Sequence record: PP496998.1
Length of the DNA: 64,000 nucleotides
Strand: one strand, 5' to 3'
Origin: Escherichia phage EC.W14-3
This document shows, one piece after another, positions 1-64,000 of this stretch (positions within the stretch are counted from its first letter, which is position 1; every line of letters begins with the position of its first letter). The notes below the pieces were generated by a model. It worked only from the letters and a program-made list of their open reading frames with translations. It had not been told where the DNA came from and searched no databases. Both the position numbers and the translations under genes were made by a program.

Positions 1-5
1 GTGGT

Positions 6-227
6 TTGAACCATCTCCACGCTGGGTGGGCAGACGCAGGGTTTAATAGCAGTAAGCTGACATTTGAATTCCATAACGTAACCAAGCATCATAGCTTACG
101 AGTTCGTGCTGGTATGCGTGTTGGTCAGATGGTTATGTTTGAGCACTCTCATGCAGGGGAGCACTCCTATGCAGTGAAGGGTCGTTATAATAACTCTGAA
201 GGTGTAGTTGCATCTAAAGGTGTGTAA
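6..227 (+). CDS. hypothetical protein (frame open to window start; may begin upstream)
   Basis: ORF track 73 aa; C-terminus loosely resembles the three downstream 65-69 aa paralogs. Confidence 0.3.
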   Translation: MNHLHAGWADAGFNSSKLTFEFHNVTKHHSLRVRAGMRVGQMVMFEHSHAGEHSYAVKGRYNNSEGVVASKGV

Positions 228-425
228 ATGAAAAAGTGGATTGTTCGTGTACATGATAACACGACTGGAGAGTTAGTAGCTGTAGATTTTGTTAAGACTC
301 GAGAGCACGCACGTAGGGTCAAAAATCAATACAAATCTACTTTTAGACTTAATAAGGTTACACTAGGAAAAGCTATCGTGAATAGTGAAGGTGCTTTTTG
401 TGTTAACAGTAAGGTTTATTATTAA
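228..425 (+). CDS. small hypothetical protein, tandem paralog family A (1 of 3)
   Basis: 65 aa; shares W-V-V..TR..AR..K...SKVYY pattern with next two ORFs; back-to-back with overlapping stop/start. Confidence 0.45.
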   Translation: MKKWIVRVHDNTTGELVAVDFVKTREHARRVKNQYKSTFRLNKVTLGKAIVNSEGAFCVNSKVYY

Positions 426-634
426 TGAGACCGATCACTATGAGACAATTTTGGTTAGCAAAGATTAAGTGGGCATCAGGTGGTATGACTATGACTGCAC
501 TACTCACTCGTCAACAGGCTCGAGATTTTAAAAAGTCTATGTTCAATGTAGACTTAACTAAGAGCATCAGTATTCATAAGGCCAAGGAGTATTCTTCTGG
601 TCGTGTTTATATCAGCGGAAAGGTACATTACTAA
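425..634 (+). CDS. small hypothetical protein, tandem paralog family A (2 of 3)
   Basis: 69 aa; ends GKVHY like neighbours; ATG overlaps upstream stop. Confidence 0.45.
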   Translation: MRPITMRQFWLAKIKWASGGMTMTALLTRQQARDFKKSMFNVDLTKSISIHKAKEYSSGRVYISGKVHY

Positions 635-843
635 TGAAAAAGATGTGGGCTATTCATGTTGTTTGGGATCTTGAGCAACACATGAGAAAAGATAACATCA
701 AATTGTTTGACACTCGCAAAGAGGCTCGTATTGCTAAGAAACAGTTGAAGACTCTGGGCACAATAGTAAAAAGCGCTGACATACATCGCTGGTATGAAGA
801 CCCTAACACTGGTTCTTTTATGTCTAAAGTAATTTACTACTGA
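634..843 (+). CDS. small hypothetical protein, tandem paralog family A (3 of 3)
   Basis: 69 aa; ends SKVIYY; ATG overlaps upstream stop. Confidence 0.45.
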   Translation: MKKMWAIHVVWDLEQHMRKDNIKLFDTRKEARIAKKQLKTLGTIVKSADIHRWYEDPNTGSFMSKVIYY

Positions 844-867
844 TTGGTAGTAGATATGATAACTCTC

Positions 868-876
868 AAATGTATA
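868..876 (+). promoter_or_regulatory. AAATGTATA, near-match to recurrent TAATGTATA promoter-like motif
   Basis: 1 mismatch to the 9-mer; 40 nt upstream of ATG 916 in gene orientation. Confidence 0.3.
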
Positions 877-915
877 TAGAGTACAATAAGAATTTGTATT
901 TTACAGGAGAGAGTT

Positions 916-1245
916 ATGTTAGATTTGAGTAAAGTGGCCCCGCCCACTGAAGAGATTACAAAATCCAAGGTGATGCAACAGTTTTATCATCGTGATATGC
1001 TTGGTCGCTTTATCAAGAATCGTGATGTTGTTGCTTGGTCTATTGGTAATCAGGGATATCTGTTGAAGGTTCTTCAGGTTACAGGCTCAACTGCTAAGCG
1101 AGTTAAGGTGTATGACCCTGAAATGGGGCGTTCTAAGTCAGTAGACCCACAGAACTGCATCGTAATTACCCAGCAGGTAATGGATAATATTGCACGTAAC
1201 GTTGCTAACTCAGTTGAACTTGATGGAGAAAACCCAAATGCATAA
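916..1245 (+). CDS. hypothetical protein
   Basis: 109 aa ORF; GGAG RBS (acaggagagagttATG). Confidence 0.5.
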   Translation: MLDLSKVAPPTEEITKSKVMQQFYHRDMLGRFIKNRDVVAWSIGNQGYLLKVLQVTGSTAKRVKVYDPEMGRSKSVDPQNCIVITQQVMDNIARNVANSVELDGENPNA

Positions 1246-1801
1246 GAATGTTTTTGATTTACCTGAGATTGGTCGTGACAGTTATAGTATGTTAGACCGG
1301 TCTGATCTTTCAATCTCTCGCCTTGAAACAATGCAAGGCATGATTAGTGCAAACAGCCTAGAACACATCCTGAGCTGCTTACAAGCTAACATGGAACTAT
1401 TGCATATCAAAGCTAAAAACTACCACTGGAACGTCTCTGGTGCAGGATTTCAGGGTGTCCATGGTATGTTTGATGAGCTGGAAGATTACGCACGACAGGT
1501 AGGAGATCGTATTGCTGAACGTATGCGTTACCACTGTGTTAAAGTGGATGCTACAGCAGCTAATTATCTTTCTCATGCTTGGTTCTCAGAGGGGAATGCT
1601 GATCTAGACATGGACGGTATGCTCTCTGATATGTGCATGACCTTGATGTGTATTATTGAGAAGATGGATGAGTTTGATGGTGATTTAGCCTCCCACCCTG
1701 TCGATCAGAGTATGCTTCAAGAAATTAATGAAGGTCTTGGCAAGTATTGCTACTTCGTCAAGAGCAACATGTCCCATTCAAGTGGTGACGTGTCTTACTA
1801 A
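1238..1801 (+). CDS. Dps-like ferritin-family protein
   Basis: KNYHWNVSGAGFQGVHGMFDELEDYARQVGDRIAERMR matches Dps ferroxidase-region signature (HWN..G..F...H..F); start set at ATG 1238 overlapping upstream stop. Confidence 0.7.
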   Translation: MHKNVFDLPEIGRDSYSMLDRSDLSISRLETMQGMISANSLEHILSCLQANMELLHIKAKNYHWNVSGAGFQGVHGMFDELEDYARQVGDRIAERMRYHCVKVDATAANYLSHAWFSEGNADLDMDGMLSDMCMTLMCIIEKMDEFDGDLASHPVDQSMLQEINEGLGKYCYFVKSNMSHSSGDVSY

Positions 1802-1861
1802 AACCTCCGCCCTGTCTCCTAACCCGAGGTGGGGCGAACTTATTTATAAGGATATAGATAT

Positions 1862-2041
1862 ATGTTATCAGCAATCGTATGGGGTATTTGGGCTATCTTT
1901 ATTGGTGGTGGTATTTATTGGGCTTCTGGTAAGCTTATTGAAGAAACTCCTGATAAGAAAGGTGAAATTCAAACAGCATCAACCATCATGGTTATTGTAG
2001 CTGTTGTTATCCCGTTCCTACTTCACCTCCTGACTGCATAA
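1862..2041 (+). CDS. small membrane protein (59 aa, two hydrophobic segments)
   Basis: ATG after AGGA RBS; MLSAIVWGIWAIFIGGG...IMVIVAVVIPFLL; below the track length cutoff; preferred over overlapping track ORF 1728-2000. Confidence 0.3.
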   Translation: MLSAIVWGIWAIFIGGGIYWASGKLIEETPDKKGEIQTASTIMVIVAVVIPFLLHLLTA

Positions 2042-2049
2042 GGATTTAC

Positions 2050-2325
2050 ATGTCTAAAGTAATTAAGTTTTATAGCGATCAGTGTGCTCCATGTAAAGCA
2101 ATGGCTCCTACCTTTGAGAAGGTTGTTAAGGAGTTTGATGTAGAAGTGGAAGAGATTAACATCCTTGAAGGTGATGGTCGTGAACAAGCTGTTAAGTATG
2201 GTGTACGAAGTATCCCTGCTTTCGTTGTGCCTGACCGTAACAGTGGTGCGCACTACAGCCTCTCCGGTATGCAGACTGAAGCAAACCTGAAAGCATTTTT
2301 GGACACAGCCCTGAGAAATAAGTAA
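2050..2325 (+). CDS. thioredoxin-like protein
   Basis: CAPC active-site CxxC in thioredoxin context (FYSDQCAPCKAMAP), downstream cis-Pro region VRSIPAFVV. Confidence 0.75.
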   Translation: MSKVIKFYSDQCAPCKAMAPTFEKVVKEFDVEVEEINILEGDGREQAVKYGVRSIPAFVVPDRNSGAHYSLSGMQTEANLKAFLDTALRNK

Positions 2326-2340
2326 TAAGGATATTCACGG

Positions 2341-2997
2341 ATGAATGAACAACTACAAGCAACATTAATCGAAGCTATGGGAAGTGATCGTAGCGTAGTA
2401 AACGCAGCTCGAGTTTCCTTTGGCGTAACCCGTGAAGGTGATTTAAATGAACGTGATGAACGTCTCATCAACTTTCTCGCAAGAGAGAAGCATGTTACCC
2501 CATTCCGACACCCGCAAGTCAGTTTCCGATGCAAAGCACCTATCGCAATTGCGAGACAGCTGGGCAAGCATCAGGTTGGATTCTCGTGGAACGAAATGTC
2601 CCGGCGGTATAAAGATGGAGCAGTTGAAGTCTTCATCCCTAAAGAGATTTTTGCGAGACCTTCGGACCTCCATGCAGGTTCAGGGATTCAACTCATCGAC
2701 GGAGAGCGAGCTGAAGCATTAATGCTGATTAATGATGCATATGAAGCTTCTCTAGCAGCATATGACAAGTTGATTGAATTTATTGCACCAGAGCAGGCTC
2801 GATTTGTTCTTCCTCAGGGGATGATCACTGAGTGGGTGTGGACTGGTTCTTTGTATGGCTGGTTTGAGTTGTGCCGTCAGCGACTCTCCTCTCACGCTCA
2901 ATATGAAGTTCGAGTGTTTGCTAAATCTCTAGATGAAGAGATGGCTAAACTCTACCCAATCTCGTGGGCAGCTCTGAAGAAAACTTTGGAGAGTTAA
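2341..2997 (+). CDS. thyX: ThyX-like FAD-dependent thymidylate synthase family protein (variant signature)
   Basis: APIAIARQLGKHQVGFSWNEMSRRY aligns to ThyX [23 protein letters not shown]; canonical RHR replaced by KHQ. Confidence 0.65.
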   Translation: MNEQLQATLIEAMGSDRSVVNAARVSFGVTREGDLNERDERLINFLAREKHVTPFRHPQVSFRCKAPIAIARQLGKHQVGFSWNEMSRRYKDGAVEVFIPKEIFARPSDLHAGSGIQLIDGERAEALMLINDAYEASLAAYDKLIEFIAPEQARFVLPQGMITEWVWTGSLYGWFELCRQRLSSHAQYEVRVFAKSLDEEMAKLYPISWAALKKTLES

Positions 2998-2998
2998 A

Positions 2999-3247
2999 AT
3001 GGCTAGTAAAAGTATTTGGATTCTGAGTCGTGTTGAAGAGACAGACAGAGGGGAGTACACAGAAGTGCTTTGCTCTTTCATTACATACCCCACAAAACAA
3101 CAGCTTGAAGATGCTGGAGTAGAAATAAATCTTTCTCAATCTCTTTTTGATAAAAAGGTTTCCAAGTCAACAGCCCCATTCTTTGGTTATTACTACACAC
3201 TTGATAGTTTGGAGCTACTGATGAATGATTCTTGTTTGGAGAATTAA
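2999..3247 (+). CDS. hypothetical protein
   Basis: 82 aa ORF immediately after thyX-like gene. Confidence 0.4.
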   Translation: MASKSIWILSRVEETDRGEYTEVLCSFITYPTKQQLEDAGVEINLSQSLFDKKVSKSTAPFFGYYYTLDSLELLMNDSCLEN

Positions 3248-3381
3248 TGTTGGAAGAAGATGACGATGTGTTCTGCACCAAGTGTGGGATGACAGTTGAT
3301 GATGCATATGACCCAAGTGTAGAAATTTGTCCATGTTGCAGAGTATGTGAATATTGCTGTTCCCACAACTCAGAGGATTAG
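3247..3381 (+). CDS. small Cys-rich protein (44 aa, zinc-ribbon-like)
   Basis: CTKCG...CPCCRVCEYCC; ATG overlaps upstream stop; not in ORF track (short). Confidence 0.25.
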   Translation: MLEEDDDVFCTKCGMTVDDAYDPSVEICPCCRVCEYCCSHNSED

Positions 3382-3393
3382 CAGGAATTCCTT

Positions 3394-3627
3394 ATGAAGA
3401 TAAAACATATTACAGATATTCAGGAGGCATTTAGAATGCTTCCTCGAAGAGAGAAAGATAAGATTAAGAAGCTTATTCAAGTCTATGGTCATACATCTGA
3501 AGGTGATGTAGATTATATGCCTGCCACTTTTAGAGAATGCGGAATTGCTCGTAATTTCACATTTGATCATAAAGTATTTCAGCAATTCGTTGACCACTGG
3601 AGAAAAGATGGAAAAGAAAGTCTGTAG
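3394..3627 (+). CDS. hypothetical protein
   Basis: 77 aa ORF. Confidence 0.35.
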   Translation: MKIKHITDIQEAFRMLPRREKDKIKKLIQVYGHTSEGDVDYMPATFRECGIARNFTFDHKVFQQFVDHWRKDGKESL

Positions 3628-3793
3628 CTTCTGTAATAAAGAGAAGACTGTCGCCAACTTTAAACCTAATCCTGTAACTGGTCTGACCCATGTCATGTGC
3701 CACTCTTGCAGGATATATCTTGAAACAAAACACACTATCAATAGATTGCATTATTATCACCCAACAACATTCAAATTTAAGGTTGTGAAATGA
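3608..3793 (+). CDS. small zinc-ribbon protein
   Basis: MEKKVCSFCNKEK...MCHSCRIY, two CxxC pairs; internal ATG of track ORF 3545-3793. Confidence 0.35.
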   Translation: MEKKVCSFCNKEKTVANFKPNPVTGLTHVMCHSCRIYLETKHTINRLHYYHPTTFKFKVVK

Positions 3794-4119
3794 TTGACAG
3801 TAATACATTTAGGACTTCAAATGGAAGTGAAATAAGTCCCGCTGAAGTAATCAATCGGCATAGAAGGCAATTGATCATCCATTCCTATTTGTATTACTGG
3901 TTGGATGACCCTATCTGGTCTGATGATAAATGGCAACAAGTTGCTAATGATCTAGTGGAGCTGCAAGCTCTGTATCCAGAGCCTACCGGAGTCTTTGACA
4001 GTGAGTTCAAAGATTGGGATGGTTCTACAGGGATGCACCTCCCACACAATGAGACTGTTGCTTGTATGGCGACAGCTGTTTACAGGATTCATAAAGATAT
4101 GAACCATGAAGTGCTCTAG
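3790..4119 (+). CDS. hypothetical protein
   Basis: 109 aa ORF, start overlaps upstream stop. Confidence 0.45.
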   Translation: MIDSNTFRTSNGSEISPAEVINRHRRQLIIHSYLYYWLDDPIWSDDKWQQVANDLVELQALYPEPTGVFDSEFKDWDGSTGMHLPHNETVACMATAVYRIHKDMNHEVL

Positions 4120-4291
4120 ATGTGAAGGAACAAACCTTCATTTAAGTAACAAGGTTATCAGAGAGCTTGCCAAAGGCTCTCCAACCAAAGGGAAGAACAA
4201 ACGATTTACTAACGTCAGGGTTTATACAGCAATCTGCAAAGACTGCTTAACTACTGAGTGTCATTACGAAGAAATTGGAGAGCGTAAATGA
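4106..4291 (+). CDS. small zinc-ribbon protein
   Basis: 61 aa; CSRCEG...CKDCLTTEC. Confidence 0.4.
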   Translation: MKCSRCEGTNLHLSNKVIRELAKGSPTKGKNKRFTNVRVYTAICKDCLTTECHYEEIGERK

Positions 4292-5025
4292 GTCGTCGTC
4301 AATCACGGAAAGAATCACGGAAAGACCTTCGTCGAGAAGCACTTGTTACTCGTAAGGGTAAGCGAGAGTATGAAGAGGTGGTTTTAGCAAAGCCTGTAGT
4401 CCCTCAGAACCAGTTTCAGTCTGAGCTACTCAATGCTATTAAGACTAAACAAGTTGTGTTCACAGACGCTCCTGCGGGCTGTGGTAAGACCTTTGTAATC
4501 ACTTCCACGGTTATTGATGCACTGAAGAGTGGTAAGATTCAGAAGATCATCCTGAGTCGACCTTCAGTTGGCATGGGTAACTCTCTTGGGTTACTTCCGG
4601 GAGGAATGCGTGAGAAGTTTGAACCATACCTGATGCCTATCATTGATGTTATTACTCAGCGATACGGTAAGGGATTCTATGAATGCCAAATCGGAAATGG
4701 TAACATTGAATTTGTACCTCTGGAATATCTCCGTGGTCGCTCTTTCAACGATGCCATTGTTATCGTAGATGAGTTCCAGAACACAACTAAGGATGAAGCC
4801 TTCTCCATCATGACTCGATTGGGAGAAACCTCTCAATTGTTCTGTATGGGTGATACAAACCAGCATGATATGCGTGGTCGCGAGAGTGGTCTAACTTGGG
4901 CTACTAACTTTATTGATGAACACGATCTGTATGAGTTTGCTGAGATTGTAGATGGTGAATCAGATGATATTGTTCGTTCTGGTTTCTGTAAGGCGATTGT
5001 TAAAGCAATGGAAAAGAAAGCTTAA
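4288..5025 (+). CDS. phoH: PhoH-like ATPase
   Basis: Walker A DAPAGCGKTF, Walker B IVIVDEFQN, PhoH-type spacing. Confidence 0.85.
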   Translation: MSRRQSRKESRKDLRREALVTRKGKREYEEVVLAKPVVPQNQFQSELLNAIKTKQVVFTDAPAGCGKTFVITSTVIDALKSGKIQKIILSRPSVGMGNSLGLLPGGMREKFEPYLMPIIDVITQRYGKGFYECQIGNGNIEFVPLEYLRGRSFNDAIVIVDEFQNTTKDEAFSIMTRLGETSQLFCMGDTNQHDMRGRESGLTWATNFIDEHDLYEFAEIVDGESDDIVRSGFCKAIVKAMEKKA

Positions 5026-5036
5026 ACAGTAACTTA

Positions 5037-5045
5037 TAATGTATA
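5037..5045 (+). promoter_or_regulatory. TAATGTATA promoter-like motif
   Basis: exact 9-mer 37 nt upstream of ATG 5082, gene orientation. Confidence 0.4.
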
Positions 5046-5081
5046 CTCCTTAGTGTACACTGATATATTAAGGAGTTTTAA

Positions 5082-5399
5082 ATGGCAGATCATGTAGGAA
5101 AGAGAGATTATGCACAAGAAAGACGTACCGCAATTGCCCGTGGTGAGACAGGCGTTGGGAGCAAGAGCGGAGATGCTCAGCGCCACCGTGCACGTCGCAT
5201 CGTTGAAAAGCGCGATGGAAAAGCTGCTGTCAGAGGTAAAGACGTTGGACACAAACGAGCTGTCAAGTCTGGAGGCTCTAATGCGTCAAGCAACTTACGT
5301 GTTGAATCAGTCAGCTCAAACCGTTCAAACGGCGGCAAAAGTGGTGATCGAGCTGGAAAAGCAAACGGAGCTAGGAAGGGGGCGTTGAGTGGTTCTTGA
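5082..5399 (+). CDS. basic Gly/Lys/Arg-rich protein
   Basis: strong RBS AAGGAG; codon position-1 G bias supports this frame over overlapping track ORF 5110-5388. Confidence 0.45.
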   Translation: MADHVGKRDYAQERRTAIARGETGVGSKSGDAQRHRARRIVEKRDGKAAVRGKDVGHKRAVKSGGSNASSNLRVESVSSNRSNGGKSGDRAGKANGARKGALSGS

Positions 5400-5880
5400 T
5401 GACACCTTATCTTACGATGCGGTCACAGGTAACCTATATTACACAAAATCTCCTAGCAAAGGAGTGATGTGGAACAAAAGCCACCCCGGAAAGATAGCTG
5501 GATGTATGATATCGAAAGGCTATATCGGTGTGTATTTCCAAGGAAGACGATGGAGAGCGCACCGACTTATAGCTACGCACTTTATACCAAACCCTAACAA
5601 TTATCCAGAAGTCAACCACATCAATGGGATAAAAGACGATAATCGACTGGAGAATCTTGAATGGGTATCCGCTTCTGAAAACATACAACATTCCTTTGAT
5701 ACAGGGTTGAATAAAGGGCACACTCGTGACAATAACGGAATGACCAAATTATCCTCTGGAGATGTTGTAAAGATTAAACAGATGTATGTGAAGGGTTCTA
5801 GGGATTTTGGCTCTAGAGGTCTTGGTAAGTTGTTTGGCGTGAGCCATACAGCTATACTCCATGCTTTAAAGGAGCTTTAA
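5389..5880 (+). CDS. HNH homing endonuclease
   Basis: HRLIATHFIPNPNNYPEVNHINGIKDDNRLENLEWVSASEN HNH motif; GTG start at 5389 or ATG at 5467. Confidence 0.75.
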   Translation: MVLDDTLSYDAVTGNLYYTKSPSKGVMWNKSHPGKIAGCMISKGYIGVYFQGRRWRAHRLIATHFIPNPNNYPEVNHINGIKDDNRLENLEWVSASENIQHSFDTGLNKGHTRDNNGMTKLSSGDVVKIKQMYVKGSRDFGSRGLGKLFGVSHTAILHALKEL

Positions 5881-5895
5881 GCTCATCGTAATATG

Positions 5896-5925
5896 AGGCT
5901 ACCCAAATGGGTGGCCTTTTCTTTC
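5896..5925 (+). terminator. rho-independent terminator
   Basis: hairpin aggctaccc/gggtggcct (9 bp incl. wobble) then TTTTCTTT. Confidence 0.6.
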
Positions 5926-5959
5926 ATATAAACCAAAATAAACTTCTTAGGTAATAAAT

Positions 5960-6214
5960 ATGTCTATTGTAAAAATCGTAAATATTTTTGATGTAACCAG
6001 AGATGGCAAGATTGTTAAGTGGACTTTCACTAACCACCACAACAAATCAAACAAGATCATCGAACGGATGATTGAGATTAACCCAAAAACAGCTCGCACT
6101 AACGTACTCCTTCGAGGAGCTGATGGAAAATTTATCTCTTATAAGAATAAGAACGTAGAAAAATCTTTCCGTGTTGCAGTAGAAAATCTCATCCCATTCC
6201 CTAAAGGAGTTTAA
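5960..6214 (+). CDS. hypothetical protein, tandem paralog family B (1 of 2)
   Basis: 84 aa; shares KTARTNV(L/M)LR...GKFISY...PFP(K/R)G with next ORF. Confidence 0.5.
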   Translation: MSIVKIVNIFDVTRDGKIVKWTFTNHHNKSNKIIERMIEINPKTARTNVLLRGADGKFISYKNKNVEKSFRVAVENLIPFPKGV

Positions 6215-6215
6215 T

Positions 6216-6500
6216 ATGAATAAGTTAGCTATGGTTCAGATTCGAGACACATACCCTAACCGCCCGGAGCAGAAACCGCGTACTTGGTCTTATCTGTTGG
6301 CTGAAAGTAAGACTATTGACAAATACGCTGTAGGGATTGATGCTATTCCAAATAGTGTCACATTACTCCCTCACAAAACAGCCAGAACTAATGTAATGTT
6401 ACGTGATAGCAAAGGTAAGTTTATCTCTTATCGTGATTCAAGAATCAATAATGAAATTAAATCTGCTGTGGAATTTTTGATGCCATTCCCAAGAGGTTGA
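6216..6500 (+). CDS. hypothetical protein, tandem paralog family B (2 of 2)
   Basis: 94 aa paralog of 5960-6214. Confidence 0.5.
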   Translation: MNKLAMVQIRDTYPNRPEQKPRTWSYLLAESKTIDKYAVGIDAIPNSVTLLPHKTARTNVMLRDSKGKFISYRDSRINNEIKSAVEFLMPFPRG

Positions 6501-6503
6501 GTT

Positions 6504-6662
6504 ATGAAAGAGTATATTTACGTTGGTCAGCGGTGGTTCGGTGATGAATGGGAAGGTGGATACAGCGTTGTGAAAGCTTTTAAGTCTGAAGAAGATGCCA
6601 AGGCATGGGTCTTAAAAGATGACGTTGGCGAGAGAACTTACATTGAAGTAGAGGTGGAGTAG
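6504..6662 (+). CDS. small acidic protein (52 aa)
   Basis: ATG 4 nt after upstream stop; MKEYIYVGQRWFGDEWEGG; short, not in track. Confidence 0.3.
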   Translation: MKEYIYVGQRWFGDEWEGGYSVVKAFKSEEDAKAWVLKDDVGERTYIEVEVE

Positions 6663-6663
6663 A

Positions 6664-7086
6664 ATGCCATTACCAGCTAGACACCAAAACCGTTTCTTAG
6701 TTCTTAAGTGGGATGATATCGAAATGAATCTCACTGAACATGAACTTGATTTGTTCCATGAACTACTGTCAGAGATTCGCTCTGGTATCCCTGAACGTCA
6801 GTATGTGGTTATCAGTGATAAGCACCCTCAAGAGTTTGAAGAAGCTTGGGGTATGAAGTTGGCTTACATTCAGAGAGCTATCCGAGAAAGAGAAGAAGTC
6901 GCTAACCAAAGGGTTGTGGCTCATTTAGTACGAGAGCAACCTCGTGAAGCTAGGGCTAACCATGCACCACCTCCACCTACTCCTCGGATAGTTGTTAACG
7001 GGGCGGTTAGGGCTTACAGTTATGAAGCTACCGCGTTAGATGTGATAGAAGATAACCAAGCATTTACAGATTTACTTTACCAATAA
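6664..7086 (+). CDS. hypothetical protein
   Basis: 140 aa ORF directly upstream of DNA polymerase. Confidence 0.5.
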   Translation: MPLPARHQNRFLVLKWDDIEMNLTEHELDLFHELLSEIRSGIPERQYVVISDKHPQEFEEAWGMKLAYIQRAIREREEVANQRVVAHLVREQPREARANHAPPPPTPRIVVNGAVRAYSYEATALDVIEDNQAFTDLLYQ

Positions 7087-7102
7087 TTTAAAGGAGTATA
7101 AA

Positions 7103-8947
7103 GTGAGCAACCCGGACGCTCTTCCATTTTTGACAGAGATGACTGTCGCTGATATAATCTCTAAGCAAGCAAAGCACGGAGTTAGTTTCAACCGAAGAAA
7201 TGCTCGGTGGTATGTTCACCTCCTTAAAGAGATTATTGTTAATATTGACAGAGAGTTGATTCCTCTCTTACCTAAGATGAGATTAGATGGCTCTACTTAT
7301 ATGAAGCCGTTTAAGAAGTCTGGAGCTTTACAGAAGTGGCCTCAAGCTTATTGTGATAGGGTTGGGCTGAAAAGAGAAGACATTGGTGGAGCATTCACCT
7401 GTGTCGAATATGTAGACTTTGATCCATCGAAAGATGCACGAGTTAAAGAAGCTCTTATGGATGAGGGCTTTCTTCCTCCAGAGTTTAACGTATCTAAGAA
7501 GCCTTGGAATACTTTCGAAATTAAGAAAGATATGAGAAAGTATGGAACATACCAAGCATGGTATACTGCTTGGATGCGAGGTAATGCTAAACAGAAGCAG
7601 ACAGCCGAGATGGTTGACGCTGATATTAGAAAGTTCTTAGAGAAGCATTTTCGGTTTAAAACTAAGAACTACATGAAGGCTTACGTATTTGGTTTGGGAT
7701 TAAACCCTAATCGCCGTAATCCTGTAACGTTTGATGAGATTAAGAAAGCACTAGCCACATCAAACAAGTGGCCTACAGCTCCTACAAACCTCGAGGAGAC
7801 TCTTGAAGAAGGGTTAGGGGGTGAGCTAGGGAGTGTCGGAAGTTTGCTTAAGAGACGCGTTGTGGCGGCTCACAGGCTAGGTCTTATCAGTGGACTCATA
7901 GCAAAGGAACGCGAAGATGGTAAACTTTCGGCAGAAGCTAACAGCTGCGCTACGCCGACTTTTCGATTCAAACATCGTATCGTGGTTAATATTCCCTCCC
8001 GTGGTCTGTTTGGTCACGAGTGTCGCAGTTTGTTTGAGTCTGACTATAACTCAGACAGTGATCACTCTCGTCCTTTCGTTATTACTAACGTTGTTCCTGA
8101 TGGTTGTTATATACGAAAAGGTACTAACGTAATTTACGAGAAAGGTAAGCCGGGGAAGAAAGACAAACCTGTAGGCGCTTACAAATATTACATACCCACT
8201 GGTAAAGAAGTATTCTTAGGGTATGATGGTTCTGGACTGGAACTTCGTATGCTCGCTCACTACCTCATTAAAGAGTGTAGGGATATGCTTGCTGAGGCAA
8301 TTGAAGAGAACAACCCAGCTAAGAAAGCTCTGGCAGAACGTGGTTTAGCTTCTGCTATTATGTATCGTGATATTCTCCTTGAAGGTGATATCCACTCCCA
8401 CAACCAGAAACTTGCTGGTCTTCCTACTCGTGACAACGCTAAGACATTTATCTATGCATTCAACTACGGTGCTGGCGATGCTAAGCTTGGTTCAATTGTA
8501 GGTGGTGGGGCTGACGAAGGTTCAGTGATGCGAGCACGTTTCTTAGCAGAGAACCCATGTATTGCAATCCTCATTGATCGTATGACAGAGAAAGCTGCTC
8601 AAGGATACTTGATTGGAGTTGATGGTCGTAAGATTACAATGAGACGGGATGCCACTGGTAAGGTTATGGTTCATAAAGCCCTTAACACACTCCTGCAATG
8701 TGCTGGTGCTGTTGTTATGAAATATGCTATGATGTTCCTTAACAAGTGGATTGAGAAAGATAAGGTTCGTTGTGCTAAGGTAATTGATATGCACGATGAA
8801 GGTCAATTCTCAGTAAACCGTAATGATGTACAGAAACTCAAAGAGCACACTGAGCTTTGTGTTAAGAAAGCTGGCGAGTATCTGAACATGGAATGTCCTC
8901 TGGCATCTGATTGTCAGATTGGACTTAACTGGATGCATACACACTAA
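7103..8947 (+). CDS. family A DNA polymerase (polymerase domain)
   Basis: Pol A motif A GYDGSGLELRMLAHY, motif B RDNAKTFIYAFNYGAG, motif C DMHDEGQF; RBS AAGGAG; no 3'-5' exonuclease motifs seen at N-terminus. Confidence 0.85.
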   Translation: MSNPDALPFLTEMTVADIISKQAKHGVSFNRRNARWYVHLLKEIIVNIDRELIPLLPKMRLDGSTYMKPFKKSGALQKWPQAYCDRVGLKREDIGGAFTCVEYVDFDPSKDARVKEALMDEGFLPPEFNVSKKPWNTFEIKKDMRKYGTYQAWYTAWMRGNAKQKQTAEMVDADIRKFLEKHFRFKTKNYMKAYVFGLGLNPNRRNPVTFDEIKKALATSNKWPTAPTNLEETLEEGLGGELGSVGSLLKRRVVAAHRLGLISGLIAKEREDGKLSAEANSCATPTFRFKHRIVVNIPSRGLFGHECRSLFESDYNSDSDHSRPFVITNVVPDGCYIRKGTNVIYEKGKPGKKDKPVGAYKYYIPTGKEVFLGYDGSGLELRMLAHYLIKECRDMLAEAIEENNPAKKALAERGLASAIMYRDILLEGDIHSHNQKLAGLPTRDNAKTFIYAFNYGAGDAKLGSIVGGGADEGSVMRARFLAENPCIAILIDRMTEKAAQGYLIGVDGRKITMRRDATGKVMVHKALNTLLQCAGAVVMKYAMMFLNKWIEKDKVRCAKVIDMHDEGQFSVNRNDVQKLKEHTELCVKKAGEYLNMECPLASDCQIGLNWMHTH

Positions 8948-8952
8948 GGTGA

Positions 8953-9321
8953 GTGATGAAAGAAACCAATATCATCTACAGAACATTGAGATGTTTAGCT
9001 AAAGAGAGGGGGATGGAGGATTTCCTCCTCCAATATTATGAAATAACTAAGACTGGAATTTATCCAAAATGGTTTAGTGAAGATCACGGATTATGCTTCA
9101 ACTTTCGCTGTTATAAGAGGTATTACTATTTCACAAAGCATTTAGATATTGACGACATGAAGAATATGTTTAATCAAGAAAAGTTTTTGGACCCAACATA
9201 CCCATTCGGATGTTATCAATATTTTAGAGATAGGGAAAACGGGGCACATCATAAGAATCCAAAACGACGGGCTTGGATTAAAGATACACTGAAAACTCTG
9301 TACAGTATTGAGGTTGAGTGA
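8953..9321 (+). CDS. hypothetical protein
   Basis: 122 aa ORF. Confidence 0.45.
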   Translation: MMKETNIIYRTLRCLAKERGMEDFLLQYYEITKTGIYPKWFSEDHGLCFNFRCYKRYYYFTKHLDIDDMKNMFNQEKFLDPTYPFGCYQYFRDRENGAHHKNPKRRAWIKDTLKTLYSIEVE

Positions 9322-9512
9322 TGAGTGTTCGTGGTTATTATGAATCTTGGGCCGTCTTCAGCGGTGGCTCCACTCTCGTAGCATTAAATGGTCAACTGTG
9401 TATCTTTGAGACAGAGAACTTAGCAATAACCAAAGCAGCAGAGCTAGTTCGAAAGTTTCCAAACAAGACATTCACAGTTAAAAGGATAGAAGTACCTGCA
9501 TTGGTAGAGTGA
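9318..9512 (+). CDS. hypothetical protein
   Basis: 64 aa ORF, start overlaps upstream stop. Confidence 0.4.
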   Translation: MMSVRGYYESWAVFSGGSTLVALNGQLCIFETENLAITKAAELVRKFPNKTFTVKRIEVPALVE

Positions 9513-9695
9513 ATAAATAAGACGAATGAACTATTCTTATTGATTGGTTCGTAACAAGGAGATTGAAGTGGAAGAGATGCCATCGGATTGGTGTTATCGT
9601 CAGAGCGCCATCTGTAATGAACAAGGTCGTCCTGATGAGGCTGAGTTCTATCTAGAGCTAGCCGAACTGTGGAAAGAACGAGAGGAGAAAGAGTG

Positions 9696-9863
9696 ATGGA
9701 AGGTATTTACCGTAAACCGCCTCCAAAATATAACATCCTTTATACTGATGCAACAGGTGAGTTTAGAAGTGTGTTAGTTTACACGGATGAAGAACGAAAC
9801 CAAATGGTTGCTGCTATTGAAGCCAATGGTGGTACAATCATGCGAATTTATAACATAACATAA
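9696..9863 (+). CDS. small hypothetical protein
   Basis: internal ATG of track ORF 9669-9863, preceded by AGGAG. Confidence 0.35.
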   Translation: MEGIYRKPPPKYNILYTDATGEFRSVLVYTDEERNQMVAAIEANGGTIMRIYNIT

Positions 9864-9872
9864 GGAATATCA

Positions 9873-10049
9873 ATGACTGCTTCTGAATTAAAAGAAACCC
9901 TATCCACTGAAGAAGGTAAAGCTTTCTTCTTATCTCAAGTACACTCTATGGGTAAAGATGCCCTTCGCCAAGCAGTCGTTGAGCTTACTGGTGTAGTGAT
10001 TGACTTGAGTATTGAAAATGAAACACTTGAAGCTAAAGTGAACGGTTAA
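9873..10049 (+). CDS. small hypothetical protein (58 aa)
   Basis: ATG after AAGGAA; followed by terminator; not in track. Confidence 0.35.
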   Translation: MTASELKETLSTEEGKAFFLSQVHSMGKDALRQAVVELTGVVIDLSIENETLEAKVNG

Positions 10050-10055
10050 ATAAGA

Positions 10056-10079
10056 AGCTGCCTTCGGGCGGCTTTTCTT
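10056..10079 (+). terminator. rho-independent terminator
   Basis: agctgcc-TTCG-ggcggct hairpin followed by TTTTCTT. Confidence 0.6.
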
Positions 10080-10095
10080 GTCTAAAGGATTTGAC

Positions 10096-10488
10096 ATGAA
10101 TATTGGTTTAGATTATGATGACACTTACACAGCAGATAGACGTCTGTGGAGAGATGTGATAGGATTGATGAAAGGGTATGGACATGATGTAAGATTCGTG
10201 ACTTTCCGTTTCTCAGAGCCTAATGGTTATGATAACGTGGATATCCTCTATGATGCAGAGACCCTGCAAATCCCTGTCATCTTTTGTAATGGTGTGCAGA
10301 AGGATGAGGTGTGTCGACAGTTAGGTTTCTTCGTCGATATCTGGATTGATGACTTCCCTGTTGGAATCCCCAAAAAGGACCACCTAGATGGTATGCTGAA
10401 GGGCGTAAGACTTAATGACCTTAGGGCAGCACCTCCTGTAGAAATAGCCGCTCCTGTGTACTCTGAAGAGCCTTTGGTGATTCGATGA
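10096..10488 (+). CDS. HAD-superfamily-like phosphatase
   Basis: N-terminal DxDxT motif (GLDYDDT) and C-terminal acidic DD motif (DIWIDDFP). Confidence 0.5.
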   Translation: MNIGLDYDDTYTADRRLWRDVIGLMKGYGHDVRFVTFRFSEPNGYDNVDILYDAETLQIPVIFCNGVQKDEVCRQLGFFVDIWIDDFPVGIPKKDHLDGMLKGVRLNDLRAAPPVEIAAPVYSEEPLVIR

Positions 10489-10652
10489 AGAAATATAGTG
10501 TATGGATTAACGAGGAAGAAGAAGGTTTTGATGAAGCTGGAGGGTGGGTGAATATCCTAAACACCGACGACATAGAAGAGGCCGAGAAGTGCGCCCTAAA
10601 CTATAACTCTGGATATTATGAAAGAAATTGGGAATATGGGGAAGAAGAATGA
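10485..10652 (+). CDS. small acidic protein (55 aa)
   Basis: ATGA overlap with upstream stop; not in track. Confidence 0.3.
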   Translation: MKKYSVWINEEEEGFDEAGGWVNILNTDDIEEAEKCALNYNSGYYERNWEYGEEE

Positions 10653-10870
10653 TTTGGGTTCACACTTATAGAATTGGAAAGAAAGGGCTTACTACTATTC
10701 ATACCTCTGAAGACAGTGCTAAAGCATCTCAGGCTGTACTGAAAGGGAAGATCACACCTTATGTAGTCGCTGAAGAAAAGAAGAGTCCTCCAGTTTTGGA
10801 ATACTTAGGAACAGGTAAAGCTTATACAGCACTGGATGTTATTAACAACAAACAAGGAGATGTGGCATAA
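10649..10870 (+). CDS. hypothetical protein
   Basis: internal ATG of track ORF 10628-10870, ATGA overlap with upstream stop. Confidence 0.4.
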   Translation: MIWVHTYRIGKKGLTTIHTSEDSAKASQAVLKGKITPYVVAEEKKSPPVLEYLGTGKAYTALDVINNKQGDVA

Positions 10871-10872
10871 AA

Positions 10873-11088
10873 ATGGAATACATTGATAAATACTCAAGTG
10901 AAGACTCAACCAACGCTGAAGTTTTGTTCGTACTAAAAACAGACTGCCTCGAACATGGTCAGCTCATTAACTTTATGGAGTTGGCAAAACTTAAAGAAGA
11001 GATTGATCAACTATACAGCGATGAGCAATCCAGATTACTTTCCCTGTCCCTGCTAGGTGACTTAACTTGTGATGGGTGTACTATCTAA
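10873..11088 (+). CDS. hypothetical protein
   Basis: 71 aa ORF. Confidence 0.4.
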   Translation: MEYIDKYSSEDSTNAEVLFVLKTDCLEHGQLINFMELAKLKEEIDQLYSDEQSRLLSLSLLGDLTCDGCTI

Positions 11089-11097
11089 GAGGTCTTT

Positions 11098-11601
11098 ATG
11101 GCTGAAGTTTATTTTGCAGGGGATGGTCACTTAGGCCATCGCAACATCTGTAGTTTTCGTAAGCAATTTAAAACCATCGAAGAACACGACAAAGTAATCC
11201 TAGCTGCATTTGATCATGTAACTAAGCGTGATAAAATCTTCTTTACCGGTGATTGGGTGTTTGAAAAGTATGCCCTTGATATCATCGCTGAAGTAAGAGG
11301 AGAGAAGCATCTAGTCTTAGGAAACCATGACAGGTTAGAACTTCTCCCTGATATGATGAAAGTCTTCCGTAGAATCTCTGGTGATTATAAATATAAAGAG
11401 TTTTGGGTAACTCATATTCCTATTCACACTGATGAGATGAGAGGAAAGTTTAACATTTATGCTCATACACACAACCATGTAATTGATGATTGGAGATATT
11501 TCTGTACATCAATGGAGCAAATTGACTATAAAGCTGTTTCTCTGCAAGAGATTAGGAAGGTCTTTGATGAAAGAAGAAAAGAACAAGATCTCATTATTTA
11601 A
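11098..11601 (+). CDS. calcineurin-like metallophosphoesterase
   Basis: GDGHLGH, TGDWV, GNHD and AHTHNH metal-binding motifs in canonical order. Confidence 0.75.
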   Translation: MAEVYFAGDGHLGHRNICSFRKQFKTIEEHDKVILAAFDHVTKRDKIFFTGDWVFEKYALDIIAEVRGEKHLVLGNHDRLELLPDMMKVFRRISGDYKYKEFWVTHIPIHTDEMRGKFNIYAHTHNHVIDDWRYFCTSMEQIDYKAVSLQEIRKVFDERRKEQDLII

Positions 11602-11729
11602 AGAACCTGTAGTACATAAAGATTCTATCAGAGATCAATATAATGAGATGTTAAAGAAACAAGCTGATTCTAATCTTCGTTATCAGAGGATAGTAGAACA
11701 ATCTAACTTTAAAGGTTTACTTGAATGGT

Positions 11730-12147
11730 AACTTATATCCTTTACTTTTTAGCTTTCTTAGGAATAGTCTTTTTATCTATTCTTATTGAATTTGGTTTAA
11801 GTAAGTTAGTTAATTATTTAGGTAATAAGTAATTAATATTCTTTTAAATAGAGAATCAAAGTCCCTAGGAGTCCCTACAACCTAAATCAAGGATTCCTTA
11901 ATTCTCTATTTTTATCTCGCAGGTGGCTCCTGCCCTTCGGTACTTGCAAGGGATTCTGTGAATTGCCCAATATACAAGCCTGCAATAACTTTATCAGCTA
12001 TACAATATATACATTACTAGTGTGATATATCTACTACCAAAGATACTTATATTATATAGTACTCTTATCGGTATAAGCGTAATGTATACTATACATAACC
12101 GCTCAAAGAGAGCAACAATCTTTCAAATTAAATAAGGAAATTAAAAT
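11730..12147 (+). promoter_or_regulatory. AT-rich intergenic region upstream of SSB-like gene
   Basis: 418 bp without ORFs; TATA-rich repeats; TAATGTATA at 12080-12088 (plus) and its reverse complement at 12008-12016. Confidence 0.4.
12080..12088 (+). promoter_or_regulatory. TAATGTATA promoter-like motif
   Basis: exact 9-mer 60 nt upstream of ATG 12148. Confidence 0.4.
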
Positions 12148-12894
12148 ATGTCTATGATTCCAACTATCGCAACCGCTTCCCGTAAATCCAACTACGATGT
12201 AATCCCTGATGGTGAGTACGAAGCACGTATCGTTCGTGTAGTAGGTTTGGGTGTTCACAATCGTGACCCTTGGATTGACCCGAAGACCAAAGCAGTGACT
12301 CCTAAGAATCCGGCTTTCCGTATGGATTTAGCTTTCGAGCTGATTGGTGTTGATGCTACTGGTAAAGATTCCGATGGTAAGGCATTAGAACCACGTCCAG
12401 CTTGCCAGTTCAAGAGCTATGATGTAAACCCACGAGCTAAGAACTCTGGTATTCTTGATCTTTGCAAGATGATTGACCCAAGTATTCAAGCACTGAAAGG
12501 TGATCTATCTTGGTTCAAGGATGTTCTGTTAGGTCAGCCTGTTAACATTCTGGTTAACTCTTATACTAACAAAGCTGGTGAAGTTAAAAACTCCATCAAG
12601 ACCATTTCTCCAATCCCAACCAAATATCGTGCAGCAGTTGGTGAAGCTCGTAGTCCTCTGGTATTCTTCGAACCATATGCTGAAACCGACGAGAACGTAG
12701 CATCCTACCAACTGATGTTCCCGTTCCAGCGCAACCTGCTTACTCAAGCTAATGACGCTAAGAACATGCCTCTGGCTGGTCGTGAAATTACTCGTGCTTC
12801 TGAAACAGAGCAGAAAGAAGCTACTCCTTCAATCCCTACGATTGATAAAGAGCCTGCTTCTACTTACGAAGACGACAACGATAGCCCATTCTAA
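12148..12894 (+). CDS. single-stranded DNA-binding protein (T7 gp2.5-like), tentative
   Basis: 248 aa, host-optimal codons, acidic C-terminal tail ending ...EDDNDSPF (terminal Phe as in gp2.5), strong terminator after. Confidence 0.45.
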   Translation: MSMIPTIATASRKSNYDVIPDGEYEARIVRVVGLGVHNRDPWIDPKTKAVTPKNPAFRMDLAFELIGVDATGKDSDGKALEPRPACQFKSYDVNPRAKNSGILDLCKMIDPSIQALKGDLSWFKDVLLGQPVNILVNSYTNKAGEVKNSIKTISPIPTKYRAAVGEARSPLVFFEPYAETDENVASYQLMFPFQRNLLTQANDAKNMPLAGREITRASETEQKEATPSIPTIDKEPASTYEDDNDSPF

Positions 12895-12915
12895 TAACTC
12901 TCCTTGTTATAGCTT

Positions 12916-12940
12916 AGCCACCTCCGGGTGGCTTTTTTCG
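12916..12940 (+). terminator. rho-independent terminator
   Basis: perfect hairpin agccacc-TCCG-ggtggct followed by TTTTTTCG. Confidence 0.75.
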
Positions 12941-12951
12941 TTGGAGACAAC

Positions 12952-13302
12952 ATGCAAAACACATTAAGTGATAACTTAGGGTTTATCGTTTTCTCAGCTC
13001 TTGTATTCTTTGGTGGTATGAAGTTTAACGAATATCAAACAGACAGCAGTAATCTGGACAAAGAGAAGCACCAGCAAGAGTTAGAGATTGAAAGAAGTAG
13101 AGCAGCTGATGAAGTTGCTCAGAGAGTTCTTACCGGTTTATCTAACTGGAAGAAGAACACAGAAACCGTTTATAAAGAGATGCATTATGAGAAAACTAAA
13201 CCAGTTTTTTATGATGTCTGCGCTAGTGATGACTATGTCCGCATGTTCAATGATCGACAGCAGCAGGCAATCAATGCCCTTACCAACAAACCTAAAAGCT
13301 GA
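12952..13302 (+). CDS. putative i-spanin-like protein (N-terminal TMD plus charged periplasmic domain)
   Basis: LGFIVFSALVFFGGM hydrophobic segment then charged helical region; overlapped by +1-frame lipoprotein ORF. Confidence 0.4.
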   Translation: MQNTLSDNLGFIVFSALVFFGGMKFNEYQTDSSNLDKEKHQQELEIERSRAADEVAQRVLTGLSNWKKNTETVYKEMHYEKTKPVFYDVCASDDYVRMFNDRQQQAINALTNKPKS

Positions 13303-13446
13303 ATGCAGGGTTGACTTACCTTTTTTAGAGAGTGCTCAAGGAAAAGCACTAGCCACTACGTTGGAGTGGTATCAGGACCAGTACACAGAATGTGCTGCCA
13401 ATCACAATGGATTGTTAGAAGCTCTGAAAGAGCGTGGAATAGAATA

Positions 13447-13447
<1 letters not shown>
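13187..13447 (+). CDS. putative o-spanin-like lipoprotein
   Basis: +1 frame overlapping previous gene; MRKLNQFFMMSALVMTMSAC signal with lipobox-like MSAC. Confidence 0.35.
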
Positions 13448-14933
<1,486 letters not shown>

Positions 14934-14943
<10 letters not shown>

Positions 14944-15833
14944 ATGAAGAGGTAAAAGCTTTAAAGAAAGCTCTTGCAATTAAAATCAAACATTTAAATT
15001 TCGTCAGAGATGAGTTGGAGGAGCTATCCAACTTATCAGGATATGAGTTACAGAATGAGCTTGTAGAGTTTCAAATCAATATTGATGGCGGTAAATACGT
15101 AGAAACAACTAGAGCGATTTTACCTAAAGTTACTGGTAACAAAACTTCTCCAGTAGACTACTCACATGACCACACGGAGCAATTAGAAATGGAATCTCAA
15201 GGCAATCCAGCACTGACCAATATGGTGGGAGATTCCCATTATAAGCCTTTAGTAGTAATTCTTAATGGGCCTCCGGGTTGTGGTAAAGATACGATAGCCA
15301 ATGCTTGGGTCAATGCCCATTCATACCATCACAATTATTCAACCAAATCCTTCAAGGAGCCAATGTACAAGGTAGCTGCTGCTGCACTAGGCATACCTCT
15401 AGAAAACTTTCTAGCACGCTATGAAGACCGTGAATGGAAAGAAAAACCTAGACCAGAATGGGGAGGGAAGTCTGTAAGAGATTTGATGATTTCTACAAGT
15501 GAAGACTTCTTAAAACCTATGTTTGGCAACAGCCATATGGGGGATCTTGCTGTAAAAAGCATCAAACAAGAAGGGTTAGGTCAGGATGATATTGTCATGT
15601 TTACTGACGGAGGTTTTGATGCAGAGGTACGAGAACTAGAAAAGAATTTCCATGTCCAAGTTGTACAAGTTCTTAGAGATGGTTGCTCTTTTGATGGAGA
15701 CTCTCGCTCATATATTGAAGGCGAACAGAGAAAAACATATCTACTGTTTAATGACTCAACTATTGAATCAGCAGTATCAGATCTAGATTGGATTATTGCT
15801 CAAGCTCAGGATGATATTTATGGAAGAAGTTAA
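14934..15833 (+). CDS. dNMP kinase-like P-loop kinase with N-terminal extension
   Basis: Walker A LNGPPGCGKDT; downstream blocks resemble T4 gene 1 dNMP kinase (SGKDT...SVRRLMQ). Confidence 0.55.
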
Positions 15834-16638
15834 GCTCCCTGAAGTTGCTATAGTGGACGCTGACGTTCTTCGGTATGAAGTGGGCGCTCTTACTCAGGAG
15901 CATCCCTTTCTTGACACAGGACGTGTTCCAGTTGATTACAATTTCATGATTGAACGACTTCAGTACAAGATCGATACAATCATAGCTCGCTCGGGTTGTA
16001 GTAAGGTTGTATTCTACTTCAGCGAAGGTGGTAACTTTCGTTTCGATGTTGCTAAGCAACAAGACTACAAGGCAAATAGACCTCCCGGAGAAAGACCTTT
16101 TCACTGGCAAAACGTTGGCGATTACATTAAAGCCAAGTACGAATATGTTGAGGTCTTTGGGAGAGAAGCTGATGATGCATTAGCTGAAAGGCAACGTAGG
16201 GATAAGAATACTATCATCTGTACTAGAGACAAGGATTTGTTGATAACTCCCGGATGGCATTATCGCTGGGCTTGTGGAGAAAGACAGAAAGAAGTACCTC
16301 CTCATTATGTATCTGACTTGGTATCATGGCAAAATTTCTTCTATCAAATGTTGATTGGGGATGGGACAGATAACATTCCCGGATGTGGTGAACGTAAAGA
16401 AGTTATGTGGGGCGGTAAGCTCCAGCTACGACGTCAAGGTGTCGGGAAGAAAGCAGCAGCTAGTCTGTTGGCTGGTGTTGCAGATAAGTGGACCATGTAT
16501 CATATAGTACGAATGGAATATTATAAGAAGTTCGATACTGAAGATGAAGAGAAGATGCTCGAGAATGCTCGGCTTCTCTTTGTTGGTCAGACTCCGGAAG
16601 ACCTGTTCGACTGGACATGGTTAGATAAATCTTGGTAA
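15820..16638 (+). CDS. 5'-3' exonuclease / flap endonuclease
   Basis: GREADDALA, CTRDKDLLI, GDGTDNIPGCG motifs of Pol I-type 5' nuclease. Confidence 0.8.
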   Translation: MEEVKLPEVAIVDADVLRYEVGALTQEHPFLDTGRVPVDYNFMIERLQYKIDTIIARSGCSKVVFYFSEGGNFRFDVAKQQDYKANRPPGERPFHWQNVGDYIKAKYEYVEVFGREADDALAERQRRDKNTIICTRDKDLLITPGWHYRWACGERQKEVPPHYVSDLVSWQNFFYQMLIGDGTDNIPGCGERKEVMWGGKLQLRRQGVGKKAAASLLAGVADKWTMYHIVRMEYYKKFDTEDEEKMLENARLLFVGQTPEDLFDWTWLDKSW

Positions 16639-16651
16639 TAAGGATATTATA

Positions 16652-16831
16652 ATGGGTAAATTTGATTATCGTTCATATGATGAAAACTCCTCCAACCGTG
16701 AATCTCGTAAAGACCAAAAGATTAAACATCAACTGTTTGATCAGAGAACTGGTCGTATTCCTCGTGAGGGTAAGGTGAGCCATCGTGTAAACAAACGAGT
16801 TTGGGAAGAAGCTGATTATGGCGAAGTCTGA
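16652..16831 (+). CDS. small basic protein (59 aa)
   Basis: ATG after AAGGA; not in track. Confidence 0.3.
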   Translation: MGKFDYRSYDENSSNRESRKDQKIKHQLFDQRTGRIPREGKVSHRVNKRVWEEADYGEV

Positions 16832-17219
16832 GAAGACTCGCTGTAGTGGAATGTGGACTGAAGCTCGTTACAACTCTTTCATCAAGTCAGGGATTCGTTC
16901 TCTGACTAGAAAGTGGAAGCCCATGTTCGATGCACTAGCAGACGCCAAGACAGAGCAGAAGATTAATCCAAAGACAGGAAGACTGGCAATGCACTTTAAA
17001 TGTGCCATGTGTGGTTCTGACCACCCTGTAAAGGATATGGCTATTGACCACATAGAGCCTATAGTTCCCTTAGATCATGAAGCAACTTGGGATGAAATCA
17101 TCTCTCGTGCTCTGTGTGAGAAAGAAGGTTTTCAGGTTCTATGTAAAGACCCTTGTCATAAGATTAAAACAAAAGAAGAGAATGATGCAAGAAAACAATT
17201 CAAAAAAGGAAATGAGTGA
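16818..17219 (+). CDS. HNH nuclease
   Basis: CAMCGSDHPVKDMAIDHIEPIVP...LCKDPCHKIKT HNH zinc-finger motif. Confidence 0.6.
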   Translation: MAKSEKTRCSGMWTEARYNSFIKSGIRSLTRKWKPMFDALADAKTEQKINPKTGRLAMHFKCAMCGSDHPVKDMAIDHIEPIVPLDHEATWDEIISRALCEKEGFQVLCKDPCHKIKTKEENDARKQFKKGNE

Positions 17220-17439
17220 TGATCAAAAATCTACGCAACAAGTGCTTCGCTTTCGCTATCGCAATTGGAGAGGCGAGGTTGCTGACCGGTCCGTTATTCC
17301 ACTCCGAACCTCCGTTGCTAGCTCCCGTTTTCATAACGGTGGCAAACCTTGTTGGATTATGACAGCGATAGATGTAGAGAAAGATGAGATTCGAGAGTTC
17401 AAACTCTCTGACATTATTCAGTATTACGATTTAATCTAG
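17212..17439 (+). CDS. hypothetical protein
   Basis: internal ATG of track ORF 17077-17439, overlaps upstream stop. Confidence 0.35.
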   Translation: MSDDQKSTQQVLRFRYRNWRGEVADRSVIPLRTSVASSRFHNGGKPCWIMTAIDVEKDEIREFKLSDIIQYYDLI

Positions 17440-17617
17440 GAACTGACATTATCACACAAGCAGATAAAAATAAACTCTTCGACTTAATCCACGACCTATT
17501 AGAAGCTCAGAGCTTTATTGACAATGCCGATACTTGGGAGATGGAAGCAGCTGGAAAAGCTTTTGATGAAAGTGAAGAGAAACTTACTAATTTTATAAAC
17601 ACAATCTAGGAGGGTAT

Positions 17618-17710
17618 ATGAATGAAGAAGTTGTTATCCTTGGAAGTAAATCAGATTGGTTCTATGGAGGCATCTCAGGATGCTTTGAAGATGAACATCC
17701 AGACTTCTGA
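17618..17710 (+). CDS. possible 30-aa peptide
   Basis: perfect AGGAGG RBS 7 nt before ATG; very short. Confidence 0.2.
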   Translation: MNEEVVILGSKSDWFYGGISGCFEDEHPDF

Positions 17711-17763
17711 AGAAAATTGGGATGTATGACGAATTTGATGGTTTTTAAAACTTAGAAACAAAT

Positions 17764-17797
17764 AAAGCCCCTTCCTTTCGGTTGGGGCTTTTCTTTT
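17764..17797. terminator. bidirectional terminator between convergent plus and minus modules
   Basis: agcccc...ggggct hairpin flanked by T-runs on both strands. Confidence 0.6.
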
Positions 17798-17798
17798 A

Positions 17799-20700
17799 TC
17801 ACTCCTTAGGTCGAACTCTTACACGGAGTCTCGATTGACGCTTACTGCGTTCAAGCTTCTCTGACAATGAGCCACGTTTAATCTTAGGCTTCCCTTCGTC
17901 ATTAAACTTCTCCAAGAACTGCAAGTACTCAGTACGATTTGTTGTCTTGTAAGAAGGAATCTTGATATCAGGGTTCTCTTCAATCACACGTCTCATCTTC
18001 GCTACATCATCCCTACCAAGCAACTTACTCTTAGCCTGTTCAGCTGTAGAACCAAAGATCTTCTCCAGTGCTCTGGATTTGTTACCACCTGCGGAAGAAG
18101 CACCAAGTTTAGCAATGGCAGAGTAATCATCAGCACTAAACCAAGCTACTGGATTATCACCATACTTCTTCTTGTTTTCAGCAGCAGTCTGCAATGCACG
18201 TACAAAGCGACGGTTGTTACCAGCCTTATCTGCACCATGAACCCTGTCTAAAACTTCAGCCACACTAGCTAATTCATCCAAGCTCTTCCCGCTTAAGAAA
18301 GCTTTCTCTACTTTATCAGCAAAGACCTCTTCCTGTTGTTTAATGCTTTCCAAGATATCAGAATTTGCTTGAGATTTTTCATCATCAGGTAGAGCAGAAC
18401 GAATCTTCTCCATCTCCAATTCTTCCTCTTGCAGTTTCTTAATATCAGAGTCAACCTTCTGAGCCTCCTCAATAGCCTTCCTAGTATCCGCATCCAAGTT
18501 ATCAAGCTTACCTTCAGTATCTCCAGTAACCTTAACAATCTCTTTCTCGATAGGAGTCATTGATTCGTACTTCTTAGCAAACTTCTCAACATCAGCTTCG
18601 ATACGAGAACGAGCATTCTGATGTTCAGTAGGAGTCATAGGTTTCTCAAGAAGTGCATAACGGTTGTCCATATAGGAACCAGCAAACGCTTCAGCATCCT
18701 CTCTAGATATGCCCTTATCTTCCATAGTACGCATCAGGCGGCGATGAATGTCATCACGTTGACGTTGTACTGCCATAAGATCATTCTCACGCTCTTGGGC
18801 CGCTTTAAGCTCTTCACTGCGCTTAACTCTCTTGTCCACATCAAACTTACGGTTCATCTCTTCCGCTTGCTCGTACATCTTGTTCCACTTGGCCTGACGA
18901 GCATCTTCCTCTGCATCAGTTAAACGACGCTGACGATCAAGGTAATCTGACTCGGCGTTGTGGATACGTTCAATGTAACTACGGAACTTCTCTGGAGGAA
19001 CTGGAGAGTTCTTGTCATGGTGAGCAGCCAACTGTTTCAATGTACGAGATTCCTGAGCCTCACGAACAGGTTTAGGTAAACCTTCCATCATCTTCTCAAT
19101 CTCACTCTTCTGAGCTGCAATAGCCTCTAAAGTTTTACGTTCATTCTCAACAGCAGCCTTAGCATCTGAACGAGCCTGAGCCTTTTTCCTGAGGGTAGCA
19201 AGACGTTCTTCACGAGCCTGTAAGTGCTTAGCAGCAGCTTCGTACTGAGAGTTCTTGTTAGCTTTGTTGAAGGCATTCACTTCTCTGTTGTAGGTGTTAA
19301 TAAACCCATCCCAAATATCCTTCATCTGACCAACTTCCAAAGCCTCTTCCCTACCAGCCTTCTCTGAAGATTTAAACTTCCCATCTACAAAGTCATTCAT
19401 CAGCTTACGCATAGCATCTTTCTGAGCAGGACGTAAAGGTTCTGAATCAATCAAAGCATCAATCTCAGACTGAAGCTCTTTCTTCTGATCAACCAGTTTA
19501 GGAGCATCTTTCTTATCGAAAGCTTTGTTCTCTTCTAGAGCTTGTTGGTACAGTCTATCAAACTCATCCTCACGCTGCTTCTGATACAACCTTTCAGCAC
19601 GACGTTTCAGACTATCCAAGTTAGTTACGTTCCCACCTAAACCTTTCTCTTCAGCACGTAATGCCTTAGTAGCAATGTCTTCTGGCAGACCACGTTCTTT
19701 AACCCATTCAGCAAAATTAGTTCGTACAGTGTTGTTCTTAGCAGTAGCAATACCTTGCTGAGAGGCCAGCTGGTTACGAGCCATTTCTTCATGACGTTCA
19801 GTGTTGATAGCATTATCTTCCTGACGAATACGACGCATCAGTTCCTTAGGATCGCCTTTATAAGCCAAGAAGTTTTCAGCAGTAGCTTTAGCTTTAGCAG
19901 CCTTAGAGTACAGAGAACGAGCAAAGCGTTCTGCACGATCTTTAGTAGCCTGACGAGCAGCACTAGACATAGCAGCTAAACGTTCTACACCACTTGCCGG
20001 TTTAACGTCCTGTACAGCTTCCTTAGGAGCTTTAGGAGCACGAGCAGGTAACGGCTCAGCTTTGACTGTTGGTTCCTCTACGGTTGGTTCTGGAGCCTGT
20101 GCGGCCTCTTCTTGAGCACGTTGCTGTTCCATTGCACGACGCTCCTCTAGAGGGTTACGAGCAGGGAGAGGTTCAGCCTGTGGAGCTTGTTCGACCGGAG
20201 CTTCTTGAGCTGCTGCTGCCTCTTCTTCAGCTCGACGCTGTTCAGCCTGACGGATAGCGCGTCTTTGCGCAACTAAATCACGAGCTGTGAGAGGGGTTTC
20301 TTGAGGAGTAGAAGAAGGAAGATTTTCTTCCGTCACAGTACTAGAAGAAGGCTCCCGAACCGGTTCGGTTTCCACGTCATTTTGCGTCTTAAATTTAATG
20401 TCATCAACAACTGGTTCTTCTTCCATCTTAGCACGAGCTTCATCAGCAGTAGATTTAGCACGAGCAACTTCCAAATCACCACGAGCCAGAGAGCGGATAG
20501 CTTCACTATTAGACTCTTGTTGCTTAACACGTTGAGAACGGGCACGCTGAGAAGAGAAGCGATTCAGAGCATATTTAGCAGCACCGAGAGTGTTCATCAC
20601 CAGACTAGGAGAAGAAGCCTCACGGAATCCATCATCAGTCAAGGAAGTCCAACCACGATCTTGGTTGCTCATGAATTTAGCTGTATTGTTCAGAGTATAA

Positions 20701-22220
20701 GCATCTTGAATAGGATTAAAACCTTCAGGCATACCTTTCAGTTTCTTCAACCCACCAATAGCTTTCTTCATCTCTGGAGAAACATTATCAGCCATCTTCT
20801 GTAGTTCAGCAGCTTTCTCTACAAAGTTATTAAAGTCTTCGCCATCACGAGCTTTGAATCGATTTGCTTCATTGTAGAAAGTCTTGTAAGCATCAATGAA
20901 ATCACGGTCGGCTTGTGTACGGTTCTTAATATCAATCGGACTACCAGTAAAATCACCAGAAGCTCGGAGAGAGGTTAATTCACGATCTAGATTATCTAGA
21001 ACATCTGTAAGAGCTTTCGTGTTGTCTTTGGTGTAGTCAGCCATTGCATCCTTCATAGCAACAGCCTGCTTCTGGTTGTGCTCGTTATCAGCGAATGCTT
21101 TACCACGAGTCTTAGCAGGAGAAGCTAAAGGGTTGAGGCCCGGAATGTTGGAATGTTCTTTCTGAATGGAAGCAGCTTTCTCAGCACGAGCTTGGTCAGT
21201 ATTAAGAATACGCTGAGCAGCAGGAGAGTCTACAGCAACAGCATCTGTAATACGGAATCCATTCTCATCCAGAAGGTTCAGAGCAGAAGCAGCGTTAGCA
21301 GTTTCAGCTTTAGAGTAAGCTTCTTTCAGTTCATCAATATTCTTAGCACTACGAATTAGTTCATCATCAGCAGCAATATCAGTCTTCGCATACTCTGGAG
21401 TGTTCTTGAAGACAGTAGAATCCGGACGGTTAATCAAACCATGAACCCCACCAACTGCACCACCGAATGCAGCACCCATAGCACCTTCTTCGATAGCACC
21501 TTCTAATACATTAGCAAAGGTTGTATCATCTCCATGCTTGTTCTGAGCTTCAGCAGCACCTACAAGAGCGCCACCTTTAGCACCAGCCACTGCGTTAGTA
21601 GCAACGTTCTGACCAATACGTCCAAGTGTGGACTCAGCTGTACCAACAGCGCCCGGAAGGATTCTCTGAGCCGCATAGTTAGCACCACCAACTAAGGCTG
21701 CATCTAGAATAGATTTATCTTCCCCCTCTTCAGGGGTTTGGTCTGCATATGCACGACCTGTCTCACGACCTGCGATGATAGCAGCAGCAGCCAATGGGTT
21801 AGCAACAGTCATACCAATATCACCAGCAACGCCAGCATACTGACCTACAGTTTTACCAATCCCATCCTCAATCTTATCCATACGTTCTTTCAGAAGATTC
21901 TGAGAGTTCTCTTGGATACGCTTACCATAACTAGTTTGTGCTCCAGCTAGATTCTCACCAATCTCAACTAAACCACCAATACCTTTAGCAGCACTAGCTG
22001 CAATATTTGCACCACCAGATTGAAGAGCATTTGACACACCTTGAGCAAACTCACCTATAGCACCACGTTCTTCTTGTTGTGGTTGTGCTACTGGCTGTTC
22101 CTCAGGAATAGAGCCACCTGCTGCCTTATATTGTTCTCTCATTTGAGCTTGTTGCTCCGGAGAGGCATTCAGATACGCAGGAGCTTTGGAAGCTTCTTCC
22201 CACGGTTTAATGTTAGCCAT
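17799..22220 (-). CDS. large internal virion / ejection protein (about 1473 aa)
   Basis: Gly/Ala-rich N-terminal region and long coiled-coil charged repeats; start set at MANIKPW with RBS AGGAGA, track start 22265 lies inside upstream motif. Confidence 0.55.
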   Translation of the reverse strand: MANIKPWEEASKAPAYLNASPEQQAQMREQYKAAGGSIPEEQPVAQPQQEERGAIGEFAQGVSNALQSGGANIAASAAKGIGGLVEIGENLAGAQTSYGKRIQENSQNLLKERMDKIEDGIGKTVGQYAGVAGDIGMTVANPLAAAAIIAGRETGRAYADQTPEEGEDKSILDAALVGGANYAAQRILPGAVGTAESTLGRIGQNVATNAVAGAKGGALVGAAEAQNKHGDDTTFANVLEGAIEEGAMGAAFGGAVGGVHGLINRPDSTVFKNTPEYAKTDIAADDELIRSAKNIDELKEAYSKAETANAASALNLLDENGFRITDAVAVDSPAAQRILNTDQARAEKAASIQKEHSNIPGLNPLASPAKTRGKAFADNEHNQKQAVAMKDAMADYTKDNTKALTDVLDNLDRELTSLRASGDFTGSPIDIKNRTQADRDFIDAYKTFYNEANRFKARDGEDFNNFVEKAAELQKMADNVSPEMKKAIGGLKKLKGMPEGFNPIQDAYTLNNTAKFMSNQDRGWTSLTDDGFREASSPSLVMNTLGAAKYALNRFSSQRARSQRVKQQESNSEAIRSLARGDLEVARAKSTADEARAKMEEEPVVDDIKFKTQNDVETEPVREPSSSTVTEENLPSSTPQETPLTARDLVAQRRAIRQAEQRRAEEEAAAAQEAPVEQAPQAEPLPARNPLEERRAMEQQRAQEEAAQAPEPTVEEPTVKAEPLPARAPKAPKEAVQDVKPASGVERLAAMSSAARQATKDRAERFARSLYSKAAKAKATAENFLAYKGDPKELMRRIRQEDNAINTERHEEMARNQLASQQGIATAKNNTVRTNFAEWVKERGLPEDIATKALRAEEKGLGGNVTNLDSLKRRAERLYQKQREDEFDRLYQQALEENKAFDKKDAPKLVDQKKELQSEIDALIDSEPLRPAQKDAMRKLMNDFVDGKFKSSEKAGREEALEVGQMKDIWDGFINTYNREVNAFNKANKNSQYEAAAKHLQAREERLATLRKKAQARSDAKAAVENERKTLEAIAAQKSEIEKMMEGLPKPVREAQESRTLKQLAAHHDKNSPVPPEKFRSYIERIHNAESDYLDRQRRLTDAEEDARQAKWNKMYEQAEEMNRKFDVDKRVKRSEELKAAQERENDLMAVQRQRDDIHRRLMRTMEDKGISREDAEAFAGSYMDNRYALLEKPMTPTEHQNARSRIEADVEKFAKKYESMTPIEKEIVKVTGDTEGKLDNLDADTRKAIEEAQKVDSDIKKLQEEELEMEKIRSALPDDEKSQANSDILESIKQQEEVFADKVEKAFLSGKSLDELASVAEVLDRVHGADKAGNNRRFVRALQTAAENKKKYGDNPVAWFSADDYSAIAKLGASSAGGNKSRALEKIFGSTAEQAKSKLLGRDDVAKMRRVIEENPDIKIPSYKTTNRTEYLQFLEKFNDEGKPKIKRGSLSEKLERSKRQSRLRVRVRPKE

Positions 22221-22258
22221 AACGTCTCCTTTTATAAATAAAAATGTCCTACCCCCTA

Positions 22259-22267
22259 TATACATTA
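22259..22267 (-). promoter_or_regulatory. TAATGTATA promoter-like motif (minus strand)
   Basis: reverse complement of tatacatta; 39 nt upstream of ATG 22220. Confidence 0.4.
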
Positions 22268-22287
22268 TAGAAGGCAGGACTTAGGTC

Positions 22288-23943
22288 TTATTGAGTAAAC
22301 CAGCTAGTGTCTTCGACAGCTGATAAAGCACCATTGAGCTTAGGATTGGTTGCTGCACCACCAACTGCTTCTTCTGCTTGTTCAGAGAAAACACCTAGAG
22401 GGTCATAGAAACCACCAGAAGGGATTGCACGGTTAACCAATGCAGTAGCTCTCTTCTTATCCATACCAGAACCGATGTAAGCTTCAATCGTAGCTCTCTT
22501 AGCATCAGCAACACCTTTCATTGCAGAGGTGTGACCAACGTTAGCTTGCTTACGAGCATAAGCAAGAGCAGAATCAGTAGGACGCCATCCAGATTTCAGT
22601 GCAAACTTGTTGCCAACACGAACGAAGATTGATGGGTCTTCTGCAAAGTGCCCCAAGTCTTCTTCGGTAAGAGAACGAGTAGCACCGATTTCAGCCCTTG
22701 CGGAGTTCATGATAGCCTGCATGTAAGCAGAACGAGCTGTCTGATAGTCTTTATCCTTAACAGCCTTATCAGCCAAATCCAAGTCTTTGTTAGACTGGTT
22801 AAACAGGCCACCTTTCTCTGCCCACTGCTTAGCAACCGTACCTTCAGCTGTATTCTGAGCAAGACGAACTTCTTTCGGGTTAAAGTTAAAACTCTGAGCA
22901 GCTTGTTCAGCACGTTCAGCCTTAACCTTATCACGATAACCAATCAACTCTTTCTGACGTTCAAAGTTCATGTTAGCTCTTTCTTCAGCGGCACGACGAG
23001 TTTCATCAGCACGCTCACGCATAGTTTGCTCTTGAATCTGTTGACGTCTATCCCATTCAGCATTTTGTCGTTCTTCACGAGCAGCATACAACGCTTCTTT
23101 CTGAGCAGGGTCTACAGCTCTCATCTTCAGTAGAGATGGGTCTCCGTTAGCAATAGCAGCTGCAATCGAGTCTTGAGAGAAGCCTTGTTCAATCAGAGCA
23201 TCACGGTTAGCTTCCAGTTGCTTCTTAGTCTCATCTTGATTAGCCATTCCCTGACCAATCTGGAAAGCTTCAATAGGAGACTTACCTGACATAATGGAAA
23301 GACCTACACCCATCAAACCTGTGTAGAAACTAGAGTTCTGATAGAATGGTTCTTTCTGTAGCTTGTTCCAAGCTTCCGAAGGGTCTTTAGCTTTCGCAAC
23401 TTGCAAGATATCATTGTTAACACGTTCCTGATCTTTAGCACGAGTAGCAGCAGCCATTCCATCACCAGTATCTTGTCCTTGAGCAAGAGTATTAATCACA
23501 CCTTGTGCCTGTTCCACCTGAGAAGGAGTAAACTCCATAGGACCAGCTTCTAACGGTTTAGTAGGAGGTGTTACCGGAAGAGGGTCACTAGGCATAAGCC
23601 CAGCATCCTGTAAACCTTGATCAGTGGATAGGTTAGGGTTAGACGCTACAGGGGCCGGTGCTCCAATATCAATACCTTGAAGACTTGTAGGAGTTCCTTG
23701 ATTCTGCTGTTCCATAAGACGTTGCTGGAATCCCGGATTAACCATAGCAGTCTGATCTTCTTCTGCCTGAGAGACAAGACCCGCAAGAGATGAAGGTACA
23801 GCAGGACGTTGATACATAGAAATATCTGCTGTCTGAGTTGGTCTAGCCATATAAGGAGAGGCCGAAGCCGCTCCCGGATTAACACCATAGAAAGTATTTC
23901 TCGGGTCACGACTTCTGACCTGAGCGTAAGTTGTCTGTTGCAT
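22288..23943 (-). CDS. internal virion protein (coiled-coil rich)
   Basis: 551 aa, RBS GGAGA, in structural operon. Confidence 0.5.
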   Translation of the reverse strand: MQQTTYAQVRSRDPRNTFYGVNPGAASASPYMARPTQTADISMYQRPAVPSSLAGLVSQAEEDQTAMVNPGFQQRLMEQQNQGTPTSLQGIDIGAPAPVASNPNLSTDQGLQDAGLMPSDPLPVTPPTKPLEAGPMEFTPSQVEQAQGVINTLAQGQDTGDGMAAATRAKDQERVNNDILQVAKAKDPSEAWNKLQKEPFYQNSSFYTGLMGVGLSIMSGKSPIEAFQIGQGMANQDETKKQLEANRDALIEQGFSQDSIAAAIANGDPSLLKMRAVDPAQKEALYAAREERQNAEWDRRQQIQEQTMRERADETRRAAEERANMNFERQKELIGYRDKVKAERAEQAAQSFNFNPKEVRLAQNTAEGTVAKQWAEKGGLFNQSNKDLDLADKAVKDKDYQTARSAYMQAIMNSARAEIGATRSLTEEDLGHFAEDPSIFVRVGNKFALKSGWRPTDSALAYARKQANVGHTSAMKGVADAKRATIEAYIGSGMDKKRATALVNRAIPSGGFYDPLGVFSEQAEEAVGGAATNPKLNGALSAVEDTSWFTQ

Positions 23944-23956
23944 ATTTATCTCCTAA

Positions 23957-24925
23957 TTAAGTACTAGCCAACCCACCGATTACACCCCCAGCTAATGCAC
24001 CCCAAGGCCCAAAGGAAGAGCCAGCTGCTGCACCACTCATAGCTCCACCAAGGAAACCACCTTTGCCACCAGATGTTTTAGTAGTTGTAGTTTGTCCGAG
24101 AGCACCGTTAAGTACACCTGCTGCACCGAGTTGGTTATTGATATCTTGCCATCCCCAATTAGCTGCGTTCTGAGCATTCTGGTAGGCATTATCATATTCA
24201 TTCTGTTGTTGCTGTTGTTGCTGCAACCCTGCATTCCATTGATTCATTATTTGCTGTTGAGACAAATTAGCACCCTGCTGACCTAGGTTAGAAAGGTTAG
24301 AACCAATATTAGAAAGACCAGAGAGAGCAGCTGCCTGATTCTGTCTATTACCAGAGAGGATGCTTTCAGCTTGGCTAATAGCCGAGTTATAGGCACTATT
24401 GGTAATATCTGTTGCTTGGCCTTGCATCTGATTCAGAGCATCACCTTGGGCAAAAGACTTAGCCATACGAGCACCTGAACCTTGTTGACCAGCAAACTGT
24501 TGAGCTAACTGAGGAAGAGCATTACGTGCCAAGTTCTGTTGAACCTGTTCATTATTAGCTGTAATGGCTGCTTGCACAGCGTCATCATCATACAGTTGAC
24601 CAGCGAGAGCACCAATCTGCTCTCCAGTAATCCCACCTTGTCCAGAGAGGCTCTGATAACCTTTATAGGCATTATCTAGATAACCCAAGCCTTGACCTGC
24701 TGCATCCATATACTGCTGTGAGAGAGTACCTAGAGCGCCAGATTGTGCTAGGTTGTTAAGTGCCTCTGTCTGATTGTTATTAAACCCTACATTGTCACGA
24801 TAAACATAATCCCCTGAACTAGTATTACCAATCTGTTGGTTAAGCTGGTCAATATACTGTTGAATGTATTCAGGGCGAATCATTTGGGAAGTAGTTTTAC
24901 TACCCCCGCCTCCGAAAAGTCCCAT
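23957..24925 (-). CDS. Q/N/G-rich virion protein (paralog 1)
   Basis: 322 aa; MGLFGGGGSKTT N-terminus, Gln/Asn-rich middle, Gly-rich hydrophobic C-terminus; RBS GGAGA. Confidence 0.5.
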   Translation of the reverse strand: MGLFGGGGSKTTSQMIRPEYIQQYIDQLNQQIGNTSSGDYVYRDNVGFNNNQTEALNNLAQSGALGTLSQQYMDAAGQGLGYLDNAYKGYQSLSGQGGITGEQIGALAGQLYDDDAVQAAITANNEQVQQNLARNALPQLAQQFAGQQGSGARMAKSFAQGDALNQMQGQATDITNSAYNSAISQAESILSGNRQNQAAALSGLSNIGSNLSNLGQQGANLSQQQIMNQWNAGLQQQQQQQNEYDNAYQNAQNAANWGWQDINNQLGAAGVLNGALGQTTTTKTSGGKGGFLGGAMSGAAAGSSFGPWGALAGGVIGGLAST

Positions 24926-24937
24926 ATCAAATCTCCT

Positions 24938-25990
24938 TTAGTTTGCTCCAAATGCCCCTAAGACACCACCTAAGATATTACTACCTGCTGTGGATAACCA
25001 GTTAGACTGACCTTTCTGTTGAGAAAGATTAGAACCACCAATCATAGGACCAGCCATTCCAGATTGCCCACCTGAGTTGTTATAGGAACTCCAAGCATTC
25101 TGAGTCTGTTGATTAGGAGAGAAAGCACCCATACGACCTGCAATACCTAATCCAGTGATACCAGCACCTAGGAGCTGTTGTCCAGTATTAACCCCCGGAG
25201 CAGCATTCTTAATCGTGTACCCAGCCATTGGGCTTACACTATTTAATACATTAAGTTGGTTGTTAAGCTGATTCCACCTATACTGTTGAGAGCCAATAGC
25301 GTTCTGCCAATTAATATCAGCTTGAGCTTGGGCTTGTTGCTGTTGTAGATTACCAGCCATGAGTTGATTCTGGATAGCTTGTTGAGTTGCCTGAACACCT
25401 TGAGCACCAAGATTGAGATTCTGTCCAGCCAATCCTGACTGAGCACCAAGTAAGCCCCTCTGGAAGTTTTGGTCTTGTTGAAGAGCACTGATTCCCATAT
25501 TCTTGCCACTGATAGTACGAGCTAAGTTTGTATTAGCACTGTTCAGAGCAGCACCTTGAGCAGCAGCTCTACGGAGAGAGCCTGAATCAGAACCATTTCC
25601 GAGGGATACATTGGAAGCTGCCTTACTAGTCGCTTGAGCAAGAGCTGAGTTATTCAATCCTTTACTAAAGTTATTAACACCATCAGCAGTTAGACCACCA
25701 CCATTGACAATATTCTGATACTGCTGTGCAAGAGAGTTTAATTGGTCCAACCCTTGCTGTGTACGAGGCGTGTACATATCAGCCAATTGCTTCTGAGTAG
25801 TAGAAGCTGCTAAGTTGTTCAGAGCACCCTGTTGGTTGCCATTAAACCCAGCCAGTTGTTGGGAGATGAATCCCGGATCGTTGTTCTGCATATTCTGAGC
25901 ATTAGCAACAATCTGCTTCAGCAGGGCATCAACCTGAGAGGAAGGGGCCACTGTGGTTTTGCTAGAAGCTGATTTTCCAAATAAAGACAT
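24938..25990 (-). CDS. Q/N/G-rich virion protein (paralog 2)
   Basis: 350 aa; MSLFGKSASSKTT N-terminus, shared GALNNLA motif and architecture with 23957-24925; RBS GGAGG. Confidence 0.5.
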   Translation of the reverse strand: MSLFGKSASSKTTVAPSSQVDALLKQIVANAQNMQNNDPGFISQQLAGFNGNQQGALNNLAASTTQKQLADMYTPRTQQGLDQLNSLAQQYQNIVNGGGLTADGVNNFSKGLNNSALAQATSKAASNVSLGNGSDSGSLRRAAAQGAALNSANTNLARTISGKNMGISALQQDQNFQRGLLGAQSGLAGQNLNLGAQGVQATQQAIQNQLMAGNLQQQQAQAQADINWQNAIGSQQYRWNQLNNQLNVLNSVSPMAGYTIKNAAPGVNTGQQLLGAGITGLGIAGRMGAFSPNQQTQNAWSSYNNSGGQSGMAGPMIGGSNLSQQKGQSNWLSTAGSNILGGVLGAFGAN

Positions 25991-26009
25991 AAGTCCTCCT
26001 TAAAGATTA

Positions 26010-26792
26010 TTACTTTACACCAATGCTAGCCAGACGTCTGAGCACTGCTTGTGTTTGTGGACTGTACTGAGAACCTGCTGCATGTGGTGCACTTGCCCTC
26101 TGAACTGTTTGAGAAGTGGGAGGTTTACCAGCAAGCATAGCAGCTACCCCTAATACTGCATTACCAAAGTTCTGTTGAGGTTTCTGATTTTCGCCTTCCT
26201 GCACTTCATCAGAGTAAAACTCTACTGGATTTCCACCTAAAGCACCTGTCTTAGAAGCAGCAATCTCTGCCTGAGTTGGAGCTTGTGCGGCCTTCTCTCT
26301 ATCTAACAAGTCAGGACTAAACTGATTGACTGGTTGAACAGCTTGCAAAGCTCCAACAGGGTTAGCAATCTGAGAAGCTGCATCACCATAGAAAGGAAGA
26401 AAGTGTTTATTGTTCATGGAGTCAAGAGCTTGTGGAGTAAACCCCTTTTTACCAGCGAACATTTGCTTAGCTCCACCGATACCTTCTGAATAACCAACCA
26501 TTGCTTTCTTAACATCACCATTAAAAGCTTTTAAGTTATCTCTTATGTAACGAGCGCCCATATCAATATTCTTTGCTGGGTCAAGTCTATCTTCTAGTTT
26601 GTAACCGTAATCTTTAGCCAACCCTTTACTGATCTGCATTAAACCTACAGGACCAGTTCCAGAGGCCACTGTAGGACGACCACTGGACTCTCTTTGGATG
26701 ACAGCATGAATCAAAGCAGCAGGAATCCCATACTTCTTTGAAGCTTGCTGTACCATTGGGTCTAGTTCTTCGATACCCATTCTGATTGCCAT
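26010..26792 (-). CDS. lytic transglycosylase (SLT domain), virion-associated
   Basis: AALIHAVIQRESSGRP...GPVGLMQISKGLAKDYGY SLT signature with catalytic Glu. Confidence 0.85.
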   Translation of the reverse strand: MAIRMGIEELDPMVQQASKKYGIPAALIHAVIQRESSGRPTVASGTGPVGLMQISKGLAKDYGYKLEDRLDPAKNIDMGARYIRDNLKAFNGDVKKAMVGYSEGIGGAKQMFAGKKGFTPQALDSMNNKHFLPFYGDAASQIANPVGALQAVQPVNQFSPDLLDREKAAQAPTQAEIAASKTGALGGNPVEFYSDEVQEGENQKPQQNFGNAVLGVAAMLAGKPPTSQTVQRASAPHAAGSQYSPQTQAVLRRLASIGVK

Positions 26793-26801
26793 AATATCTC
26801 C

Positions 26802-27836
26802 TTATTGTATACTCCTGAATATCTTTCTAGCATCTAATATTGGAATACTTAACCCGAGGGCACCACCCCCTCCTAAATCATATTGACTACTCCAAGAGTA
26901 AATCATCCTTCCGAAACCTGTACCGAAAGAAGAGCCATTCATCATGTGAGATCTTGTGTGTTGAAAATACCAACCACTAGCCTTGCCTCTTATTGCTCCT
27001 GCTCCGTAAGATAGTGGTATCATTGGATAGGCCAGAGATGTGTTACCGCCACTCATAGGCATAAATCCCTCAACACTAAAAGGGGTTCTATATGTAGAAA
27101 ATACACACTGAGACCCATTTGGAGAGAAGATATTTAAACCACCATTGTGGGTTGGTACTCCAGAACCATCACAGAAGACGGCAATTCTAACACCACCAAT
27201 GTATCCTGTTTGGTTTGTGTTACCATTATCATGAGACCTGTTCTGGTACACATAAACAACCCTATTGGATGGATTGTATAGCAGCCCTGCTCCACCGTTA
27301 CTCCAATTCGCGTAGACAGTTGCTCGGCTCATATCAAAACCACCAATATCTGGTATTTGAAGAGAACCATTTATGTCACCCTCCCAAGCCCAAATACATT
27401 GACCAACAACCCCAGAATCGGATATTGAGAAATAGTCAGCAGAGTTGGAGAATGTGATTCCATAATTCCTGTTAGCTCTAGGCCATATTTGATACACATT
27501 AAAAGCCATATCAAATACCCAACCGTTTACATTATAGTCCATAGTAACTCTGAAGGTTGAGTTATTAATAACAGATATATCCGTTATCCAATACACATCA
27601 GACGTTACGTTAGGAGGTATGTATCTCTCCCAAACAACAGACCCTGTTGGAACTACAACTATCTGACCACTACCATCCCAACCACTTATAGGCAAGTCAC
27701 AGGTATTTCCACTAAAAGAGAAATTCCCACTGACTCTATTTCTGAGTTGAGGGAATGTGCTACCACTATCGATGTAAATATCAGCAGGTGCCGCTGGACC
27801 CGGACCAACCGGGCGTGTCCATATTCCATATGCCAT
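26802..27836 (-). CDS. virion structural protein
   Basis: 344 aa, RBS GGGAG, in structural operon. Confidence 0.45.
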   Translation of the reverse strand: MAYGIWTRPVGPGPAAPADIYIDSGSTFPQLRNRVSGNFSFSGNTCDLPISGWDGSGQIVVVPTGSVVWERYIPPNVTSDVYWITDISVINNSTFRVTMDYNVNGWVFDMAFNVYQIWPRANRNYGITFSNSADYFSISDSGVVGQCIWAWEGDINGSLQIPDIGGFDMSRATVYANWSNGGAGLLYNPSNRVVYVYQNRSHDNGNTNQTGYIGGVRIAVFCDGSGVPTHNGGLNIFSPNGSQCVFSTYRTPFSVEGFMPMSGGNTSLAYPMIPLSYGAGAIRGKASGWYFQHTRSHMMNGSSFGTGFGRMIYSWSSQYDLGGGGALGLSIPILDARKIFRSIQ

Positions 27837-27837
27837 G

Positions 27838-28806
27838 TTACCAACTCCCTATTCTTATGCGAAGAGTTCCACTCCCATCATAAAAATCTATTCTATTACC
27901 ATTCATCCACAACTGAGAACCACCTGTACCACCCATAACAAAATCACCACCAACAGTAAGTCTCCAGTTAGAACCCCACATAGAACCAGCAGTGATTTTA
28001 TCCGCTGATAAGTTCTGAATCTGAGCATTGGAGATAGATACGTTATCAATCTGTGCCCATTGGATCCTAGCGTTGGCAATCTGAGCAGTTGTGATGTTGA
28101 CGTTCTTTATGTCAGCGAATTCCATCCTAGCTCGCCCACCCTCAAATACGAAGGGGGTATTCCCAGAGCTGCCATCACCAACAATAAATTTGTTAGCTGT
28201 TACTTGGAATTGACTGTTTGTTCCGTTGTTAGTTAACTTGACCCCAGCATATCTTCCGTTGACTGTAGAGTTAACACCCCACGTAGCTTCATACTCAGAG
28301 AGTTTCATATACTGAGAAAGGCTTCCGTTGATATTTTGCAGTTCTGTCTGAACAAGAGCAATCTCTTGACCTTGATCGTTAACAATACCTTCTACTGTCT
28401 GAATTTTAGTTGTGTTACCTTCGATGCTGGTCTTAAAACCAGATACAGTGCTTTCTAGCTTCACAGGGGGTTGAACAGAATTATCCCAAATGTCCTCAGT
28501 GGACAGGTTCCCCATCTGGGTTTGGATATCTGCAATAGCTGTTTCTATCTCTGTAGTAATTCTATTCTCAAGCTCATCAAATTGTAGATTCATTGCATTA
28601 AGAGCTTTAATACGAACATCAATCTCTTCGTGAATTTCATCTATAGCTTGGAACATTTGGTTAGTAGCTGTGCTAACTTTTTGTAATTCATCATACACGG
28701 CTACGTTATATGTTTCTGTGTCCTGTACATTATTGAGAAACCCAACGTTGTACGGGAGTGTGGTGTTGTTGCGACCAGTGTTCTTACGAAAACCACCTGC
28801 ACCCAT
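27838..28806 (-). CDS. virion structural protein
   Basis: start moved to MGAGGF (RBS GGAGG); track N-terminal extension would overlap a terminator hairpin. Confidence 0.45.
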   Translation of the reverse strand: MGAGGFRKNTGRNNTTLPYNVGFLNNVQDTETYNVAVYDELQKVSTATNQMFQAIDEIHEEIDVRIKALNAMNLQFDELENRITTEIETAIADIQTQMGNLSTEDIWDNSVQPPVKLESTVSGFKTSIEGNTTKIQTVEGIVNDQGQEIALVQTELQNINGSLSQYMKLSEYEATWGVNSTVNGRYAGVKLTNNGTNSQFQVTANKFIVGDGSSGNTPFVFEGGRARMEFADIKNVNITTAQIANARIQWAQIDNVSISNAQIQNLSADKITAGSMWGSNWRLTVGGDFVMGGTGGSQLWMNGNRIDFYDGSGTLRIRIGSW

Positions 28807-28818
28807 AAGTTCCTCCAA

Positions 28819-28845
28819 AACAATAAAAGGGGCACGAAGCCCCTT
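28819..28845 (-). terminator. intrinsic terminator/attenuator (minus strand)
   Basis: aaggggc-acgaa-gcccctt hairpin followed on minus strand by TTTTATTG. Confidence 0.5.
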
Positions 28846-28849
28846 GTTG

Positions 28850-31800
28850 TTATCTCCGCCCGCCAACAGCAAACTCTATCGTTAAACCATTGATAGCAGC
28901 ATTACTATTAACATCATTATCTATAACATTATAGAAAAGGTATGGATGGTTCAGTCTCACCGAGACATGCCTGTCAACACCGATCGTATATGTCTTAGAT
29001 GTGTGTGGGTGTCCATATTCATTTGAGAATTGACTACCACCAGCTTCAAATATGTAAGTACCTGAACCAGTTGTCTGAGGTCGGAACCTGTTAATATGCT
29101 TCTGATTCCACTCATTCGTCACATTATCAAAATCTATACCAGTCCTCTCCAACCTCATTTCCAGAGGCTTCTCTATAACAACATCATTTAGCCTGTCATA
29201 GAAGTAATCAAGAGCACCTACATCCACTTGATAGAATCCCTTCAAGAATGAACCTACTATCGTAACCCTCTGTCTAAAGTTTGTTGCATCCTTTCTCCAA
29301 ACGAGTTCTTTAATAGATGGGTCATCCCAAGTGATTTCTTGGAAGTCAGACCAGATTGGACCTCTTTCTAAAACAGGAGGATCAACCAGACCAATACACT
29401 GAGCATATGGGATAGTACGGAATGACCAAGTATCAAACTCGTAGTTCCATACAGCAGCTTTAGTACAAGCGAAGCTTTCTTTTGGCTCTCCCGGACCTAC
29501 GTACAGAACCCAAACTTCTTTCTTATCCTGATGCAAATGCACTCGAGTTGCTAGAGGGTTAACCAGACATACCTCGTTAATCAGCATATTCTTAACACGG
29601 TTAGATGCAATTGACTTCTTAGTTGCACCGTTGTGTAAGATTACATCGTTCTGAGTAACTACGAAGTGACTACCTTCTACTTCAACCACACACTCAGGAG
29701 CAAGGATACCAGAGTCGTTAAAGAGCTTCTTGAACATTAGAGGTTGGTACGTGTTATTAGTCGGAGAACCAATATACGTTTCAAACTCTGTATAAACGAA
29801 CAAGTAATCTTTAAGAGGTAGGATATCAATCAAGCTACCATTAGAATCTGCTAAGTCAATGTAACCAGCATACCCATTCTCTAGAGCCTGAGTCTGCCCT
29901 ACGATGTTAGAAGCTAAGTCCGAAGACACAACTCGATCATAGGCAAAGTCATCCCACAGTGTAGGAGCCTTGTTCTCATTGGCAAAGTTAGACCAACGAA
30001 GACGAAGCGGGTAGTTAGTGGTAACACCAGAAGCATTAGCCTCTCTCATATTCAGAGCAAAAAGACGGTTGTTAAAAGATCTTACTCTCTCACATTTCCA
30101 GTTAAACTTCTTGACTGAAGGGTTTCCATCACTATCCACCACTGTTTGCTCACCCCACCCCGGAAGGTCTACAAAGTATTCTGATTCGAATTCTTTTACC
30201 TGAGGAGTTTCATAGTGAGTTGTAGCAACTGCACAGTTAGAGATAACAGCGTGATACCAAGGGTAGTCATCAAAAGCATCGTAATCCTTCTGAGTCATCT
30301 GACTGACAGTACATGTTACGTTAATCTCTCCTTTACGAAGAGCAACCAGTTTGATAGATTTACCAGTGACTGAAGTTGTAGAAACATAACCAGTTTTATC
30401 AACAGACCACTGATAAGAGTACTCACCTTCTGGAGAAGCTGTGGCTGTAATGACAACCTCTTCACCAACATCAAGAGAAGCGCTGACAATATCTAAGGTT
30501 ACAGATGACAAAGGGGTTGCCAGTAAAGAAGCTCTTGCAAAACCTTCAATGTCATTCACGTTAGAGTAGTCATAGAAGTTATTACCTTCGTACATCCCTG
30601 ACGTATCAATACCGGATGTAGGCTCAGCAAAATAAACCGTCTCTTCACTTTCAGGAGGAGTTACTACTTCTTCCTCTTGAGTTTCTACTGACTCTGACAC
30701 AGGAGCAGCAAATGCCATAGAACTTGTTCTCATTGTTCTTCCAGCTAAATCTACACGTACAGTACAGACAGCAACCCTGTTGCCTTCTTCAGTGGTAGCT
30801 GTAATCTCAGTAAAGCCAGCAAGTAAAGCGTTGATCGTCCCTTGTGTGCTAGTCCCTGATACTGTTGCAATATTTGGATTAGAAGAGGTCCAAGTAATAT
30901 TTTGATTAGGGGCGTTAGCAGGAGAAAGGGTAGCAGTTAAGATATACTGAGAACCTCTACTCACAATAACATCTGACTGGCTTAAAGAGATACTATCAAT
31001 CTGAGGGATGGAAACAACCTCACAAGAAGCAGTCTTAGTTCCGTTATCAGCAGTGATTGTTACATTACCTTCTCCATTCGCTGTAATGACAGCAGTTAAA
31101 GAATTGGCGTTAGGGGTTACGGATACAATAGAAGCGTTATTGCTGGACCAAGTTACAGGAGTCTTGCCAGTAACAGCCGTGAGAGTAGTAGTCCCTCCTT
31201 TACGAATTGTAACAGTGTCTTGACTCAAGAAGATGCCTGAATCACCGTCGATGATATTAACAGCAATCTGAGCCACTACGGATTCGTTGGCAGTAGAGAT
31301 AGTTACTACAAGATTACCTTCTTTCTCAAAAGATGTTAGAGTAGCAAGTTTAGAGTCACTAGGGTCTACCGTAATACTTCCATAGGATGAGTTACTAACC
31401 TCCCAAATAAGATCAGTATTGTTAGCATCAGCAGGGAGAAGAGAAACCTCTAGATTCTTGGTCTGATTGAAGTTCATTGAGATAGTTGATTCTTTAGGAA
31501 CGATCTGAGAAACAACTGGATAAATCTTAATTGAGGCAGAAGCCTTCTTAGTGACTGTAGCAACCTTACGGCTAATATCAGTCAAGCTTTCATCTGTCAG
31601 TTTATATAACTTCTTATCCGTACCTACAACAAGAAAGCTATTACCTGCGCTATAATAATCGAAAGGCATAGAAACGAAAGACAGAGGGGTTAAATCCTTA
31701 TCTTCATCTACATAAGAAAGAGGGGCATTGCCCCCCGTCTTAAATACTCTCTGCTCAACAAATCGAGCATTTATAGCATTAGTGAAAGCATTAGGAGCTA

Positions 31801-31867
31801 AGTCTGTCGGAGCCTGATCAGCGATAATGCCTACAGCACCTAGTGACTTTATTGGATACAGCGCCAT
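28850..31867 (-). CDS. large tail protein with three bacterial Ig-like (BIG2) repeats; possibly tail tube B / nozzle-like
   Basis: 1005 aa; N-terminus MALYPIKSLGAVGII..QAP loosely resembles T7 gp12 start; three about 70-aa BIG2-like repeats. Confidence 0.5.
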   Translation of the reverse strand: MALYPIKSLGAVGIIADQAPTDLAPNAFTNAINARFVEQRVFKTGGNAPLSYVDEDKDLTPLSFVSMPFDYYSAGNSFLVVGTDKKLYKLTDESLTDISRKVATVTKKASASIKIYPVVSQIVPKESTISMNFNQTKNLEVSLLPADANNTDLIWEVSNSSYGSITVDPSDSKLATLTSFEKEGNLVVTISTANESVVAQIAVNIIDGDSGIFLSQDTVTIRKGGTTTLTAVTGKTPVTWSSNNASIVSVTPNANSLTAVITANGEGNVTITADNGTKTASCEVVSIPQIDSISLSQSDVIVSRGSQYILTATLSPANAPNQNITWTSSNPNIATVSGTSTQGTINALLAGFTEITATTEEGNRVAVCTVRVDLAGRTMRTSSMAFAAPVSESVETQEEEVVTPPESEETVYFAEPTSGIDTSGMYEGNNFYDYSNVNDIEGFARASLLATPLSSVTLDIVSASLDVGEEVVITATASPEGEYSYQWSVDKTGYVSTTSVTGKSIKLVALRKGEINVTCTVSQMTQKDYDAFDDYPWYHAVISNCAVATTHYETPQVKEFESEYFVDLPGWGEQTVVDSDGNPSVKKFNWKCERVRSFNNRLFALNMREANASGVTTNYPLRLRWSNFANENKAPTLWDDFAYDRVVSSDLASNIVGQTQALENGYAGYIDLADSNGSLIDILPLKDYLFVYTEFETYIGSPTNNTYQPLMFKKLFNDSGILAPECVVEVEGSHFVVTQNDVILHNGATKKSIASNRVKNMLINEVCLVNPLATRVHLHQDKKEVWVLYVGPGEPKESFACTKAAVWNYEFDTWSFRTIPYAQCIGLVDPPVLERGPIWSDFQEITWDDPSIKELVWRKDATNFRQRVTIVGSFLKGFYQVDVGALDYFYDRLNDVVIEKPLEMRLERTGIDFDNVTNEWNQKHINRFRPQTTGSGTYIFEAGGSQFSNEYGHPHTSKTYTIGVDRHVSVRLNHPYLFYNVIDNDVNSNAAINGLTIEFAVGGRR

Positions 31868-31876
31868 AATTCCTCC

Positions 31877-32680
31877 TTAGCTAATACGTCTCCAAATGTG
31901 AGCTGCTCTGAATGGTGGCAAAGTGTTAATAGGTTGACGAGAGATATCATCACGACCAAGACTTACACTACCAGAGATTGTATGAGTGTGAGTATCATTA
32001 TCAGTTCTCTGACTGTATCCACCACCCGGACTATACCAGTTTGGCGAGCTGTTATGACCACTAGCATCTCCACGACCAAATACCATGTTGTGACTGTGAG
32101 TATTACTGGATAGAGAGAAGCTGGAGCCATTAACTGTCATCAAAGGTACGTTCTCAGTTCGAATAGTATTGAAGACACGACCACCAGTACCACCTGCTTG
32201 GAACTCAACTCTCTGAGCATTAGGGACAGAACCATCAGGGTTTACTACACCAGTACCCATGATAACACCAGTCACTTTAGCCCAAGAGCCAAACCCTAAG
32301 GAGATGGAATCACCGGGGTTAATATCTTCTTCAGTGATGTAGTAAGAACCAATTCGATAGAGCTTATTCTCCATCCAGTTCTTCATGAACGCTTCCATCT
32401 GGCCTTTAGTAACAACATCCTTGTCACCAGTTCCCGGAGTAACGTTCTTGATCATAAGACCACCAACATCCATTGAATCACCAGTAAACTTGAGCTTCTC
32501 TGACATAATCTTAAAGGTGTCAGAATCTATATCAACTGGTTCTGTAACATTGGGGAATGTGTTCTGTAACGTTTGTTTAATGAGGCGGATTTGAGCCGCC
32601 CCTTCGTAGATGTAATCCCTGTCTCTAGGATAGAGCGGGTTTAAGTCGGTAATAACTACCGCATTAGTTTCGATAGCCAA
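31877..32680 (-). CDS. tail protein (possibly tail tube A-like)
   Basis: 267 aa; TTG start after GGAGGTG RBS; position before the large tail protein. Confidence 0.4.
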   Translation of the reverse strand: MAIETNAVVITDLNPLYPRDRDYIYEGAAQIRLIKQTLQNTFPNVTEPVDIDSDTFKIMSEKLKFTGDSMDVGGLMIKNVTPGTGDKDVVTKGQMEAFMKNWMENKLYRIGSYYITEEDINPGDSISLGFGSWAKVTGVIMGTGVVNPDGSVPNAQRVEFQAGGTGGRVFNTIRTENVPLMTVNGSSFSLSSNTHSHNMVFGRGDASGHNSSPNWYSPGGGYSQRTDNDTHTHTISGSVSLGRDDISRQPINTLPPFRAAHIWRRIS

Positions 32681-32692
32681 AAGGCACCTCCA

Positions 32693-33184
32693 TTAATATT
32701 TACCTTCGGTGTAAAGATTAGCTTCTGCAACTCTTCTATTATGAAGACCCTGACTTCTCTGCTTCTCTCCCTTGACCGTTATTTTATCCCAACGAAGAAA
32801 TTCGGAATAAACATCCCCCTTAACATCTCCATTGATTACCTTCCTTAACTTAGATGTGCTCAAAGCCCCACTGCCAACATTGAAGTTGAAAGAAGTGAGT
32901 GCATCAAACTCATGAACTAGTAAAGGAACCTTTATGTTCTTCTGAGTAGCACGAACAGAGTCTTGTGTGTCTCTATCTAGCAGAGCTAGACAATCCTCTA
33001 TAGAATACGTTAATCCTTGTCTAACCGGATAACCATTCATATCGCGCGTAGCCCCTACACATATAGTCCAGATACCTGCGGAATCTTTATAAGCCTTGGT
33101 TCTCATACCCTCATGCTTCATGATGAATTCCATTCCAGCTGGGCTTAAGTTTAATTGTACAGGTGGCAATGCGGCGTTATCCAT
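32693..33184 (-). CDS. GH24 (T4-type) lysozyme / endolysin
   Basis: E..D..T catalytic triad context HEGMRTKAYKDSAGIWTICVG; RBS GGAGG. Confidence 0.8.
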   Translation of the reverse strand: MDNAALPPVQLNLSPAGMEFIMKHEGMRTKAYKDSAGIWTICVGATRDMNGYPVRQGLTYSIEDCLALLDRDTQDSVRATQKNIKVPLLVHEFDALTSFNFNVGSGALSTSKLRKVINGDVKGDVYSEFLRWDKITVKGEKQRSQGLHNRRVAEANLYTEGKY

Positions 33185-33213
33185 TTCTAACCTCCTTTTG
33201 TAGTCCCTTTAAA

Positions 33214-33432
33214 TTAAGGTAGTATCTTTCTCAGAGCGTTAGATTCAGCATCAGGGCAAATAACAACTAAGTTATTTTGAATTGTTCTCTGCTTGCATTG
33301 AGAGCTAAGCTTCTCTACTGGAGCAGGGACAGTTACTAATGGATGAACTGCGCCTACAGGAACTGCGGTGGATACCACAACACCTGCGCCTAAACATATT
33401 AAACCATATGCAGCTTGTTTCATCATTTTCAT
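33214..33432 (-). CDS. small secreted or membrane protein upstream of endolysin
   Basis: 72 aa, hydrophobic N-terminal segment AAYGLICLGAGVVVSTAVPVGA; RBS GGAGA. Confidence 0.4.
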   Translation of the reverse strand: MKMMKQAAYGLICLGAGVVVSTAVPVGAVHPLVTVPAPVEKLSSQCKQRTIQNNLVVICPDAESNALRKILP

Positions 33433-33485
33433 TTGAGTGTCTCCTATATATTAACCTCTTGGGATATAGTAGTTTCATTACTTAT

Positions 33486-33512
33486 TCACCAGTTTTACTC
33501 CTAAAAGCCCCC
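33486..33512 (-). terminator. hairpin after tail fiber gene
   Basis: agcccc-cgaa-ggggct hairpin; short U-run on minus strand. Confidence 0.4.
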
Positions 33513-33525
33513 GAAGGGGCTTATC

Positions 33526-35694
33526 TCACTTCTCTGCTAACTTCGCTTCTAGAACTTCAATACGCTTCAGCAGATCTTGAACAACCTGCATGGTATCTAA
33601 AAGCATTGGAGTTGCATCCAACTCTTTCTGTTCCTGCTCTACCCCATCGTTGTCATGGAATTTACGAGTTTTAACATAAAGAGGTTCAACTTTCTCTGCC
33701 TGCTGTGCAATGATACCACGACGAGTTCTTCCTTGATTATCATTGTTGTACACAAACGATTTGAAATCCAAACCTTTTATCGCACGAATTGCTTCATCAG
33801 GAGAGATATCTTGGATGTTATGTTTCAACTTTTCATCAGATACAGGATTCATAGCAAGAGTATAAGTTCCGGTTGAACTTGGCTGCCAAGTGTAGTAGTA
33901 AATCTCGTTCCTGTTTGGTCGGAGAGTTAAACGACAACCATATTTGTTGTCTTCATCTCCCGAAACATGCCAACAGGAATCAGCAAAAGATCCAGCATCA
34001 TTGTGAATCATCCCTACATGGGTAGTAGTTTTGTATCCACCTTGGGATGCTTGGGAAGCACTCAGTATAGAGTTAAAAGAGTAGTTAGCACCAACCCCTT
34101 GGTTGTCTATAGAAAACGTCCCTCTGCGACTTCCTGTTTCACTCCAAGACATCAATGTTCTAGACCGAGCAACATATCTATCAGAGTTCAGGGTTCCAGA
34201 ATCGTCAAAAGCTAATTGCTTGGTAACTCCTTTGGTTTTATTATAAACATTGATAATCCCATAATAAGCTCCGTCGATATAAGCATCAGTTTGGAGCGTA
34301 GTAGAGGCTTCTACTTCTGAACCTATTTTATATTCAGAAACAACTGAACCGCTAGTTACCCTAGTTCCACCAGCAGGACGGTTTGCATCACTGTTAATAA
34401 CTGACCAAGAGGTGTTAGCAGCAGTAAAACCTCCATGAGCACGAATAGTCCAAACACCTACAAAGTTACGGGTCAGAATCTCCTCAGTGGAGCGACCATA
34501 AATAGGACTGGAACGCGATGCGTCAAAGTTTGTGGATATGTATTTACCTCCAGCCCCCACTGGAGCCACATCGTCTGTAGAGGTGATTGATTGAATTGCC
34601 CCGTTAGTCGCCACCTGCCCCGGAGCGGAGGCTAGTGTTACCATTGTGTGAGGGGACGCATATGTGATATTCGGTGCAGCAGAATCAAACACTTGGCCAT
34701 TTGCAGCAGAATTACCACCATCACCACGGCCATATAAAGCTCTCAGTGACCCCTCTTGGATACCATTTCGGTCAGGAACACGGAAAGTTGTTGTACCATT
34801 TCCGGTAGAATACCTACCCCTCTGATAGATATTAGACAACCAAAGAGAGTCTTCAATTGGGGATAGCAGTTGTGCATAAGCCCATAAATCTGGGTAGTCA
34901 GCACGATTCAAAAGCTGCCCATCCGACACAACCTCAAAAGCTGGGATGAAAGCTCGACTGTCACGTAAATGGAAATCACCAATACCAAAGTTAGAGATAC
35001 CGCTCATCGTAGGACCACCAGAGCCACCACCACTGTTTCGAAGCTGTCTCAAAGTAACCGCATCATAATCACCAACTGCATCAGGGACAGTTACTGGTTG
35101 AGTGAAAGTAACTTTCTGTGTGAGCTGTTTGATATCAGAGTTAATCCCTGTACGAGTAACACCTACCGTACGACCTTTAGAGTCTTTAACATAAGAACCA
35201 ATTGCAGCAAAAGGCAAATCCTCAATCTCAGGACGGTAACGTTTAGAATAAACTGGATACTTAGTTTCTACCCCAGAGTCATTCTGGTCAACAACCTGAA
35301 GACGACCAGCAGAATGAATCTCTACACCTTGAACTGAAGAGGCATAACTACCAATCTTGATTGAGTTATCAGTAGTAACTTTCATCATATCAACTGATTC
35401 TACACCATTAGCTCCAGTAGAACGGAATGGGGTATCATTAACAACCCAAGGGTCTTCTCGGAACAGCGCACCAGACATAATAGGTTGAATCGAATCCAGC
35501 ACAAAATCTTTAGATGCACCCTCTGTTTTAGTTTGATAGGTAGCAGCTGCGTCGGTTTTCTGTAAATATTTTCCGGTGAGGTTAATAGCTCCAGTCTGTC
35601 CATCTACAGTAGAAACCCCAACAACAGCCGCGTCTCTGGTTACAACCACATGAGGCATCATTATACCAGATTTGGGCATTAATTCTCTAGACAT
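33526..35694 (-). CDS. tail fiber/spike with C-terminal intramolecular chaperone (peptidase S74-like) domain
   Basis: C-terminus SDEKLKHNIQDI...RRGIIAQQAEKVEPLYV...LLKRIEVLEAKL matches auto-cleaving chaperone domain pattern. Confidence 0.8.
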   Translation of the reverse strand: MSRELMPKSGIMMPHVVVTRDAAVVGVSTVDGQTGAINLTGKYLQKTDAAATYQTKTEGASKDFVLDSIQPIMSGALFREDPWVVNDTPFRSTGANGVESVDMMKVTTDNSIKIGSYASSVQGVEIHSAGRLQVVDQNDSGVETKYPVYSKRYRPEIEDLPFAAIGSYVKDSKGRTVGVTRTGINSDIKQLTQKVTFTQPVTVPDAVGDYDAVTLRQLRNSGGGSGGPTMSGISNFGIGDFHLRDSRAFIPAFEVVSDGQLLNRADYPDLWAYAQLLSPIEDSLWLSNIYQRGRYSTGNGTTTFRVPDRNGIQEGSLRALYGRGDGGNSAANGQVFDSAAPNITYASPHTMVTLASAPGQVATNGAIQSITSTDDVAPVGAGGKYISTNFDASRSSPIYGRSTEEILTRNFVGVWTIRAHGGFTAANTSWSVINSDANRPAGGTRVTSGSVVSEYKIGSEVEASTTLQTDAYIDGAYYGIINVYNKTKGVTKQLAFDDSGTLNSDRYVARSRTLMSWSETGSRRGTFSIDNQGVGANYSFNSILSASQASQGGYKTTTHVGMIHNDAGSFADSCWHVSGDEDNKYGCRLTLRPNRNEIYYYTWQPSSTGTYTLAMNPVSDEKLKHNIQDISPDEAIRAIKGLDFKSFVYNNDNQGRTRRGIIAQQAEKVEPLYVKTRKFHDNDGVEQEQKELDATPMLLDTMQVVQDLLKRIEVLEAKLAEK

Positions 35695-35734
35695 TTAAAT
35701 CTCCTTAAAGCCCCCCGAAGGGAGCATTGTTAAA

Positions 35735-38293
35735 TTACTCAGAAGGCATTTCAACACGAACTGAAATAAAAGCATCACTCGGGATATCAATAGGATCACC
35801 GTCAGAAAAACCTTCTATCTCATTTCTAGAAAAAACCGGAGAGGTTGGATGGGTTCTGTGATAGGTTTTAACTAAAATAGAACCATCTTCTTTAATCTCA
35901 TAGTCCAGCCAAACCCTAGGTTGTTTGTTGCGGTCAGTAGGGATTTCAAAGCCGCCGTCAATGCCTCCCCATTTTGCATCTGCGTTTAAGCCAAGGCAAC
36001 CGGTAATCAAGTACTCACCAACACCTTGCCGAATGACATTAACCCCCTCAGATTCCTCGTTCGTCTCATATCGACCGTCGGAGTAAATATGAACTACCGG
36101 AGATGCCGCTTTGATAAATCCGTTTACATCAACAGTGGTGTTTTTGTTTGTAAGACAATGGACATATTTTATTGTTCCGTCTGCAATCTTTATTGCGTAA
36201 GATATGCGACCGTATTGTGAGGCTTCGCCACCAGACCCTGCATATGACACACCGTGGGCAATCCAGAAGTTAGTATCCTCTGGCTGCATATACCAGTAGC
36301 AGTTAAACAAGTCTAAAGTAAACAGGCCGTTCCCGGAGGCATGTTGGACACGATCCCCAGTACCACCTACGCCTGAATTTGCTGGGGTGTTACTTAGCGC
36401 TCCAATATTGAACCTTGCACCAGCAGCATCTCCAGCCCCTGTCCCACCATTAGCAATAGGTACATTATCCAGAGTAGAAACACTTCCCAACCCTAGATTA
36501 GAACGAGCACTAGCAGCATTTTTAGCTCCAGTGCCTCCTCTTTCAACACCTAGAGCCAAATCGCCAACTCTTCCAGGCGAGGTACTGTAACATCCCCACC
36601 CATTATTATCCACAAAGAGGTAGGTTTCTTTGTTAGGAGATAGTAATCTACTCTCCCCAGAGGCTTGATCAACTCTATCTATAGATAAATTGGAACGAGC
36701 AGCATCAACAGTAGTTGCCCCTGTACCACCATTAGCTATAGGAATTGTGTTGAGTGTAGCTATGGAGCTTAGACCTAGATTAGAACGAGCACTAGCAGCG
36801 TCTTTAGCTCCAGTGCCTCCTTGTGTGACAGACAGTGCTGTAGTGAGTCCCGTGAGGGATGTTATATCAGAGTTTGTACCAGAAGCGGCAGCACCTAAAA
36901 TTGATCTGGAGATGTTCACATTACCAGTAATCTCATCAGGAGCTTGGTTATTTACAGTAACAACATAAGGTTTCTGAGCCTGTACAGACCCATTGTACTG
37001 AGAGTCTTTATCAGAATCTGGTGCTCTTATTGCCTCCCCTCCAGTCCAATCAGGAAGTCGAATGTTGATAAAATTAGTAGAATCTGCATCGGTAATACCA
37101 TCTGCCAATTTACCCCAAGAGAAGTATTGTTTAGCCCCTGCTTGCCATTCAGTTTCAGAAACAACAGGAAGTTGTCCACTGACAAGGGATGGGCCTAAAT
37201 CTGAAGCAGACTCTTTAGACACTAGACGACCATCGGCTGGAAGAACGCCCGGATAGGAGATATTCTTTGTTGGGTCATAAGGGAACATTACCATCTCACC
37301 AAGATATAGAGAAGGGTTTCCTGTTGGAATGGTAATGTCAATATTACCACTGGAGTCTGGAGAACGGGAATTAACAGTAAGAATTCTACCTTCAGTTTTA
37401 ACAGGAGTTAATGTTTTGTTAGCAGCAACAGTATAAAATTCATACTTAGTAGCTTCCCAAACTAAGACCTTCTCACCAACTTGGCGATACTGAGCGTCAG
37501 CATCAGCTTCTGCTTTAGATTGATATGTCTTGGTGGTTTTATCAAACTTGTCATTAATCTCTTGACGACTGTACTGAGCAACGTTCAGAACATTTCCTAA
37601 ACCTACCGTCTCTTTGTTAAGCGTTAGAGCAACCTCTCCATCAAGAGCTGGACCGCCGTTAATAGAGACAGAACGGACAGATGGGATTAAGTTAGCAATG
37701 TTATCTAGAGTAGTTTTGTGGACGGTGTTGTCATCTTTGTCAACATAGAAACCTAAATCACCTAGCTCTGGAACACCTGTAGGTGCTGTATCCAAATCCT
37801 TAACAGAACCATCTTTTCCGGGATCACCTTCTGGAATACCTAAAGAGATTACACCAGTGTTAGGATTAAAAGAGCCAGTAGCTGGAGTTCCCGGAGGGAG
37901 AGTTGTTACATCAACAGACATTCCTAACAGAACATCAAGCTGATTCTGGACTTCAATAAGTTTTTGGTTAATGAGAGCAACGGCATTATTAGCATCCGAT
38001 ACTGCTGCGTTGGTTTGGGCAATCAGAGTCATCAAACGAGCATCTTGATCCTTAAAATCCTGCTTAAGATCTTCAATATCCTGCTTCATCAGAACACCCT
38101 GTTGATATAGACGCTCTACTTCAGCGATTAAATCATCAATTGTACCAAACTTAGATTCTGCTAGCAGTGCCCAATATTTGGAGTCAGCTGCATATTCTGC
38201 TGCTTGCTTGTAAGCTCCGATAGAGCCTTCAGTAGCACCAAACTGCCCAACGTTATTCACTGCATCAGGTGCTTGGTTATTATAAACGATCAT
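35735..38293 (-). CDS. tail fiber protein
   Basis: 852 aa; internal repeats GGTGAK(D/N)AASARSNLGL; RBS AAGGAGA. Confidence 0.65.
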   Translation of the reverse strand: MIVYNNQAPDAVNNVGQFGATEGSIGAYKQAAEYAADSKYWALLAESKFGTIDDLIAEVERLYQQGVLMKQDIEDLKQDFKDQDARLMTLIAQTNAAVSDANNAVALINQKLIEVQNQLDVLLGMSVDVTTLPPGTPATGSFNPNTGVISLGIPEGDPGKDGSVKDLDTAPTGVPELGDLGFYVDKDDNTVHKTTLDNIANLIPSVRSVSINGGPALDGEVALTLNKETVGLGNVLNVAQYSRQEINDKFDKTTKTYQSKAEADADAQYRQVGEKVLVWEATKYEFYTVAANKTLTPVKTEGRILTVNSRSPDSSGNIDITIPTGNPSLYLGEMVMFPYDPTKNISYPGVLPADGRLVSKESASDLGPSLVSGQLPVVSETEWQAGAKQYFSWGKLADGITDADSTNFINIRLPDWTGGEAIRAPDSDKDSQYNGSVQAQKPYVVTVNNQAPDEITGNVNISRSILGAAASGTNSDITSLTGLTTALSVTQGGTGAKDAASARSNLGLSSIATLNTIPIANGGTGATTVDAARSNLSIDRVDQASGESRLLSPNKETYLFVDNNGWGCYSTSPGRVGDLALGVERGGTGAKNAASARSNLGLGSVSTLDNVPIANGGTGAGDAAGARFNIGALSNTPANSGVGGTGDRVQHASGNGLFTLDLFNCYWYMQPEDTNFWIAHGVSYAGSGGEASQYGRISYAIKIADGTIKYVHCLTNKNTTVDVNGFIKAASPVVHIYSDGRYETNEESEGVNVIRQGVGEYLITGCLGLNADAKWGGIDGGFEIPTDRNKQPRVWLDYEIKEDGSILVKTYHRTHPTSPVFSRNEIEGFSDGDPIDIPSDAFISVRVEMPSE
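36430..36860 (-). repeat. intragenic tandem repeats within tail fiber gene
   Basis: three copies of about 20-aa unit (GGTGAxxAAxARSNLGL / IANGGTGA); visible as repeated APVPPLAIG in antisense track ORFs 36387 and 36690. Confidence 0.6.
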
Positions 38294-38302
38294 ATTATCT
38301 CC

Positions 38303-39055
38303 TTATACACGAGAAGTACGAATACCATAAATATCAGGCAAGCTGCTCTGAAGCCGAGTCATGTTATTCGGAATTGCGATAGGTGAACCTGAGTACTCTT
38401 GTTTCTTATTCTGCTCTACCATTTCATCAAGGATAGCTTTTCCTAATGCTGACCATTTCTGAACACCGTTATCATCTTGAACAAAGAGACAAGCATGACG
38501 TAGGGTGAAGTACAGAAGAAGTTCTGGTGCGATAGTAAGAATAGCACTGGTATCTGTATCTTCGTGGAATTCCGGTGGGTCTGCATAATAGCTAAGAATC
38601 ACTGAGTTTTCTGCTGGAATTAAAGGGCTTCCATCATCAGGATAAACAGGAGTATCTGCTTCAATACTAGGGTAGAAAATGAAACGACTCCCGAAACGAG
38701 CAAAGTTAACAGGTTGGTTATTCCAGTGAGATGGATTAATTGTTCCATGCTGTCTACGATAGCTAATCTCCTCAGGAGAGGTTACTTGGAAGATTGTACC
38801 ATCTTTGGCTCTCATCATCCATTGAGCTTCTAAGTAATCAGGAGGAATATAAGCTACTCCATCTTTGATATCTAAATACACTTCTTTTTCCAGAGGAGGA
38901 ATACGTAAGTTACGATAAATCTCTTTCTCTGCAAAGTTAATAAAGTTTGGAATTTGATTAACAAATTCATCGTCGTCCCTATCTGCCCAGAGGGCCACGG
39001 CCTTCTTTAGCCACCCATAGGTATTGATGGGGTATTGAACATCTGGCATTGCCAT
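38303..39055 (-). CDS. virion structural protein (adaptor/tail, unassigned)
   Basis: 250 aa; RBS GGAGG; between capsid and tail fiber genes. Confidence 0.45.
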   Translation of the reverse strand: MAMPDVQYPINTYGWLKKAVALWADRDDDEFVNQIPNFINFAEKEIYRNLRIPPLEKEVYLDIKDGVAYIPPDYLEAQWMMRAKDGTIFQVTSPEEISYRRQHGTINPSHWNNQPVNFARFGSRFIFYPSIEADTPVYPDDGSPLIPAENSVILSYYADPPEFHEDTDTSAILTIAPELLLYFTLRHACLFVQDDNGVQKWSALGKAILDEMVEQNKKQEYSGSPIAIPNNMTRLQSSLPDIYGIRTSRV

Positions 39056-39088
39056 AGGTTGTCCTCCTTGTTATATGTAGACAAAGAA

Positions 39089-39097
39089 TATACATTA
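39089..39097 (-). promoter_or_regulatory. TAATGTATA promoter-like motif (minus strand)
   Basis: exact 9-mer 34 nt upstream of ATG 39055. Confidence 0.4.
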
Positions 39098-39121
39098 CAC
39101 ACTAGCTTGTATAGGTCTTAA

Positions 39122-39150
39122 AACGAAAAAACCCCGCCCGAAGGCAGGGT
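39122..39150 (-). terminator. rho-independent terminator after capsid/Ig ORFs
   Basis: minus strand ccctgcc-TTCG-ggcgggg hairpin followed by TTTTTTCGTTTT. Confidence 0.7.
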
Positions 39151-39156
39151 CTGATT

Positions 39157-39669
39157 TTAAGCAGGTGTTACACCAGTAAAAGTGCATGTTGCATTGATGG
39201 ACGGGTCAGCTGTCAAACTTGCTTGAACAGTAACTTCGCCACTTGCAGCAGCATCTAAGGTTAACGCACCAGCGGCGCTTACTGTACCGGCTTCTGTAGG
39301 AGTTACAACAAACGTGTAATCCGCAGCAGCAGAGTTAGTTACAGTAAACATGGTAGTGAAATTAGTGGAAGAACCACCAGTTTTACCCGTAATTGGACCC
39401 TTAGCTACAATAGTAGGAGCAGGAGCAACAATTTCAGAAATGGTTGCTGTACCAGAAACACCTTCTAAAGTTGCAGTAATGGATACATCAGTGGATTGAG
39501 ACGCACTCGGAGCAGTATACAAACCAGACTGAGTGATAGAACCACCTCCTGTCACTGACCAAGTAAAGCCAGTTGTTTCGGTAGAACCATCACTTTTCTC
39601 CGCGCTTGCAGTGAACTGCCGAGTAGCCCCTGTCTCTAGACTTGCTAAAGACGCAGGGCTAACAGTCAC
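39157..39669 (-). CDS. Ig-like (BIG2) domain ORF, likely C-terminal extension of capsid protein via -1 frameshift
   Basis: -1 frame relative to capsid gene, open across capsid stop, no own RBS, GTG-only start; BIG2-like sequence. Confidence 0.55.
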   Translation of the reverse strand: MTVSPASLASLETGATRQFTASAEKSDGSTETTGFTWSVTGGGSITQSGLYTAPSASQSTDVSITATLEGVSGTATISEIVAPAPTIVAKGPITGKTGGSSTNFTTMFTVTNSAAADYTFVVTPTEAGTVSAAGALTLDAAASGEVTVQASLTADPSINATCTFTGVTPA

Positions 39670-39680
39670 ACTGTCTACTG

Positions 39681-40739
39681 TTACGCCGCCACCTTTCCCG
39701 CAGCAGTGAACAGAACGCCGGAAGCATACGGGTTGCGGTGACGCAGACCAACTTCCATTTCAATCATCCACTTCTCGTAAGAACCGTCTTTAGCCAGTTC
39801 AGTACGTTTCGGAGCACGCAGAACCATCTGAGTCCAGTCAGCGCTACGGAAGAAGTAAACTGCATCGGTAGGCATCCAACGGTTAACGATGATTTTGTAG
39901 CTCTGGCCCAGCGGGTCAGTGATGCTGTTAACTTCGTAGATGAACTGCTTGGTGTTCTCAAAGATACGCTTACGTGAACCCTGAGTATTTTCTTGCAGAC
40001 CAGCAAAGATCTTAGCATGAGCCGGGTTAATCATGATGATATCTGCTTCAGAACCAGCGGTATACAGTTGCAGAGTCATATCAAAGATATCAGCTTCGTC
40101 GAAACCAATGTTAGTGGTCGGGTTAGAAGCATTCTGTGCAACTTTAACAGTTACTGCACCAGTGTCCGGGTCAGCAGGACCATTCTTGGTCTTGTCAACA
40201 ACGCCACCAGCCAGACCACCGTGAGCACACAGGAACTGGAATGCACCAGTCTTACGAGCTGCATGGGTGTCATTCAGACCAACAACAGCAGGATCAGTTG
40301 CAGAGTTAGTCAGATACTGGTCAGCCAGAACGTCGGTACGAGCCTGACCGGACAGAAGGATTTTCTCGAGGTCACGCTTGATCTCTTTACCTTTCTTCTC
40401 CAGCTGATACATCAGTTCACGACCACGACCGTAGTTAGCGGTGGTGTTAGCAGTATCAGAAACACGAACAACCTTACGCAGAATCTGAGTAACGTTAGAT
40501 TTGATAACAGTCGGTTTCATTTCACCGTCTTCAGCACGAGAGCCTTCGACGTGTGCGTTATTACCGTCAACGCTTGCCAGTGCATCGGTCTGCCAGCTAA
40601 AGATAGTCTGGTTGATAGACTCTTTACCGGTCATAGATACGAACGGGGTATCCTGAGGGGACAGAACAGAAATCCAGTTAGCAAAAGAAAGTTTTTTACC
40701 ATTCTGGTCATACGATACAAATAAAGTTGGATTAGCCAT
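39681..40739 (-). CDS. major capsid protein
   Basis: 352 aa, host-optimal codons, follows scaffold gene, own terminator downstream. Confidence 0.7.
   Translation of the reverse strand: MANPTLFVSYDQNGKKLSFANWISVLSPQDTPFVSMTGKESINQTIFSWQTDALASVDGNNAHVEGSRAEDGEMKPTVIKSNVTQILRKVVRVSDTANTTANYGRGRELMYQLEKKGKEIKRDLEKILLSGQARTDVLADQYLTNSATDPAVVGLNDTHAARKTGAFQFLCAHGGLAGGVVDKTKNGPADPDTGAVTVKVAQNASNPTTNIGFDEADIFDMTLQLYTAGSEADIIMINPAHAKIFAGLQENTQGSRKRIFENTKQFIYEVNSITDPLGQSYKIIVNRWMPTDAVYFFRSADWTQMVLRAPKRTELAKDGSYEKWMIEMEVGLRHRNPYASGVLFTAAGKVAA
39693..39699 (-). other. candidate -1 ribosomal frameshift slippery heptamer G_GGA_AAG
   Basis: minus-strand GGGAAAG in capsid zero frame (gcG GGA AAG) 12 codons before stop; same heptamer as lambda G-T frameshift site. 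Confidence 0.55.
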
Positions 40740-40780
40740 GTTATGTTAGCTCCTATACTATTAATAATTTAATTTGTCGA

Positions 40781-41857
40781 TTAATCTACGAGGAATTTGA
40801 ATGCGTCTTCGTGACTAACGCGACCCTCTGCGAATGCCTTGGCAACCTTAGCGTTGTCGGGCTTATTGGAAGTGCGAGACTTTGCAGCATCAGACTTCAC
40901 AACCTTGCGTGGAGCACCGGGACGTTTAATCTTAGCCATCACCTGTTGCTTACCTTTATCAAATTGGTATGCTTTGTGGAGAGCTAGGAAAATAGACGGA
41001 CGGTTTTCCTTCAATACTTCTTCTTCAGTAGCACCTAAGTCAATTGCGTATTGCATTAAGTTTTGATATAAGTTTTCATCCCAATTTGGAATCTCACGTT
41101 TCAGAATATTAACACATTCAATACTCTTGGCTTGGAAAGCTTCCTGCTCTTTAGCTGCTGCTTCCTGCTTAATACGGACCTGAGCCTGTTCAAGCTGTTG
41201 ACGGCGAGCTGTGTACTTCTCTAGGAAACGTTTGTTTTCAACATATGCTTGAGGATCTTCTACTGCAAGCTTGTCCCAATCAAAACCGTTATAATCTTCA
41301 ATTACTCGGTCTGCTTCTAAAGACGCTAGTTCTAATACATCCTTCAAACCTACTACACGTTCCTCGAATGCTTCCATATGACGCTGAAGAGTTGATTCTC
41401 GTTCTGTCATATCAGCACCAGTAAGATAGCCATTAGAAAGTTCTTCAATAGTCATCTCACGTCCATCAGGAAGGGTGATAACGGTTTCGTAGTCTACATC
41501 AAAGACTTCACCTTCACCGTCAGCAGAATCATCTTCATACTCTGCATCGCTTGAATCTTCTTCCTCTTGTTCTTCTGCTTCAGAGGATTCGTCTTCATCT
41601 TCTTCGACTTCGCCTTCCTCTTCACGATCTTCCCAACCATCTTCATCTTCGAACTTAAGCTCATCGCTTTCACCGAGAAGGTCGGTATCAAAGTCGAAAT
41701 CGTCACCGTCTTTTTCCGGGAACTCATCGTCAATGTCCACTTCTGGTTCTTGTTCAGATTCTAATCGACCGAGTTCTTCTTTGAAAGAACCTTTCAGGTC
41801 ATCCAGTTGGAGGAAAGATTTAAAATCGTTCGGGTCAATATAATTATCTTGTGGCAT
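40781..41857 (-). CDS. scaffolding protein
   Basis: 358 aa, highly acidic Glu/Asp tracts, between portal and capsid; RBS AGGAG. Confidence 0.55.
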   Translation of the reverse strand: MPQDNYIDPNDFKSFLQLDDLKGSFKEELGRLESEQEPEVDIDDEFPEKDGDDFDFDTDLLGESDELKFEDEDGWEDREEEGEVEEDEDESSEAEEQEEEDSSDAEYEDDSADGEGEVFDVDYETVITLPDGREMTIEELSNGYLTGADMTERESTLQRHMEAFEERVVGLKDVLELASLEADRVIEDYNGFDWDKLAVEDPQAYVENKRFLEKYTARRQQLEQAQVRIKQEAAAKEQEAFQAKSIECVNILKREIPNWDENLYQNLMQYAIDLGATEEEVLKENRPSIFLALHKAYQFDKGKQQVMAKIKRPGAPRKVVKSDAAKSRTSNKPDNAKVAKAFAEGRVSHEDAFKFLVD

Positions 41858-42093
41858 TATGAAACATCTCCTGCACTATTGATAGCAGCTTTTATGACCT
41901 CTTTTAAGCTACCAACCATTTTATACTTTTGATAACAATCTTCGCGTTTCTTATTCTCATGAGGTTCTGTTTGAACTATCTCTGTCATGAGTCTTTCTTT
42001 CAATGCCTCTAATGCTGCGTCAAGACTGCCGTTAAGGTTGAGAGCCGCCAAAGCGGCGGCGTGCTCTTTATTAAATTGATGTCTAATGTTCAT
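41857..42093 (-). CDS. hypothetical protein
   Basis: 78 aa between portal and scaffold genes. Confidence 0.4.
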   Translation of the reverse strand: MNIRHQFNKEHAAALAALNLNGSLDAALEALKERLMTEIVQTEPHENKKREDCYQKYKMVGSLKEVIKAAINSAGDVS

Positions 42094-42102
42094 TCGACGT
42101 CC

Positions 42103-44346
42103 TTAGTTTTTACTTCCAAGACGTTTGCCTGGAATCCGTGAATCTTTGAGAGAAGCTTGTTGCTCTTTCTTAGTTACATTAGCTTCTTTCTTTTGGAGTT
42201 CCAAAGTTTTATCCTGAACACGAGCTTGCTGAACAATCTTCTCTTGGTCTACCTGATGCTCCATAACCATCTGCAATTCTTTCAGTACAGACTCATACTG
42301 ACGGACCTGCTGTTGCATAAGAGCTAACTTGTGCTTAGCTTGTTCCAGAGTAGCATTGTTATCCTCTTTACGGTTTTCCAGAGTCATAGCATCTGCTGCA
42401 TTTTCTTGCTTGAACTGCAACTCTTCCTGACGCAGACTTAATTCATCCGCAGCTTTCTGCTGTTCGAATGTAGTACGTTCACGTTGGTCGAATGCATCAG
42501 CAATCATCTTCTGAGAAGAAGCCTGTACGTTCTCAACCTGTGCTTTAGTCATCTCGAGTTGGAGGATTTCCATTGGAGACGGCTCAGGAGGCTGATACTG
42601 TTCCAGAGGCAGTAAGTATTTATGAGTGTCCTTAATACCCATCAACTCAAAGATCTGTGCAGTCATGTAACGGTCTTGCTCCAAACCGAAGAGAGGTGCT
42701 AACTGTGCATCTGCTGCAATCAGCTGTTTCAAGCTAATCAGTTTCTGTGCACGTTCTGCTTTCTCATTAGGAGAGATAGCTACAACAACTTGAAGATTGT
42801 GACGAGCTGGCAATTGTTTCGGATTTACCTGAACCATACCACGAGGGGTTTGTACCTCAATAGGAACTTCACCATTTTCTCTGATAAGGCTGTAAATACC
42901 ACGCATCAATTCAACCATACCATTGTGAGCAATGTTACGACATACCATACGGAGACGGTTCTGTGCAGCATTCATCATCAAGCCTACAGTTGCATAAGCG
43001 TTATCATTCTTAAACACATCAGGGTTGATACCCATGCCTAGTTTGGTTACACCTGTACGTGTCTCTTTAAGCTCCTCAGACATGCCTAGGAGGCCGTCAA
43101 TACCTTGAGGTAGGTTATGGTATGGGAACAGGTCAATAGCGTCCTGACGTTCCATTTCAACCACTCCACCGGGACGGTTATCAAGCAGAGAGCGACGGTC
43201 GTATGCACCAACAAGAGCTTTGTATCGACCATAGTTAGCATTGTTGACGTTATCAATATAACCACGAACTAACGCGGTACGTAAATCTTGAATATCTTTC
43301 GTAATGTCATAGACCGATTGACCATAGAAGGAACCCGGAATCGGATATGGGCAGAAGGTTACAAACGGAATGTGAGTTACTTCTTCAGTGTGAAGGATAT
43401 GCTCACCAGCTTGGATAACCTGATAGAGTTTAGACTCTTTATTCTTATCTAGAACACCAGTACGAATGTAGTGCTCGTAAACCCAAACCATAGAAGCGAT
43501 ATCTTCGGTATCTGTACCAATATCAGCATCAATATCTTGACGCCAGTCAGTACGAGACCAAGCAACTGTAGATTGAGTAGTATCCATCGTGTCTGTCCAG
43601 TCGTTGAATGCTTCAATCTCATCTTTAGGGAAGCCCATAGCAACCAGATCTTCTTTAGAACGACGTACACGATGACAGAAGTATTGTGCATCTGCAAAAG
43701 AGGTAGCATGTTCATCAACAAAGATTTGCTCTGAAGGAACATATTCAACTTTCACACGTTTAACAGTTTGTTCGTAAGTAACTTTAACATCGACTGTACC
43801 GTCTTCATTTTCTTCAGTGAAGACTTCCAGATTCTTGAGTCCACCAGCTTCTAATCCCTGAACATATGCAGCCAATGCTTCCGGTGGTACACCTTCAGCT
43901 TCTTCAGTTTGAGTAGAAGTTTGTTCATCCCAATAATACTTGATAAAAGAGTTACGAGTAACTAGACATTCTTGTGCAGCAGAAGAGATAATATTGTATC
44001 CCGGATTATCACGCAGAAGAATTTGGTTAACTAATTTAGTTGCTACATCAGCAGCATCAGAATCCTGTTGGTTGTCAGCTACGAAAGTAACTGCTTCATC
44101 ACCAGAACAGAATACGTTAATAATATCTTGCAATGTACCGTTAACAGATTCCCAAACAGTACGATCTACCCAACTAGAGCTGCCAGCAGTTACTGGTGCA
44201 GGTAAGTTACCATAGAAATATTCCCAAGCTTCACGAGCATAGCCCTTAACAGCCATGTCCACGTAACCTTGAGCGTAATTAAAACGACGTTGAAGGTCAA
44301 CACGTAACTCGTCCAACACCTCTTCACTATATTTTTGCTTAGCCAT
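42103..44346 (-). CDS. portal protein
   Basis: 747 aa directly downstream of terminase large subunit; RBS GGGAGA. Confidence 0.7.
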   Translation of the reverse strand: MAKQKYSEEVLDELRVDLQRRFNYAQGYVDMAVKGYAREAWEYFYGNLPAPVTAGSSSWVDRTVWESVNGTLQDIINVFCSGDEAVTFVADNQQDSDAADVATKLVNQILLRDNPGYNIISSAAQECLVTRNSFIKYYWDEQTSTQTEEAEGVPPEALAAYVQGLEAGGLKNLEVFTEENEDGTVDVKVTYEQTVKRVKVEYVPSEQIFVDEHATSFADAQYFCHRVRRSKEDLVAMGFPKDEIEAFNDWTDTMDTTQSTVAWSRTDWRQDIDADIGTDTEDIASMVWVYEHYIRTGVLDKNKESKLYQVIQAGEHILHTEEVTHIPFVTFCPYPIPGSFYGQSVYDITKDIQDLRTALVRGYIDNVNNANYGRYKALVGAYDRRSLLDNRPGGVVEMERQDAIDLFPYHNLPQGIDGLLGMSEELKETRTGVTKLGMGINPDVFKNDNAYATVGLMMNAAQNRLRMVCRNIAHNGMVELMRGIYSLIRENGEVPIEVQTPRGMVQVNPKQLPARHNLQVVVAISPNEKAERAQKLISLKQLIAADAQLAPLFGLEQDRYMTAQIFELMGIKDTHKYLLPLEQYQPPEPSPMEILQLEMTKAQVENVQASSQKMIADAFDQRERTTFEQQKAADELSLRQEELQFKQENAADAMTLENRKEDNNATLEQAKHKLALMQQQVRQYESVLKELQMVMEHQVDQEKIVQQARVQDKTLELQKKEANVTKKEQQASLKDSRIPGKRLGSKN

Positions 44347-44407
44347 CTATTCTCTCCCTCGGTTGATAGCTTAAATAAAAGAAGGGAGGACAAACCTCCC
44401 CCTTACT

Positions 44408-45949
44408 TTAGTAACTCTGATTCCATCTGCTTACGTTTGCCTCATACAGAGAAGCACTTCCGTAGCTAACGTCATGCTTAGAGCGACCACGATGTGTAAC
44501 AGAGCACGCTGAATAGCGCATTGCATCCATTAAGTCATCATGTTCTTTAATAATCTTACCAACCTTACGGTGATATCTAGCTTTCTCTTCGAATAGCTTA
44601 GCATTAGCGGCTGTGTTAAAGATTTTAAAGCGTCCACTCATCATTCTTTCTCGGATATCTGTGATTCCCGGTTCTACAAAGAAGTTCTTTTTACCATCCA
44701 TTCCAATTTTGTTGTAGAAGGTCTCACTCTGTACGTTAACTCCTGCATTCTTATAGAATTGAGCAACAGATGAGCCACTACCTTTCTCAATATTGTCCGC
44801 ATCGTGCGGTAGGATGACAGGAATCCACTGACCACGACCATTAATAGCTGGAGCATGATACACTGGAGTAAAGCCACCTTCTTTATATGAGTCGTAAACA
44901 TAGATAGTATCCGTGTTTGCATCGTAAGCTGTCCAAACAGCAGCAGTTGGGTGATCAATACCAATATCAATTGCACAGACACGTTTCCACGTATCAGGAA
45001 TTTCGAATGGTTCACATTTAATTGTGTCATCCGATACATCATAAATCAAACCACTTCCTAACAATGGCATACCTTTCGAACGCATCTCTAACTGCCACGC
45101 TGGAATACCTTCAGTCATATCTTTTATATCTTGGTCAGTGATATGTCCACCTAGGTCTGCATGAGCATCCCACCAAGAAGCGTTCTGGAAATATAGAGAA
45201 CCTGTGTTCTCATCCCCTTCGCCTTTCATAAATTTATCTACCAGTTCAGTTAAACCGTTCTCTGGTGTAGCTGTAATTGTAACTAGACCTTTAGTTGTGA
45301 GTGTACGTGTGACGCACTGTGCGAATATAGCCATAGACTCGTATGGATCTTCTTCGTCTAACCAAATGTAGTCAACTGTTGCACCCATCAATGTGTGTTC
45401 ACCCTGTTGGGTTGAACGGAATTCTAATGTACTTAAACCGTCAAACTCCCCTCTCTCATTTTGATGTTTGATTTGTACGATTTGAAGTTTGTTACCATCT
45501 CGTTCTATCGTGTCAATGACGATAGCATCACGAGGAATGACACCTGTCCCCAATAAGTTTGTATCCTTTCCGATAGGTGTACCAAACAATTCCTTTTGCA
45601 ATACTTTCCTTGTGGAATCCCCTGTAATACCAACTGCCCATGCTAAGATAGGTCTTTTAAATTTATATCCTGTCCACCAAGTTGGGTAGCGACCTGTGAC
45701 ATGACAAGCAAACTCGTATGCCTCGCTATAAGATTTACCAACACGGTTCGCTGCACACAAGAATCTAAAGCGATGCTTCAATCCTGCTGCATAAAATTTC
45801 TTTTGGAAGTCATACGCCTTGAAAGACAAAATCTTATTATACTTCCTCCATTGGTCACGCTCTTTCAACATATTCAATAGTGCTTTCTTTTCCTCTACAC
45901 TAAGATTGTTACCAGTTAGAGCTTCATAAATTTGTTTATCTAATGACAT
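44408..45949 (-). CDS. terminase large subunit
   Basis: Walker A-like CAANRVGKSYSEA near N-terminus, 513 aa, position before portal; RBS GGAGG. Confidence 0.8.
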   Translation of the reverse strand: MSLDKQIYEALTGNNLSVEEKKALLNMLKERDQWRKYNKILSFKAYDFQKKFYAAGLKHRFRFLCAANRVGKSYSEAYEFACHVTGRYPTWWTGYKFKRPILAWAVGITGDSTRKVLQKELFGTPIGKDTNLLGTGVIPRDAIVIDTIERDGNKLQIVQIKHQNERGEFDGLSTLEFRSTQQGEHTLMGATVDYIWLDEEDPYESMAIFAQCVTRTLTTKGLVTITATPENGLTELVDKFMKGEGDENTGSLYFQNASWWDAHADLGGHITDQDIKDMTEGIPAWQLEMRSKGMPLLGSGLIYDVSDDTIKCEPFEIPDTWKRVCAIDIGIDHPTAAVWTAYDANTDTIYVYDSYKEGGFTPVYHAPAINGRGQWIPVILPHDADNIEKGSGSSVAQFYKNAGVNVQSETFYNKIGMDGKKNFFVEPGITDIRERMMSGRFKIFNTAANAKLFEEKARYHRKVGKIIKEHDDLMDAMRYSACSVTHRGRSKHDVSYGSASLYEANVSRWNQSY

Positions 45950-46018
45950 ACTTCCTCCAGTTTAAAAATAGAAAAGGGAAAGTCCCTTCGTCAAAGAACC
46001 TCCCCTTCTTTCCTTTAC

Positions 46019-46492
46019 TTAACTCTCGTCCGCTTCCTCCCCCTTTTCAGCGTCCTCAGAGTTGTCTTCTTCTGGAGGCATAACGTCGATACCAAGTGCT
46101 CCAGTCAAGAAGTCCTTGATTTGTGCATTCAATGATTCTTCGTTGATTACATTCTCTTCCTCAATCTTAACTTCAACAGAGGCCGCCTTAGGATATACCA
46201 GATCTGCAACTTTTGATGCAGCCTTGAATCTAAGATCAGGTGGAATATTAGGATCTTCGTAAATTTGAATTAACACTTCATCAGGAGACAAATGACTTGC
46301 AGCAACACGGTCCAACATTAATTGTGTCAGTTTACCTCTACTACCTCTGGGTCGTCCGAATTTATTTCCCTTTTGAAACTTCCCATTGCTTGGGTTCATA
46401 CCACGGCCTTCAAGTTCTTCCGTTACTCCGGGTAATCTTCCTGTAATCTCAGCTACCTGTGCAGGCGTGAGTTCTCCGTTTTCTCCAAACAT
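46019..46492 (-). CDS. terminase small subunit (putative)
   Basis: 157 aa with GRPRGSRGK DNA-binding-like motif and acidic C-terminus, immediately upstream of terL. Confidence 0.5.
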   Translation of the reverse strand: MFGENGELTPAQVAEITGRLPGVTEELEGRGMNPSNGKFQKGNKFGRPRGSRGKLTQLMLDRVAASHLSPDEVLIQIYEDPNIPPDLRFKAASKVADLVYPKAASVEVKIEEENVINEESLNAQIKDFLTGALGIDVMPPEEDNSEDAEKGEEADES

Positions 46493-46548
46493 TTTATACT
46501 CCTTCTACATTATCAACAACACAAAAAGCCTCCCAACGGAGGCAAATA

Positions 46549-47181
46549 TTACTTACAATCACCAACGGACAGGTTAAACATCTTACCTAGAGCAATCGTC
46601 TCACCTTCCCACGGAAGTTCTGCACCCTTCTCTTCCTCTAAAAGAATAGAGCCGTCGACCAAAAATTTTTCGTAGTCTCGCAGTGCGTCGTCTACTAGCT
46701 CACTCTTGTGAATCCATGTAATTGTTTCTGTACCATCCTCTTCGATTCTAACATCACGATGCCATTCATCTTTGGAGGTAATATAATCATGGAGCATTTC
46801 GTATTCAGCTTCTTCAATCATCTCAATCATTGCACGAGCATAGTCAGGGAGGTGATCATGTTTAGTAGATTCGTATTCAACTACTTCCAGAGTAGAAGGC
46901 TTAGCCCGTGCAACTTCTTCAAGTACTTTTGAGCGATCTTTGTAGTAGTTCTCATATTTATCACCAATAGTACCGACTTGAAGTCCACGGTATTGTTCTA
47001 CTAAACTCATCATATCTTTCTTCTCCGTAATAGTTGGTTTAAGAATACTTCCACTATATAAATCTTGTACAGCCAATCCTGAAACATTTCCCATAGTTTC
47101 TAAATGCTGTAAGCTACAACCAGATCGACATAGCTGTGAATTGTAATCGTTAAGGTCCATCGCTTGGATTAAATTATTCAT
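46549..47181 (-). CDS. hypothetical protein
   Basis: start moved to MNNLIQ (RBS GGGAG). Confidence 0.45.
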   Translation of the reverse strand: MNNLIQAMDLNDYNSQLCRSGCSLQHLETMGNVSGLAVQDLYSGSILKPTITEKKDMMSLVEQYRGLQVGTIGDKYENYYKDRSKVLEEVARAKPSTLEVVEYESTKHDHLPDYARAMIEMIEEAEYEMLHDYITSKDEWHRDVRIEEDGTETITWIHKSELVDDALRDYEKFLVDGSILLEEEKGAELPWEGETIALGKMFNLSVGDCK

Positions 47182-47428
47182 TTGTATCTCCCTTGCTGTA
47201 ATCTTTGTATGTTTCTTTTCTGTAAGTGCGGAATGCTCTGAAGAAGAGCCAACCAAAACTACTTACATCAATTGTAATATCGAAATCTGTTTCATCATCT
47301 AAATCAACAAGACGGCCTAAGCAAGTAGCTTCCATCCCTTCTTCAGAGTCACTGTTGACCACGAAAGCGTATGTCTCCGTTCTGAACCGAGGCACCATCT
47401 CTGATAAAAAGTCTAGTACTAAATTCAT
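47174..47428 (-). CDS. small acidic protein
   Basis: 84 aa, RBS AGGAG. Confidence 0.45.
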   Translation of the reverse strand: MNLVLDFLSEMVPRFRTETYAFVVNSDSEEGMEATCLGRLVDLDDETDFDITIDVSSFGWLFFRAFRTYRKETYKDYSKGDTNE

Positions 47429-47439
47429 AATTCTTCTCC

Positions 47440-48590
47440 TCTGAATAAGAGTATAAAGGGCACATCATAAGACCTACCCGTAAAGGCCACCTCACATTAA
47501 CACCCGTGAGAATACCTGTATTCATTTTCGTAGTCTTCTTCAGAGAAGCTACCGTATTCATCTTCTGTCATACATCCCTCTGATAAAGTTAAGACATAAA
47601 GGGGACGTCATCTTTGATGACTACTTCACATTAAGGCACCCCCATAAAGGCCATGTCACGTTAAGGCCTATCCATCCATGTGCTGTGTTTAAGCTTACCA
47701 CATTTACTACATCTCCAAGTGGACTTATAAAGGGTGTGAACTCTTTCATCCCCGTAAGCTTTGCGTATCCGATAGTACTCATGATCACATTTGAATTGCT
47801 TAATGATTAACTTAATTTTCCACATAAGTTCTCTTTCAACCTTATATATAAGAGTTTAAAATACAGATTTATAAAAAATAAAGATGTATATATCTGTTTA
47901 AAATTCTGATTTGACCGAGTGGGGCTAGCCGCTCGCCGCGCGTTTCCTAAAAGGGGGGAGTCCTCATTTAAAAAAGGGTTATTGGCAATGCCTTTACACC
48001 TCCTTCCACGTTCCAACCTTTCCCCGTGCCTACTCCCCGTTATTCTTTCCCCGTGTATACCATCCTATTCATTAGCTACCCGTTTATTTAGTACCCCTTT
48101 AGAGAGTGAGAGAAAGGCTATACTCTGATAAGGCACAATCATAACAGGTCTAATAATACCGTATTGTTACCGTTCAGCTCCCCATAGTTTGAATGTAAAT
48201 AGTTTCAATAGTAATGATTATGAGTGCAATAATGATGTATGTATTAATTAAGTGGATGATTGTAATTCTTTTAATAATTGCTTTTATTCTTTTCTTTTTC
48301 AGCGTGCCTTTGTGAGCGTAGCGAACGTCTTTGATGTTTGAGTTATACAATTATTTAAGTGGTATATTATTACCGCACTATCTTGCTATGTTTCCCCGTG
48401 GTCTACCCTGCGGTTGTATGCTCCCCGTGTCCTGGTCTGTTGGTCTGCTACCCGTAGCACCAGCGTAACACCCGTAGGATTAGTGTTATAAAGTAACAAT
48501 AGCTAGTAAGCTGATTCTCTGAGTATGGAAGGTTTAGTAAATTAAATTCCTTTAGTTTTCAGTGAGTTATAAGAAAGTTAGAAAATAAAT
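47440..48590. repeat. repeat-rich AT-rich intergenic region between divergent modules
   Basis: at least 10 copies of GC-rich core CCCGT (CCCCGTG at 48022, 48049, 48394, 48423; ACCCGTAG at 48449, 48470); imperfect 20-nt direct repeat TAAAGGCCAC.TCAC.TTAA at 47483 and 47646. Confidence 0.5.
47661..47825 (-). CDS. possible small zinc-finger protein (54 aa)
   Basis: MWKIKLIIKQFKCDHE...WRCSKCGK; lies in repeat-rich intergenic region; not in track. Confidence 0.2.
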   Translation of the reverse strand: MWKIKLIIKQFKCDHEYYRIRKAYGDERVHTLYKSTWRCSKCGKLKHSTWMDRP

Positions 48591-48592
48591 GG

Positions 48593-48621
48593 TTGACAGG
48601 TTTTTCCTTTATTATATAGTT
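48593..48621 (+). promoter_or_regulatory. sigma-70-type promoter
   Basis: TTGACA, 16-nt spacer, TATAGT; about 45 nt upstream of ATG 48665. Confidence 0.55.
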
Positions 48622-48664
48622 GCGATTGTAATTTGTAGTTTTCATCAACCATAAGGAATATCAA

Positions 48665-49537
48665 ATGTCTAAAGTAGCAATTAACCACTTGAACAAAGCA
48701 AACGAAAGCCTTTCCTCTTTAGGCTTAACCGTTGGTAGTCCTGATGCGTGGATGGAAAACGAAAGCGCACGTAAAGGATTCAAAAACTCTGTAATGCTGG
48801 CTTGCTTGATCATTAATTCTACTGCGAACGCCTTACAGTGTGAAGATGAAAGCACGTTCAAAGAGAATGGCTTTACCGATATACAGGACGCTATCAACTG
48901 TTACATTCAGGCAAATTTGGATAGCTGGAATCAGAAAGATTGGCCTGAGTCATGCCGTGATGTGAAAGCTGAATTATCCCGCTTGTCTGTCATGGTTGAA
49001 GCATGGAACAAGAAAAACAAGAAACAACCAATCAAGCCTACTGTTGCAAGTAAGATTATGAAGTCTGTTAATCTGGCAAGTTATGCACTGGTTGCAGCTA
49101 TCGGTGTTAGTGCACTGGTCACGTCTCTTTCTGATAAGGCTATCGCTAGTCCTGCTCCTGCAACTGATGCGGCTAGTGTCTTCTCTAGTTCCATCAATAA
49201 GGGTTGGATGATTTGCAACGGTGCGGATAGTGACGGCAATAATATCGTGCTAAAGATGAAATTTAGCAACGTAACAAATGATGGAGTTCTCTTTCAATCT
49301 AAAACGTTAGATAATCAGCCTAACAGTGATCTAGTTCTCAAGCGTACTGATAACGATGCGGATATGGTGACATTTGGCACTGTACAACGTTATGAAGACG
49401 TTAAAGCTGTAACCAACCTAGTGAGCTATGGCCCGATCAATGAGTCGATGATCGCCACCACGGTTTACAATAACGCTGATAATGCTGTTTATACTGTTCA
49501 CGTTAATTTAGCCAACTGCATTAAGGCTAGTAAGTAA
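48665..49537 (+). CDS. hypothetical protein with central hydrophobic segment
   Basis: 290 aa; RBS AAGGAA. Confidence 0.55.
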   Translation: MSKVAINHLNKANESLSSLGLTVGSPDAWMENESARKGFKNSVMLACLIINSTANALQCEDESTFKENGFTDIQDAINCYIQANLDSWNQKDWPESCRDVKAELSRLSVMVEAWNKKNKKQPIKPTVASKIMKSVNLASYALVAAIGVSALVTSLSDKAIASPAPATDAASVFSSSINKGWMICNGADSDGNNIVLKMKFSNVTNDGVLFQSKTLDNQPNSDLVLKRTDNDADMVTFGTVQRYEDVKAVTNLVSYGPINESMIATTVYNNADNAVYTVHVNLANCIKASK

Positions 49538-49561
49538 ATAACCTATTTTGGGAGTGTAAAA

Positions 49562-49825
49562 ATGGCTATCAAAGAAATTAAGTTATCTAATGGCTTTTCT
49601 TGTTTTGTTGGTGGAAGCTCTATCCTGTTTAATACACTTGATGGTCAGATAACGTTACCTGTTATCACTTTTTGCAGGATGGAATATCAGCCTCTTAAAG
49701 ATTGGCTAGCCTTTGCTGATTTTGAAATTACCCGTGAAGACTTCAAATCAATCTATATTGACGGTGATTTATCACTGGCTAACCTGCTCAATCATGGACT
49801 AATTAAGGGTGATATTAATGGGTAA
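49562..49825 (+). CDS. hypothetical protein
   Basis: 87 aa; RBS GGGAG. Confidence 0.45.
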   Translation: MAIKEIKLSNGFSCFVGGSSILFNTLDGQITLPVITFCRMEYQPLKDWLAFADFEITREDFKSIYIDGDLSLANLLNHGLIKGDING

Positions 49826-50072
49826 TGAAACAATCGCACTGATTGACACGCACAATTACGGTGGCGTTACGCTCTCCTTTGATGAGTCAATCGACTACAC
49901 TTATTTGTCCTTTCTAACTAAGGGTGAAATAAAAACTATTAGCTTTCCTGCGGTCTATTTAGTACAGGATTATCTCACTATTGGGAAGTATTTAGCCCAA
50001 CGCGGGATTCTTCTGTCGCTGGAAGAAGTGGAACAGGTTAGCGTAGCATTTTTTGGCGAGGATAGCAACTAG
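49818..50072 (+). CDS. hypothetical protein
   Basis: ATG overlapping upstream stop (track start 49809 is GTG). Confidence 0.4.
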   Translation: MGNETIALIDTHNYGGVTLSFDESIDYTYLSFLTKGEIKTISFPAVYLVQDYLTIGKYLAQRGILLSLEEVEQVSVAFFGEDSN

Positions 50073-50176
50073 TGATTCATGATTATTTTTGGCGTTGCTT
50101 GTTCGTTGTTACAGTGGCGTTATTCGTCGCTGATATGCTTTATTCTTATATTCTCTAACTATAGGTGATTATTATC

Positions 50177-50542
50177 ATGGGTATTATCAAATTTGTAGTA
50201 AAAGTATTCGTGGGCTTCTTCCTTGTCGTTCTCCTGCTGGGTGTGCTCCTATCGGCTATGGGTAGCGTTAAGGCTGCAACATTCTCCCCTGCTACGGTGG
50301 AAGGTTTACAGTGCACCTATTTGATAGAAAATTATGATACCGGTAAAAAGTCACCTAAAGTTATTATTTTGCATGTAAATGATTTCGATCATGTGCAATC
50401 AGATAGTAAAACTATTCTACTGGTAAATGAAACTACTGGTAAACAAATCACGGTCGATCACTTGATGCGCTCATCGTTAACGCTCTTTGATGAGTCCATG
50501 AATGAAATGGCATCCGGTAATGGTCAATGTGTAAATCCATAG
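50177..50542 (+). CDS. membrane protein (N-terminal TM/signal anchor)
   Basis: MGIIKFVVKVFVGFFLVVLLLGVLL; RBS AGGTGA 8 nt before ATG. Confidence 0.5.
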   Translation: MGIIKFVVKVFVGFFLVVLLLGVLLSAMGSVKAATFSPATVEGLQCTYLIENYDTGKKSPKVIILHVNDFDHVQSDSKTILLVNETTGKQITVDHLMRSSLTLFDESMNEMASGNGQCVNP

Positions 50543-50619
50543 GCTTAATCTTTCTCCTGTATTGTGCCGTAGTCATGCCTATGGTCATAATTTATCTGAT
50601 GCTTTAAATCCTTCCTGTA

Positions 50620-50646
50620 AGCCTCCTAGTGAGGCTTTTCTCTTTT
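50620..50646 (+). terminator. rho-independent terminator
   Basis: agcctc-ctagt-gaggct hairpin followed by TTTTCTCTTTT. Confidence 0.65.
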
Positions 50647-50846
50647 ATGAGGTGATTGTATGCCTTACTCCCTTTTAGCTCGTTGTGGTGCGTTACAGGC
50701 CGCTTATTATTGCTTTACAAGCCGTTTTCTATGATGTATCACGCGCCCCCGCTCTTTTACCTCCTGATTTCTTCCGGTGTCCTACCGACAATAAAATAAA
50801 TTCCTTTATAAAACAGTGAGATGAAAAATAATTTGAAAAAAGGGTA

Positions 50847-50874
50847 TTGACATGATTTTCCTTTATAGTAATAT
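50847..50874 (+). promoter_or_regulatory. strong sigma-70 promoter P1 with A-rich UP-like element
   Basis: aaaaaagggtaTTGACA, 16-nt spacer, TAATAT. Confidence 0.65.
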
Positions 50875-51003
50875 GAATCCCGTAGTAAGCAGTAAGTAAC
50901 AACAAGTAGTAAAAACTCCTCGATAGGTGATTAGCATCACGGTAAAAGGCTTCAACGGGGAGCGGTAGGAATACCGACAGTAAGACGCACAATGAAGGTG
51001 CTA

Positions 51004-51016
51004 CGCTCTTTAAAAA
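51004..51016 (+). promoter_or_regulatory. BoxA-like antitermination motif (copy a)
   Basis: CGCTCTTTAAAAA vs rrn BoxA TGCTCTTTAACAA and lambda nutL CGCTCTTAAAAA. Confidence 0.5.
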
Positions 51017-51052
51017 TCAGGCTAGAAAGTGAAAATATTCTTAAAAAGAGTA

Positions 51053-51081
51053 TTGACACCGAAAACAGCCTGATTCATAAT
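51053..51081 (+). promoter_or_regulatory. strong sigma-70 promoter P2
   Basis: aaaaagagtaTTGACA, 17-nt spacer, CATAAT. Confidence 0.7.
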
Positions 51082-51113
51082 AAGCACTCAGTCAGCGATG
51101 ACTTAAAAAATCC

Positions 51114-51126
51114 CGCTCTTTAAAAA
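51114..51126 (+). promoter_or_regulatory. BoxA-like antitermination motif (copy b)
   Basis: CGCTCTTTAAAAA about 35 nt downstream of P2 -10. Confidence 0.5.
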
Positions 51127-51200
51127 CTTATCATCTTGCCTTTTCGCATAGATTCACGCGAGATAAGGGAAAAGAATAAAAGAAGATGATAAAAAAGAGA

Positions 51201-51229
51201 TTGACAAGCTAACACGATGTGTTAAGCTG
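51201..51229 (+). promoter_or_regulatory. sigma-70 promoter P3 (weaker -10)
   Basis: aaaaaagagaTTGACA, 16-17-nt spacer, TAAGCT. Confidence 0.45.
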
Positions 51230-51241
51230 TAAATGCTACAC

Positions 51242-51254
51242 CGCTCTTTAACAA
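51242..51254 (+). promoter_or_regulatory. BoxA-like antitermination motif (copy c, best match)
   Basis: CGCTCTTTAACAA = rrn BoxA with first T replaced by C; followed by hairpin TTAAGC-atcacc-GCTTAA. Confidence 0.55.
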
Positions 51255-51355
51255 TATGAATCATAAGTTAAGCATCACCGCTTAATCTTCAATCAAATAA
51301 AGCTGATTGATATATCCTCCCAATAGCGGGAACGACGAAAAAGATTAAAAAGTGG

Positions 51356-51384
51356 TTGACAGCGAAAACAACATGATTCATAAT
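51356..51384 (+). promoter_or_regulatory. strong sigma-70 promoter P4
   Basis: aaaaagtggTTGACA, 17-nt spacer, CATAAT. Confidence 0.7.
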
Positions 51385-51474
51385 GAGCACTCACTAAGCA
51401 AATCACCGCTTCAGTGAAAAGCGTAACAACGGCTAACAGTTGCATAGTGTGAGAAAGCACACTGATAGATTTAC

Positions 51475-51487
51475 CGCTCTTTAATAA
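51475..51487 (+). promoter_or_regulatory. BoxA-like antitermination motif (copy d)
   Basis: CGCTCTTTAATAA about 90 nt downstream of P4. Confidence 0.5.
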
Positions 51488-51489
51488 TT

Positions 51490-52305
51490 TAAACATTCTC
51501 CTATATCGGTTGAATATGTTAGATGATAATAACCATCGGATAACATACCAGATAAAACGGTGTAAGATTCTCTAAACTATCAGAGAAAACAATCTTATAA
51601 TCCCTTGCTGGAAACGTCACCACTGATAAACGGATTCATTGAGTGTACGCAAAGATTTAAGCTAATCGCCCACGGTTAAGGGTAGCGGCGGTCATCGCTA
51701 ACAAGGCGCTACAGTGAAAGAAGTTAATCAGGGTAGGCAAGCCCGAAGAATTAACGCTCAATTGAGAGCGGCGGGGAGTGGTTAAAAAGTGGCAAATTGC
51801 TATTTAACAATAAGGTTTAGTGTGAACGTTTACGATGTGAATGATTTGAGGCCACTATTGATGGCGTACATAGTCAGTTTATGTAGTAAACTTGCCGAAA
51901 GATATAAAACGTCAGAACATTAGACGGTCAATGACTCTTTCACAATAGCATCCCGTTGTGGGCGATGGCTAGTGATTGAGAGTTGATACAAAAGGATAGG
52001 CGAGAGCGAAAGCAAAGTAGACGATATTGCCGACGGTTACAATAAACGTAACTAATTAGAGTCGGACGCACTGCCTTATTGTGATGATTGATCATCGCTA
52101 TCAGGTCGGCTTCGTTTATAGCGACTAATTAAAGATACCAGATGAAACATCACGGATAAGGGGGCGGCAAGGTTAACTCCTGATAAGACCGCCCCGCTTA
52201 CCTATAACTACTTAACAACGAGTGGTTATAGTTAAGTTAATAGTGACTTAAACAAGCTCATAGAGAGCGGGGCAATAGCGCCCTTACAAGTGAAAGGTGA
52301 ATATC
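51490..52305 (+). other. ORF-free transcribed leader / candidate structured non-coding RNA
   Basis: about 0.8 kb with stops in all frames (longest ORF about 20 codons), repeated CACGGnTAAGGG and GAGCGGCGGGGAG blocks, hairpin agggggcgg...ccgcccc. Confidence 0.4.
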
Positions 52306-53205
52306 ATGGCTAAAATCTTTACTCTGGTTAACGAATCCGGTTTTAATGCTCTGGCTAACAACATTCGCAGTAATAACGCGGCGATCAAACAAGATGTTTC
52401 TAACTTCCTGTTAGGGCACTTACAGCACTTCCGCAGTAATGGTAAGAAGCTGGACGTATTGCAGTCGGCGGTTGACTTTCTGTTAACTGAACGTTTCCGT
52501 GATATGGATGTTATTGCCACTGCAATTACTTTCTTAACTCCTATCAAGTTTAACACCGATGCGGCAAATGGTCGTAAAAAGTGGATTAATCTGGAAGGTG
52601 AGGCGAAAGCTAAAGAAGACGCGAAAGAAGCGCAAATTAAAACCAAAATGGAACAAAACCGCGCTCGCTGGTCAAATGCTTTCGAGAATTTTGCTTTAGG
52701 CCGTGAAATTGAAGTTGATAATCCTAACTTTTACAAGGGTTGCAATGACAACGTGGCGGCACACCTGCAAATCCCGGCGAAAAACAAGGAAGATTTTAAT
52801 CAGGATATTTACGCTTTAGTTGAACGCTTGAATGCAATCCGTATTGAAGCCAAATTATTGGCTGATGAGCGCAATGGTGCTACCAGCGATAACACTATCG
52901 CCTTAAGTGAAGAAGTGGGCAAAGTTAAGAAGTCATTCGACTCGCTCATCAAGAAAGTCACGGCCTCAACGGTAGCGATCTCTGATAACTACCTGATGAA
53001 CGCATCAAGCAAGGAATTAGAATCACTCGATTCATACGCTGATGAAATGGAAAAGACTGTTGCAGCTATGCAGGAGAAGTTAGAAAGTCTGCGCGGTCGT
53101 ATCTCTTCAACGGTTGCTACCCGTACCGAACAAGCTGCGAAAGCAGAAGAGGAAGAAGTATTGCGTAAAGCGGCTGAAATTATGGCGGCACGTCAAGCGG
53201 CATAA
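52306..53205 (+). CDS. hypothetical protein (first gene after promoter/BoxA array)
   Basis: 299 aa from ATG 52306 with GGTG RBS; host-like codon usage; helical, Ala/Lys/Glu-rich C-terminus. Confidence 0.55.
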   Translation: MAKIFTLVNESGFNALANNIRSNNAAIKQDVSNFLLGHLQHFRSNGKKLDVLQSAVDFLLTERFRDMDVIATAITFLTPIKFNTDAANGRKKWINLEGEAKAKEDAKEAQIKTKMEQNRARWSNAFENFALGREIEVDNPNFYKGCNDNVAAHLQIPAKNKEDFNQDIYALVERLNAIRIEAKLLADERNGATSDNTIALSEEVGKVKKSFDSLIKKVTASTVAISDNYLMNASSKELESLDSYADEMEKTVAAMQEKLESLRGRISSTVATRTEQAAKAEEEEVLRKAAEIMAARQAA

Positions 53206-53229
53206 GTAAGACAATTTAAATAAACATAA

Positions 53230-53262
53230 GGTGCTATCTTAACGGGTAGCGCCTTTTCTTTT
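53230..53262 (+). terminator. rho-independent terminator
   Basis: ggtgctatc-ttaacg-ggtagcgcc hairpin followed by TTTTCTTTTAT. Confidence 0.6.
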
Positions 53263-53307
53263 ATCAGTGCATTGATTCAGTGCATTAATCAAAGAATTTA
53301 ATCAAAG

Positions 53308-53535
53308 GTGATGATCATGTTAATTACGCATACCACGATTTATAGGAATCTTGTCAACGGTCAACATTACCGCCTATCTAAAAAATATGGCGTTGAATGT
53401 AAATGTATTATTACCGGTGAATGGTATCCGTCACCAATGAAGATTGAAACATTGGAACGTGAAGCGATCAGCTATATTATCACGCAAGAAACAACGTTAG
53501 GCCGTATCTTAAGAAAGTTGGGATTGAGAAAATGA
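53308..53535 (+). CDS. hypothetical protein
   Basis: 75 aa ORF. Confidence 0.4.
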   Translation: MMIMLITHTTIYRNLVNGQHYRLSKKYGVECKCIITGEWYPSPMKIETLEREAISYIITQETTLGRILRKLGLRK

Positions 53536-53756
53536 TATTCAGTAATAATTTTGGCAAGTGTCCTATTTGTGAGAAACATCGCAGCACGGGAAACCATCGC
53601 AAATGTAGTAAGATATTACAGCGCCAACGTGATAACAACCATTGGGATACTGTACACGCTAATCAGCGTAAAGAAGAAGTTAAAGAAATGGCTGTTAAAG
53701 CATCCTTTGCCCAATCCACCCGTATTGAACACATCCAAAGGTATCAAGCATTATGA
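53532..53756 (+). CDS. small zinc-binding protein
   Basis: CPICEKHRSTGNHRKC motif; start overlaps upstream stop. Confidence 0.4.
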   Translation: MIFSNNFGKCPICEKHRSTGNHRKCSKILQRQRDNNHWDTVHANQRKEEVKEMAVKASFAQSTRIEHIQRYQAL

Positions 53757-53962
53757 TCACTAATATTTCAGAGTTTAAGAAAGCGCCTTCTCGTCTGTTA
53801 GGTCGTCGTGTTGTGTATCTTTATAGCAATAAAGGTAAAGCTACAACTGGACGAATTACAACAGTAAGTAGTGTTACTAAAGGTTTGCTCAAGTTATGTG
53901 TAGCTATGGACGATGGTACAATCCTGCTACGCAGTTGGAAGTCATTTAGTTTACTCGATTAA
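53753..53962 (+). CDS. hypothetical protein
   Basis: 69 aa ORF, overlapping start. Confidence 0.4.
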   Translation: MITNISEFKKAPSRLLGRRVVYLYSNKGKATTGRITTVSSVTKGLLKLCVAMDDGTILLRSWKSFSLLD

Positions 53963-54031
53963 GTTATTTGTTCAAGCCTGTCACCTTGATGGGCTTGCCC
54001 GATATAATTTATCACTAAAAGGAATAAGGTT

Positions 54032-54475
54032 GTGGCTAAATCTAAAATCAGCATGAAGGGCGGGCGTTGTTTTTCTATATCTGAACTGGAGAAAGAGAAT
54101 CCAAAGGCAACCAATCACGTCAGCAAGCGTAGTTTAAAACGTCGTGCTGCAAAGGCTGAAGCTGAATCCCATATCCCTTCTAGTGTGGCAAAACGTGTAG
54201 GCCATCGTGTCCATCGTGCTGATGCGTTATTGTTAGCCGATCATAAACGTTCTTTGTTAAAGAGCGGGGGAGCAAAAACAGAAGAGGAGAAGAAGTTAGA
54301 AATCTTCTGTAATGGTCGCACCCGTGGTAAACAGAAGTTTAAGGGTAGCACGAAAGACCCGCAGGCTTTTCCTAAGACAAGCCAGTGCGCACCTGATGTT
54401 TTCTACGCAGACAGTAAACACAAGTGGGGCGTTGAAAAATACATTGATCCCATCAAAGAGGCGAGGGTAAAATGA
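54032..54475 (+). CDS. basic protein (possible nucleic-acid binding)
   Basis: 147 aa, Lys/Arg-rich; GTG start after AAGG RBS. Confidence 0.45.
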   Translation: MAKSKISMKGGRCFSISELEKENPKATNHVSKRSLKRRAAKAEAESHIPSSVAKRVGHRVHRADALLLADHKRSLLKSGGAKTEEEKKLEIFCNGRTRGKQKFKGSTKDPQAFPKTSQCAPDVFYADSKHKWGVEKYIDPIKEARVK

Positions 54476-54645
54476 TTTATTCAGAGATTCTAAATAAAGT
54501 CAGAGAGATGCGGCAAGGTGATGCAGTAGTTGATGTTCTGGTCCATCTGGTAGCATCCTTGCAAGAAGAAAACGAATTGGTTAAACAAGAAAACAAGGCA
54601 TTAAGGAAGGCAATAAGTAACCTCTCCAATAGCCTCTCTTTTTAG
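54472..54645 (+). CDS. small coiled-coil protein (57 aa)
   Basis: ATGA overlap with upstream stop; not in track. Confidence 0.3.
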   Translation: MIYSEILNKVREMRQGDAVVDVLVHLVASLQEENELVKQENKALRKAISNLSNSLSF

Positions 54646-54670
54646 TACTATGACGCTCTTTCTGTCGCGT
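54644..54670 (+). promoter_or_regulatory. conserved intergenic motif TTTTAGTACTATGACGCTCTTTCTGT (copy 1)
   Basis: near-identical copy at 61258-61283; contains BoxA-like CGCTCTTTC. Confidence 0.35.
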
Positions 54671-54701
54671 CGTGCCCTCTCCCCATTTGAAGCTTCCGCA
54701 T

Positions 54702-54725
54702 AGCCGCCTTTGAGCGGCTTTTTGC
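54702..54725 (+). terminator. rho-independent terminator
   Basis: agccgc-ctttga-gcggct hairpin followed by TTTTTG. Confidence 0.55.
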
Positions 54726-54786
54726 GTTGCTGTAAGTGCATTTGCGAGTGTATTTATAGCAACGGTCATGTGTTGCTTTCAGGTTT

Positions 54787-54812
54787 GCCCCGGCTACGGC
54801 TGGGGCTTTTTT
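54787..54812 (+). terminator. rho-independent terminator
   Basis: gccccggc-TACG-gctggggc hairpin followed by TTTTTTAT. Confidence 0.75.
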
Positions 54813-54861
54813 ATGCCCGTAAAACAGGAGGTATCAAGTTCTGATAACAACGGCACAGCTA

Positions 54862-55251
54862 ATGTTGACATTGACTATTTATTATGAGGCAGGGAATCAG
54901 CCAACCGCATGTAAGGCTTTAGTTGCGGATACCGTGATAAATAGAATGGCCCAACGAAAACTGACCGCTGAACAGGTGATAAGACAAAAGAACCAGTTTG
55001 AGTGGATTCCGGTACTATTAAAACAGGAGAAACCTTATAAACGTTATGTAAAGCTGATTCGTGATAAAAATCCGATGACTAAGCAAGCCATTGGAGAAAG
55101 CGAGCGGCTGGCTAAACGTGCCCTTAAGAAGAATTATGTTCCGCTGTACAGTGGGACTTACTTTCAGAGTAAGAGCGAAGGGGTGCCAAAATGGTATGCC
55201 AATCCTATGTATTGTGGTGATTTAGTATTTGATAATAGCTCTAGGGAATAA
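54862..55251 (+). CDS. SleB-like cell wall hydrolase (Hydrolase_2 family), tentative
   Basis: IYYEAGNQP..CKALVADTVINR resembles SleB catalytic block YAEARGE...AVA.VV.NR. Confidence 0.45.
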   Translation: MLTLTIYYEAGNQPTACKALVADTVINRMAQRKLTAEQVIRQKNQFEWIPVLLKQEKPYKRYVKLIRDKNPMTKQAIGESERLAKRALKKNYVPLYSGTYFQSKSEGVPKWYANPMYCGDLVFDNSSRE

Positions 55252-55450
55252 TCACTAGTGCCAGATTTGACAAACTAAATTCCTTTATAAACCAACCACT
55301 TAGTAAATTTATTGAAAAAGATGGTAGTATTCTGGGACTATGGGTAATGCTCTGTATATAGACCCTTTGAAAATTTCTTAGAAAATAAGTTTACTAAATA
55401 TAACTTACTTAAATAATATTACTTTTAATCTCTGATAAAGGGTAAATAAT

Positions 55451-55747
55451 ATGACTTTAGAAGTATATAAATTCCTTTTTGTAAGCTGTTTAACTATCAG
55501 CGTTCTAGGATTTATTGTTCTAAGAAACAAAGCAGCAAGCTGGGAAAGAATGTATAAATCCCTAGTCCGAGTGGATGAGATGTATAATGAGAAGGTTAAA
55601 GTAACACTCAACGATCTTATTATGCAAGTTGAGGACAGAAACAAGCGTCTTCAGAACCTCAATCACGAAGTGTTACGCCTTGCTCGTGCTAATGAAGACT
55701 TGCGAATAGCTATTGCTAAGCAGCAGGAGATTAACAGTGATAATTGA
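55451..55747 (+). CDS. membrane-anchored coiled-coil protein
   Basis: N-terminal TM FLFVSCLTISVLGFIVL then heptad-like charged region. Confidence 0.45.
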   Translation: MTLEVYKFLFVSCLTISVLGFIVLRNKAASWERMYKSLVRVDEMYNEKVKVTLNDLIMQVEDRNKRLQNLNHEVLRLARANEDLRIAIAKQQEINSDN

Positions 55748-55748
55748 T

Positions 55749-55973
55749 ATGAACAACGCCCCAAAGGTTTTAACTCTTGGGGATTTAGAATCAGGTGATG
55801 TATTCCAGTTCCCTCTGGATGGGGAGAATTACTATATGTTATCTAGTCAGAAGTTTGGGACAACAGACAAGAGAAGTTATATCAATCTTTCCTGTGGCGT
55901 TATTGCAACGGATGAAGGTAATACAGTCATCAAGAAGGTCAGCAATGCTCGGCTTACCAATAAGGTGGATTAA
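55749..55973 (+). CDS. small protein, paralog family C
   Basis: LTLGDLESGDVF...YYM...NLSCG motif set; internal ATG of track ORF 55713-55973. Confidence 0.45.
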   Translation: MNNAPKVLTLGDLESGDVFQFPLDGENYYMLSSQKFGTTDKRSYINLSCGVIATDEGNTVIKKVSNARLTNKVD

Positions 55974-55975
55974 CA

Positions 55976-56212
55976 GTGAAAGTTAATATTAAATCCGATC
56001 GTACAATGCTTCGCTTAAACAACATGAAGCCGGGCGTTCTATTTGAGCGTAAAGAATCCCTTTACATTAGAACCGACACATTGTACGCAGACAATTATGT
56101 CAACTGTGTTGATGTGGTAACTGGAAAGCTCATTCCTTTTAAACGGGATGAAGTCTGCCAAGTACGCAGCGATCTCCACATAACTAACATAGAGGCTAAA
56201 GATGAAGATTGA
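55976..56212 (+). CDS. small protein, paralog family C
   Basis: GTG start; MKPGVLF...LYIRTD...NCVDVVTG. Confidence 0.4.
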   Translation: MKVNIKSDRTMLRLNNMKPGVLFERKESLYIRTDTLYADNYVNCVDVVTGKLIPFKRDEVCQVRSDLHITNIEAKDED

Positions 56213-56459
56213 TTTGAAGGTAAATGAACCATCTTTGTGTGTTGGTGATCTCAAACTTGGAGATGTATTCCAAATCAGGGAAACACGAGCAGATTTCTAC
56301 ATGGTTGTTCAGCTATTTACCTCACAGATTGAAGAGACCAAGCCTTCTGATGGGGGTTGTGTCGTCCTTAGTCTGACAAATAAGCAAGTCCTTAAGCTTA
56401 GCTCGAAAAGCAAGGTTGTTCTTCTTCATGATGTTGTTATTACTAACAAGGGCAAGTAG
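56202..56459 (+). CDS. small protein, paralog family C
   Basis: VGDLKLGDVFQ...FYMV...GGCVVLSLTN. Confidence 0.45.
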   Translation: MKIDLKVNEPSLCVGDLKLGDVFQIRETRADFYMVVQLFTSQIEETKPSDGGCVVLSLTNKQVLKLSSKSKVVLLHDVVITNKGK

Positions 56460-56678
56460 ATGGAAATTAAAGTAGTTGATTATCCTAAATATGCAAATGC
56501 AGAAGATGTTAAAGGTGGTGATGTTTTCTCTTACGACAGACGTTTCTGGCTGATGTTAGAAGATAAAACTCCCGATGGTTTATGTAAGGCCGCCAATCTG
56601 AACAGCGGTTCTGTTGAAGTCTTCGGTCTATCAACCACTGTTATGCCACGCCCTGATCTGTGTTTATCCCAAAAGTAA
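56460..56678 (+). CDS. small protein, paralog family C
   Basis: VKGGDVFS...FWLML...CKAANLNSG. Confidence 0.45.
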   Translation: MEIKVVDYPKYANAEDVKGGDVFSYDRRFWLMLEDKTPDGLCKAANLNSGSVEVFGLSTTVMPRPDLCLSQK

Positions 56679-56684
56679 CATCGA

Positions 56685-56800
56685 CTTATAGCCCTTGTGT
56701 TTATCAGAGGGCTATGTGAGGGTGTTCCTCATTAACTTATTAATTCAGGCATATGCCACACCGCTAGGGAGAGCTTGCTCGAACATCCGGTGTTAGACTA
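56685..56800 (+). repeat. conserved non-coding element, copy 1 (hairpin plus GCTAGGGAGAG block)
   Basis: TATAGCCCT...AGGGCTATGTGAG hairpin, GCTAGGGAGAG, AACATCCG shared with 61827-61950. Confidence 0.5.
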
Positions 56801-57036
56801 AAACCTGTTCAATTTCGGTAGACTTTCCACTACGTAGGGGTACGTATTGGTTTGGGATTCAGGAGATCTCCTAGGGGTAGGAGGTCTTCACCAGTTGGGA
56901 TAAGAGATAGCTCTAGAACCTGAACTCTTAGGCAGAGAGGGTCGGCAATGAGTACGAGGTCAGAATTAGCCTCCTGACTAGGGCTATCCCTTATATCAAC
57001 TGGCAATAATGCCTCCACTAATAAAGAGAGAACGTT

Positions 57037-57177
57037 ATGAAGAAGTCAACCAAGAGTATGAACCGTCCTGAGCGTATGGATGCAGTAGCAAATGGTGCAC
57101 TGAAGATCGAGTCTGCCATGCTGCGTCTGATGGGTAACATCCGTAAGCGTCAAGGTGGTTGGGTTTACAATAACTGA
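57037..57177 (+). CDS. small basic protein (46 aa), probably highly expressed
   Basis: host-optimal codons; MKKSTKSMNRPER...; not in track (short). Confidence 0.35.
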   Translation: MKKSTKSMNRPERMDAVANGALKIESAMLRLMGNIRKRQGGWVYNN

Positions 57178-57299
57178 TTTAATAAAAGGCTGCCTAGAAA
57201 TAGGTGGCCTTTGTTGTTTTAATTAAGGGTCAACTCTTACTTAAACTAACAACGGGTGTATGGTATTGACAGGCATCGGCACGGAACTTGTTACCAACA

Positions 57300-57370
57300 A
57301 GGTTGGCGAATCAAGACCTCTGTGAAGCTCCGAAGAAATCAAGGCAGGTTCGACTCCTGCTCCCCGACCA
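57300..57370 (+). pseudogene. tRNA-like 3' fragment (T-arm plus acceptor-like end)
   Basis: GCAGG-TTCGACT-CCTGC T-arm then TCCCCGA-CCA; no matching 5' acceptor strand found. Confidence 0.25.
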
Positions 57371-57390
57371 AATCAGCAAGAGGTGCTTAT

Positions 57391-57744
57391 ATGAGAAGCA
57401 TGGTTAAAGATTGGGTAACTAAATCAGGTCTTCGTGCTGTGATTATGCACATGAACGACTCCCACTTTTGTGGATATGTAGAGCTACCAGACAGCTTAAA
57501 ACATAAAAACTTCACCGGATATAACGGGAATGAAGAAGTTTGTTATGTAAGTGTTCATGGTGGTGTCACATGGCAAGATACCCTTGAAGAGATGGATGGT
57601 TTAGATACAATCGGATTTGATTGTGCCCATGCAGGTGATAAGACACGGTTCAACCCTAACGGGGTTCCAAGAACAGAAACGTTCTGCATCAACGAATGCG
57701 AACAAATGGCTGAACAACTAAGAGATCTCGAATCAAATGTCTAA
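57391..57744 (+). CDS. hypothetical protein
   Basis: internal ATG after GAGG RBS; track N-terminal extension would span the tRNA-like element. Confidence 0.45.
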   Translation: MRSMVKDWVTKSGLRAVIMHMNDSHFCGYVELPDSLKHKNFTGYNGNEEVCYVSVHGGVTWQDTLEEMDGLDTIGFDCAHAGDKTRFNPNGVPRTETFCINECEQMAEQLRDLESNV

Positions 57745-57913
57745 GCAAACAATCAAACATACGCAAGCTGGTTACTCTTATATCAACTCTCCTTGTTGTG
57801 GTGCTCGTGTGAATCTGGTTAAGGAAGAGGTTCGTATCGTTCAGCGTGGCGCTACTGTTGTTCGTTCATGCTGTGTCTGTGGTAATGACATTTTTATCAA
57901 AGGTAAAGTATGA
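57737..57913 (+). CDS. small Cys-rich protein (58 aa)
   Basis: SPCCGARV...SCCVCGND; overlapping starts both sides; not in track. Confidence 0.35.
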   Translation: MSKQTIKHTQAGYSYINSPCCGARVNLVKEEVRIVQRGATVVRSCCVCGNDIFIKGKV

Positions 57914-58161
57914 AAAACTTCCAAGCTGCACCAATAACTAAAGTGATCGAAGTTGACGGTGTAATGATGACTGTTCCTCTGAACACTCGTTACATTGCAA
58001 TTGACAAGATGGGCTATGTATGGGCTTGGAAGATCAAGCCTAGTTATAACGCACTGTTTGATGAGTTTGTTTGTACTGGTACTTACAGTCCTACATTCTT
58101 GGGTTTATTTGGAGAGTTTGATGGTAAGCATAAAATCATCACTCTCCCTGCTTGTGCTTGA
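57910..58161 (+). CDS. hypothetical protein
   Basis: 83 aa ORF, ATGA overlap with upstream stop. Confidence 0.45.
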   Translation: MKNFQAAPITKVIEVDGVMMTVPLNTRYIAIDKMGYVWAWKIKPSYNALFDEFVCTGTYSPTFLGLFGEFDGKHKIITLPACA

Positions 58162-58168
58162 GGTTATT

Positions 58169-58333
58169 ATGTTCAAGTGGTTTAAACGTTTCTTCCATCT
58201 CCATGATTGGGAGACAATAAAAGAAATTCGTTTACACATATATAATGAGATTGGTCAAATAGAAGACACAGGTACTCGTTATATACTTCGATGTAAAACA
58301 TGTGGTCATATCACCAAGCGAGATATGATCTAA
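58169..58333 (+). CDS. small zinc-ribbon protein (54 aa)
   Basis: RCKTCGH; RBS GAGG; C-terminal part of track ORF 57995-58333. Confidence 0.4.
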   Translation: MFKWFKRFFHLHDWETIKEIRLHIYNEIGQIEDTGTRYILRCKTCGHITKRDMI

Positions 58334-58341
58334 ATAATTCT

Positions 58342-58417
58342 GCGCTCTTAGCTCAATGGATAGAGCAGTAGCCTTCTAAGCTATTGGTTACAGGTTCGAG
58401 TCCTGTAGGGCGCACCA
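58342..58417 (+). tRNA. tRNA-Arg (anticodon UCU)
   Basis: 76 nt cloverleaf: 7-bp acceptor GCGCTCT/AGGGCGC, D-arm GCTC-AATGGATA-GAGC, anticodon loop CTTCTAA, T-arm ACAGG-TTCGAGT-CCTGT, encoded CCA. Confidence 0.9.
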
Positions 58418-58423
58418 CATTTA

Positions 58424-58538
58424 GGGCTAGTATGGGTGCGGCACCAGAGTTAGTGTATCCCTGTTGAGGCAAGTGCTTTTATAACAGTGGGAATTACTTT
58501 CTTAGTGAGCTTCTGGTTCGATTCCAGATAGTCCACCA
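58424..58538 (+). other. tRNA-like element with consensus T-arm, non-canonical overall
   Basis: TCTGG-TTCGATT-CCAGA T-arm plus TAGTCCACCA end; 5' acceptor partner imperfect; about 105 nt. Confidence 0.25.
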
Positions 58539-58557
58539 AATCTAATAGGAGGTAATT

Positions 58558-58857
58558 ATGAGTTGGGGTGGTGTAATATCCTTAATCTGTATCTTCCTTG
58601 TCTGTATAGCCCTTACAGGCTGCGTACAGAGTCGTCCTGATGGATGGTGTGCAGTAGCAGTGGAAGGTGTTTGTGTTTCTCGCTGGCATAAAGGTAAGAA
58701 GGTTCCTTCTGGTGAAATTGATATGCGCTGGAACGGAGCAACCTGCTCTAATGCTAACCCTTCTATCAACGAAGAGAAATCTACACCGGATAATGTTGTG
58801 ATTGATACAGCGTTGTGGTGTGGTGGCTCTGTAACAACAACCGGTAAGGAGTGGTAA
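58558..58857 (+). CDS. lipoprotein (possible superinfection-exclusion / receptor-masking protein)
   Basis: AGGAGG RBS; signal peptide with canonical lipobox LTGC (MSWGGVISLICIFLVCIALTGC); Cys-rich mature region. Confidence 0.55.
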   Translation: MSWGGVISLICIFLVCIALTGCVQSRPDGWCAVAVEGVCVSRWHKGKKVPSGEIDMRWNGATCSNANPSINEEKSTPDNVVIDTALWCGGSVTTTGKEW

Positions 58858-58858
58858 T

Positions 58859-59107
58859 ATGACAGCTCATTATTGGAATACAAAGAAGCTTCTTGAGGAG
58901 ATGGCTGGGGGTAGTAGAGTACAGCTAATCTCTATGCTTCGAATGGATGCTCGCTCTTTACGCTTTCAAGTGAAGATTGGTAACTTCAGCGATGGTCTTT
59001 ATTATACCTTGAAGGAAAGAATTAAGAAAACTCACTTCATCATGTACGGAATCAAACCGAGAACGTACGTTAACTACATGTATTGGGATACATGCTACGA
59101 TAGTTGA
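58859..59107 (+). CDS. hypothetical protein
   Basis: 82 aa ORF. Confidence 0.45.
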   Translation: MTAHYWNTKKLLEEMAGGSRVQLISMLRMDARSLRFQVKIGNFSDGLYYTLKERIKKTHFIMYGIKPRTYVNYMYWDTCYDS

Positions 59108-59114
59108 GGCTATT

Positions 59115-59336
59115 ATGAAATTAGATTCTAAACAATCACTTAAAACTGTTGAACTATCCACCCTTCCAAATGGAAGTATTTTTGGTCATGATAAACACTT
59201 CTGGATTAAAACAGACTACTTGAACGATGGGTATATCACCTGTGTCAATCTTTGGAATGGCTCAGTGGATGGCTACCGCCCTAGTGCAAAAGTAGTCCCT
59301 CAGCCTGATGCAAAAGCTATAGGTTTGGTCTACTAA
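59115..59336 (+). CDS. small protein, paralog family C
   Basis: LPNGSIFG...FWIKTD...CVNLWNG. Confidence 0.45.
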   Translation: MKLDSKQSLKTVELSTLPNGSIFGHDKHFWIKTDYLNDGYITCVNLWNGSVDGYRPSAKVVPQPDAKAIGLVY

Positions 59337-59345
59337 GGAGTTCAT

Positions 59346-59519
59346 ATGAGCTGTTATGGTGGAGGTGAAGTTTATGATGACGATGATATGGAATCTAATG
59401 GGGAATGCCCTGATTGCGGGTGTGAGACGTTTGATGGTGTATCAGTATATCCTGCCTGTAGTTACTCACCAGTGATCTGTAAAACATGTGGTGATCAGCC
59501 ATGTGACCAATCTTGTTAA
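59346..59519 (+). CDS. small Cys-rich protein (57 aa)
   Basis: AGGAG RBS; CPDCGC...CKTCGDQPCDQSC; not in track. Confidence 0.35.
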   Translation: MSCYGGGEVYDDDDMESNGECPDCGCETFDGVSVYPACSYSPVICKTCGDQPCDQSC

Positions 59520-59528
59520 GAGGTTAAT

Positions 59529-59786
59529 ATGGACGGAGAAATGGTTTCATATATAGCCATGACCTACTTGGTAGGTTGGTGGGTTGCAGTGTTGGTGGTG
59601 AAGTGGTGCTTCAAGAGAGGGAAGTTTAAAACTTTCCTACATACTCCTTGGGGGAACCCTGACGAAACTGCAATGTGGGTTGTGATCTTCTTCTGGCCTG
59701 TTATCTTATTATTCTTTATCATCTTCCCAATCCTACTACTATTTGACACTGTATTATGTAGGCTTACTAATTTTATAGTAAAGTAA
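59529..59786 (+). CDS. small membrane protein (2 TM)
   Basis: two hydrophobic segments (VGWWVAVLVV; VVIFFWPVILLFFIIFPILLLF). Confidence 0.5.
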   Translation: MDGEMVSYIAMTYLVGWWVAVLVVKWCFKRGKFKTFLHTPWGNPDETAMWVVIFFWPVILLFFIIFPILLLFDTVLCRLTNFIVK

Positions 59787-59790
59787 TATC

Positions 59791-60060
59791 GTGAAGGACT
59801 CTTACGAGAGTCCTTTGAGATAGGACTTCAGATCTCCTATCAAACTAACATTCATGTAACTAGCCCATAAGGGCGTTACCCTTTAATAACCCAGCCCACT
59901 AAGGGGGCGGGAGTTTAGTGCTGGATGAGCATAACGCTTATTCCTACAAAGGCAACCGATTGTTAGATCTTACATGCAATATTAATTAATAGGATAAGGG
60001 AGGATTCGTCCCCTCCCCCTATTTTATTGAATCTTTATCTAAGCAAGTCTTATATAAACA
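59791..60060 (+). other. hairpin-rich intergenic region
   Basis: perfect 8-bp hairpin aggactct-TACG-agagtcct, adjacent gatagga...tcctatc hairpin, further GC-rich stems; no ORF. Confidence 0.35.
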
Positions 60061-60076
60061 TTTAATCGGAGGGTAT

Positions 60077-60298
60077 ATGACAAAATGTGAAACACTTATC
60101 AAACATAGTCCGTATCCTTTCAGAAGGGTAACTCTTAGTCAGATAGAGGAAGAAGCCAAAAAGCACTACACTAATTGGGAGGATATGAACTTCCTTCAGT
60201 GGAATAGCGCTCATGGAGATCTGTCTTCAGACATGATAAGGCATTCGCATTATCTGATAATTGATGGTGTGTTAGTTAAAAGTCGACATGGGTGGTAA
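60077..60298 (+). CDS. hypothetical protein
   Basis: 73 aa; RBS GGAGGG. Confidence 0.4.
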   Translation: MTKCETLIKHSPYPFRRVTLSQIEEEAKKHYTNWEDMNFLQWNSAHGDLSSDMIRHSHYLIIDGVLVKSRHGW

Positions 60299-60611
60299 AA
60301 TGAAAGCTCGAAGAACTATATGGACTCCGATGCAGATTGAAAACCTTCGGAGACTAATCAAAGAGTACTCTGTCCAAGAGGTTGCTCAGATTATGAATGT
60401 AACGGAGAATGCAGTTAATACAGCTTGCACTAAGTTCGGTATATCAAGAGCTGTAATCCGAGTTAAGTGGTCTAAAGAAGAAGATCAGTTCCTTATCCGT
60501 AATGCTGGGTTCATGTCTATTCAGAGAATGGCTGACATGCTCGGTAGAAGTTATGCTGCTGTACAGAACAGGGCATGTATGCACCTTAACATTAGCCTCA
60601 AACTTAAATAG
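60288..60611 (+). CDS. tandem helix-turn-helix protein (putative transcriptional regulator)
   Basis: two HTH-like repeats YSVQEVAQIMNVTENAVNTA and MSIQRMADMLGRSYAAVQNRA. Confidence 0.5.
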   Translation: MGGKMKARRTIWTPMQIENLRRLIKEYSVQEVAQIMNVTENAVNTACTKFGISRAVIRVKWSKEEDQFLIRNAGFMSIQRMADMLGRSYAAVQNRACMHLNISLKLK

Positions 60612-60619
60612 GAATCAAT

Positions 60620-60865
60620 ATGAAGATCATCCCAAAGAAAAAGGATAATACGGTACGATTGGAAACGATCATTCCCGGAAACCCCTTTGTGGTACAGCAC
60701 GGAAGTGTCTCTCCTCAATATTATATGAGGGTTGAAAATGCTTCTGGTAATATCCGTATAGCCAGTGGCTGGGTTCCTGTGGTAAACCTTTCCACAGGTG
60801 TACTATCTGTTAAAGGTCTTGATGATCAGGTAGAAATGATTCGTATGTCAGTGGTTCAGGAGTAA
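60620..60865 (+). CDS. small protein, paralog family C
   Basis: IIPGNPFV...YYMRV...VVNLSTG. Confidence 0.45.
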   Translation: MKIIPKKKDNTVRLETIIPGNPFVVQHGSVSPQYYMRVENASGNIRIASGWVPVVNLSTGVLSVKGLDDQVEMIRMSVVQE

Positions 60866-60867
60866 TT

Positions 60868-61116
60868 ATGGGCACTATTCATATTAAAGTTAAGAGCAAA
60901 GAGGAAACAGTCCTCCGTGTTAAAGATCTAAATATGTCAGATGTGTTCACTCTCCAAGAGTGCCATCTTCAAAAGATTTATATGCTTACAGCTAAGAGCA
61001 GGGGCTGTCAACCTGCTGGAGCTGTTAACTTAGGCACTGGAGAACTGCGTGTCATCTCTGGTGATATGGTTGTTGGTGAGAAGTTTAGTAAGGCTGAAAT
61101 TATCTTAACTCCATAG
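60868..61116 (+). CDS. small protein, paralog family C
   Basis: LNMSDVFT...IYML...GAVNLGTG. Confidence 0.45.
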   Translation: MGTIHIKVKSKEETVLRVKDLNMSDVFTLQECHLQKIYMLTAKSRGCQPAGAVNLGTGELRVISGDMVVGEKFSKAEIILTP

Positions 61117-61124
61117 GAAAACAA

Positions 61125-61241
61125 ATGAGACGTAAAGCATATTCTTATGACGATATGATTAACCAGAAAGGCTTTGGTCAACGGCAGCCTGACGGTTCAA
61201 TTATCTGGTTCGTAAACGGACAGAAAAAGGTAGCTAAATAA
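61125..61241 (+). CDS. possible 38-aa peptide
   Basis: short ORF between paralog genes; weak evidence. Confidence 0.2.
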   Translation: MRRKAYSYDDMINQKGFGQRQPDGSIIWFVNGQKKVAK

Positions 61242-61257
61242 GCCCTCTTCTCTCCCC

Positions 61258-61283
61258 CTTTTAGTACTATGACGCCTCTCTGT
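61258..61283 (+). promoter_or_regulatory. conserved intergenic motif TTTTAGTACTATGACGCCTCTCTGT (copy 2)
   Basis: copy of 54644-54670 element; followed by hairpin GCGTAGGGAATTCCCTCTACGC. Confidence 0.35.
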
Positions 61284-61347
61284 GGGCGGCCCAATTTGCG
61301 TAGGGAATTCCCTCTACGCAGCCATGACTTTTTAAGGAATTTCCCCT

Positions 61348-61581
61348 ATGTCTAAAGTAAGCGCAATCGATGCAATCCGTCAACCGTTCCAGTTCCAATC
61401 CAAATCAACCCAAACCTTCAGTGAGCCTAAGCAAATTCGCTTGGGTGGCACAGAGAAGACTGTGTTTGATCTGGCTAAAAACAAGAGCGTTACCGTAGTT
61501 GATGGTGGCACTCTGGTTAACGTTTCCCATCGTATCCGCACTGGCAAAACTGCCAAAGATCGTGCTAAGAAAGGTGAGTGA
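61348..61581 (+). CDS. small basic protein, probably highly expressed
   Basis: 77 aa; host-optimal codons; RBS AAGGAA. Confidence 0.5.
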   Translation: MSKVSAIDAIRQPFQFQSKSTQTFSEPKQIRLGGTEKTVFDLAKNKSVTVVDGGTLVNVSHRIRTGKTAKDRAKKGE

Positions 61582-61823
61582 TGAAAATAGGGAAACCAGC
61601 TAAGGATGTTCTAGCGAAGATTGGTGATATCTCTATTGGGGAAGTTTTCTCAGCTGAGCACTTTTCAAGTTACTACATGAGAATCCCTGACACTAAAGTT
61701 GAGGGTTGCATCATCCCTGCCAACGCAGTTAACCTGAACACAGGACACCTGTCTGCATTCAAACCTGATTCACAGGTTACTGAAATCAAAGATGCCTACC
61801 TCGCCTTTGGTGGGGATAAGTAG
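61578..61823 (+). CDS. small protein, paralog family C
   Basis: ISIGEVFS...YYMRI...NAVNLNTG. Confidence 0.45.
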   Translation: MMKIGKPAKDVLAKIGDISIGEVFSAEHFSSYYMRIPDTKVEGCIIPANAVNLNTGHLSAFKPDSQVTEIKDAYLAFGGDK

Positions 61824-61826
61824 AGT

Positions 61827-61950
61827 AACATCTATAGCCTTCTTCTGAGGGCTATGTGAGTTATTCTGACTCAACTAACCTAATCTTAATATATTTCCCG
61901 TATGGGGCCGATGCTAGGGAGAGGAGTGTTCCTCAAACATCCGTCGGATA
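61827..61950 (+). repeat. conserved non-coding element, copy 2
   Basis: ATAGCC...GAGGGCTATGTGAG hairpin, GCTAGGGAGAG and AACATCCG blocks shared with 56685-56800. Confidence 0.5.
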
Positions 61951-62054
61951 GATATTTTAAGAGCAGGTTATCCACAGATATTGGGTAATATCTTTTTGGA
62001 TTTAAAGCTTGGCTCTTTTCGGAGAGTCCTTTTTTAAATTCAATGAGAGGAAAT

Positions 62055-62207
62055 ATGTCTAAATTAGATTTAAAACTGCTAGCAGCAGCGGTAGTGATTT
62101 GTGCACTAGCACTGGTAACGCAGAGAACATCTGGATTTATTCAGTGTTTCTTTTCTGGGCAATCCACTTATCAGTGGGTTATTGACGAGTGTAAACAACA
62201 GGAGTAA
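62055..62207 (+). CDS. small hydrophobic peptide (50 aa)
   Basis: RBS GAGAGG; LKLLAAAVVICALALV hydrophobic stretch; not in track. Confidence 0.35.
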   Translation: MSKLDLKLLAAAVVICALALVTQRTSGFIQCFFSGQSTYQWVIDECKQQE

Positions 62208-62209
62208 GT

Positions 62210-62572
62210 ATGAATACACGTCCCATTAAGGGCAACGTTAATATTGAAACTCTGAACAAGGTTGCATCAAATCTCGGTGGAATGTCCAACGATGAGCTTG
62301 AGCAAGAACTTGCTTGGATTGCAAATGGTATCAAAGTTGCTAAAGGTAAGATTGCTCGTGAGCAAAGCAACATGAAAGCTCACAAGTATATCATCCGTCG
62401 TGCAAACATGTTACCAGAGCGGGTTGTACATCTTGCCCGTAAAAACTACTCAGAAGCAAAGAAAGCTCTGGAAGAAGCTACTTTCCAGAAGCACCAATTT
62501 ATGAACAACTATCGAAACTTCCGAGATATTTTTTATATCCGTAAGTCGATTGAGTTGATTAAAAACCAATAG
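62210..62572 (+). CDS. hypothetical protein
   Basis: 120 aa; RBS GGAG. Confidence 0.5.
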   Translation: MNTRPIKGNVNIETLNKVASNLGGMSNDELEQELAWIANGIKVAKGKIAREQSNMKAHKYIIRRANMLPERVVHLARKNYSEAKKALEEATFQKHQFMNNYRNFRDIFYIRKSIELIKNQ

Positions 62573-62583
62573 AGGTTGGTATA

Positions 62584-63783
62584 ATGTTTCCAGTAACATT
62601 AGAAGATACTGAAGGTAATGTTTTAACGGTCAACCCTCCTTGTTATGGGTTCCTTCAGCTTCGCAACTATAACGGTGGCGTTGATGAAGACGGTGACGAA
62701 GATGATGACTACTTCGACCCTAACATGTATGAGGCAACTCATGGATGGAATATGCACGTTCGAGTATGGCATGAAGAAGCCAACGTTCGTAGCGCTGACG
62801 GAGAAGAGTTCTTGTTAAGCCGAGAGATGGGTATGTGTAAAATCAAGCATATCTGGAACTCTGGAACTCATATGAAGATGTTAGGTTTTAGACGTTGGCG
62901 TGATGAAAAGCATGTAGCTGAAGCTTTAAGTTGGTGTTCGTATGAAGATGAAGACACGCCTCCTAAGAATAACATTGAACGTTGGAACGACAAAAACCCT
63001 GAACATCGAACCACACCTCGTGCTGTACTGGAAGCTATGGAAGCATTTGTGGACAAAGACCGTCCCTCCTGTTTACGCTGGCACGATAAAGGTTTTATGG
63101 GGGTAGCAACTGAGAACATCCCTGCTGATCGTTGTCTGTTCTATTTGATGTTAGACCGAACCTTCTATTGTGAAGATGAAGAGAGTCAAGTTGAAACCTT
63201 CCTCCATAAATGGTTGGTTGAAGGCTGGACAATCCTTCAGGCTTATGTTTACTCACGAATGGTTAGCACTTACACTAACCTCTTGGGCGAAAAGAAAGCA
63301 ACTCTGGTTGGTAACGATTGGGATGCTTGTATCTTCCCAGCGTCGCTGTTTACAGTCGGCATGGCTGATAAATACGCTGAAGCATTTCAAGTTCCTTGGC
63401 GTCAACAGTCATACAGAGATGGATGCGGTCACTTCCGTGATGAAGACTTTAAGTGGATTCATTATGAGAATAACGAAACAGCAGAATTGCGAGTTAATAA
63501 CTCGATGTTCTTGCCGGTGATGCATCCTGATTTAGTAAAAGATGAGTCAGAAATACTCAAAGGTGACAACCTTCTGGTTACCTTTGCTCGTCGAGTATCT
63601 AAAGATGAAAGAACAGCTGACAGATTAGTCTACGCTTATCGCGCTGAGACTAAAGATATGTTCAATATTTATAATATTGTTCAGCGATTCAGTAGCGGAA
63701 CTCTGGACCAAAGTTCGGAGTATTCAGTGATTCCGTCCTCTGAGTGGGATGGTATTATGAGCGGATTATTTTTAGGAAAATAA
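62584..63783 (+). CDS. hypothetical protein (399 aa, acidic N-terminal region)
   Basis: long ORF with RBS GAGG; no recognisable motif. Confidence 0.55.
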   Translation: MFPVTLEDTEGNVLTVNPPCYGFLQLRNYNGGVDEDGDEDDDYFDPNMYEATHGWNMHVRVWHEEANVRSADGEEFLLSREMGMCKIKHIWNSGTHMKMLGFRRWRDEKHVAEALSWCSYEDEDTPPKNNIERWNDKNPEHRTTPRAVLEAMEAFVDKDRPSCLRWHDKGFMGVATENIPADRCLFYLMLDRTFYCEDEESQVETFLHKWLVEGWTILQAYVYSRMVSTYTNLLGEKKATLVGNDWDACIFPASLFTVGMADKYAEAFQVPWRQQSYRDGCGHFRDEDFKWIHYENNETAELRVNNSMFLPVMHPDLVKDESEILKGDNLLVTFARRVSKDERTADRLVYAYRAETKDMFNIYNIVQRFSSGTLDQSSEYSVIPSSEWDGIMSGLFLGK

Positions 63784-63793
63784 AAGGTTAGTT

Positions 63794-64000
63794 ATGTCAA
63801 TCTCCACAACGATCGTACCTCTTAATCTTCAACAGGATTTAGGGGAACAAAAGTTCTTAGGTCGTGGGTGCTTCGGTATCCACAACTACATGCAAGGCCA
63901 GTGTGTAAATGACATTAATGGTGAAGTTATCTCGGAAGAAGGGCGTTATCGTCGCTTCAACCGTGATATCAACTTGCAACTGGAGATGTTGAATTACTGG
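63794..64000 (+). CDS. hypothetical protein (3' truncated by window end)
   Basis: ATG after AAGG RBS; frame open to end of window. Confidence 0.45.
   Translation, partial: MSISTTIVPLNLQQDLGEQKFLGRGCFGIHNYMQGQCVNDINGEVISEEGRYRRFNRDINLQLEMLNYW

Follow-up and report, generated by a model that had tools for sequence, protein, structure and literature searches.

Capsid Locus and Its Genomic Setting

The window (the whole stretch of DNA analyzed, 64 kb) belongs to a Kuravirus, a phiEco32-like podophage. The 1.7-kb region described here is 100% identical to Escherichia phage SkaterBoy_Bas90 and 98.6% identical to phiEco32, and the nucleotide identity at the locus to phiEco32, SU10, and Bas90 lies between 98.6 and 100%. 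It harbors the gene of the major capsid protein (MCP), followed by an open reading frame (ORF) for an Ig-like protein; the features of the locus are listed in Table 1. A Pfam search placed the MCP in the HK97-fold SU10_MCP family (PF17236, E = 9e-77), and the protein is 100% identical to the "major head protein" of Bas90. The gene order portal, small ORF, scaffold, MCP, Ig extension, terminator, and adaptor is common to the window, phiEco32, SU10, and Bas90. A reading of this DNA made earlier from the sequence alone (hereafter the sequence-only reading) had placed a strong terminator after the Ig ORF and not at the capsid stop. This was borne out by the terminator scan, which found a stem of 10 pairs (6 G-C) followed by TTTCGTTTTA downstream of the Ig ORF, and nothing of the kind in the interval from the MCP stop to that ORF. 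The SU10 and Paul records carry an annotated terminator at the equivalent place.

Table 1. Features of the capsid locus, in window coordinates.
Feature	Position	Strand	Basis and remarks
Major capsid protein (MCP) gene	39681..40739	(-)	ORF list; zero frame; 352 aa, 38.7 kDa; stop TAA 39683-39681
Overlap in which the MCP frame and the -1 frame are both open	39684..39759	(-)	-1 stop map; 76 nt
Slippery heptamer G_GGA_AAG	39693..39699	(-)	X_XXY_YYZ register; 16 nt before the first base of the MCP stop codon
-1-frame extension	39160..39693	(-)	Translation; 178 aa, GGGVTVDSVTVSP...TGVTPA; stop TAA 39159-39157
GTG used by gene callers as start of "Ig domain containing protein" (39669..39157)	39667..39669	(-)	Residue 9 of the extension
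Conserved mRNA hairpin, candidate modulator	39611..39669	(-)	RNAalifold; inside the extension coding sequence; starts 23 nt 3' of the heptamer
Intrinsic-terminator-like hairpin and T-run	39129..39152	(-)	Terminator scan; closes the capsid transcription unit 3' of the extension

Slippery Heptamer and Reading Frames

The minus strand at the end of the MCP gene reads ...ACT GCT GCG GGA AAG GTG GCG GCG TAA. The heptamer that the sequence-only reading had located in it was confirmed by direct reading and by its register, its first G being the third base of a zero-frame codon (index mod 3 = 2). Across the MCP gene, the -1 frame is interrupted by 44 stops and is then open for 200 codons (39759..39160), from upstream of the heptamer into the Ig ORF at 39157-39669, as had been claimed. 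Nowhere but in the overlap of the two frames can a -1 shift join the MCP and Ig ORFs, and G_GGA_AAG is the sole in-register X_XXY_YYZ heptamer within it. From the window counts, a given overlap of 76 nt was estimated to contain this heptamer in register by chance with a probability of ∼1e-3. Of the window's six GGGAAAG sites, only that of the capsid gene lies in the slip register of a real ORF with a long -1 ORF; it has 349 open codons upstream and a -1 ORF of 178 codons, vs. 1-33 codons at the other five sites.

The rarity of the heptamer alone was rejected as evidence, GGGAAAG being observed 6 times in the 64-kb window against 7.6 expected; it is the position and the register that matter. 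Transcriptional slippage was rejected as well, since slippage of RNA polymerase needs longer runs and those of G and A are here only three long.

Predicted Trans-Frame Product

Following the slip, the predicted reading is GGT GGC GGC GTA ACA..., i.e., ...FTAAGK followed by GGGVTVDSVTVSPASL. The predicted trans-frame protein consists of MCP residues 1-349 and the extension, and amounts to 527 aa and 55.6 kDa vs. 352 aa and 38.7 kDa for the MCP, in good agreement with the "about 530 aa" and 55 kDa suggested earlier. The predicted junction peptide is ...FTAAGKGGGVTVDSVTVSPASL..., with AAGK/GGGVTVDSVTVSPASLASLETGATR across the slip point.

Tertiary structure prediction with AlphaFold2 gave an all-beta model (pLDDT 96.5) in which the extension folds into a tandem pair of Ig-like beta-sandwich domains, with the first beta-strand comprising residues 6-12. 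The first domain was identified by Pfam as Big_2 (PF02368; residues 6-83, E = 2e-5, 24.8 bits vs. a cutoff of 22.8), whereas the second (roughly residues 90-178) was recognized as Ig-like only by its fold, the Pfam search returning no match for it. The best Foldseek match to the model was to the tandem Big_2 domains of Leptospira LigA (E = 6e-10), and the phi29 capsid protein was also among the matches. The sequence-only reading was right as to the Big_2 type of the domain but not as to the number, two Ig-like domains being present instead of one. A protein database search with the extension retrieved 25 matches and no fused MCP-Ig entry; the 21 strong matches were short ORFs from gene callers with inconsistent starts. 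The matches were of use chiefly as the alignment behind the structure prediction.

Conservation Among Relatives

The locus was compared with 17 Gordonclarkvirinae loci, including phiEco32-like, Paul, YF01, KBNP1711, EP335, SGF2, Bas86, Bas87, E20-1, and NJ01-like phages, and with the two Privateervirus loci of Proteus phages P59 and Privateer. GGGAAAG and its register are kept in 17/17 and 2/2 loci, respectively, and the heptamer is constant even at loci with differing flanking codons. In the Gordonclarkvirinae, indels between the heptamer and the stop are multiples of three, with length differences of 3 nt, such that both frames are preserved; the frame overlap in the relatives is 76-154 nt. 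Starting at the slip site, the -1 peptide, G(S)GGVTVD[ST][VI]TVSP, is conserved in the 17 loci. Sixteen of them have an intact, conserved extension (-1 ORFs of 175-545 codons), SU10 with 8 codons being the sole exception, and several relatives have a longer one (345-545 aa, reaching 543-545 aa in YF01 and Paul). P59 and Privateer, with ∼57% MCP identity, carry G_GGA_AAG directly before the stop and have a different extension (I-set and Big_2); the same mechanism is thus retained with another cargo.

Variants of the heptamer with the sequence G_GTA_AAG were seen in Aeromonas and Pantoea relatives, among them Aeromonas phage LAh_9 and Pantoea phage TacPo2.

Salmonella phage 7-11 was found to possess a duplicated long MCP gene. 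The long protein has 585 aa, is 74% identical to the phage's own MCP over 309 aa, and ends in a C-terminal Big_2 domain. This duplicated gene provides independent support for a fused MCP-Ig product.

RNA Structure Near the Slip Site

Stimulators of -1 frameshifting, such as a stem-loop or pseudoknot 5-9 nt downstream or a Shine-Dalgarno-like element upstream, are frequent in bacteria and phages without being a requirement. Single-sequence folding showed no stable structure at 5-9 nt from the heptamer; the 90-93 nt downstream of it gave an unremarkable z of -1.7, and the fold of 39640-39712, heptamer included, gave z = -0.16. No Shine-Dalgarno-like stimulator was found in the sequence 5' of the heptamer. 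A stem-loop containing the heptamer itself was proposed by the SU10 authors (PMC4281155).

A conserved hairpin was revealed by alignment-based analysis only, using the RNAalifold consensus of 12 distinct Gordonclarkvirinae sequences. Its cells were 98% paired, compared with 31-51% in slid controls, and pair 54/68 covaried as G-C, U-A, and A-U. The hairpin begins 23-26 nt downstream of the heptamer across the relatives, a non-canonical distance, and its start coincides exactly with the GTG. The hairpin, a candidate modulator, could tune how often ribosomes slip although it lies unusually far away, or it could keep internal initiation down.

The prolate podophages, taken as a wider family, seem to produce the long MCP-Ig isoform by three routes: through the optimal heptamer G_GGA_AAG, through a non-canonical one (G_GTA_AAG or A_AAA_AAG), or through a duplicated MCP gene. 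One metagenomic lineage with a non-canonical heptamer (IMG/VR loci L009-L011) has a strong stem-loop only 6 nt downstream. Neither the hairpin nor the three-route production of MCP-Ig appears in the papers on this group that were consulted. The joint reading, with the hairpin as slip tuner or initiation suppressor and MCP-Ig produced by three routes, is put forward tentatively and is somewhat doubtful. If true, the podophage family would offer a natural series in which heptamer quality vs. structure proximity sets the stoichiometry of capsid decoration.

Published Record

The GGGAAAG capsid frameshift is already known for the phiEco32-like group, and the mechanism is not a new discovery. For SU10, slippage at GGGAAAG "as in phage phiEco32" was described in 2014, with forms of 38.5 and 55.4 kDa detected by mass spectrometry (PMC4281155). 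The Privateer study of 2021 described the GGGAAAG capsid frameshift and found the minor capsid protein in virions by mass spectrometry, with two bands on SDS-PAGE (PMC7881722), and the YF01 study of 2023 described the slip for the whole group (PMC9965538). On the word of the SU10, Privateer, and YF01 sources and of the GenBank note for Paul, the capsid frameshift is credited to phiEco32 (Savalia 2008, PMID 18294652). The BASEL paper and the SU7 paper do not mention it. The proposal that a programmed -1 frameshift at GGGAAAG fuses the MCP to the Ig-like ORF is in agreement with both the comparative data and the papers on the group; the mechanism being established, the finding adds little new knowledge.

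The cryo-EM structure of the SU10 head showed no Ig density and the gel no long band (PMC9509320). The deposited SU10 sequence carries a 1-nt insertion, also remarked in the YF01 paper (PMC9965538), and its -1 product ends after 11 aa. The lack of the long form in the cryo-EM map and the gel can be attributed to this insertion, because it ends the -1 product early; however, this explanation conflicts with the 55.4-kDa SU10 form found by mass spectrometry (PMC4281155).

GTG Codon and Alternatives to a Frameshift

The Ig ORF may be read as an independent gene that starts at the GTG at 39669 and encodes a free 170-aa Ig-like decoration protein, bound non-covalently to the capsid. Many GenBank records annotate it separately, including those of Bas90 and phiEco32, which show two genes without a join, whereas a join is annotated for Paul, YF01, and Privateer. 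The SU10 cryo-EM authors likewise treated gp10 as a separate protein, possibly lost during purification (PMC9509320). The GTG is present in the window, but no Shine-Dalgarno sequence was found in the 22 nt upstream of it (TGGCGGCGTAACAGTAGACAGT), whereas the neighboring genes have GGAG or AGGAGG. Moreover, the GTG itself is not conserved. The codon at this position in the 17 Gordonclarkvirinae loci is GTA in 11, ATA in one, and GTG in four, and SU10 is out of frame there; therefore, no start exists at this position in most relatives. The claim that the Ig ORF has only a GTG start and no ribosome-binding site of its own is upheld by these data. The ORF calls in the databases use four or more different internal starts, some at least 128 nt downstream, which truncate the Big_2 domain. 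Both the amino acid conservation and the first beta-strand of the model reach upstream of the GTG, toward the heptamer, the codon falling inside that strand, and the conserved hairpin starting exactly at the GTG would occlude it. The 55-kDa form detected by mass spectrometry in relatives (PMC4281155) also argues against a free protein. An independent gene is very improbable, and the GTG is most likely an internal Val codon.

Termination-reinitiation, by which ribosomes that finish the MCP would restart at the nearby GTG and yield a little separate Ig protein with no need of a Shine-Dalgarno sequence, fits the distance of about 11-12 nt from the MCP stop to the GTG, the single transcript, and the lack of a terminator in between. 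It is extremely unlikely as the main route, as the GTG is absent from most relatives while the heptamer is invariant, and it leaves both the conserved -1 peptide between the heptamer and the GTG and the 3-nt indel rule unexplained; it could act as a minor side reaction in the phage of the window only. That the Ig ORF is a decaying remnant beside a coincidental heptamer, only the 352-aa MCP being of importance, is hardly credible, for although SU10 apparently tolerates the loss of the extension and GGGAAAG is not rare in the window, this reading is effectively refuted by the conservation data, with an extension intact in all loci but one and expanded in several and a heptamer that stays invariant where the flanking codons vary; the very confident fold of the extension also speaks against it.

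Proposed Mechanism and Implications

Very probably, the locus is an instance of a mechanism already known from Kuravirus (phiEco32-like) phages, the programmed -1 ribosomal frameshift of their major capsid gene, the occurrence of the long form in virions being taken from the papers on close relatives. According to this frameshift model, the majority of ribosomes would end at the MCP stop codon and release the 352-aa shell protein. A minority would slip with GGA in the P site and AAG in the A site, both tRNAs re-pairing one base upstream, on GGG and AAA, and would then read GGT GGC GGC GTA... on to 39160 to give the 527-aa protein. This protein would join the prolate head as a minor subunit with its Ig-like domains displayed outside; such co-assembly is feasible because the whole HK97-fold body is kept. 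The likely role of the Ig-like domains would be weak adhesion to surface carbohydrate, or stabilization, in line with what has been suggested for such domains in phages at large.

The Bas90 and phiEco32-type records should be corrected to carry a ribosomal-slippage join for a 527-aa minor capsid protein, and the separate "Ig domain containing protein" entry reflects an arbitrary start. The slip would set a fixed ratio of plain vs. Ig-decorated capsid subunits. The group is in development for therapy against pathogenic E. coli, and Ig-like domains on the particle surface may influence both how stable the particle is and how it adheres to glycans of cells or mucus.

Comparison With Known Systems

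The closest counterpart is the capsid frameshift of phiEco32, SU10, Paul, and YF01, which involves the same gene and the same GGGAAAG at the same position, and whose extension starts with the same Big_2-type domain; Proteus phage Privateer uses the same signal. The masses predicted in the window, 38.7 and 55.6 kDa, agree with the 38.5 and 55.4 kDa of the two SU10 forms (PMC4281155). The extension in the window is short (178 aa) compared with the 543-545 aa of YF01 and Paul; nothing of substance otherwise differs.

The sequence-only reading had likened the site to the lambda G-T and T7 10A/10B frameshifts, and both likenesses are apt as analogies. Lambda G/G-T has the identical heptamer, G_GGA_AAG (Levin, Hendrix and Casjens 1993; Xu, Hendrix and Duda 2004, as cited in PMC9965538), and here too a -1 slip shortly before the upstream gene ends yields a minor fusion in a fixed ratio. 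The two systems are not homologous; lambda G-T is a tail assembly chaperone absent from the mature particle, whereas the gene in the window encodes the shell protein of a podovirus virion, identified as an MCP by Pfam and not as part of a tail assembly chaperone pair upstream of a tape measure gene. T7 10B depends on a different slippery sequence and on a distant 3' sequence and has an extension of about 50 aa, and the MCP families of T7 and of the window type are only distantly related HK97 folds. As predicted for the window, the MCP gene of T7 and T3 (10A-10B) has a -1 frameshift close to its end, which yields a minor C-terminally extended subunit that co-assembles in the head (PMC7881722, PMC9965538).

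The second "major head protein" of phage 7-11 (Grimontviridae) and phi29 gp8 resemble the long product of the window in that both are HK97-fold MCPs with C-terminal Big_2 domain(s). Phage 7-11 differs in that no recoding is involved, the duplicated full-length MCP gene bearing the extension in frame and being located after a terminator. The phi29 product is also made without recoding, and every capsid subunit of phi29 is reported to bear the Ig-like domain.

Capsid Region and Slip Site

Megablast of the region 39100–40800 matched 125 phage records and showed 100% identity with Escherichia phage SkaterBoy_Bas90 (Bas90; PQ850626), 98.6% with phiEco32 and 98.2% with SU10. On these identities, the source phage is assigned by sequence to Kuravirus, within the prolate C3-morphotype podophages of the subfamily Gordonclarkvirinae. 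A record labeled "Mycolicibacterium phage J1" (MZ417522.1; host M. smegmatis; 24,953 bp) also showed 93.9% nucleotide identity with the Kuravirus capsid/Ig region and is most likely mislabelled or contaminated. The minus-strand genes are arranged in the order portal, 78-aa ORF, scaffold, major capsid protein (MCP), Ig ORF, terminator, adaptor and tail fibre.

A sequence-only reading had proposed that a programmed −1 frameshift fuses the MCP to the Ig-like ORF, and every element it described was found in the sequence. The MCP gene ends in ...GCG GGA AAG GTG GCG GCG TAA, which contains the heptamer in slip register. The −1 frame carries 44 stops over the MCP gene before opening, is then stop-free into the Ig ORF, and offers a single in-register slippery heptamer, G_GGA_AAG, within the overlap. 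The slip product, with the junction ...FTAAGK-GGGVTVDSVTVSPASL..., would comprise 527 aa, close to the proposed size, with a computed mass of 55.6 kDa as against 38.7 kDa for the MCP. GGAG or AGGAGG was present at the usual distance before the MCP, scaffold and adaptor genes but not before the GTG of the Ig ORF. The terminator-like hairpin lies after the Ig ORF, as had been claimed, and the terminator scan showed no comparable hairpin and T-run after the MCP stop. As a bare word, GGGAAAG is unremarkable (6 in the window vs. 7.6 expected); only the capsid copy lies in a real ORF, is in slip register and leads into a long −1 ORF. Transcriptional slippage is implausible, as the runs are of three bases only.

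Features of the capsid frameshift region
Feature	Position	Strand	Remarks
MCP ORF	40739..39681	-	352 aa; Pfam SU10_MCP, E=9e-77
Slippery heptamer G_GGA_AAG	39699..39693	-	X_XXY_YYZ register
-1 open frame	39759..39160	-	200 codons; 76-nt overlap with MCP frame
Annotated Ig ORF	39669..39157	-	GTG start; no Shine-Dalgarno
Conserved mRNA hairpin	39669..39611	-	RNAalifold consensus, inside extension coding sequence
Terminator-like hairpin and T-run	39152..39129	-	3' of Ig ORF

Conservation of the Slip Site and Alternative Explanations

The window was compared with related loci from IMG/VR and GenBank, 31 in all, of which 17 belong to Gordonclarkvirinae (among them phiEco32-like phages, SU10, Paul, YF01, KBNP1711, EP335, SGF2, Bas86, Bas87, E20-1, ev_rybdy3, and NJ01-like and ECBP2-like contigs). 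GGGAAAG was invariant and in register in all 17, 16–19 nt 5′ of the MCP stop. The heptamer-to-stop lengths differ by exactly 3 nt, thus preserving both frames, and the −1 ORF extends 175–545 codons past the MCP stop, except in SU10. Conservation of the −1 peptide, G(S)GGVTVD[ST][VI]TVSP, sets in with the first post-slip codon.

Independent initiation of the Ig ORF at its GTG is contradicted by these loci, as is termination-reinitiation at the same codon: the GTG is replaced by GTA in 11 and by ATA in 1 of the 17, leaving no conserved initiation codon, and the peptide between heptamer and GTG is conserved. That the downstream ORF is a decaying remnant is contradicted by its conservation, its expansion in some relatives and its confidently predicted fold.

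SU10 is the sole exception among the 17, as a 1-nt insertion in the deposited sequence (KM044272, ∼2640–2650; ACTGTCTACTG vs. ACAGTGTGACTG in all relatives) ends its −1 product after 11 aa. This truncation agrees with the SU10 cryo-EM head, in which Ig density is missing (PMC9509320), and with the YF01 paper, which attributed that absence to the premature −1 stop (PMC9965538). It is at odds with the 55.4-kDa form reported from mass spectrometry in 2014; either differing stocks or a sequencing error accounts for the discrepancy.

Fold and Modularity of the Extension

Pfam Big_2 was identified at residues 6–83 of the extension, above the gathering threshold. AlphaFold2 modeling from an alignment of 18 sequences predicted two all-beta domains (mean pLDDT 96.5), with the first strand (residues 6–12) starting ahead of the GTG codon (residue 9). 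The top Foldseek match was to Leptospira LigA, in its tandem Big_2 domains (E=6e-10); other hits were the capsid protein of phi29 and chains of the SU10 tail (nozzle) protein. The phi29 match shows that an HK97-type capsid protein with C-terminal Big_2 is a known architecture. The extension has 178 aa in the window (39160–39693) and about 345–545 aa in other Gordonclarkvirinae (Paul, YF01, Bas87, EP335, Bas86, E20-1 and SGF2). The longer forms carry more copies of the second Ig-like module, with repeats of the type KGPITGKxGGxxxxFxxMFTxTNS..., and a distinct C-terminal domain. Such length variation behind a fixed slip site indicates that the decoration is modular and fast-evolving.

Mechanism and Downstream RNA Structure

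The proposed frameshift fusion is thus supported by the conserved slip site, both frames, the −1 peptide and the extension fold, and is published in relatives; that the long form occurs in virions rests on published work on near-identical relatives. The tRNAs would re-pair in tandem (Gly from GGA to GGG, Lys from AAG to AAA), probably at low frequency. The long form may co-assemble as a minor head subunit with the Ig-like domains facing outward, possibly serving adhesion or stabilisation.

RNA structure prediction, suggested earlier as a check, gave a divided outcome. Folding around the heptamer (z=−0.16) and just downstream (z=−1.7) was unremarkable. RNAalifold on 12 distinct Gordonclarkvirinae sequences revealed a conserved hairpin, 98% paired vs. 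31–51% in slid controls, and at three pairs both partners change. One of these three is G-C, U-A or A-U depending on the sequence; here the third base of a Ser codon, changing synonymously, covaries with the middle base of a variable E/P/L/Q codon. The hairpin begins 23–26 nt past the heptamer, exactly at the annotated GTG, which is too far for a classical frameshift stimulator; it may tune the frameshift, block internal initiation or serve another function. The accounts of this capsid frameshift cited below do not mention it.

Published Accounts and Annotation

The capsid GGGAAAG frameshift is already known for this phage group. Mirzaei et al. (2014) described "ribosomal slippage (GGGAAAG)" joining the SU10 major head protein and Ig-like domain, "as in phage phiEco32," and reported a 38.5-kDa and a 55.4-kDa form from mass spectrometry (PMC4281155); the masses computed for the window match these values. 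Corban et al. (2021) described the same signal in Privateer, found the minor capsid protein among the virion proteins, and noted that the long product had been seen in phiEco32 and SU10 (PMC7881722). The YF01 paper described the slip for the entire Kuravirus-like group (PMC9965538), and a note in the GenBank record of Paul cites PMID 18294652 for phiEco32.

The BASEL paper introducing Bas90 does not mention the frameshift, and the Bas90 record has no join. Among the GenBank records compared, a ribosomal-slippage join is annotated only in Paul, YF01 and Privateer. Database gene calls start the Ig ORF at at least four internal codons (e.g., MTVSP, MASL, MTSL and MSDGS), several of which cut into the Ig domain. 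Annotated starts range from 12 nt to >150 nt past the MCP stop, under labels such as "Ig domain containing protein," "major head protein," "capsid and scaffold" and "hypothetical protein." The remaining value of the analysis lies in correcting Bas90-type and phiEco32-type records and in its side observations.

Comparison with More Distant Phages

The Proteus phages P59 and Privateer (∼57% MCP identity) retain G_GGA_AAG, directly abutting TAA, but their extension differs from that of the window in having an I-set domain followed by Big_2. The same heptamer with other cargo implies that the mechanism is older than the particular extension.

The comparison further suggests that the capsid frameshift reaches lineages with a weaker heptamer, G_GTA_AAG, whose P-site codon is non-canonical. 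It lies at the MCP gene end in loci L009–L012 (∼4412–4418), Aeromonas phage LAh_9 (L020; 3912–3918) and Pantoea phage TacPo2 (L022; 3888–3894). The −1 ORFs of L009, L012, L020 and L022 encode Ig-like domains, of the I-set or Big_2 type, that begin no more than a few residues from the heptamer (Pfam scan of L009, L020 and L022). Locus L009 has a stem-loop 6 nt 3′ of the heptamer (downstream 90 nt, z=−4.0). In locus L014, A_AAA_AAG (4421–4427) takes the place of G_GTA_AAG, and the −1 ORF is only 42 aa. GenBank records of these lineages annotate separate genes.

Some Grimontviridae, namely Salmonella phage 7-11, BUCT695 and GAP52, have no −1 ORF, and a terminator after the MCP is followed by a full-length MCP paralogue. 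In 7-11 (1666–2604 and 2685–4442), this second "major head protein" has 585 aa, 74% identity with its MCP over 309 aa, and a C-terminal Big_2. The MCP-Ig end product proposed for the window is here made without recoding, gene duplication taking its place for the long isoform. That a related lineage makes the same fusion by duplication argues that the functional product is the fused species and not a free Ig protein.

Follow-up and report, generated by a model that had tools for sequence, protein, structure and literature searches.

The stretch of DNA analysed here, referred to below as the window, comprises 64 kb of Escherichia phage EC.W14-3 (PP496998.1). Judged by its sequence, the window is that of a Kuravirus, i.e., a phiEco32-like podophage of the Gordonclarkvirinae. 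The 2.2 kb around the repeat-dense interval on which we focused (47440–48590) is 100% identical to Escherichia phages EC.W2-6 and EC.W8-1, and the same 2.2 kb is found at 82–96% identity in ~90 other phiEco32-like podophages, including phiEco32, SU10, YF01 and 172-1. The minus strand of the window corresponds to the conventional plus strand of the phage. To the left of the genome junction described below, small early genes are followed by the putative small terminase subunit (TerS), the large terminase subunit (TerL) and the portal, all on the minus strand. To the right, the plus strand carries the right-end early genes, downstream of a sigma-70 promoter (48593–48620). A direct terminal repeat (DTR) sits between the left-end small genes and terminase on one side and the right-end early genes on the other, and transcription diverges from it. 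The same gene layout on either side of the repeat is given for phiEco32 and SU10 in the retrieved passages of the SU10 paper.

The database records of the closest relatives differ in length. The GenBank record of EC.W2-6 (PP445229.1) has 67,000 bp and that of its twin EC.W8-1 has 76,408 bp, with other relatives at 75–79 kb. As the terminal repeat lies internally in both records, at 55171–55363, both are permuted, and the shorter one (EC.W2-6) is probably truncated.

Terminase and small genes left of the junction

TerL (44408–45949, minus strand) matches the Pfam families Terminase_6N and Terminase_6C as well as PHROG 2. The neighbouring gene (46019–46492, minus strand) is named putative TerS from its position beside TerL only, and the YF01 record also labels it "putative TerS"; its product has no Pfam match and no significant fold match, and falls in a PHROG without assigned function. 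A 235-aa protein encoded at 46549–47256 on the minus strand carries the name "ABC transporter" in several relatives. As it has no Pfam match and its sole match is a PHROG that bears this very label, the name looks like a propagated annotation.

The left third of the interval (47440–47825) consists of small early genes with repeated upstream elements and lies outside the terminus. The first gene inside the left end (47661–47825, minus strand, PHROG 7696) encodes a 54-aa protein with a zinc-ribbon-like CxH...CxxC pattern. In each of the 11 relatives with coverage of this locus, the ORF is intact, at 60–100% identity, which identifies it as a real gene. It is unannotated in EC.W2-6. The first-pass annotation of this region saw essentially no convincing ORF in it; this is accurate for 47826–48664, which is non-coding, but not for 47661–47825, where the conserved 54-aa gene lies. 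A 70-aa ORF (47349–47561, minus strand) contains stops or frameshifts in several relatives and is thus not a gene. Within the same stretch, a mini-ORF with its own ribosome-binding site (47497–47571, minus strand) would encode a very acidic product of 24 aa (MTEDEYGSFSEEDYENEYRYSHGC). The mini-ORF is kept with synonymous changes in seven genomes (EC.W14-3 and six relatives), and it is absent from YF01, 172-1 and Bas94.

Each small left-end ORF is preceded by an element of ~50–70 nt with the pattern GGCCTTTAyGGG...ATGAyGTsCCCTTTAT...TCAGAGG. Its two copies in the interval (47453–47500 and 47596–47664, minus strand) lie ahead of an 84-aa gene (47174–47428, minus strand) and of the 24-aa mini-ORF. 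An imperfect 20-nt direct repeat that had been noticed earlier in this part of the interval turned out to be real and longer than first described, extending over 33 nt at 76% identity (47468–47500 and 47632–47664); it corresponds to the repeated upstream element. Small cassettes between copies of the element are present or absent depending on the relative, which suggests modular exchange at the upstream repeats.

The direct terminal repeat and its surroundings

We placed the DTR at 47927–48119, as both ends of this 193-bp stretch match the exact 193-bp repeat that is found at the start and at the end of the phiEco32 GenBank record. The reverse complement of the phiEco32 repeat aligns with 47927–48119 from end to end, and the first 16 and last 16 nt are identical. 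Position 47927 is also the end point of the phiEco32, SU10 and YF01 records, the CHD5UKE1 record stops at 48120, i.e., at the opposite boundary, and the YF01 record labels the matching stretch "direct terminal repeat". The DTR of EC.W14-3 thus shares homologous sequence, the length of 193 bp, both boundaries and the genomic position with that of phiEco32. Nothing essential distinguishes the two, apart from the EC.W14-3 repeat being collapsed and internal and having a variant right boundary (see below). As the 64-kb window contains a single copy of the DTR, the assembly is a permutation in which the two genome ends have been collapsed. With one collapsed repeat lying internally in the assembly, the interval spans the concatemer junction.

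Terminal repeats of this kind have been described in relatives of EC.W14-3. The retrieved passages of the YF01 paper trace the 193-bp repeats of phiEco32 to restriction profiling combined with primer walking and subcloning (Savalia et al. 2008, cited in PMC9965538 and in PMC4281155). In the same passages, the repeats of YF01 are reported as directly visible on full-length nanopore reads, repeats of 192–193 bp are given for 30 phages of the phiEco32 group, and these repeats are read as a sign of T7-like replication via concatemers. In the retrieved part of the SU10 paper, reads drop sharply at both repeat ends, which implies that the ends are blunt. We rejected a headful (pac) or cos site, as the ends of the relatives are fixed, blunt and exactly repeated in these sources, rather than permuted or cohesive. 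Together, these matches and reports make it very probable that 47927–48119 is the Kuravirus terminal repeat and that the interval is a junction. A genome terminus was among the features that the first-pass annotation had proposed for the interval, and this proposal is borne out: 47927–48119 corresponds to the 193-bp DTR known from the phiEco32 group, and its two boundaries are conserved. The DTR is already known for the genus; new here is its placement to the base in this phage.

To follow the junction through the group, we compared 13 of them, namely those of the EC.W14-3 window, phiEco32, YF01, ShigP1, EK5, phiEc_1, 1-6af, 172-1, Bas94, Bas89, EP335, Bas87 and BS3, with nucleotide identities down to 67%. 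The same short sequence is found at both DTR boundaries (47923–47929 and 48116–48122): GGCT|A..., which usually reads GGCT|AGC and often forms the palindrome GCT|AGC. The left boundary is [G/C]CT|AG in 12 of the 13 genomes, with GGGGCT|AGCC in EC.W14-3. The right boundary is GGC[T/C]|AG in 11 of the 13; it reads GGCT|AGC in phiEco32, as in most relatives, whereas EC.W14-3 and YF01 have GGCT|ATAC. This recurrence makes GGCT|AG a candidate cut-site motif of the terminase. As GCTAGC occurs seven times in the 64-kb window, the cut-site sequence alone would be unable to specify the junction.

The most conserved block in the comparison, GTTTAAAATTCTGATTTGACCGAGTGGGGCT (47896–47926), lies just outside the DTR and has a column identity of at least 0.9 across the 13 genomes. 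Within the DTR, a near-invariant core, GGGGGAGTCCTCATTTAAA (47954–47972), falls inside a pair of C/T runs (CCCTTTTTTA-10 nt-CCCTTTTTTA) that is described in the retrieved passages of the SU10 paper, and those of the YF01 paper mention a conserved region at ~130–170 of the DTR. Together, the outer block (47896–47926) and the adjoining part of the DTR (47927–47975) form a candidate cleavage and recognition site at the left boundary. A 42-nt local duplication (47854–47895) is found only in EC.W14-3 (and EC.W2-6) and in 172-1.

Beyond the right boundary of the DTR lies an AT-rich spacer (48120–48390, GC ~0.30) that contains the conserved sequences CCCCATAGTT (48180), TAATGATGTATGTATTAATT (48230), TTTTTCAGCGT (48295) and ATTATTTAAGTGGTATATTA (48350). 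The first of these is invariant and is located between the two repeat arrays, A and B, that are described in the following section. The interval as a whole had been described as AT-rich in the first pass. This is true of 47700–47899 and 48100–48399, where the GC content is 0.30, but not of 47900–48099, where it is 0.49, so that the composition is best called patchy. The sequence AATAATGATGTATGTAT (48228–48249), which lies inside a near-invariant block of the spacer, recurs as AATAAAGATGTATATAT (47877–47893), and both resemble the AATGTA core of gp36 promoters. We considered the conserved GATGTAT blocks as promoters for gp36, the phage sigma factor. As AATGTATA-like words occur at chance frequency (67 found vs. 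74 expected in the window), we made no gp36 promoter call.

To the right of the spacer and of array B, a strong early sigma-70 promoter (TTGACA-16-TATAGT, 48593–48620, plus strand) matches the consensus at 11 of 12 positions and is kept in 11 of the 13 genomes. The retrieved passages of the SU10 paper place one such promoter ahead of the last gene. The promoter is followed by the first right-end early gene (48665–49537, plus strand), which encodes 290 aa and is a phi32_128 homologue. An RNA element was considered and rejected, as a search of 45000–51000 gave no Rfam match at E ≤ 1. Similarly, we found no sign of a hairpin or cruciform at either DTR boundary or in either array, where single-stranded DNA folds were no better than those of shuffled sequences (z 0.03 to 2.4).

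Strand-polar CCCCGT arrays at the junction

On both strands of the 64-kb window taken together, [A/C]CCCGT occurs 29 times, where 20.4 ± 4.8 copies are expected. Eleven copies are found in 47476–48475, where ~0.3 per kb are expected, and all 11 are on the plus strand with none on the minus strand. The earlier count of at least 10 GC-rich repeats in this region therefore stands, and the copies also exceed what local base composition predicts: the non-coding core (47830–48664) contains eight on the plus strand and none on the minus strand, whereas 300 dinucleotide shuffles of it averaged 0.76 copies and did not exceed 4. Three of the 11 copies are explained otherwise. The copy at 47750 represents the AYGDE codons of the 54-aa protein, the one at 47502 is the end of the 24-aa mini-ORF, and the one at 47476 belongs to the repeated upstream element. 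Such arrays are absent elsewhere in the 64 kb.

The 8–9 motif copies in 47927–48480 form two arrays, both on the plus strand. Array A (48018–48100) lies inside the DTR, with CCCGT at 48022, 48035, 48049 and 48078 and a degenerate CCCCTT at 48094. Array B (48391–48480) lies ~275–360 bp beyond the DTR and ahead of the early sigma-70 promoter (48593–48620), with CCCGT at 48394, 48423, 48450 and 48470 and a degenerate ACCCTG at 48405. The sequence TTTCCCCGTG occurs exactly three times, at 48019, 48046 and 48391. The first part of array B (48390–48431) repeats ~40 nt of array A (48018–48058) in diverged form: their local alignment score of 24 was reached by only 3 of 1000 shuffles, and the pattern that they share is TTTCCCCGTG..CTAC.CC..G..TAT.C.TCCCCGTGT. 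This alignment makes array B a paralogue of array A that has since diverged. The fourth copy of array B (48470) derives from a 20-nt duplication (48456–48475) that is present only in the EC.W14-3 window.

Comparison across related genomes, which had been suggested as a check in the first pass, revealed polar arrays with spacings of ~14 or 29 bp in all 13 junctions. In 12 of the 13, [A/C]CCC[A/G]T occurs 7–10 times on the plus strand, where 1–2 copies are expected, and the minus strand of each junction has 0–1. Bas94 has four copies only, or six by the looser CCCGT core. Neighbouring copies are separated by 12–16 nt (n = 30) or by 27–31 nt (n = 40), and other spacings are rare (n = 5 over the 13 junctions). 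Seven Kuravirus genomes have array-A copies at identical offsets from the DTR start (+95, +108, +122 and +151). In Bas89 and EP335, at least four array-A copies are found at partly different positions, with extra copies within insertions, and Bas87 and BS3 contain a 44-nt insertion with the variant TACCCAT, which is itself repeated. Copy number is retained while copies come and go via indels, and the arrays clearly evolve by local duplication, a process that could go on without selection. The columns of the CCCGT core are no better conserved than the other columns of this non-coding region, which is highly conserved as a whole (0.765 vs. 0.771), and randomly placed blocks were as good in 5633 of 10,000 trials. 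The best-conserved blocks lie outside the motif, at 47896–47917, 47954–47972, 48180–48189, 48230–48249, 48295–48305 and 48350–48369.

Could the arrays be without function? They might have arisen as by-products of slippage or of local duplication at a genome end prone to recombination, and have been kept only along with a junction that is conserved as a whole. The equal conservation of motif columns and their neighbours fits this explanation, as do the relation of array B to array A as its diverged copy, the restriction of the 20-nt and 42-nt duplications to this window or a small number of genomes, and the location of extra copies within insertions in relatives. However, 12 of the 13 genomes keep 7–10 copies with full polarity and quantised spacing, down to 67% identity. 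Moreover, copies are replaced rather than simply lost, a lineage-specific variant is itself repeated, and the unrelated phage T7 has converged on the same design (see below). We consider it unlikely that the arrays are such by-products.

In more distant relatives, i.e., the Grimontviridae and IMG/VR loci with 45–67% TerS identity, CCCGT arrays are absent and other polar repeats are found, partly beside terS instead of at a mapped repeat. The Grimontviridae in this comparison were Salmonella phages 7-11 and PKM.Hi.22.6, Cronobacter phages A24 and vB_CsaP_009, and Proteus phage Privateer, whose TerS are 45–50% identical. CACTGA is present in 7–9 copies close to terS in 7-11, A24 and PKM.Hi.22.6, with 1–2 on the other strand, while vB_CsaP_009 has 10 copies of ACTATG with none on the other strand and Privateer has five of TTCCATAG (complement CTATGGAA). 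In the record of A24, the two ends overlap by 127 bp. The polar repeats of the Grimontviridae may hint at lineage-specific co-evolution of protein and DNA.

The arrays as possible packaging signals

Terminal arrays of CCTAAAG in T7 were reportedly described by Dunn and Studier in 1983. We rebuilt the T7 junction from its record and found 13 exact copies of CCTAAAG in and around the 160-bp repeat, all on one strand (none on the other), with two before, three inside and eight after the repeat. Their spacings are 13, 13, 13, 13, 24, 25, 26 and 29, with some longer ones in addition. CTATCT is found at both boundaries of the T7 repeat, and the T7 early promoters lie just inside the arrays. The Kuravirus junction resembles that of T7 in having a short motif more than 10 times on one strand in and around the repeat, spacings that are multiples of ~13–15 bp, one short sequence at both repeat boundaries and early promoters just inside the arrays. 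It can be classed with the T7-type arrays, as a 6–7-bp motif occurs ~10 or more times both inside and beside the repeat, with all copies on one strand.

Unlike in T7, the motif is CCCCGT rather than CCTAAAG, without sequence similarity between the two, and the Kuravirus copies are mostly inside the repeat and on one flank only. The Kuravirus arrays are thus an analogue of those of T7 and not a homologue. Furthermore, Kuraviruses use the host RNA polymerase with a phage sigma factor, whereas T7 uses a phage polymerase, so that pausing of T7 polymerase at the junction need not have a counterpart here. To our knowledge, the function of the CCTAAAG arrays in T7 has never been settled. The analogy thus transfers a design and not a mechanism. 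With its polar arrays and their quantised spacing, the paralogous relation of array B to array A and a short sequence common to both repeat boundaries, the Kuravirus junction appears, as far as the retrieved literature goes, to add a new case to the junction architecture known from T7: CCCCGT repeats are not mentioned in the retrieved passages of the SU10, SU7, YF01 and Privateer papers, and Savalia 2008 or Pavlova 2012 may have noted them.

We propose that the interval is a concatemer junction whose strand-polar arrays would serve as recognition or assembly signals in packaging, a statement to which we give, as a whole, slightly better than even chances. Virion DNA would begin and end with the 193-bp repeat (47927–48119), with transcription directed inward from both ends. 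After replication, one shared copy of the repeat would link successive genomes, as it does in T7. The terminase would then find the junction, cut at both repeat boundaries and duplicate the repeat, with the conserved boundary block and the shared GGCT|AG as the cleavage sites. The CCCCGT arrays would provide multiple weak sites, ~14 or 29 bp apart, on which an oligomeric DNA-binding protein, most likely the small terminase, is loaded in one orientation. Arrays loaded in this manner would mark which of the GCTAGC-like sites are cut, and would set the direction of packaging. Taken by itself, the part of this proposal in which the arrays act in packaging, as putative cis elements for terminase recognition and junction processing, is made plausible by the T7 parallel, and we regard it as a serious possibility that falls somewhat short of an even chance. 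Speaking against it are the motif columns, which are conserved no better than their neighbours, the growth of the arrays by local duplication, which selection need not drive, and the putative TerS, for which no family assignment or significant fold match was found.

Arrays that are recognised by the small terminase are found in other phages, e.g., the R sites of lambda cosB and the pacL and pacR boxes of SPP1. In these systems, as at the Kuravirus junction, several short direct repeats lie by the cleavage site, and there they position an oligomeric TerS. The ends of lambda and SPP1 are cohesive or headful, in contrast to the exact blunt repeats here, and binding of TerS has been demonstrated in those systems, whereas for Kuraviruses it is proposed.

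A second explanation that competes with a packaging role is that the arrays are iterons that flank an AT-rich unwinding region (48120–48390), which would place a replication origin beside the terminus. As in iteron origins, direct repeats flank an AT-rich stretch: 270 bp of ~30% GC with near-invariant blocks lie between two direct-repeat clusters. A sign change in GC skew is also located here, but the change in gene orientation accounts for it just as well. The repeat core of 6–10 bp is much shorter than the 17–22 bp that are typical of iterons. One weak DnaA-like box and no IHF site were found, with no clustering of DnaA, IHF, GATC or Chi sequences, so host-factor boxes such as those of iteron origins are missing. 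No initiator gene is adjacent, the neighbours being terminase or genes without assigned function. Finally, one array lies inside the DTR, which is a better fit to the processing of ends. An origin had also been raised in the first-pass annotation; nothing specific speaks in its favour, and we consider it quite unlikely.

Very unlikely, in our view, is a role of the arrays in DNA entry or early transcription, either at the leading end, where a virion protein or an early protein would bind them, or, in the form of C-rich RNA, as Rho-loading sites that would shield the early promoter from transcription reading through the junction: although the order of repeat, short repeats and early promoter ~475 bp inside the right end mirrors the leading (left) end of T7, and the plus strand is C-rich (GC skew −0.26 to −0.33), a promoter from which the arrays would be transcribed in the plus direction was not found, array A would be present at both ends of the virion DNA, and there is neither an Rfam match nor significant structure.

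A broader generalisation could also be entertained, which we consider doubtful. The CCCCGT arrays of Kuraviruses and the CCTAAAG arrays of T7 would, on this reading, be members of a single, unrecognised class of cis element: strand-polar loading arrays, repeating every ~13–15 bp, which would orient an oligomeric small terminase where the concatemers of phages with exact short terminal repeats are joined. In each lineage, the motif would co-evolve with TerS, as suggested by the CACTGA and CTATGGAA repeats near terS in the Grimontviridae, and the partial copy of array A at 48390–48431 would set the direction of packaging.

With the genome ends of this phage very probably at 47927 and 48119, its deposited assembly is permuted and the terminal repeat collapsed. 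Correct ends matter for the annotation, engineering or rebooting of such therapeutic coliphages. Our analysis is a modest advance rather than a surprise, useful for annotation and engineering and as an entry point to packaging signals. The polar arrays and the shared GGCT|AG boundaries are concrete and mutable candidates for such signals in this phage group. The T7 parallel suggests that this design may be general for phages with short exact terminal repeats.

Follow-up and report, generated by a model that had tools for sequence, protein, structure and literature searches.

A candidate rRNA-operon-like module in phiEco32-like coliphages: tandem early promoters, repeated boxA-type sequences and a large structured leader RNA

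BoxA-dependent modification of RNA polymerase by Nus factors is textbook material for rRNA operons and for the lambdoid phages that carry N, and the lambda element begins CGCUCUU. The rrn-type Nus complex chiefly counteracts Rho and merely lowers intrinsic termination in vitro. For its loading on rrn RNA, SuhB relies in part on boxC, which in rrnB (TGTGTGGG) lies 24 nt past boxA, and on the linker that joins the two boxes. The phiEco32 phage is virulent, makes use of its own sigma factor (gp36) later in infection and has a dedicated shut-off protein (gp79); Salmonella phage 7-11, its closest studied relative, was stated to need an undefined antitermination mechanism. We know of no N-like gene in phiEco32-like phages and, to our knowledge, a stand-alone boxA had not been described in a virulent, N-less coliphage. 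At cellular loci, stand-alone boxA elements of the same consensus precede unusually long untranslated would-be Rho targets: CRISPR arrays, long and untranslated, are shielded from Rho by boxA (Stringer et al., 2020), and a further element is found at suhB (Baniulyte et al., 2017).

The window analyzed here is a stretch of 64,000 nucleotides from a phiEco32-like coliphage (Kuravirus), Escherichia phage EC.W14-3 (PP496998.1). In a long spacer with homologs of phiEco32 genes 125 and 124 on either side, TTGACA promoters and exact CGCTCTTTAA motifs, four of each, lie on the strand of the early transcripts. The 5′ limit of this promoter-boxA-leader module is an intrinsic terminator (50619..50647, + strand; hairpin AAGCCTCCTAGTGAGGCTT then a T-run) that ends the upstream early operon (homologs of genes 128-125) and is annotated at the equivalent place in SU10, SU7 and 4E8. 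The gene 124 homolog (52306..53205, + strand; 299 aa), which always lies directly 3′ of the leader, is preceded by the Shine-Dalgarno region GAAAGGTGAATATC (52292..52305, + strand) and followed shortly by a terminator-like hairpin and T-run (53228..53265, + strand), annotated at the equivalent place in SU7 and 4E8. The gene 124 protein has no match in Pfam, and its AlphaFold model (pLDDT 76), helical with a long C-terminal helix, has no fold match in the PDB.

Among described systems, the E. coli rrn leader resembles this locus in its strong sigma-70 promoters, which stand in tandem behind A-rich upstream regions, in a hairpin followed by boxA, in a boxA plus linker identical over up to 16 nt (GCTCTTTAACAATTTA), and in its product, a long RNA that is untranslated, highly structured and closed by long-range helices. 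However, the phage has no boxC, repeats boxA after each of three to five promoters, separates hairpin and boxA by 7-13 nt (2-3 nt in rrn) and makes an RNA that is unlike rRNA or any E. coli sequence and leads into a protein gene. As at lambda nutL and nutR, a host-type boxA stands in a phage early leader shortly past the early promoters, but the order of hairpin and boxA is the reverse of that in lambda, and the phage elements have the full rrn UUUAA core where lambda has the weaker UUAA or UUAC. The CRISPR and suhB elements are single copies at cellular loci, in contrast to the several copies, very strong promoters and structured RNA of the phage. The A1-A2-A3 promoters of T7 are likewise tandem, strong, read by the host polymerase and placed near a genome end ahead of the early genes of a virulent podophage. 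T7 early RNA is translated almost immediately, and we know of no boxA elements or long structured leader in T7.

Promoters and boxA-type sequences

On the + strand TTGACA occurs at 50847, 51053, 51201 and 51356, four times in 515 nt, against approximately 0.14 occurrences expected locally from the background of 34 in 128 kb (both strands). Judged against the sigma-70 arrangement (−35 TTGACA, TATAAT-like −10, spacing of 16-18 nt), P1 (50847..50874, + strand; TTGACA-16-TAATAT), P2 (51053..51081, + strand; TTGACA-17-CATAAT) and P4 (51356..51384, + strand; TTGACA-17-CATAAT) score 10-11/12. P3 (51201..51228, + strand; TTGACA-16-TAAGCT) combines a perfect −35 with an extended −10, TGT standing before the hexamer. 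A reading made from the letters of this DNA alone (hereafter the sequence-only reading) had described four tandem TTGACA promoters with A-rich upstream tracts, and all four were located, each with its tract. Its general −10 formula, (C/T)A(T/A)AAT, does not fit P3, a site that reads TTGACA-16-TAGAAT in EK010, SU7, PAS59, MLP3 and TH34. P2 and P4 are paralogous (86% identity over 44 nt), P4 is fixed at approximately −950 from the gene 124 ATG in 24/24 phages, and P1 is kept in phiEco32, SU10, TH06, Paul, EK010 and EP335. The promoters are not new: P2-P4 were already predicted in the SU10 paper (the −10 of P3 being uncertain there), in which P1 is absent from the Table S2 list, and an early transcription unit under tandem sigma-70 promoters, as the sequence-only reading supposed, was already known for phiEco32 and SU10.

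The same reading had noted a 13-mer after each promoter, and all four copies are exact on the + strand: copy a (CGCTCTTTAAAAA; 51004..51016) at approximately +122 from the inferred P1 start, copy b (again CGCTCTTTAAAAA; 51114..51126) at approximately +26 from that of P2, copy c (CGCTCTTTAACAA; 51242..51254) within approximately 10 nt of that of P3, and copy d (CGCTCTTTAATAA then TTTA; 51475..51487) at approximately +84 from that of P4. All are thus on the sense strand, 7 to approximately 122 nt past an inferred start. Each is a perfect match to the gamma-proteobacterial consensus GYTCTTTAANA. About 0.1 exact copies of the CGCTCTTTAA motif would be expected by chance, and the 64 kb contain just one more, at 54257 on the − strand. 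As RNA the copies read (C/A/U)GCUCUUU, with positions 2-8 equal to E. coli rrn, and sequence comparison finds the 8-nt core contacted by NusB-S10 present, with the critical G2, C5 and U6 intact. Copy c agrees with rrnB TGCTCTTTAACAA at 12/13 positions, a match stated in the sequence-only reading and checked on MG1655. Variants of copy d with C read GCTCTTTAACAATTTA and are identical to the rrnB leader over those 16 nt, the extended form GCTCTTTAANAAT(TTA) is the same in the rrnB leader, and an nhmmer profile of the phage leader matches rrnB at the boxA d site only. Neither the consensus fold nor any of six single-sequence folds pairs the core CUCUUUAANAAU; in some folds pairing touches the 5′ flank only.

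The sequence-only reading had looked to related phages for a check, and the motif is retained in them. Together, 24 phages hold 100 copies, every one on the + strand and alternating with promoters, and the core does not vary among them; 73 unique sequence contexts surround this one core of 12-13 nt. Copies c (at approximately −1065 from the gene 124 ATG) and d (approximately −830) are fixed in position and present in 24/24 phages although their flanks vary. The number of copies per phage ranges from 3 to 5 through duplication of the module, and the motif is always retained. It is also invariant in distant relatives with a gene 124 protein 47-70% identical, and survives in lineages at about 50-60% leader nucleotide identity. 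A possible fifth copy, CCGCTCTTTTACC (50748..50761, + strand), does exist, but it has 2 mismatches to GYTCTTTAANA, lies upstream of P1 and occurs in only 8/23 GenBank relatives; it is probably a decayed copy or a chance match. An internal control is provided by the upstream early promoter at 48593, which is a comparable promoter, has a 5′ UTR of approximately 40 nt and is followed by no boxA.

Two hairpins stand between P4 and copy d. The first and smaller (helix 2, CAAC...GTTG; 51427..51442, + strand) has a single compensatory change, with C-G replacing A-U in 3 phages. The second, boxB-like and directly 5′ of boxA (helix 3, AGTGTG-AGAAAG-CACACT; 51446..51463, + strand), ends 11 nt before copy d, covaries at 3/6 pairs and has a near-invariant loop. 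Distant relatives have an equivalent hairpin at this place with a different stem sequence, and every lineage has a hairpin with covarying stems and an A-rich loop 7-13 nt ahead of its last boxA. The order boxB then boxA is common to the copy d site and E. coli rrnB. A lambda-type nut site was considered and rejected, as the hairpin precedes boxA and the sequence 3′ of copy d runs into long-range helix 5. Nothing similar to a GU-rich, UGUGUGGG-like boxC was found 3′ of any phage boxA copy. Between copy b and P3 a long inverted repeat (TTATCATCTT ... AAGATGATAA; 51128..51193, + strand) was read from the sequence; it is near-invariant across six diverse phages including TH34 and offers no variation with which to test pairing. 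Because the 13-mer matches the consensus perfectly, is invariant even in deep relatives, lies on the sense strand past promoters and follows a boxB-like hairpin, it is, in terms of its sequence, a bona fide boxA-type element.

A structured leader RNA and its distribution

The leader ahead of gene 124 is a large structured RNA with conserved base-pairing on the + strand. Its consensus fold (RNAalifold and covariation) has 240 predicted pairs in 41 helices; pairing extends to 99.1% of the alignment cells (34-46% in slid controls), and compensatory changes occur in 79 pairs (9-14 in these controls). None of 500 shuffles attained the observed values. G-U cells number 615 and A-C cells 21, and the minimum-free-energy z-score is −7.6 on the + strand vs. 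−3.9 on the − strand. The sequence-only reading had allowed that the leader could carry a structured RNA and had proposed a comparative alignment in related phages; the alignment yields a covariation-supported fold and strongly confirms the suggestion.

Domain I (51488..51786, + strand), from the RNAalifold consensus and covariation, holds helices 6-19 inside a long-range closing helix, helix 5. It is followed by hairpin helix 20 (51787..51805, + strand), the most conserved stretch of the leader, which holds a paired boxA-like GCTATTTAACAA. Domain II (51807..52082, + strand), also supported by covariation, has helices 21-23 as its closing stems and holds helices 25-33, of which 25, 26, 28 and 30 are rich in compensatory changes. 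The 3′ hairpin series (helices 34-41; 52083..52284, + strand) is the best conserved part in distant relatives and includes a conserved single-stranded stretch of 34 nt (52127-52160, + strand). Helix 4, a pairing of the 5′ flank of boxA d with the gene 124 Shine-Dalgarno, is invariant in Kuravirus and lost in distant relatives, and was dropped.

The leader is conserved at the level of gene 124 but has no codon periodicity: variable columns fall by phase as 130/145/124, vs. 83/53/251 in gene 124. It had been described as free of ORFs longer than about 20 codons, which is not literally true, as a GTG ORF of 44 aa lies at 51789-51923 and ORFs on the − strand reach 67 aa; none of these is conserved in all phages, and no + strand ORF of at least 30 aa is common to them. 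These patterns speak against translation of the region, an outcome that the sequence-only reading had considered.

The proposed Rfam-type scan returned no family at gathering or permissive thresholds. In the window, Rfam 15 (including GOLLD, ROOL, riboswitches and ribozymes) matched a tRNA-Arg only, and the best hit of a permissive scan of 50500-52400 had E = 1.2. GOLLD, ROOL, OLE and HEARO are in a comparable size class (approximately 0.6-0.9 kb), with multi-domain, covariation-supported folds and phage association. The leader differs from them in having no Rfam match and in being joined to a downstream gene and to boxA-bearing promoters. In composition it is not conspicuously C-rich or G-poor, much of it being G-rich and paired. 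A CsrB-like sponge for CsrA was rejected on the depletion of GGA (7 observed vs. 16.4 ± 3.5 expected), and a host origin because a blastn search of 5,426 E. coli genomes returned no match.

The leader occurs at full length in 97/97 relatives, and its range is the phiEco32-like coliphages and their metagenomic relatives. A metagenome scan with a conserved 22-mer added 8 Kuravirus-like contigs and returned 3 unrelated AT-rich contigs sharing only the 23-mer. In IMG/VR scans for tandem boxA motifs, most of the non-Kuravirus matches that were checked arose artefactually from repeats, either perfect tandem ones or coding ones (among them P1201, iterons and the fibre gene of a jumbo phage). Two further IMG/VR loci with tandem boxA (L056 and L058) may be genuine. 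The distant relative 7-11 has an ORF-poor leader of approximately 1 kb before its first early gene, in which neither a boxA consensus nor similarity to the Kuravirus leader was found and whose fold z-score is only −3.0. Its gp151 was considered as a gene 124 counterpart and is not homologous.

What might the module do?

We favor, on balance, the reading of this module as an rRNA-operon-like expression unit for a large structured phage RNA. During infection E. coli sigma-70 RNA polymerase would initiate at P1-P4, tandem and near-consensus as they are, and each transcript would soon hold at least one host-type boxA (GCUCUUUAANAAU), the last of them behind a boxB-like hairpin as in rrn leaders. 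Binding of boxA by NusB-S10 would nucleate a NusA/NusG/SuhB complex on the elongating polymerase, which would become fast and Rho-resistant, and may also aid long-range RNA folding. It would then complete an untranslated RNA of approximately 830 nt, with two closed domains of approximately 300 nt and the 3′ hairpin series, and read into gene 124, possibly beyond the gene 124 terminator. We infer Nus-factor binding, Rho resistance and an RNA function beyond that of a 5′ UTR from sequence and structure.

Why would such a complex be needed? The sequence-only reading saw boxA as a means of passing many intrinsic terminators in the early region. Terminator-like sites are mildly enriched (10 found vs. 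5.5 ± 2.6 expected), which agrees weakly with this, but the rrn-type Nus complex is mainly directed against Rho. Protection of more than 0.8 kb of untranslated RNA from Rho is the more economical rationale; the upstream early operon, with a short UTR (approximately 40 nt) and a comparable promoter, has no boxA. Several points count against the rRNA-operon-like reading or its Rho-protection version: no boxC-like element follows boxA, the 7-11 leader has no boxA consensus, and the leader, G-rich and paired, may be a poor Rho substrate anyway. Copies a-c would also look redundant if antitermination were their only role, because copy d alone would serve the transcripts of all four promoters.

A bolder proposal, which we put forward tentatively and hold to be possible rather than probable, is that the leader belongs to a new class of phage non-coding RNA of approximately 0.85-0.9 kb, made from a pseudo-ribosomal-RNA operon. 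Copied host rRNA signals (tandem promoters, boxB-like hairpin, boxA) would let the phage mass-produce the RNA and fold it co-transcriptionally. Early in infection it would then work in trans, perhaps by scaffolding an RNP with the protein of the ever-adjacent gene 124, perhaps by soaking up Nus factors or other host RNA-binding proteins.

A more conventional view, to which we give a distinctly smaller chance, is that the leader only serves gene 124 as a long regulatory 5′ UTR, switching translation or stability, with boxA used as at suhB for Nus-dependent control of that gene. Leader and gene 124 are always directly joined, no terminator intervening and a terminator-like hairpin following the gene, and the Shine-Dalgarno can pair with the flank of boxA d in the Kuravirus consensus fold. 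That pairing, however, is invariant within Kuravirus and missing in distant relatives. Moreover, approximately 40 helices and two closed 300-nt domains are far beyond what known UTR switches need, and boxA sites of the suhB type lie within approximately 50 nt of the start codon, not at 830-930 nt as here.

Slightly less plausible still, and rather unlikely overall, is a Nus-factor decoy. An abundant early RNA with three to five boxA elements would titrate NusB, S10 or SuhB off the host rrn operons and so contribute to host shut-off, instead of or alongside modification of the polymerase that made it. Over-expressed boxA RNA reportedly competes for NusB in E. coli. The near-consensus tandem promoters would suit such a role, as would the variation of the array between 3 and 5 copies with the motif never lost and the invariance of copies a-c, redundant for antitermination yet unchanged at the core in every phage. 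But duplicated promoter-plus-boxA modules would equally give one boxA per promoter, nothing in the sequence tells a decoy from a cis-acting signal, and phiEco32 already has gp79 for shut-off.

Could the spacer instead act as DNA, as a replication origin or protein-binding region? In that case the repeats would serve as iterons or as sites upstream of promoters, and replication would be primed or activated by the transcription that the tandem promoters drive (cf. the T7 primary origin and ColE1 RNA II). A long non-coding region with tandem promoters and repeated short motifs invites this view, copy a lies a fixed 47-49 nt upstream of the −35 hexamer of a P2-type promoter, and iteron-like arrays elsewhere can hold the same 11-mer by chance (L042). 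We nevertheless regard it as very unlikely. The copies are non-palindromic and all on one strand; from copies b and c the next promoter is 87 and 114 nt away and copy d has none, which leaves no general promoter-upstream geometry. The motif equals a host RNA signal well past its core, the base-pairing constraint on the + strand (615 G-U vs. 21 A-C cells) is not predicted by a function of duplex DNA, and cumulative GC skew turns with gene orientation at approximately 48 kb and 18 kb, outside the spacer. Least credible of all is that the motif merely hitch-hikes on recent duplication of promoter repeat units and has no function of its own, for although P2/P4 and the module of a-type boxA plus P2 are clear paralogous repeats, and in P1201 amplification alone has placed the same 11-mer in perfect tandem repeats, the copies at this locus keep an unchanged core between diverged flanks, copies c and d stand outside recognizable repeats, and the motif outlasts the divergence of the leader described above.

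In the literature covered, no published description of the phage boxA array or of the structured leader was found. Repetition of boxA after each of several tandem early promoters would also be new. Structured RNAs near 1 kb that are supported by covariation are rare. Several GenBank records place small ORFs within the leader RNA, annotations that call for correction. PhiEco32 is a model for phage transcription strategy through its sigma factor and gp79, and the leader RNA occurs in coliphages that are easy to grow, some of them from the Bas collection, which makes genetics and structural work feasible at once.

The spacer and its tandem promoters

The region at 50700-52305 of the window is a long spacer flanked by homologs of phiEco32 genes 125 and 124 (hereafter gene 125 and gene 124). 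It has a 100% match in Escherichia phages EC.W2-6 and EC.W8-1, and ~95 other phiEco32-like phages match it at 75-97% (Gordonclarkvirinae: Kuravirus, Suseptimavirus, Nieuwekanaalvirus). The early genes lie on the plus strand, starting at ~48.6 kb, and the late block occupies the minus strand from 18 to 48 kb, as judged by GC skew and ORF orientation. Two small early proteins, of 125 aa (50165-50542) and 87 aa (49562-49825), are labelled "terminase" and "polymerase" in many records and in PHROGs; these labels look like propagated mis-annotation, since they have no Pfam support and the proteins are far below the size for such functions.

TTGACA is depleted genome-wide (34 copies in 128 kb, both strands, vs 50 in shuffles), and four plus-strand copies fall within 515 nt of the spacer. 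A sequence-only reading had claimed four tandem sigma-70 promoters here. All four TTGACA sites stand, as do P1 (50847, TTGACA-16-TAATAT), P2 (51053, TTGACA-17-CATAAT) and P4 (51356, TTGACA-17-CATAAT), but P3 (51201) joins a perfect -35 to the -10 TAAGCT after TGT; its site reads TTGACA-16-TAGAAT in EK010, SU7, PAS59, MLP3 and TH34. The transcription starts of P1-P4 are all inferred from sequence. P2 and P4 are paralogous, sharing 86% identity across 44 nt, and a promoter at ~-950 from gene 124 is kept in 24/24 phages. The tandem promoters are already known, since the paper on phage SU10 describes a spacer with three sigma-70 promoters and a first early operon preceded by one, with the same arrangement in phiEco32, and its Table S2 gives the sequences of P2, P3 (-10 doubtful) and P4.

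The boxA array

The 13-mers proposed as BoxA are present exactly (CGCTCTTTAA) at 51004, 51114, 51242 and 51475 (boxA a to d), and 4/4 match GYTCTTTAANA, the published boxA consensus of gamma-proteobacteria. A suggested fifth copy at 50748 is present but degenerate and poorly conserved. Elsewhere in the 64 kb, CGCTCTTTAA has a single exact copy, at 54257 on the minus strand. The perfect consensus GCTCTTTAACAA at 54255-54265, minus strand, lies opposite the early genes within a 147-aa ORF (54032-54475); it recurs at the corresponding site of six relatives (Paul, pEC-N1203, O18-011, NJ01, EcoN5, IMEP8) and is probably a coding coincidence.

When the window and 23 GenBank relatives were scanned over the 2.3 kb that precede the gene-124 homolog, 100 matches emerged, 3-5 per phage, all on the plus strand and interleaved with promoters, with none elsewhere on the plus strand of the 24 scanned loci. 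Copies at ~-830 and ~-1065 occur in 24/24 phages. The motif alone is weak evidence because the 11-mer can arise by chance in amplified repeats, as a tandem-boxA scan of IMG/VR found. The case for boxA rests instead on conserved position, strand and context and on an extended rrn match. Across 73 distinct contexts the core is constant while the flanks vary, and constancy reaches past the search pattern to GCTCTTTAANAAT. In MG1655 the rrnB leader has the sequence GCCGC-loop-GCGGC AC TGCTCTTTAACAATTTATC, and variants of copy d have 16 consecutive bases in common with it; a whole-leader nhmmer profile matches the rrnB leader at boxA only. NusB-S10 recognises eight nucleotides, of which G2, C5 and U6 are critical, and at positions 2-8 no phage copy departs from rrn. 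Judged by sequence, the repeated motif is boxA.

A boxB-like 6-bp hairpin (51446-51463, loop AGAAAG) lies 11 nt upstream of boxA d, with compensatory changes in 3/6 pairs. The order, hairpin then boxA, is that of E. coli rrn (boxB, boxA) and not that of lambda nut. No boxC-like GU-rich element follows the phage boxA, and the site therefore falls short of a full rrn nut.

Promoter-boxA modules number 3 to 5 per relative through gain and loss of ~110-nt and ~219-nt units. At 51127 the window is without ~185 nt that in phiEco32 (3400-3590 of locus L001), SU10, TH06, Paul and EK010 sit between boxA b and a conserved inverted repeat. This repeat (51128-51193, TTATCATCTT ... AAGATGATAA, GC-rich inner stem) sits between boxA b and P3 and is near-invariant in six diverse phages including TH34, exceeding the conservation of its surroundings. 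In one sub-lineage (SU7, L006 2166-2366; PAS59, L007 2207-2407; MLP3, L021 2208-2408) the spacer contains, in its upstream part, an inserted ORF of 66 aa, whose start codon follows a highly rrn-like boxA, TTGCTCTTTAATAATT, at a distance of ~60 nt.

Four distant relatives, Logan contigs L064, L065, L067 and L069, were located via the gene-124 protein (47-70% amino-acid identity). All have TTGACA promoters interleaved with perfect boxA, the last 901-936 nt before the gene and preceded by a hairpin ending 7-13 nt ahead of it, whose stem is quite different and whose loop is A- or purine-rich. Upstream of the gene-124 homolog these contigs have ~3 kb without called genes (~950-4000), exceeding the Kuravirus spacer; promoters, boxA and leader are confined to the last 1.0-1.5 kb.

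An unrelated 180-kb phage contig in IMG/VR (L058 10010-10460; L056 9067-9202) has a consensus TTGACA-17-TATAAT promoter and then 2-3 perfect boxA just upstream of a same-strand tRNA block (24 tRNAs in 14 kb), which suggests that boxA there shields an array of phage tRNAs, itself untranslated. Corynebacterium phage P1201 (L054 2246-2900) has seven perfect 109-bp tandem repeats, each with GAGCTCTTTAAAAAT, that carry the GenBank-annotated small genes gp13-gp17.

A structured leader RNA

Upstream of the ATG of gene 124 lies a leader of ~0.85 kb that is as conserved as the gene itself (mean pairwise identity ~0.87 vs 0.85, 24-phage alignment). Its variable columns are spread evenly over the three phases (130/145/124, vs 83/53/251 in gene 124), and 49% of its columns vary vs 84% of gene-124 third codon positions. 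The leader is non-coding. The statement that it holds no ORF longer than ~20 codons is not literally right, but no ORF there behaves like a gene. Small hypothetical proteins annotated on either strand of the promoter zone and leader (pEC-N1203-2Af.1, L012 2364-4093; Paul, L004 2529-2705; MN05, L022 2632-2802) are not conserved and are at odds with the RNA evidence.

The suggestion that the leader might carry a structured RNA is borne out by a large covarying fold. The RNAalifold consensus (window 51381-52320 and homologs) has 240 pairs in 41 helices, 79 of them with double compensatory changes, vs 9-14 when partners are slid 1-3 columns. Standard pairs fill 99.1% of 5,756 alignment cells (93.7% in column shuffles, 34-46% slid) and the covariation score is 0.242 (0.03-0.06 slid); 0/500 shuffles reached any of the observed values. 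The phages aligned are related, and one and the same alignment yielded both the covariation counts and the predicted structure; the slid-partner and strand controls are the safeguards. Cells in consensus pairs hold 615 G-U vs 21 A-C, and the fold therefore belongs to the plus strand, the sense of early transcription; folded singly, the window sequence gives z = -7.6 (plus) and -3.9 (minus). In the distant relatives (leader 50-62% nucleotide identity), 53-77% of pairs are kept on a sequence-only alignment vs 29-48% slid, and compared with the window 31-54 pairs are compensatory.

Domain I (51488-51786) is closed by helix 5, and a very conserved hairpin (51787-51805) separates it from domain II (51807-52082), closed by helices 21-23; a 3' hairpin run then extends to 52284, ahead of the Shine-Dalgarno and the ATG at 52306, all on the plus strand. 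The 12-mer ACCAGATRAAAC occurs twice on this strand (51547-51558 and 52137-52148), both copies conserved, and nowhere else in the 64 kb even with one mismatch; the second lies in a single-stranded stretch of 34 nt (52127-52160). The 12-mer could serve in protein binding or as a tertiary contact. An exact 23-mer of the most conserved leader hairpin, AAATTGCTATTTAACAATAAGGT, is common to three AT-rich metagenome contigs (L031, L032, L040) that have no further likeness to the leader, no relation to these phages and no Rfam match.

The full leader is present in 97/97 related GenBank records, matches no Rfam family and has no homolog in E. coli genomes. The leader is always fused to gene 124, and the protein of this gene can be assigned to no family and no fold. 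In a relative, Salmonella phage 7-11 (L030 8865-9917, minus strand) the first early gene, gp151, follows ~1 kb without a convincing ORF that reaches the genome end; this region folds with a z-score of -3.0, lacks a boxA consensus and does not resemble the Kuravirus leader. The 7-11 paper states that the antitermination strategy "remains to be defined".

Possible roles of the module

What could such a module do? The rrn complex opposes Rho and in vitro also reduces intrinsic termination, and boxA shields long untranslated CRISPR arrays from Rho, exactly the protection proposed for the leader. An antitermination role is plausible from sequence and is now better motivated, as a guard of long untranslated RNA against Rho instead of a means to read through intrinsic terminators. 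The other early promoter, at 48593 (TTGACA-16-TATAGT), fits as an internal control, as translation starts ~40 nt into its transcript and no boxA follows it.

The boxA copies could also act as a decoy that titrates Nus factors, which may coexist with Rho protection and would account for the keeping of copies a-c although copy d would suffice for all transcripts. A 5' UTR switch of gene 124 is possible, but the fold is out of proportion in size, and one specific prediction, pairing of the Shine-Dalgarno with the boxA flank, fails in the distant relatives. A role at the DNA level, as origin, iterons or promoter-upstream sites, fits poorly with strand-specific G-U pairing, a one-strand, non-palindromic motif and varying distances to downstream promoters. 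Pure hitch-hiking in duplicated modules is contradicted by cores that stay invariant where their flanks have diverged, and by the survival of the motif in deep relatives.

The papers searched show no co-occurrence of phiEco32 or Kuravirus with boxA, Nus factors or structured or non-coding RNA, although the two primary phiEco32 papers may discuss the spacer; the boxA array appears undescribed so far, and so, more importantly, does the ~0.85-kb covarying leader RNA. Most likely, the phage module copies the expression logic of host rRNA. Strong tandem promoters would give high initiation, boxA and the upstream hairpin would recruit NusB-S10 and then NusA, NusG and SuhB, and the modified polymerase would withstand Rho, otherwise a terminator of untranslated RNA. 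The Nus complex is also credited with assisting rRNA folding, and by pure inference it may help the leader, with its long-range closing helices, to fold.
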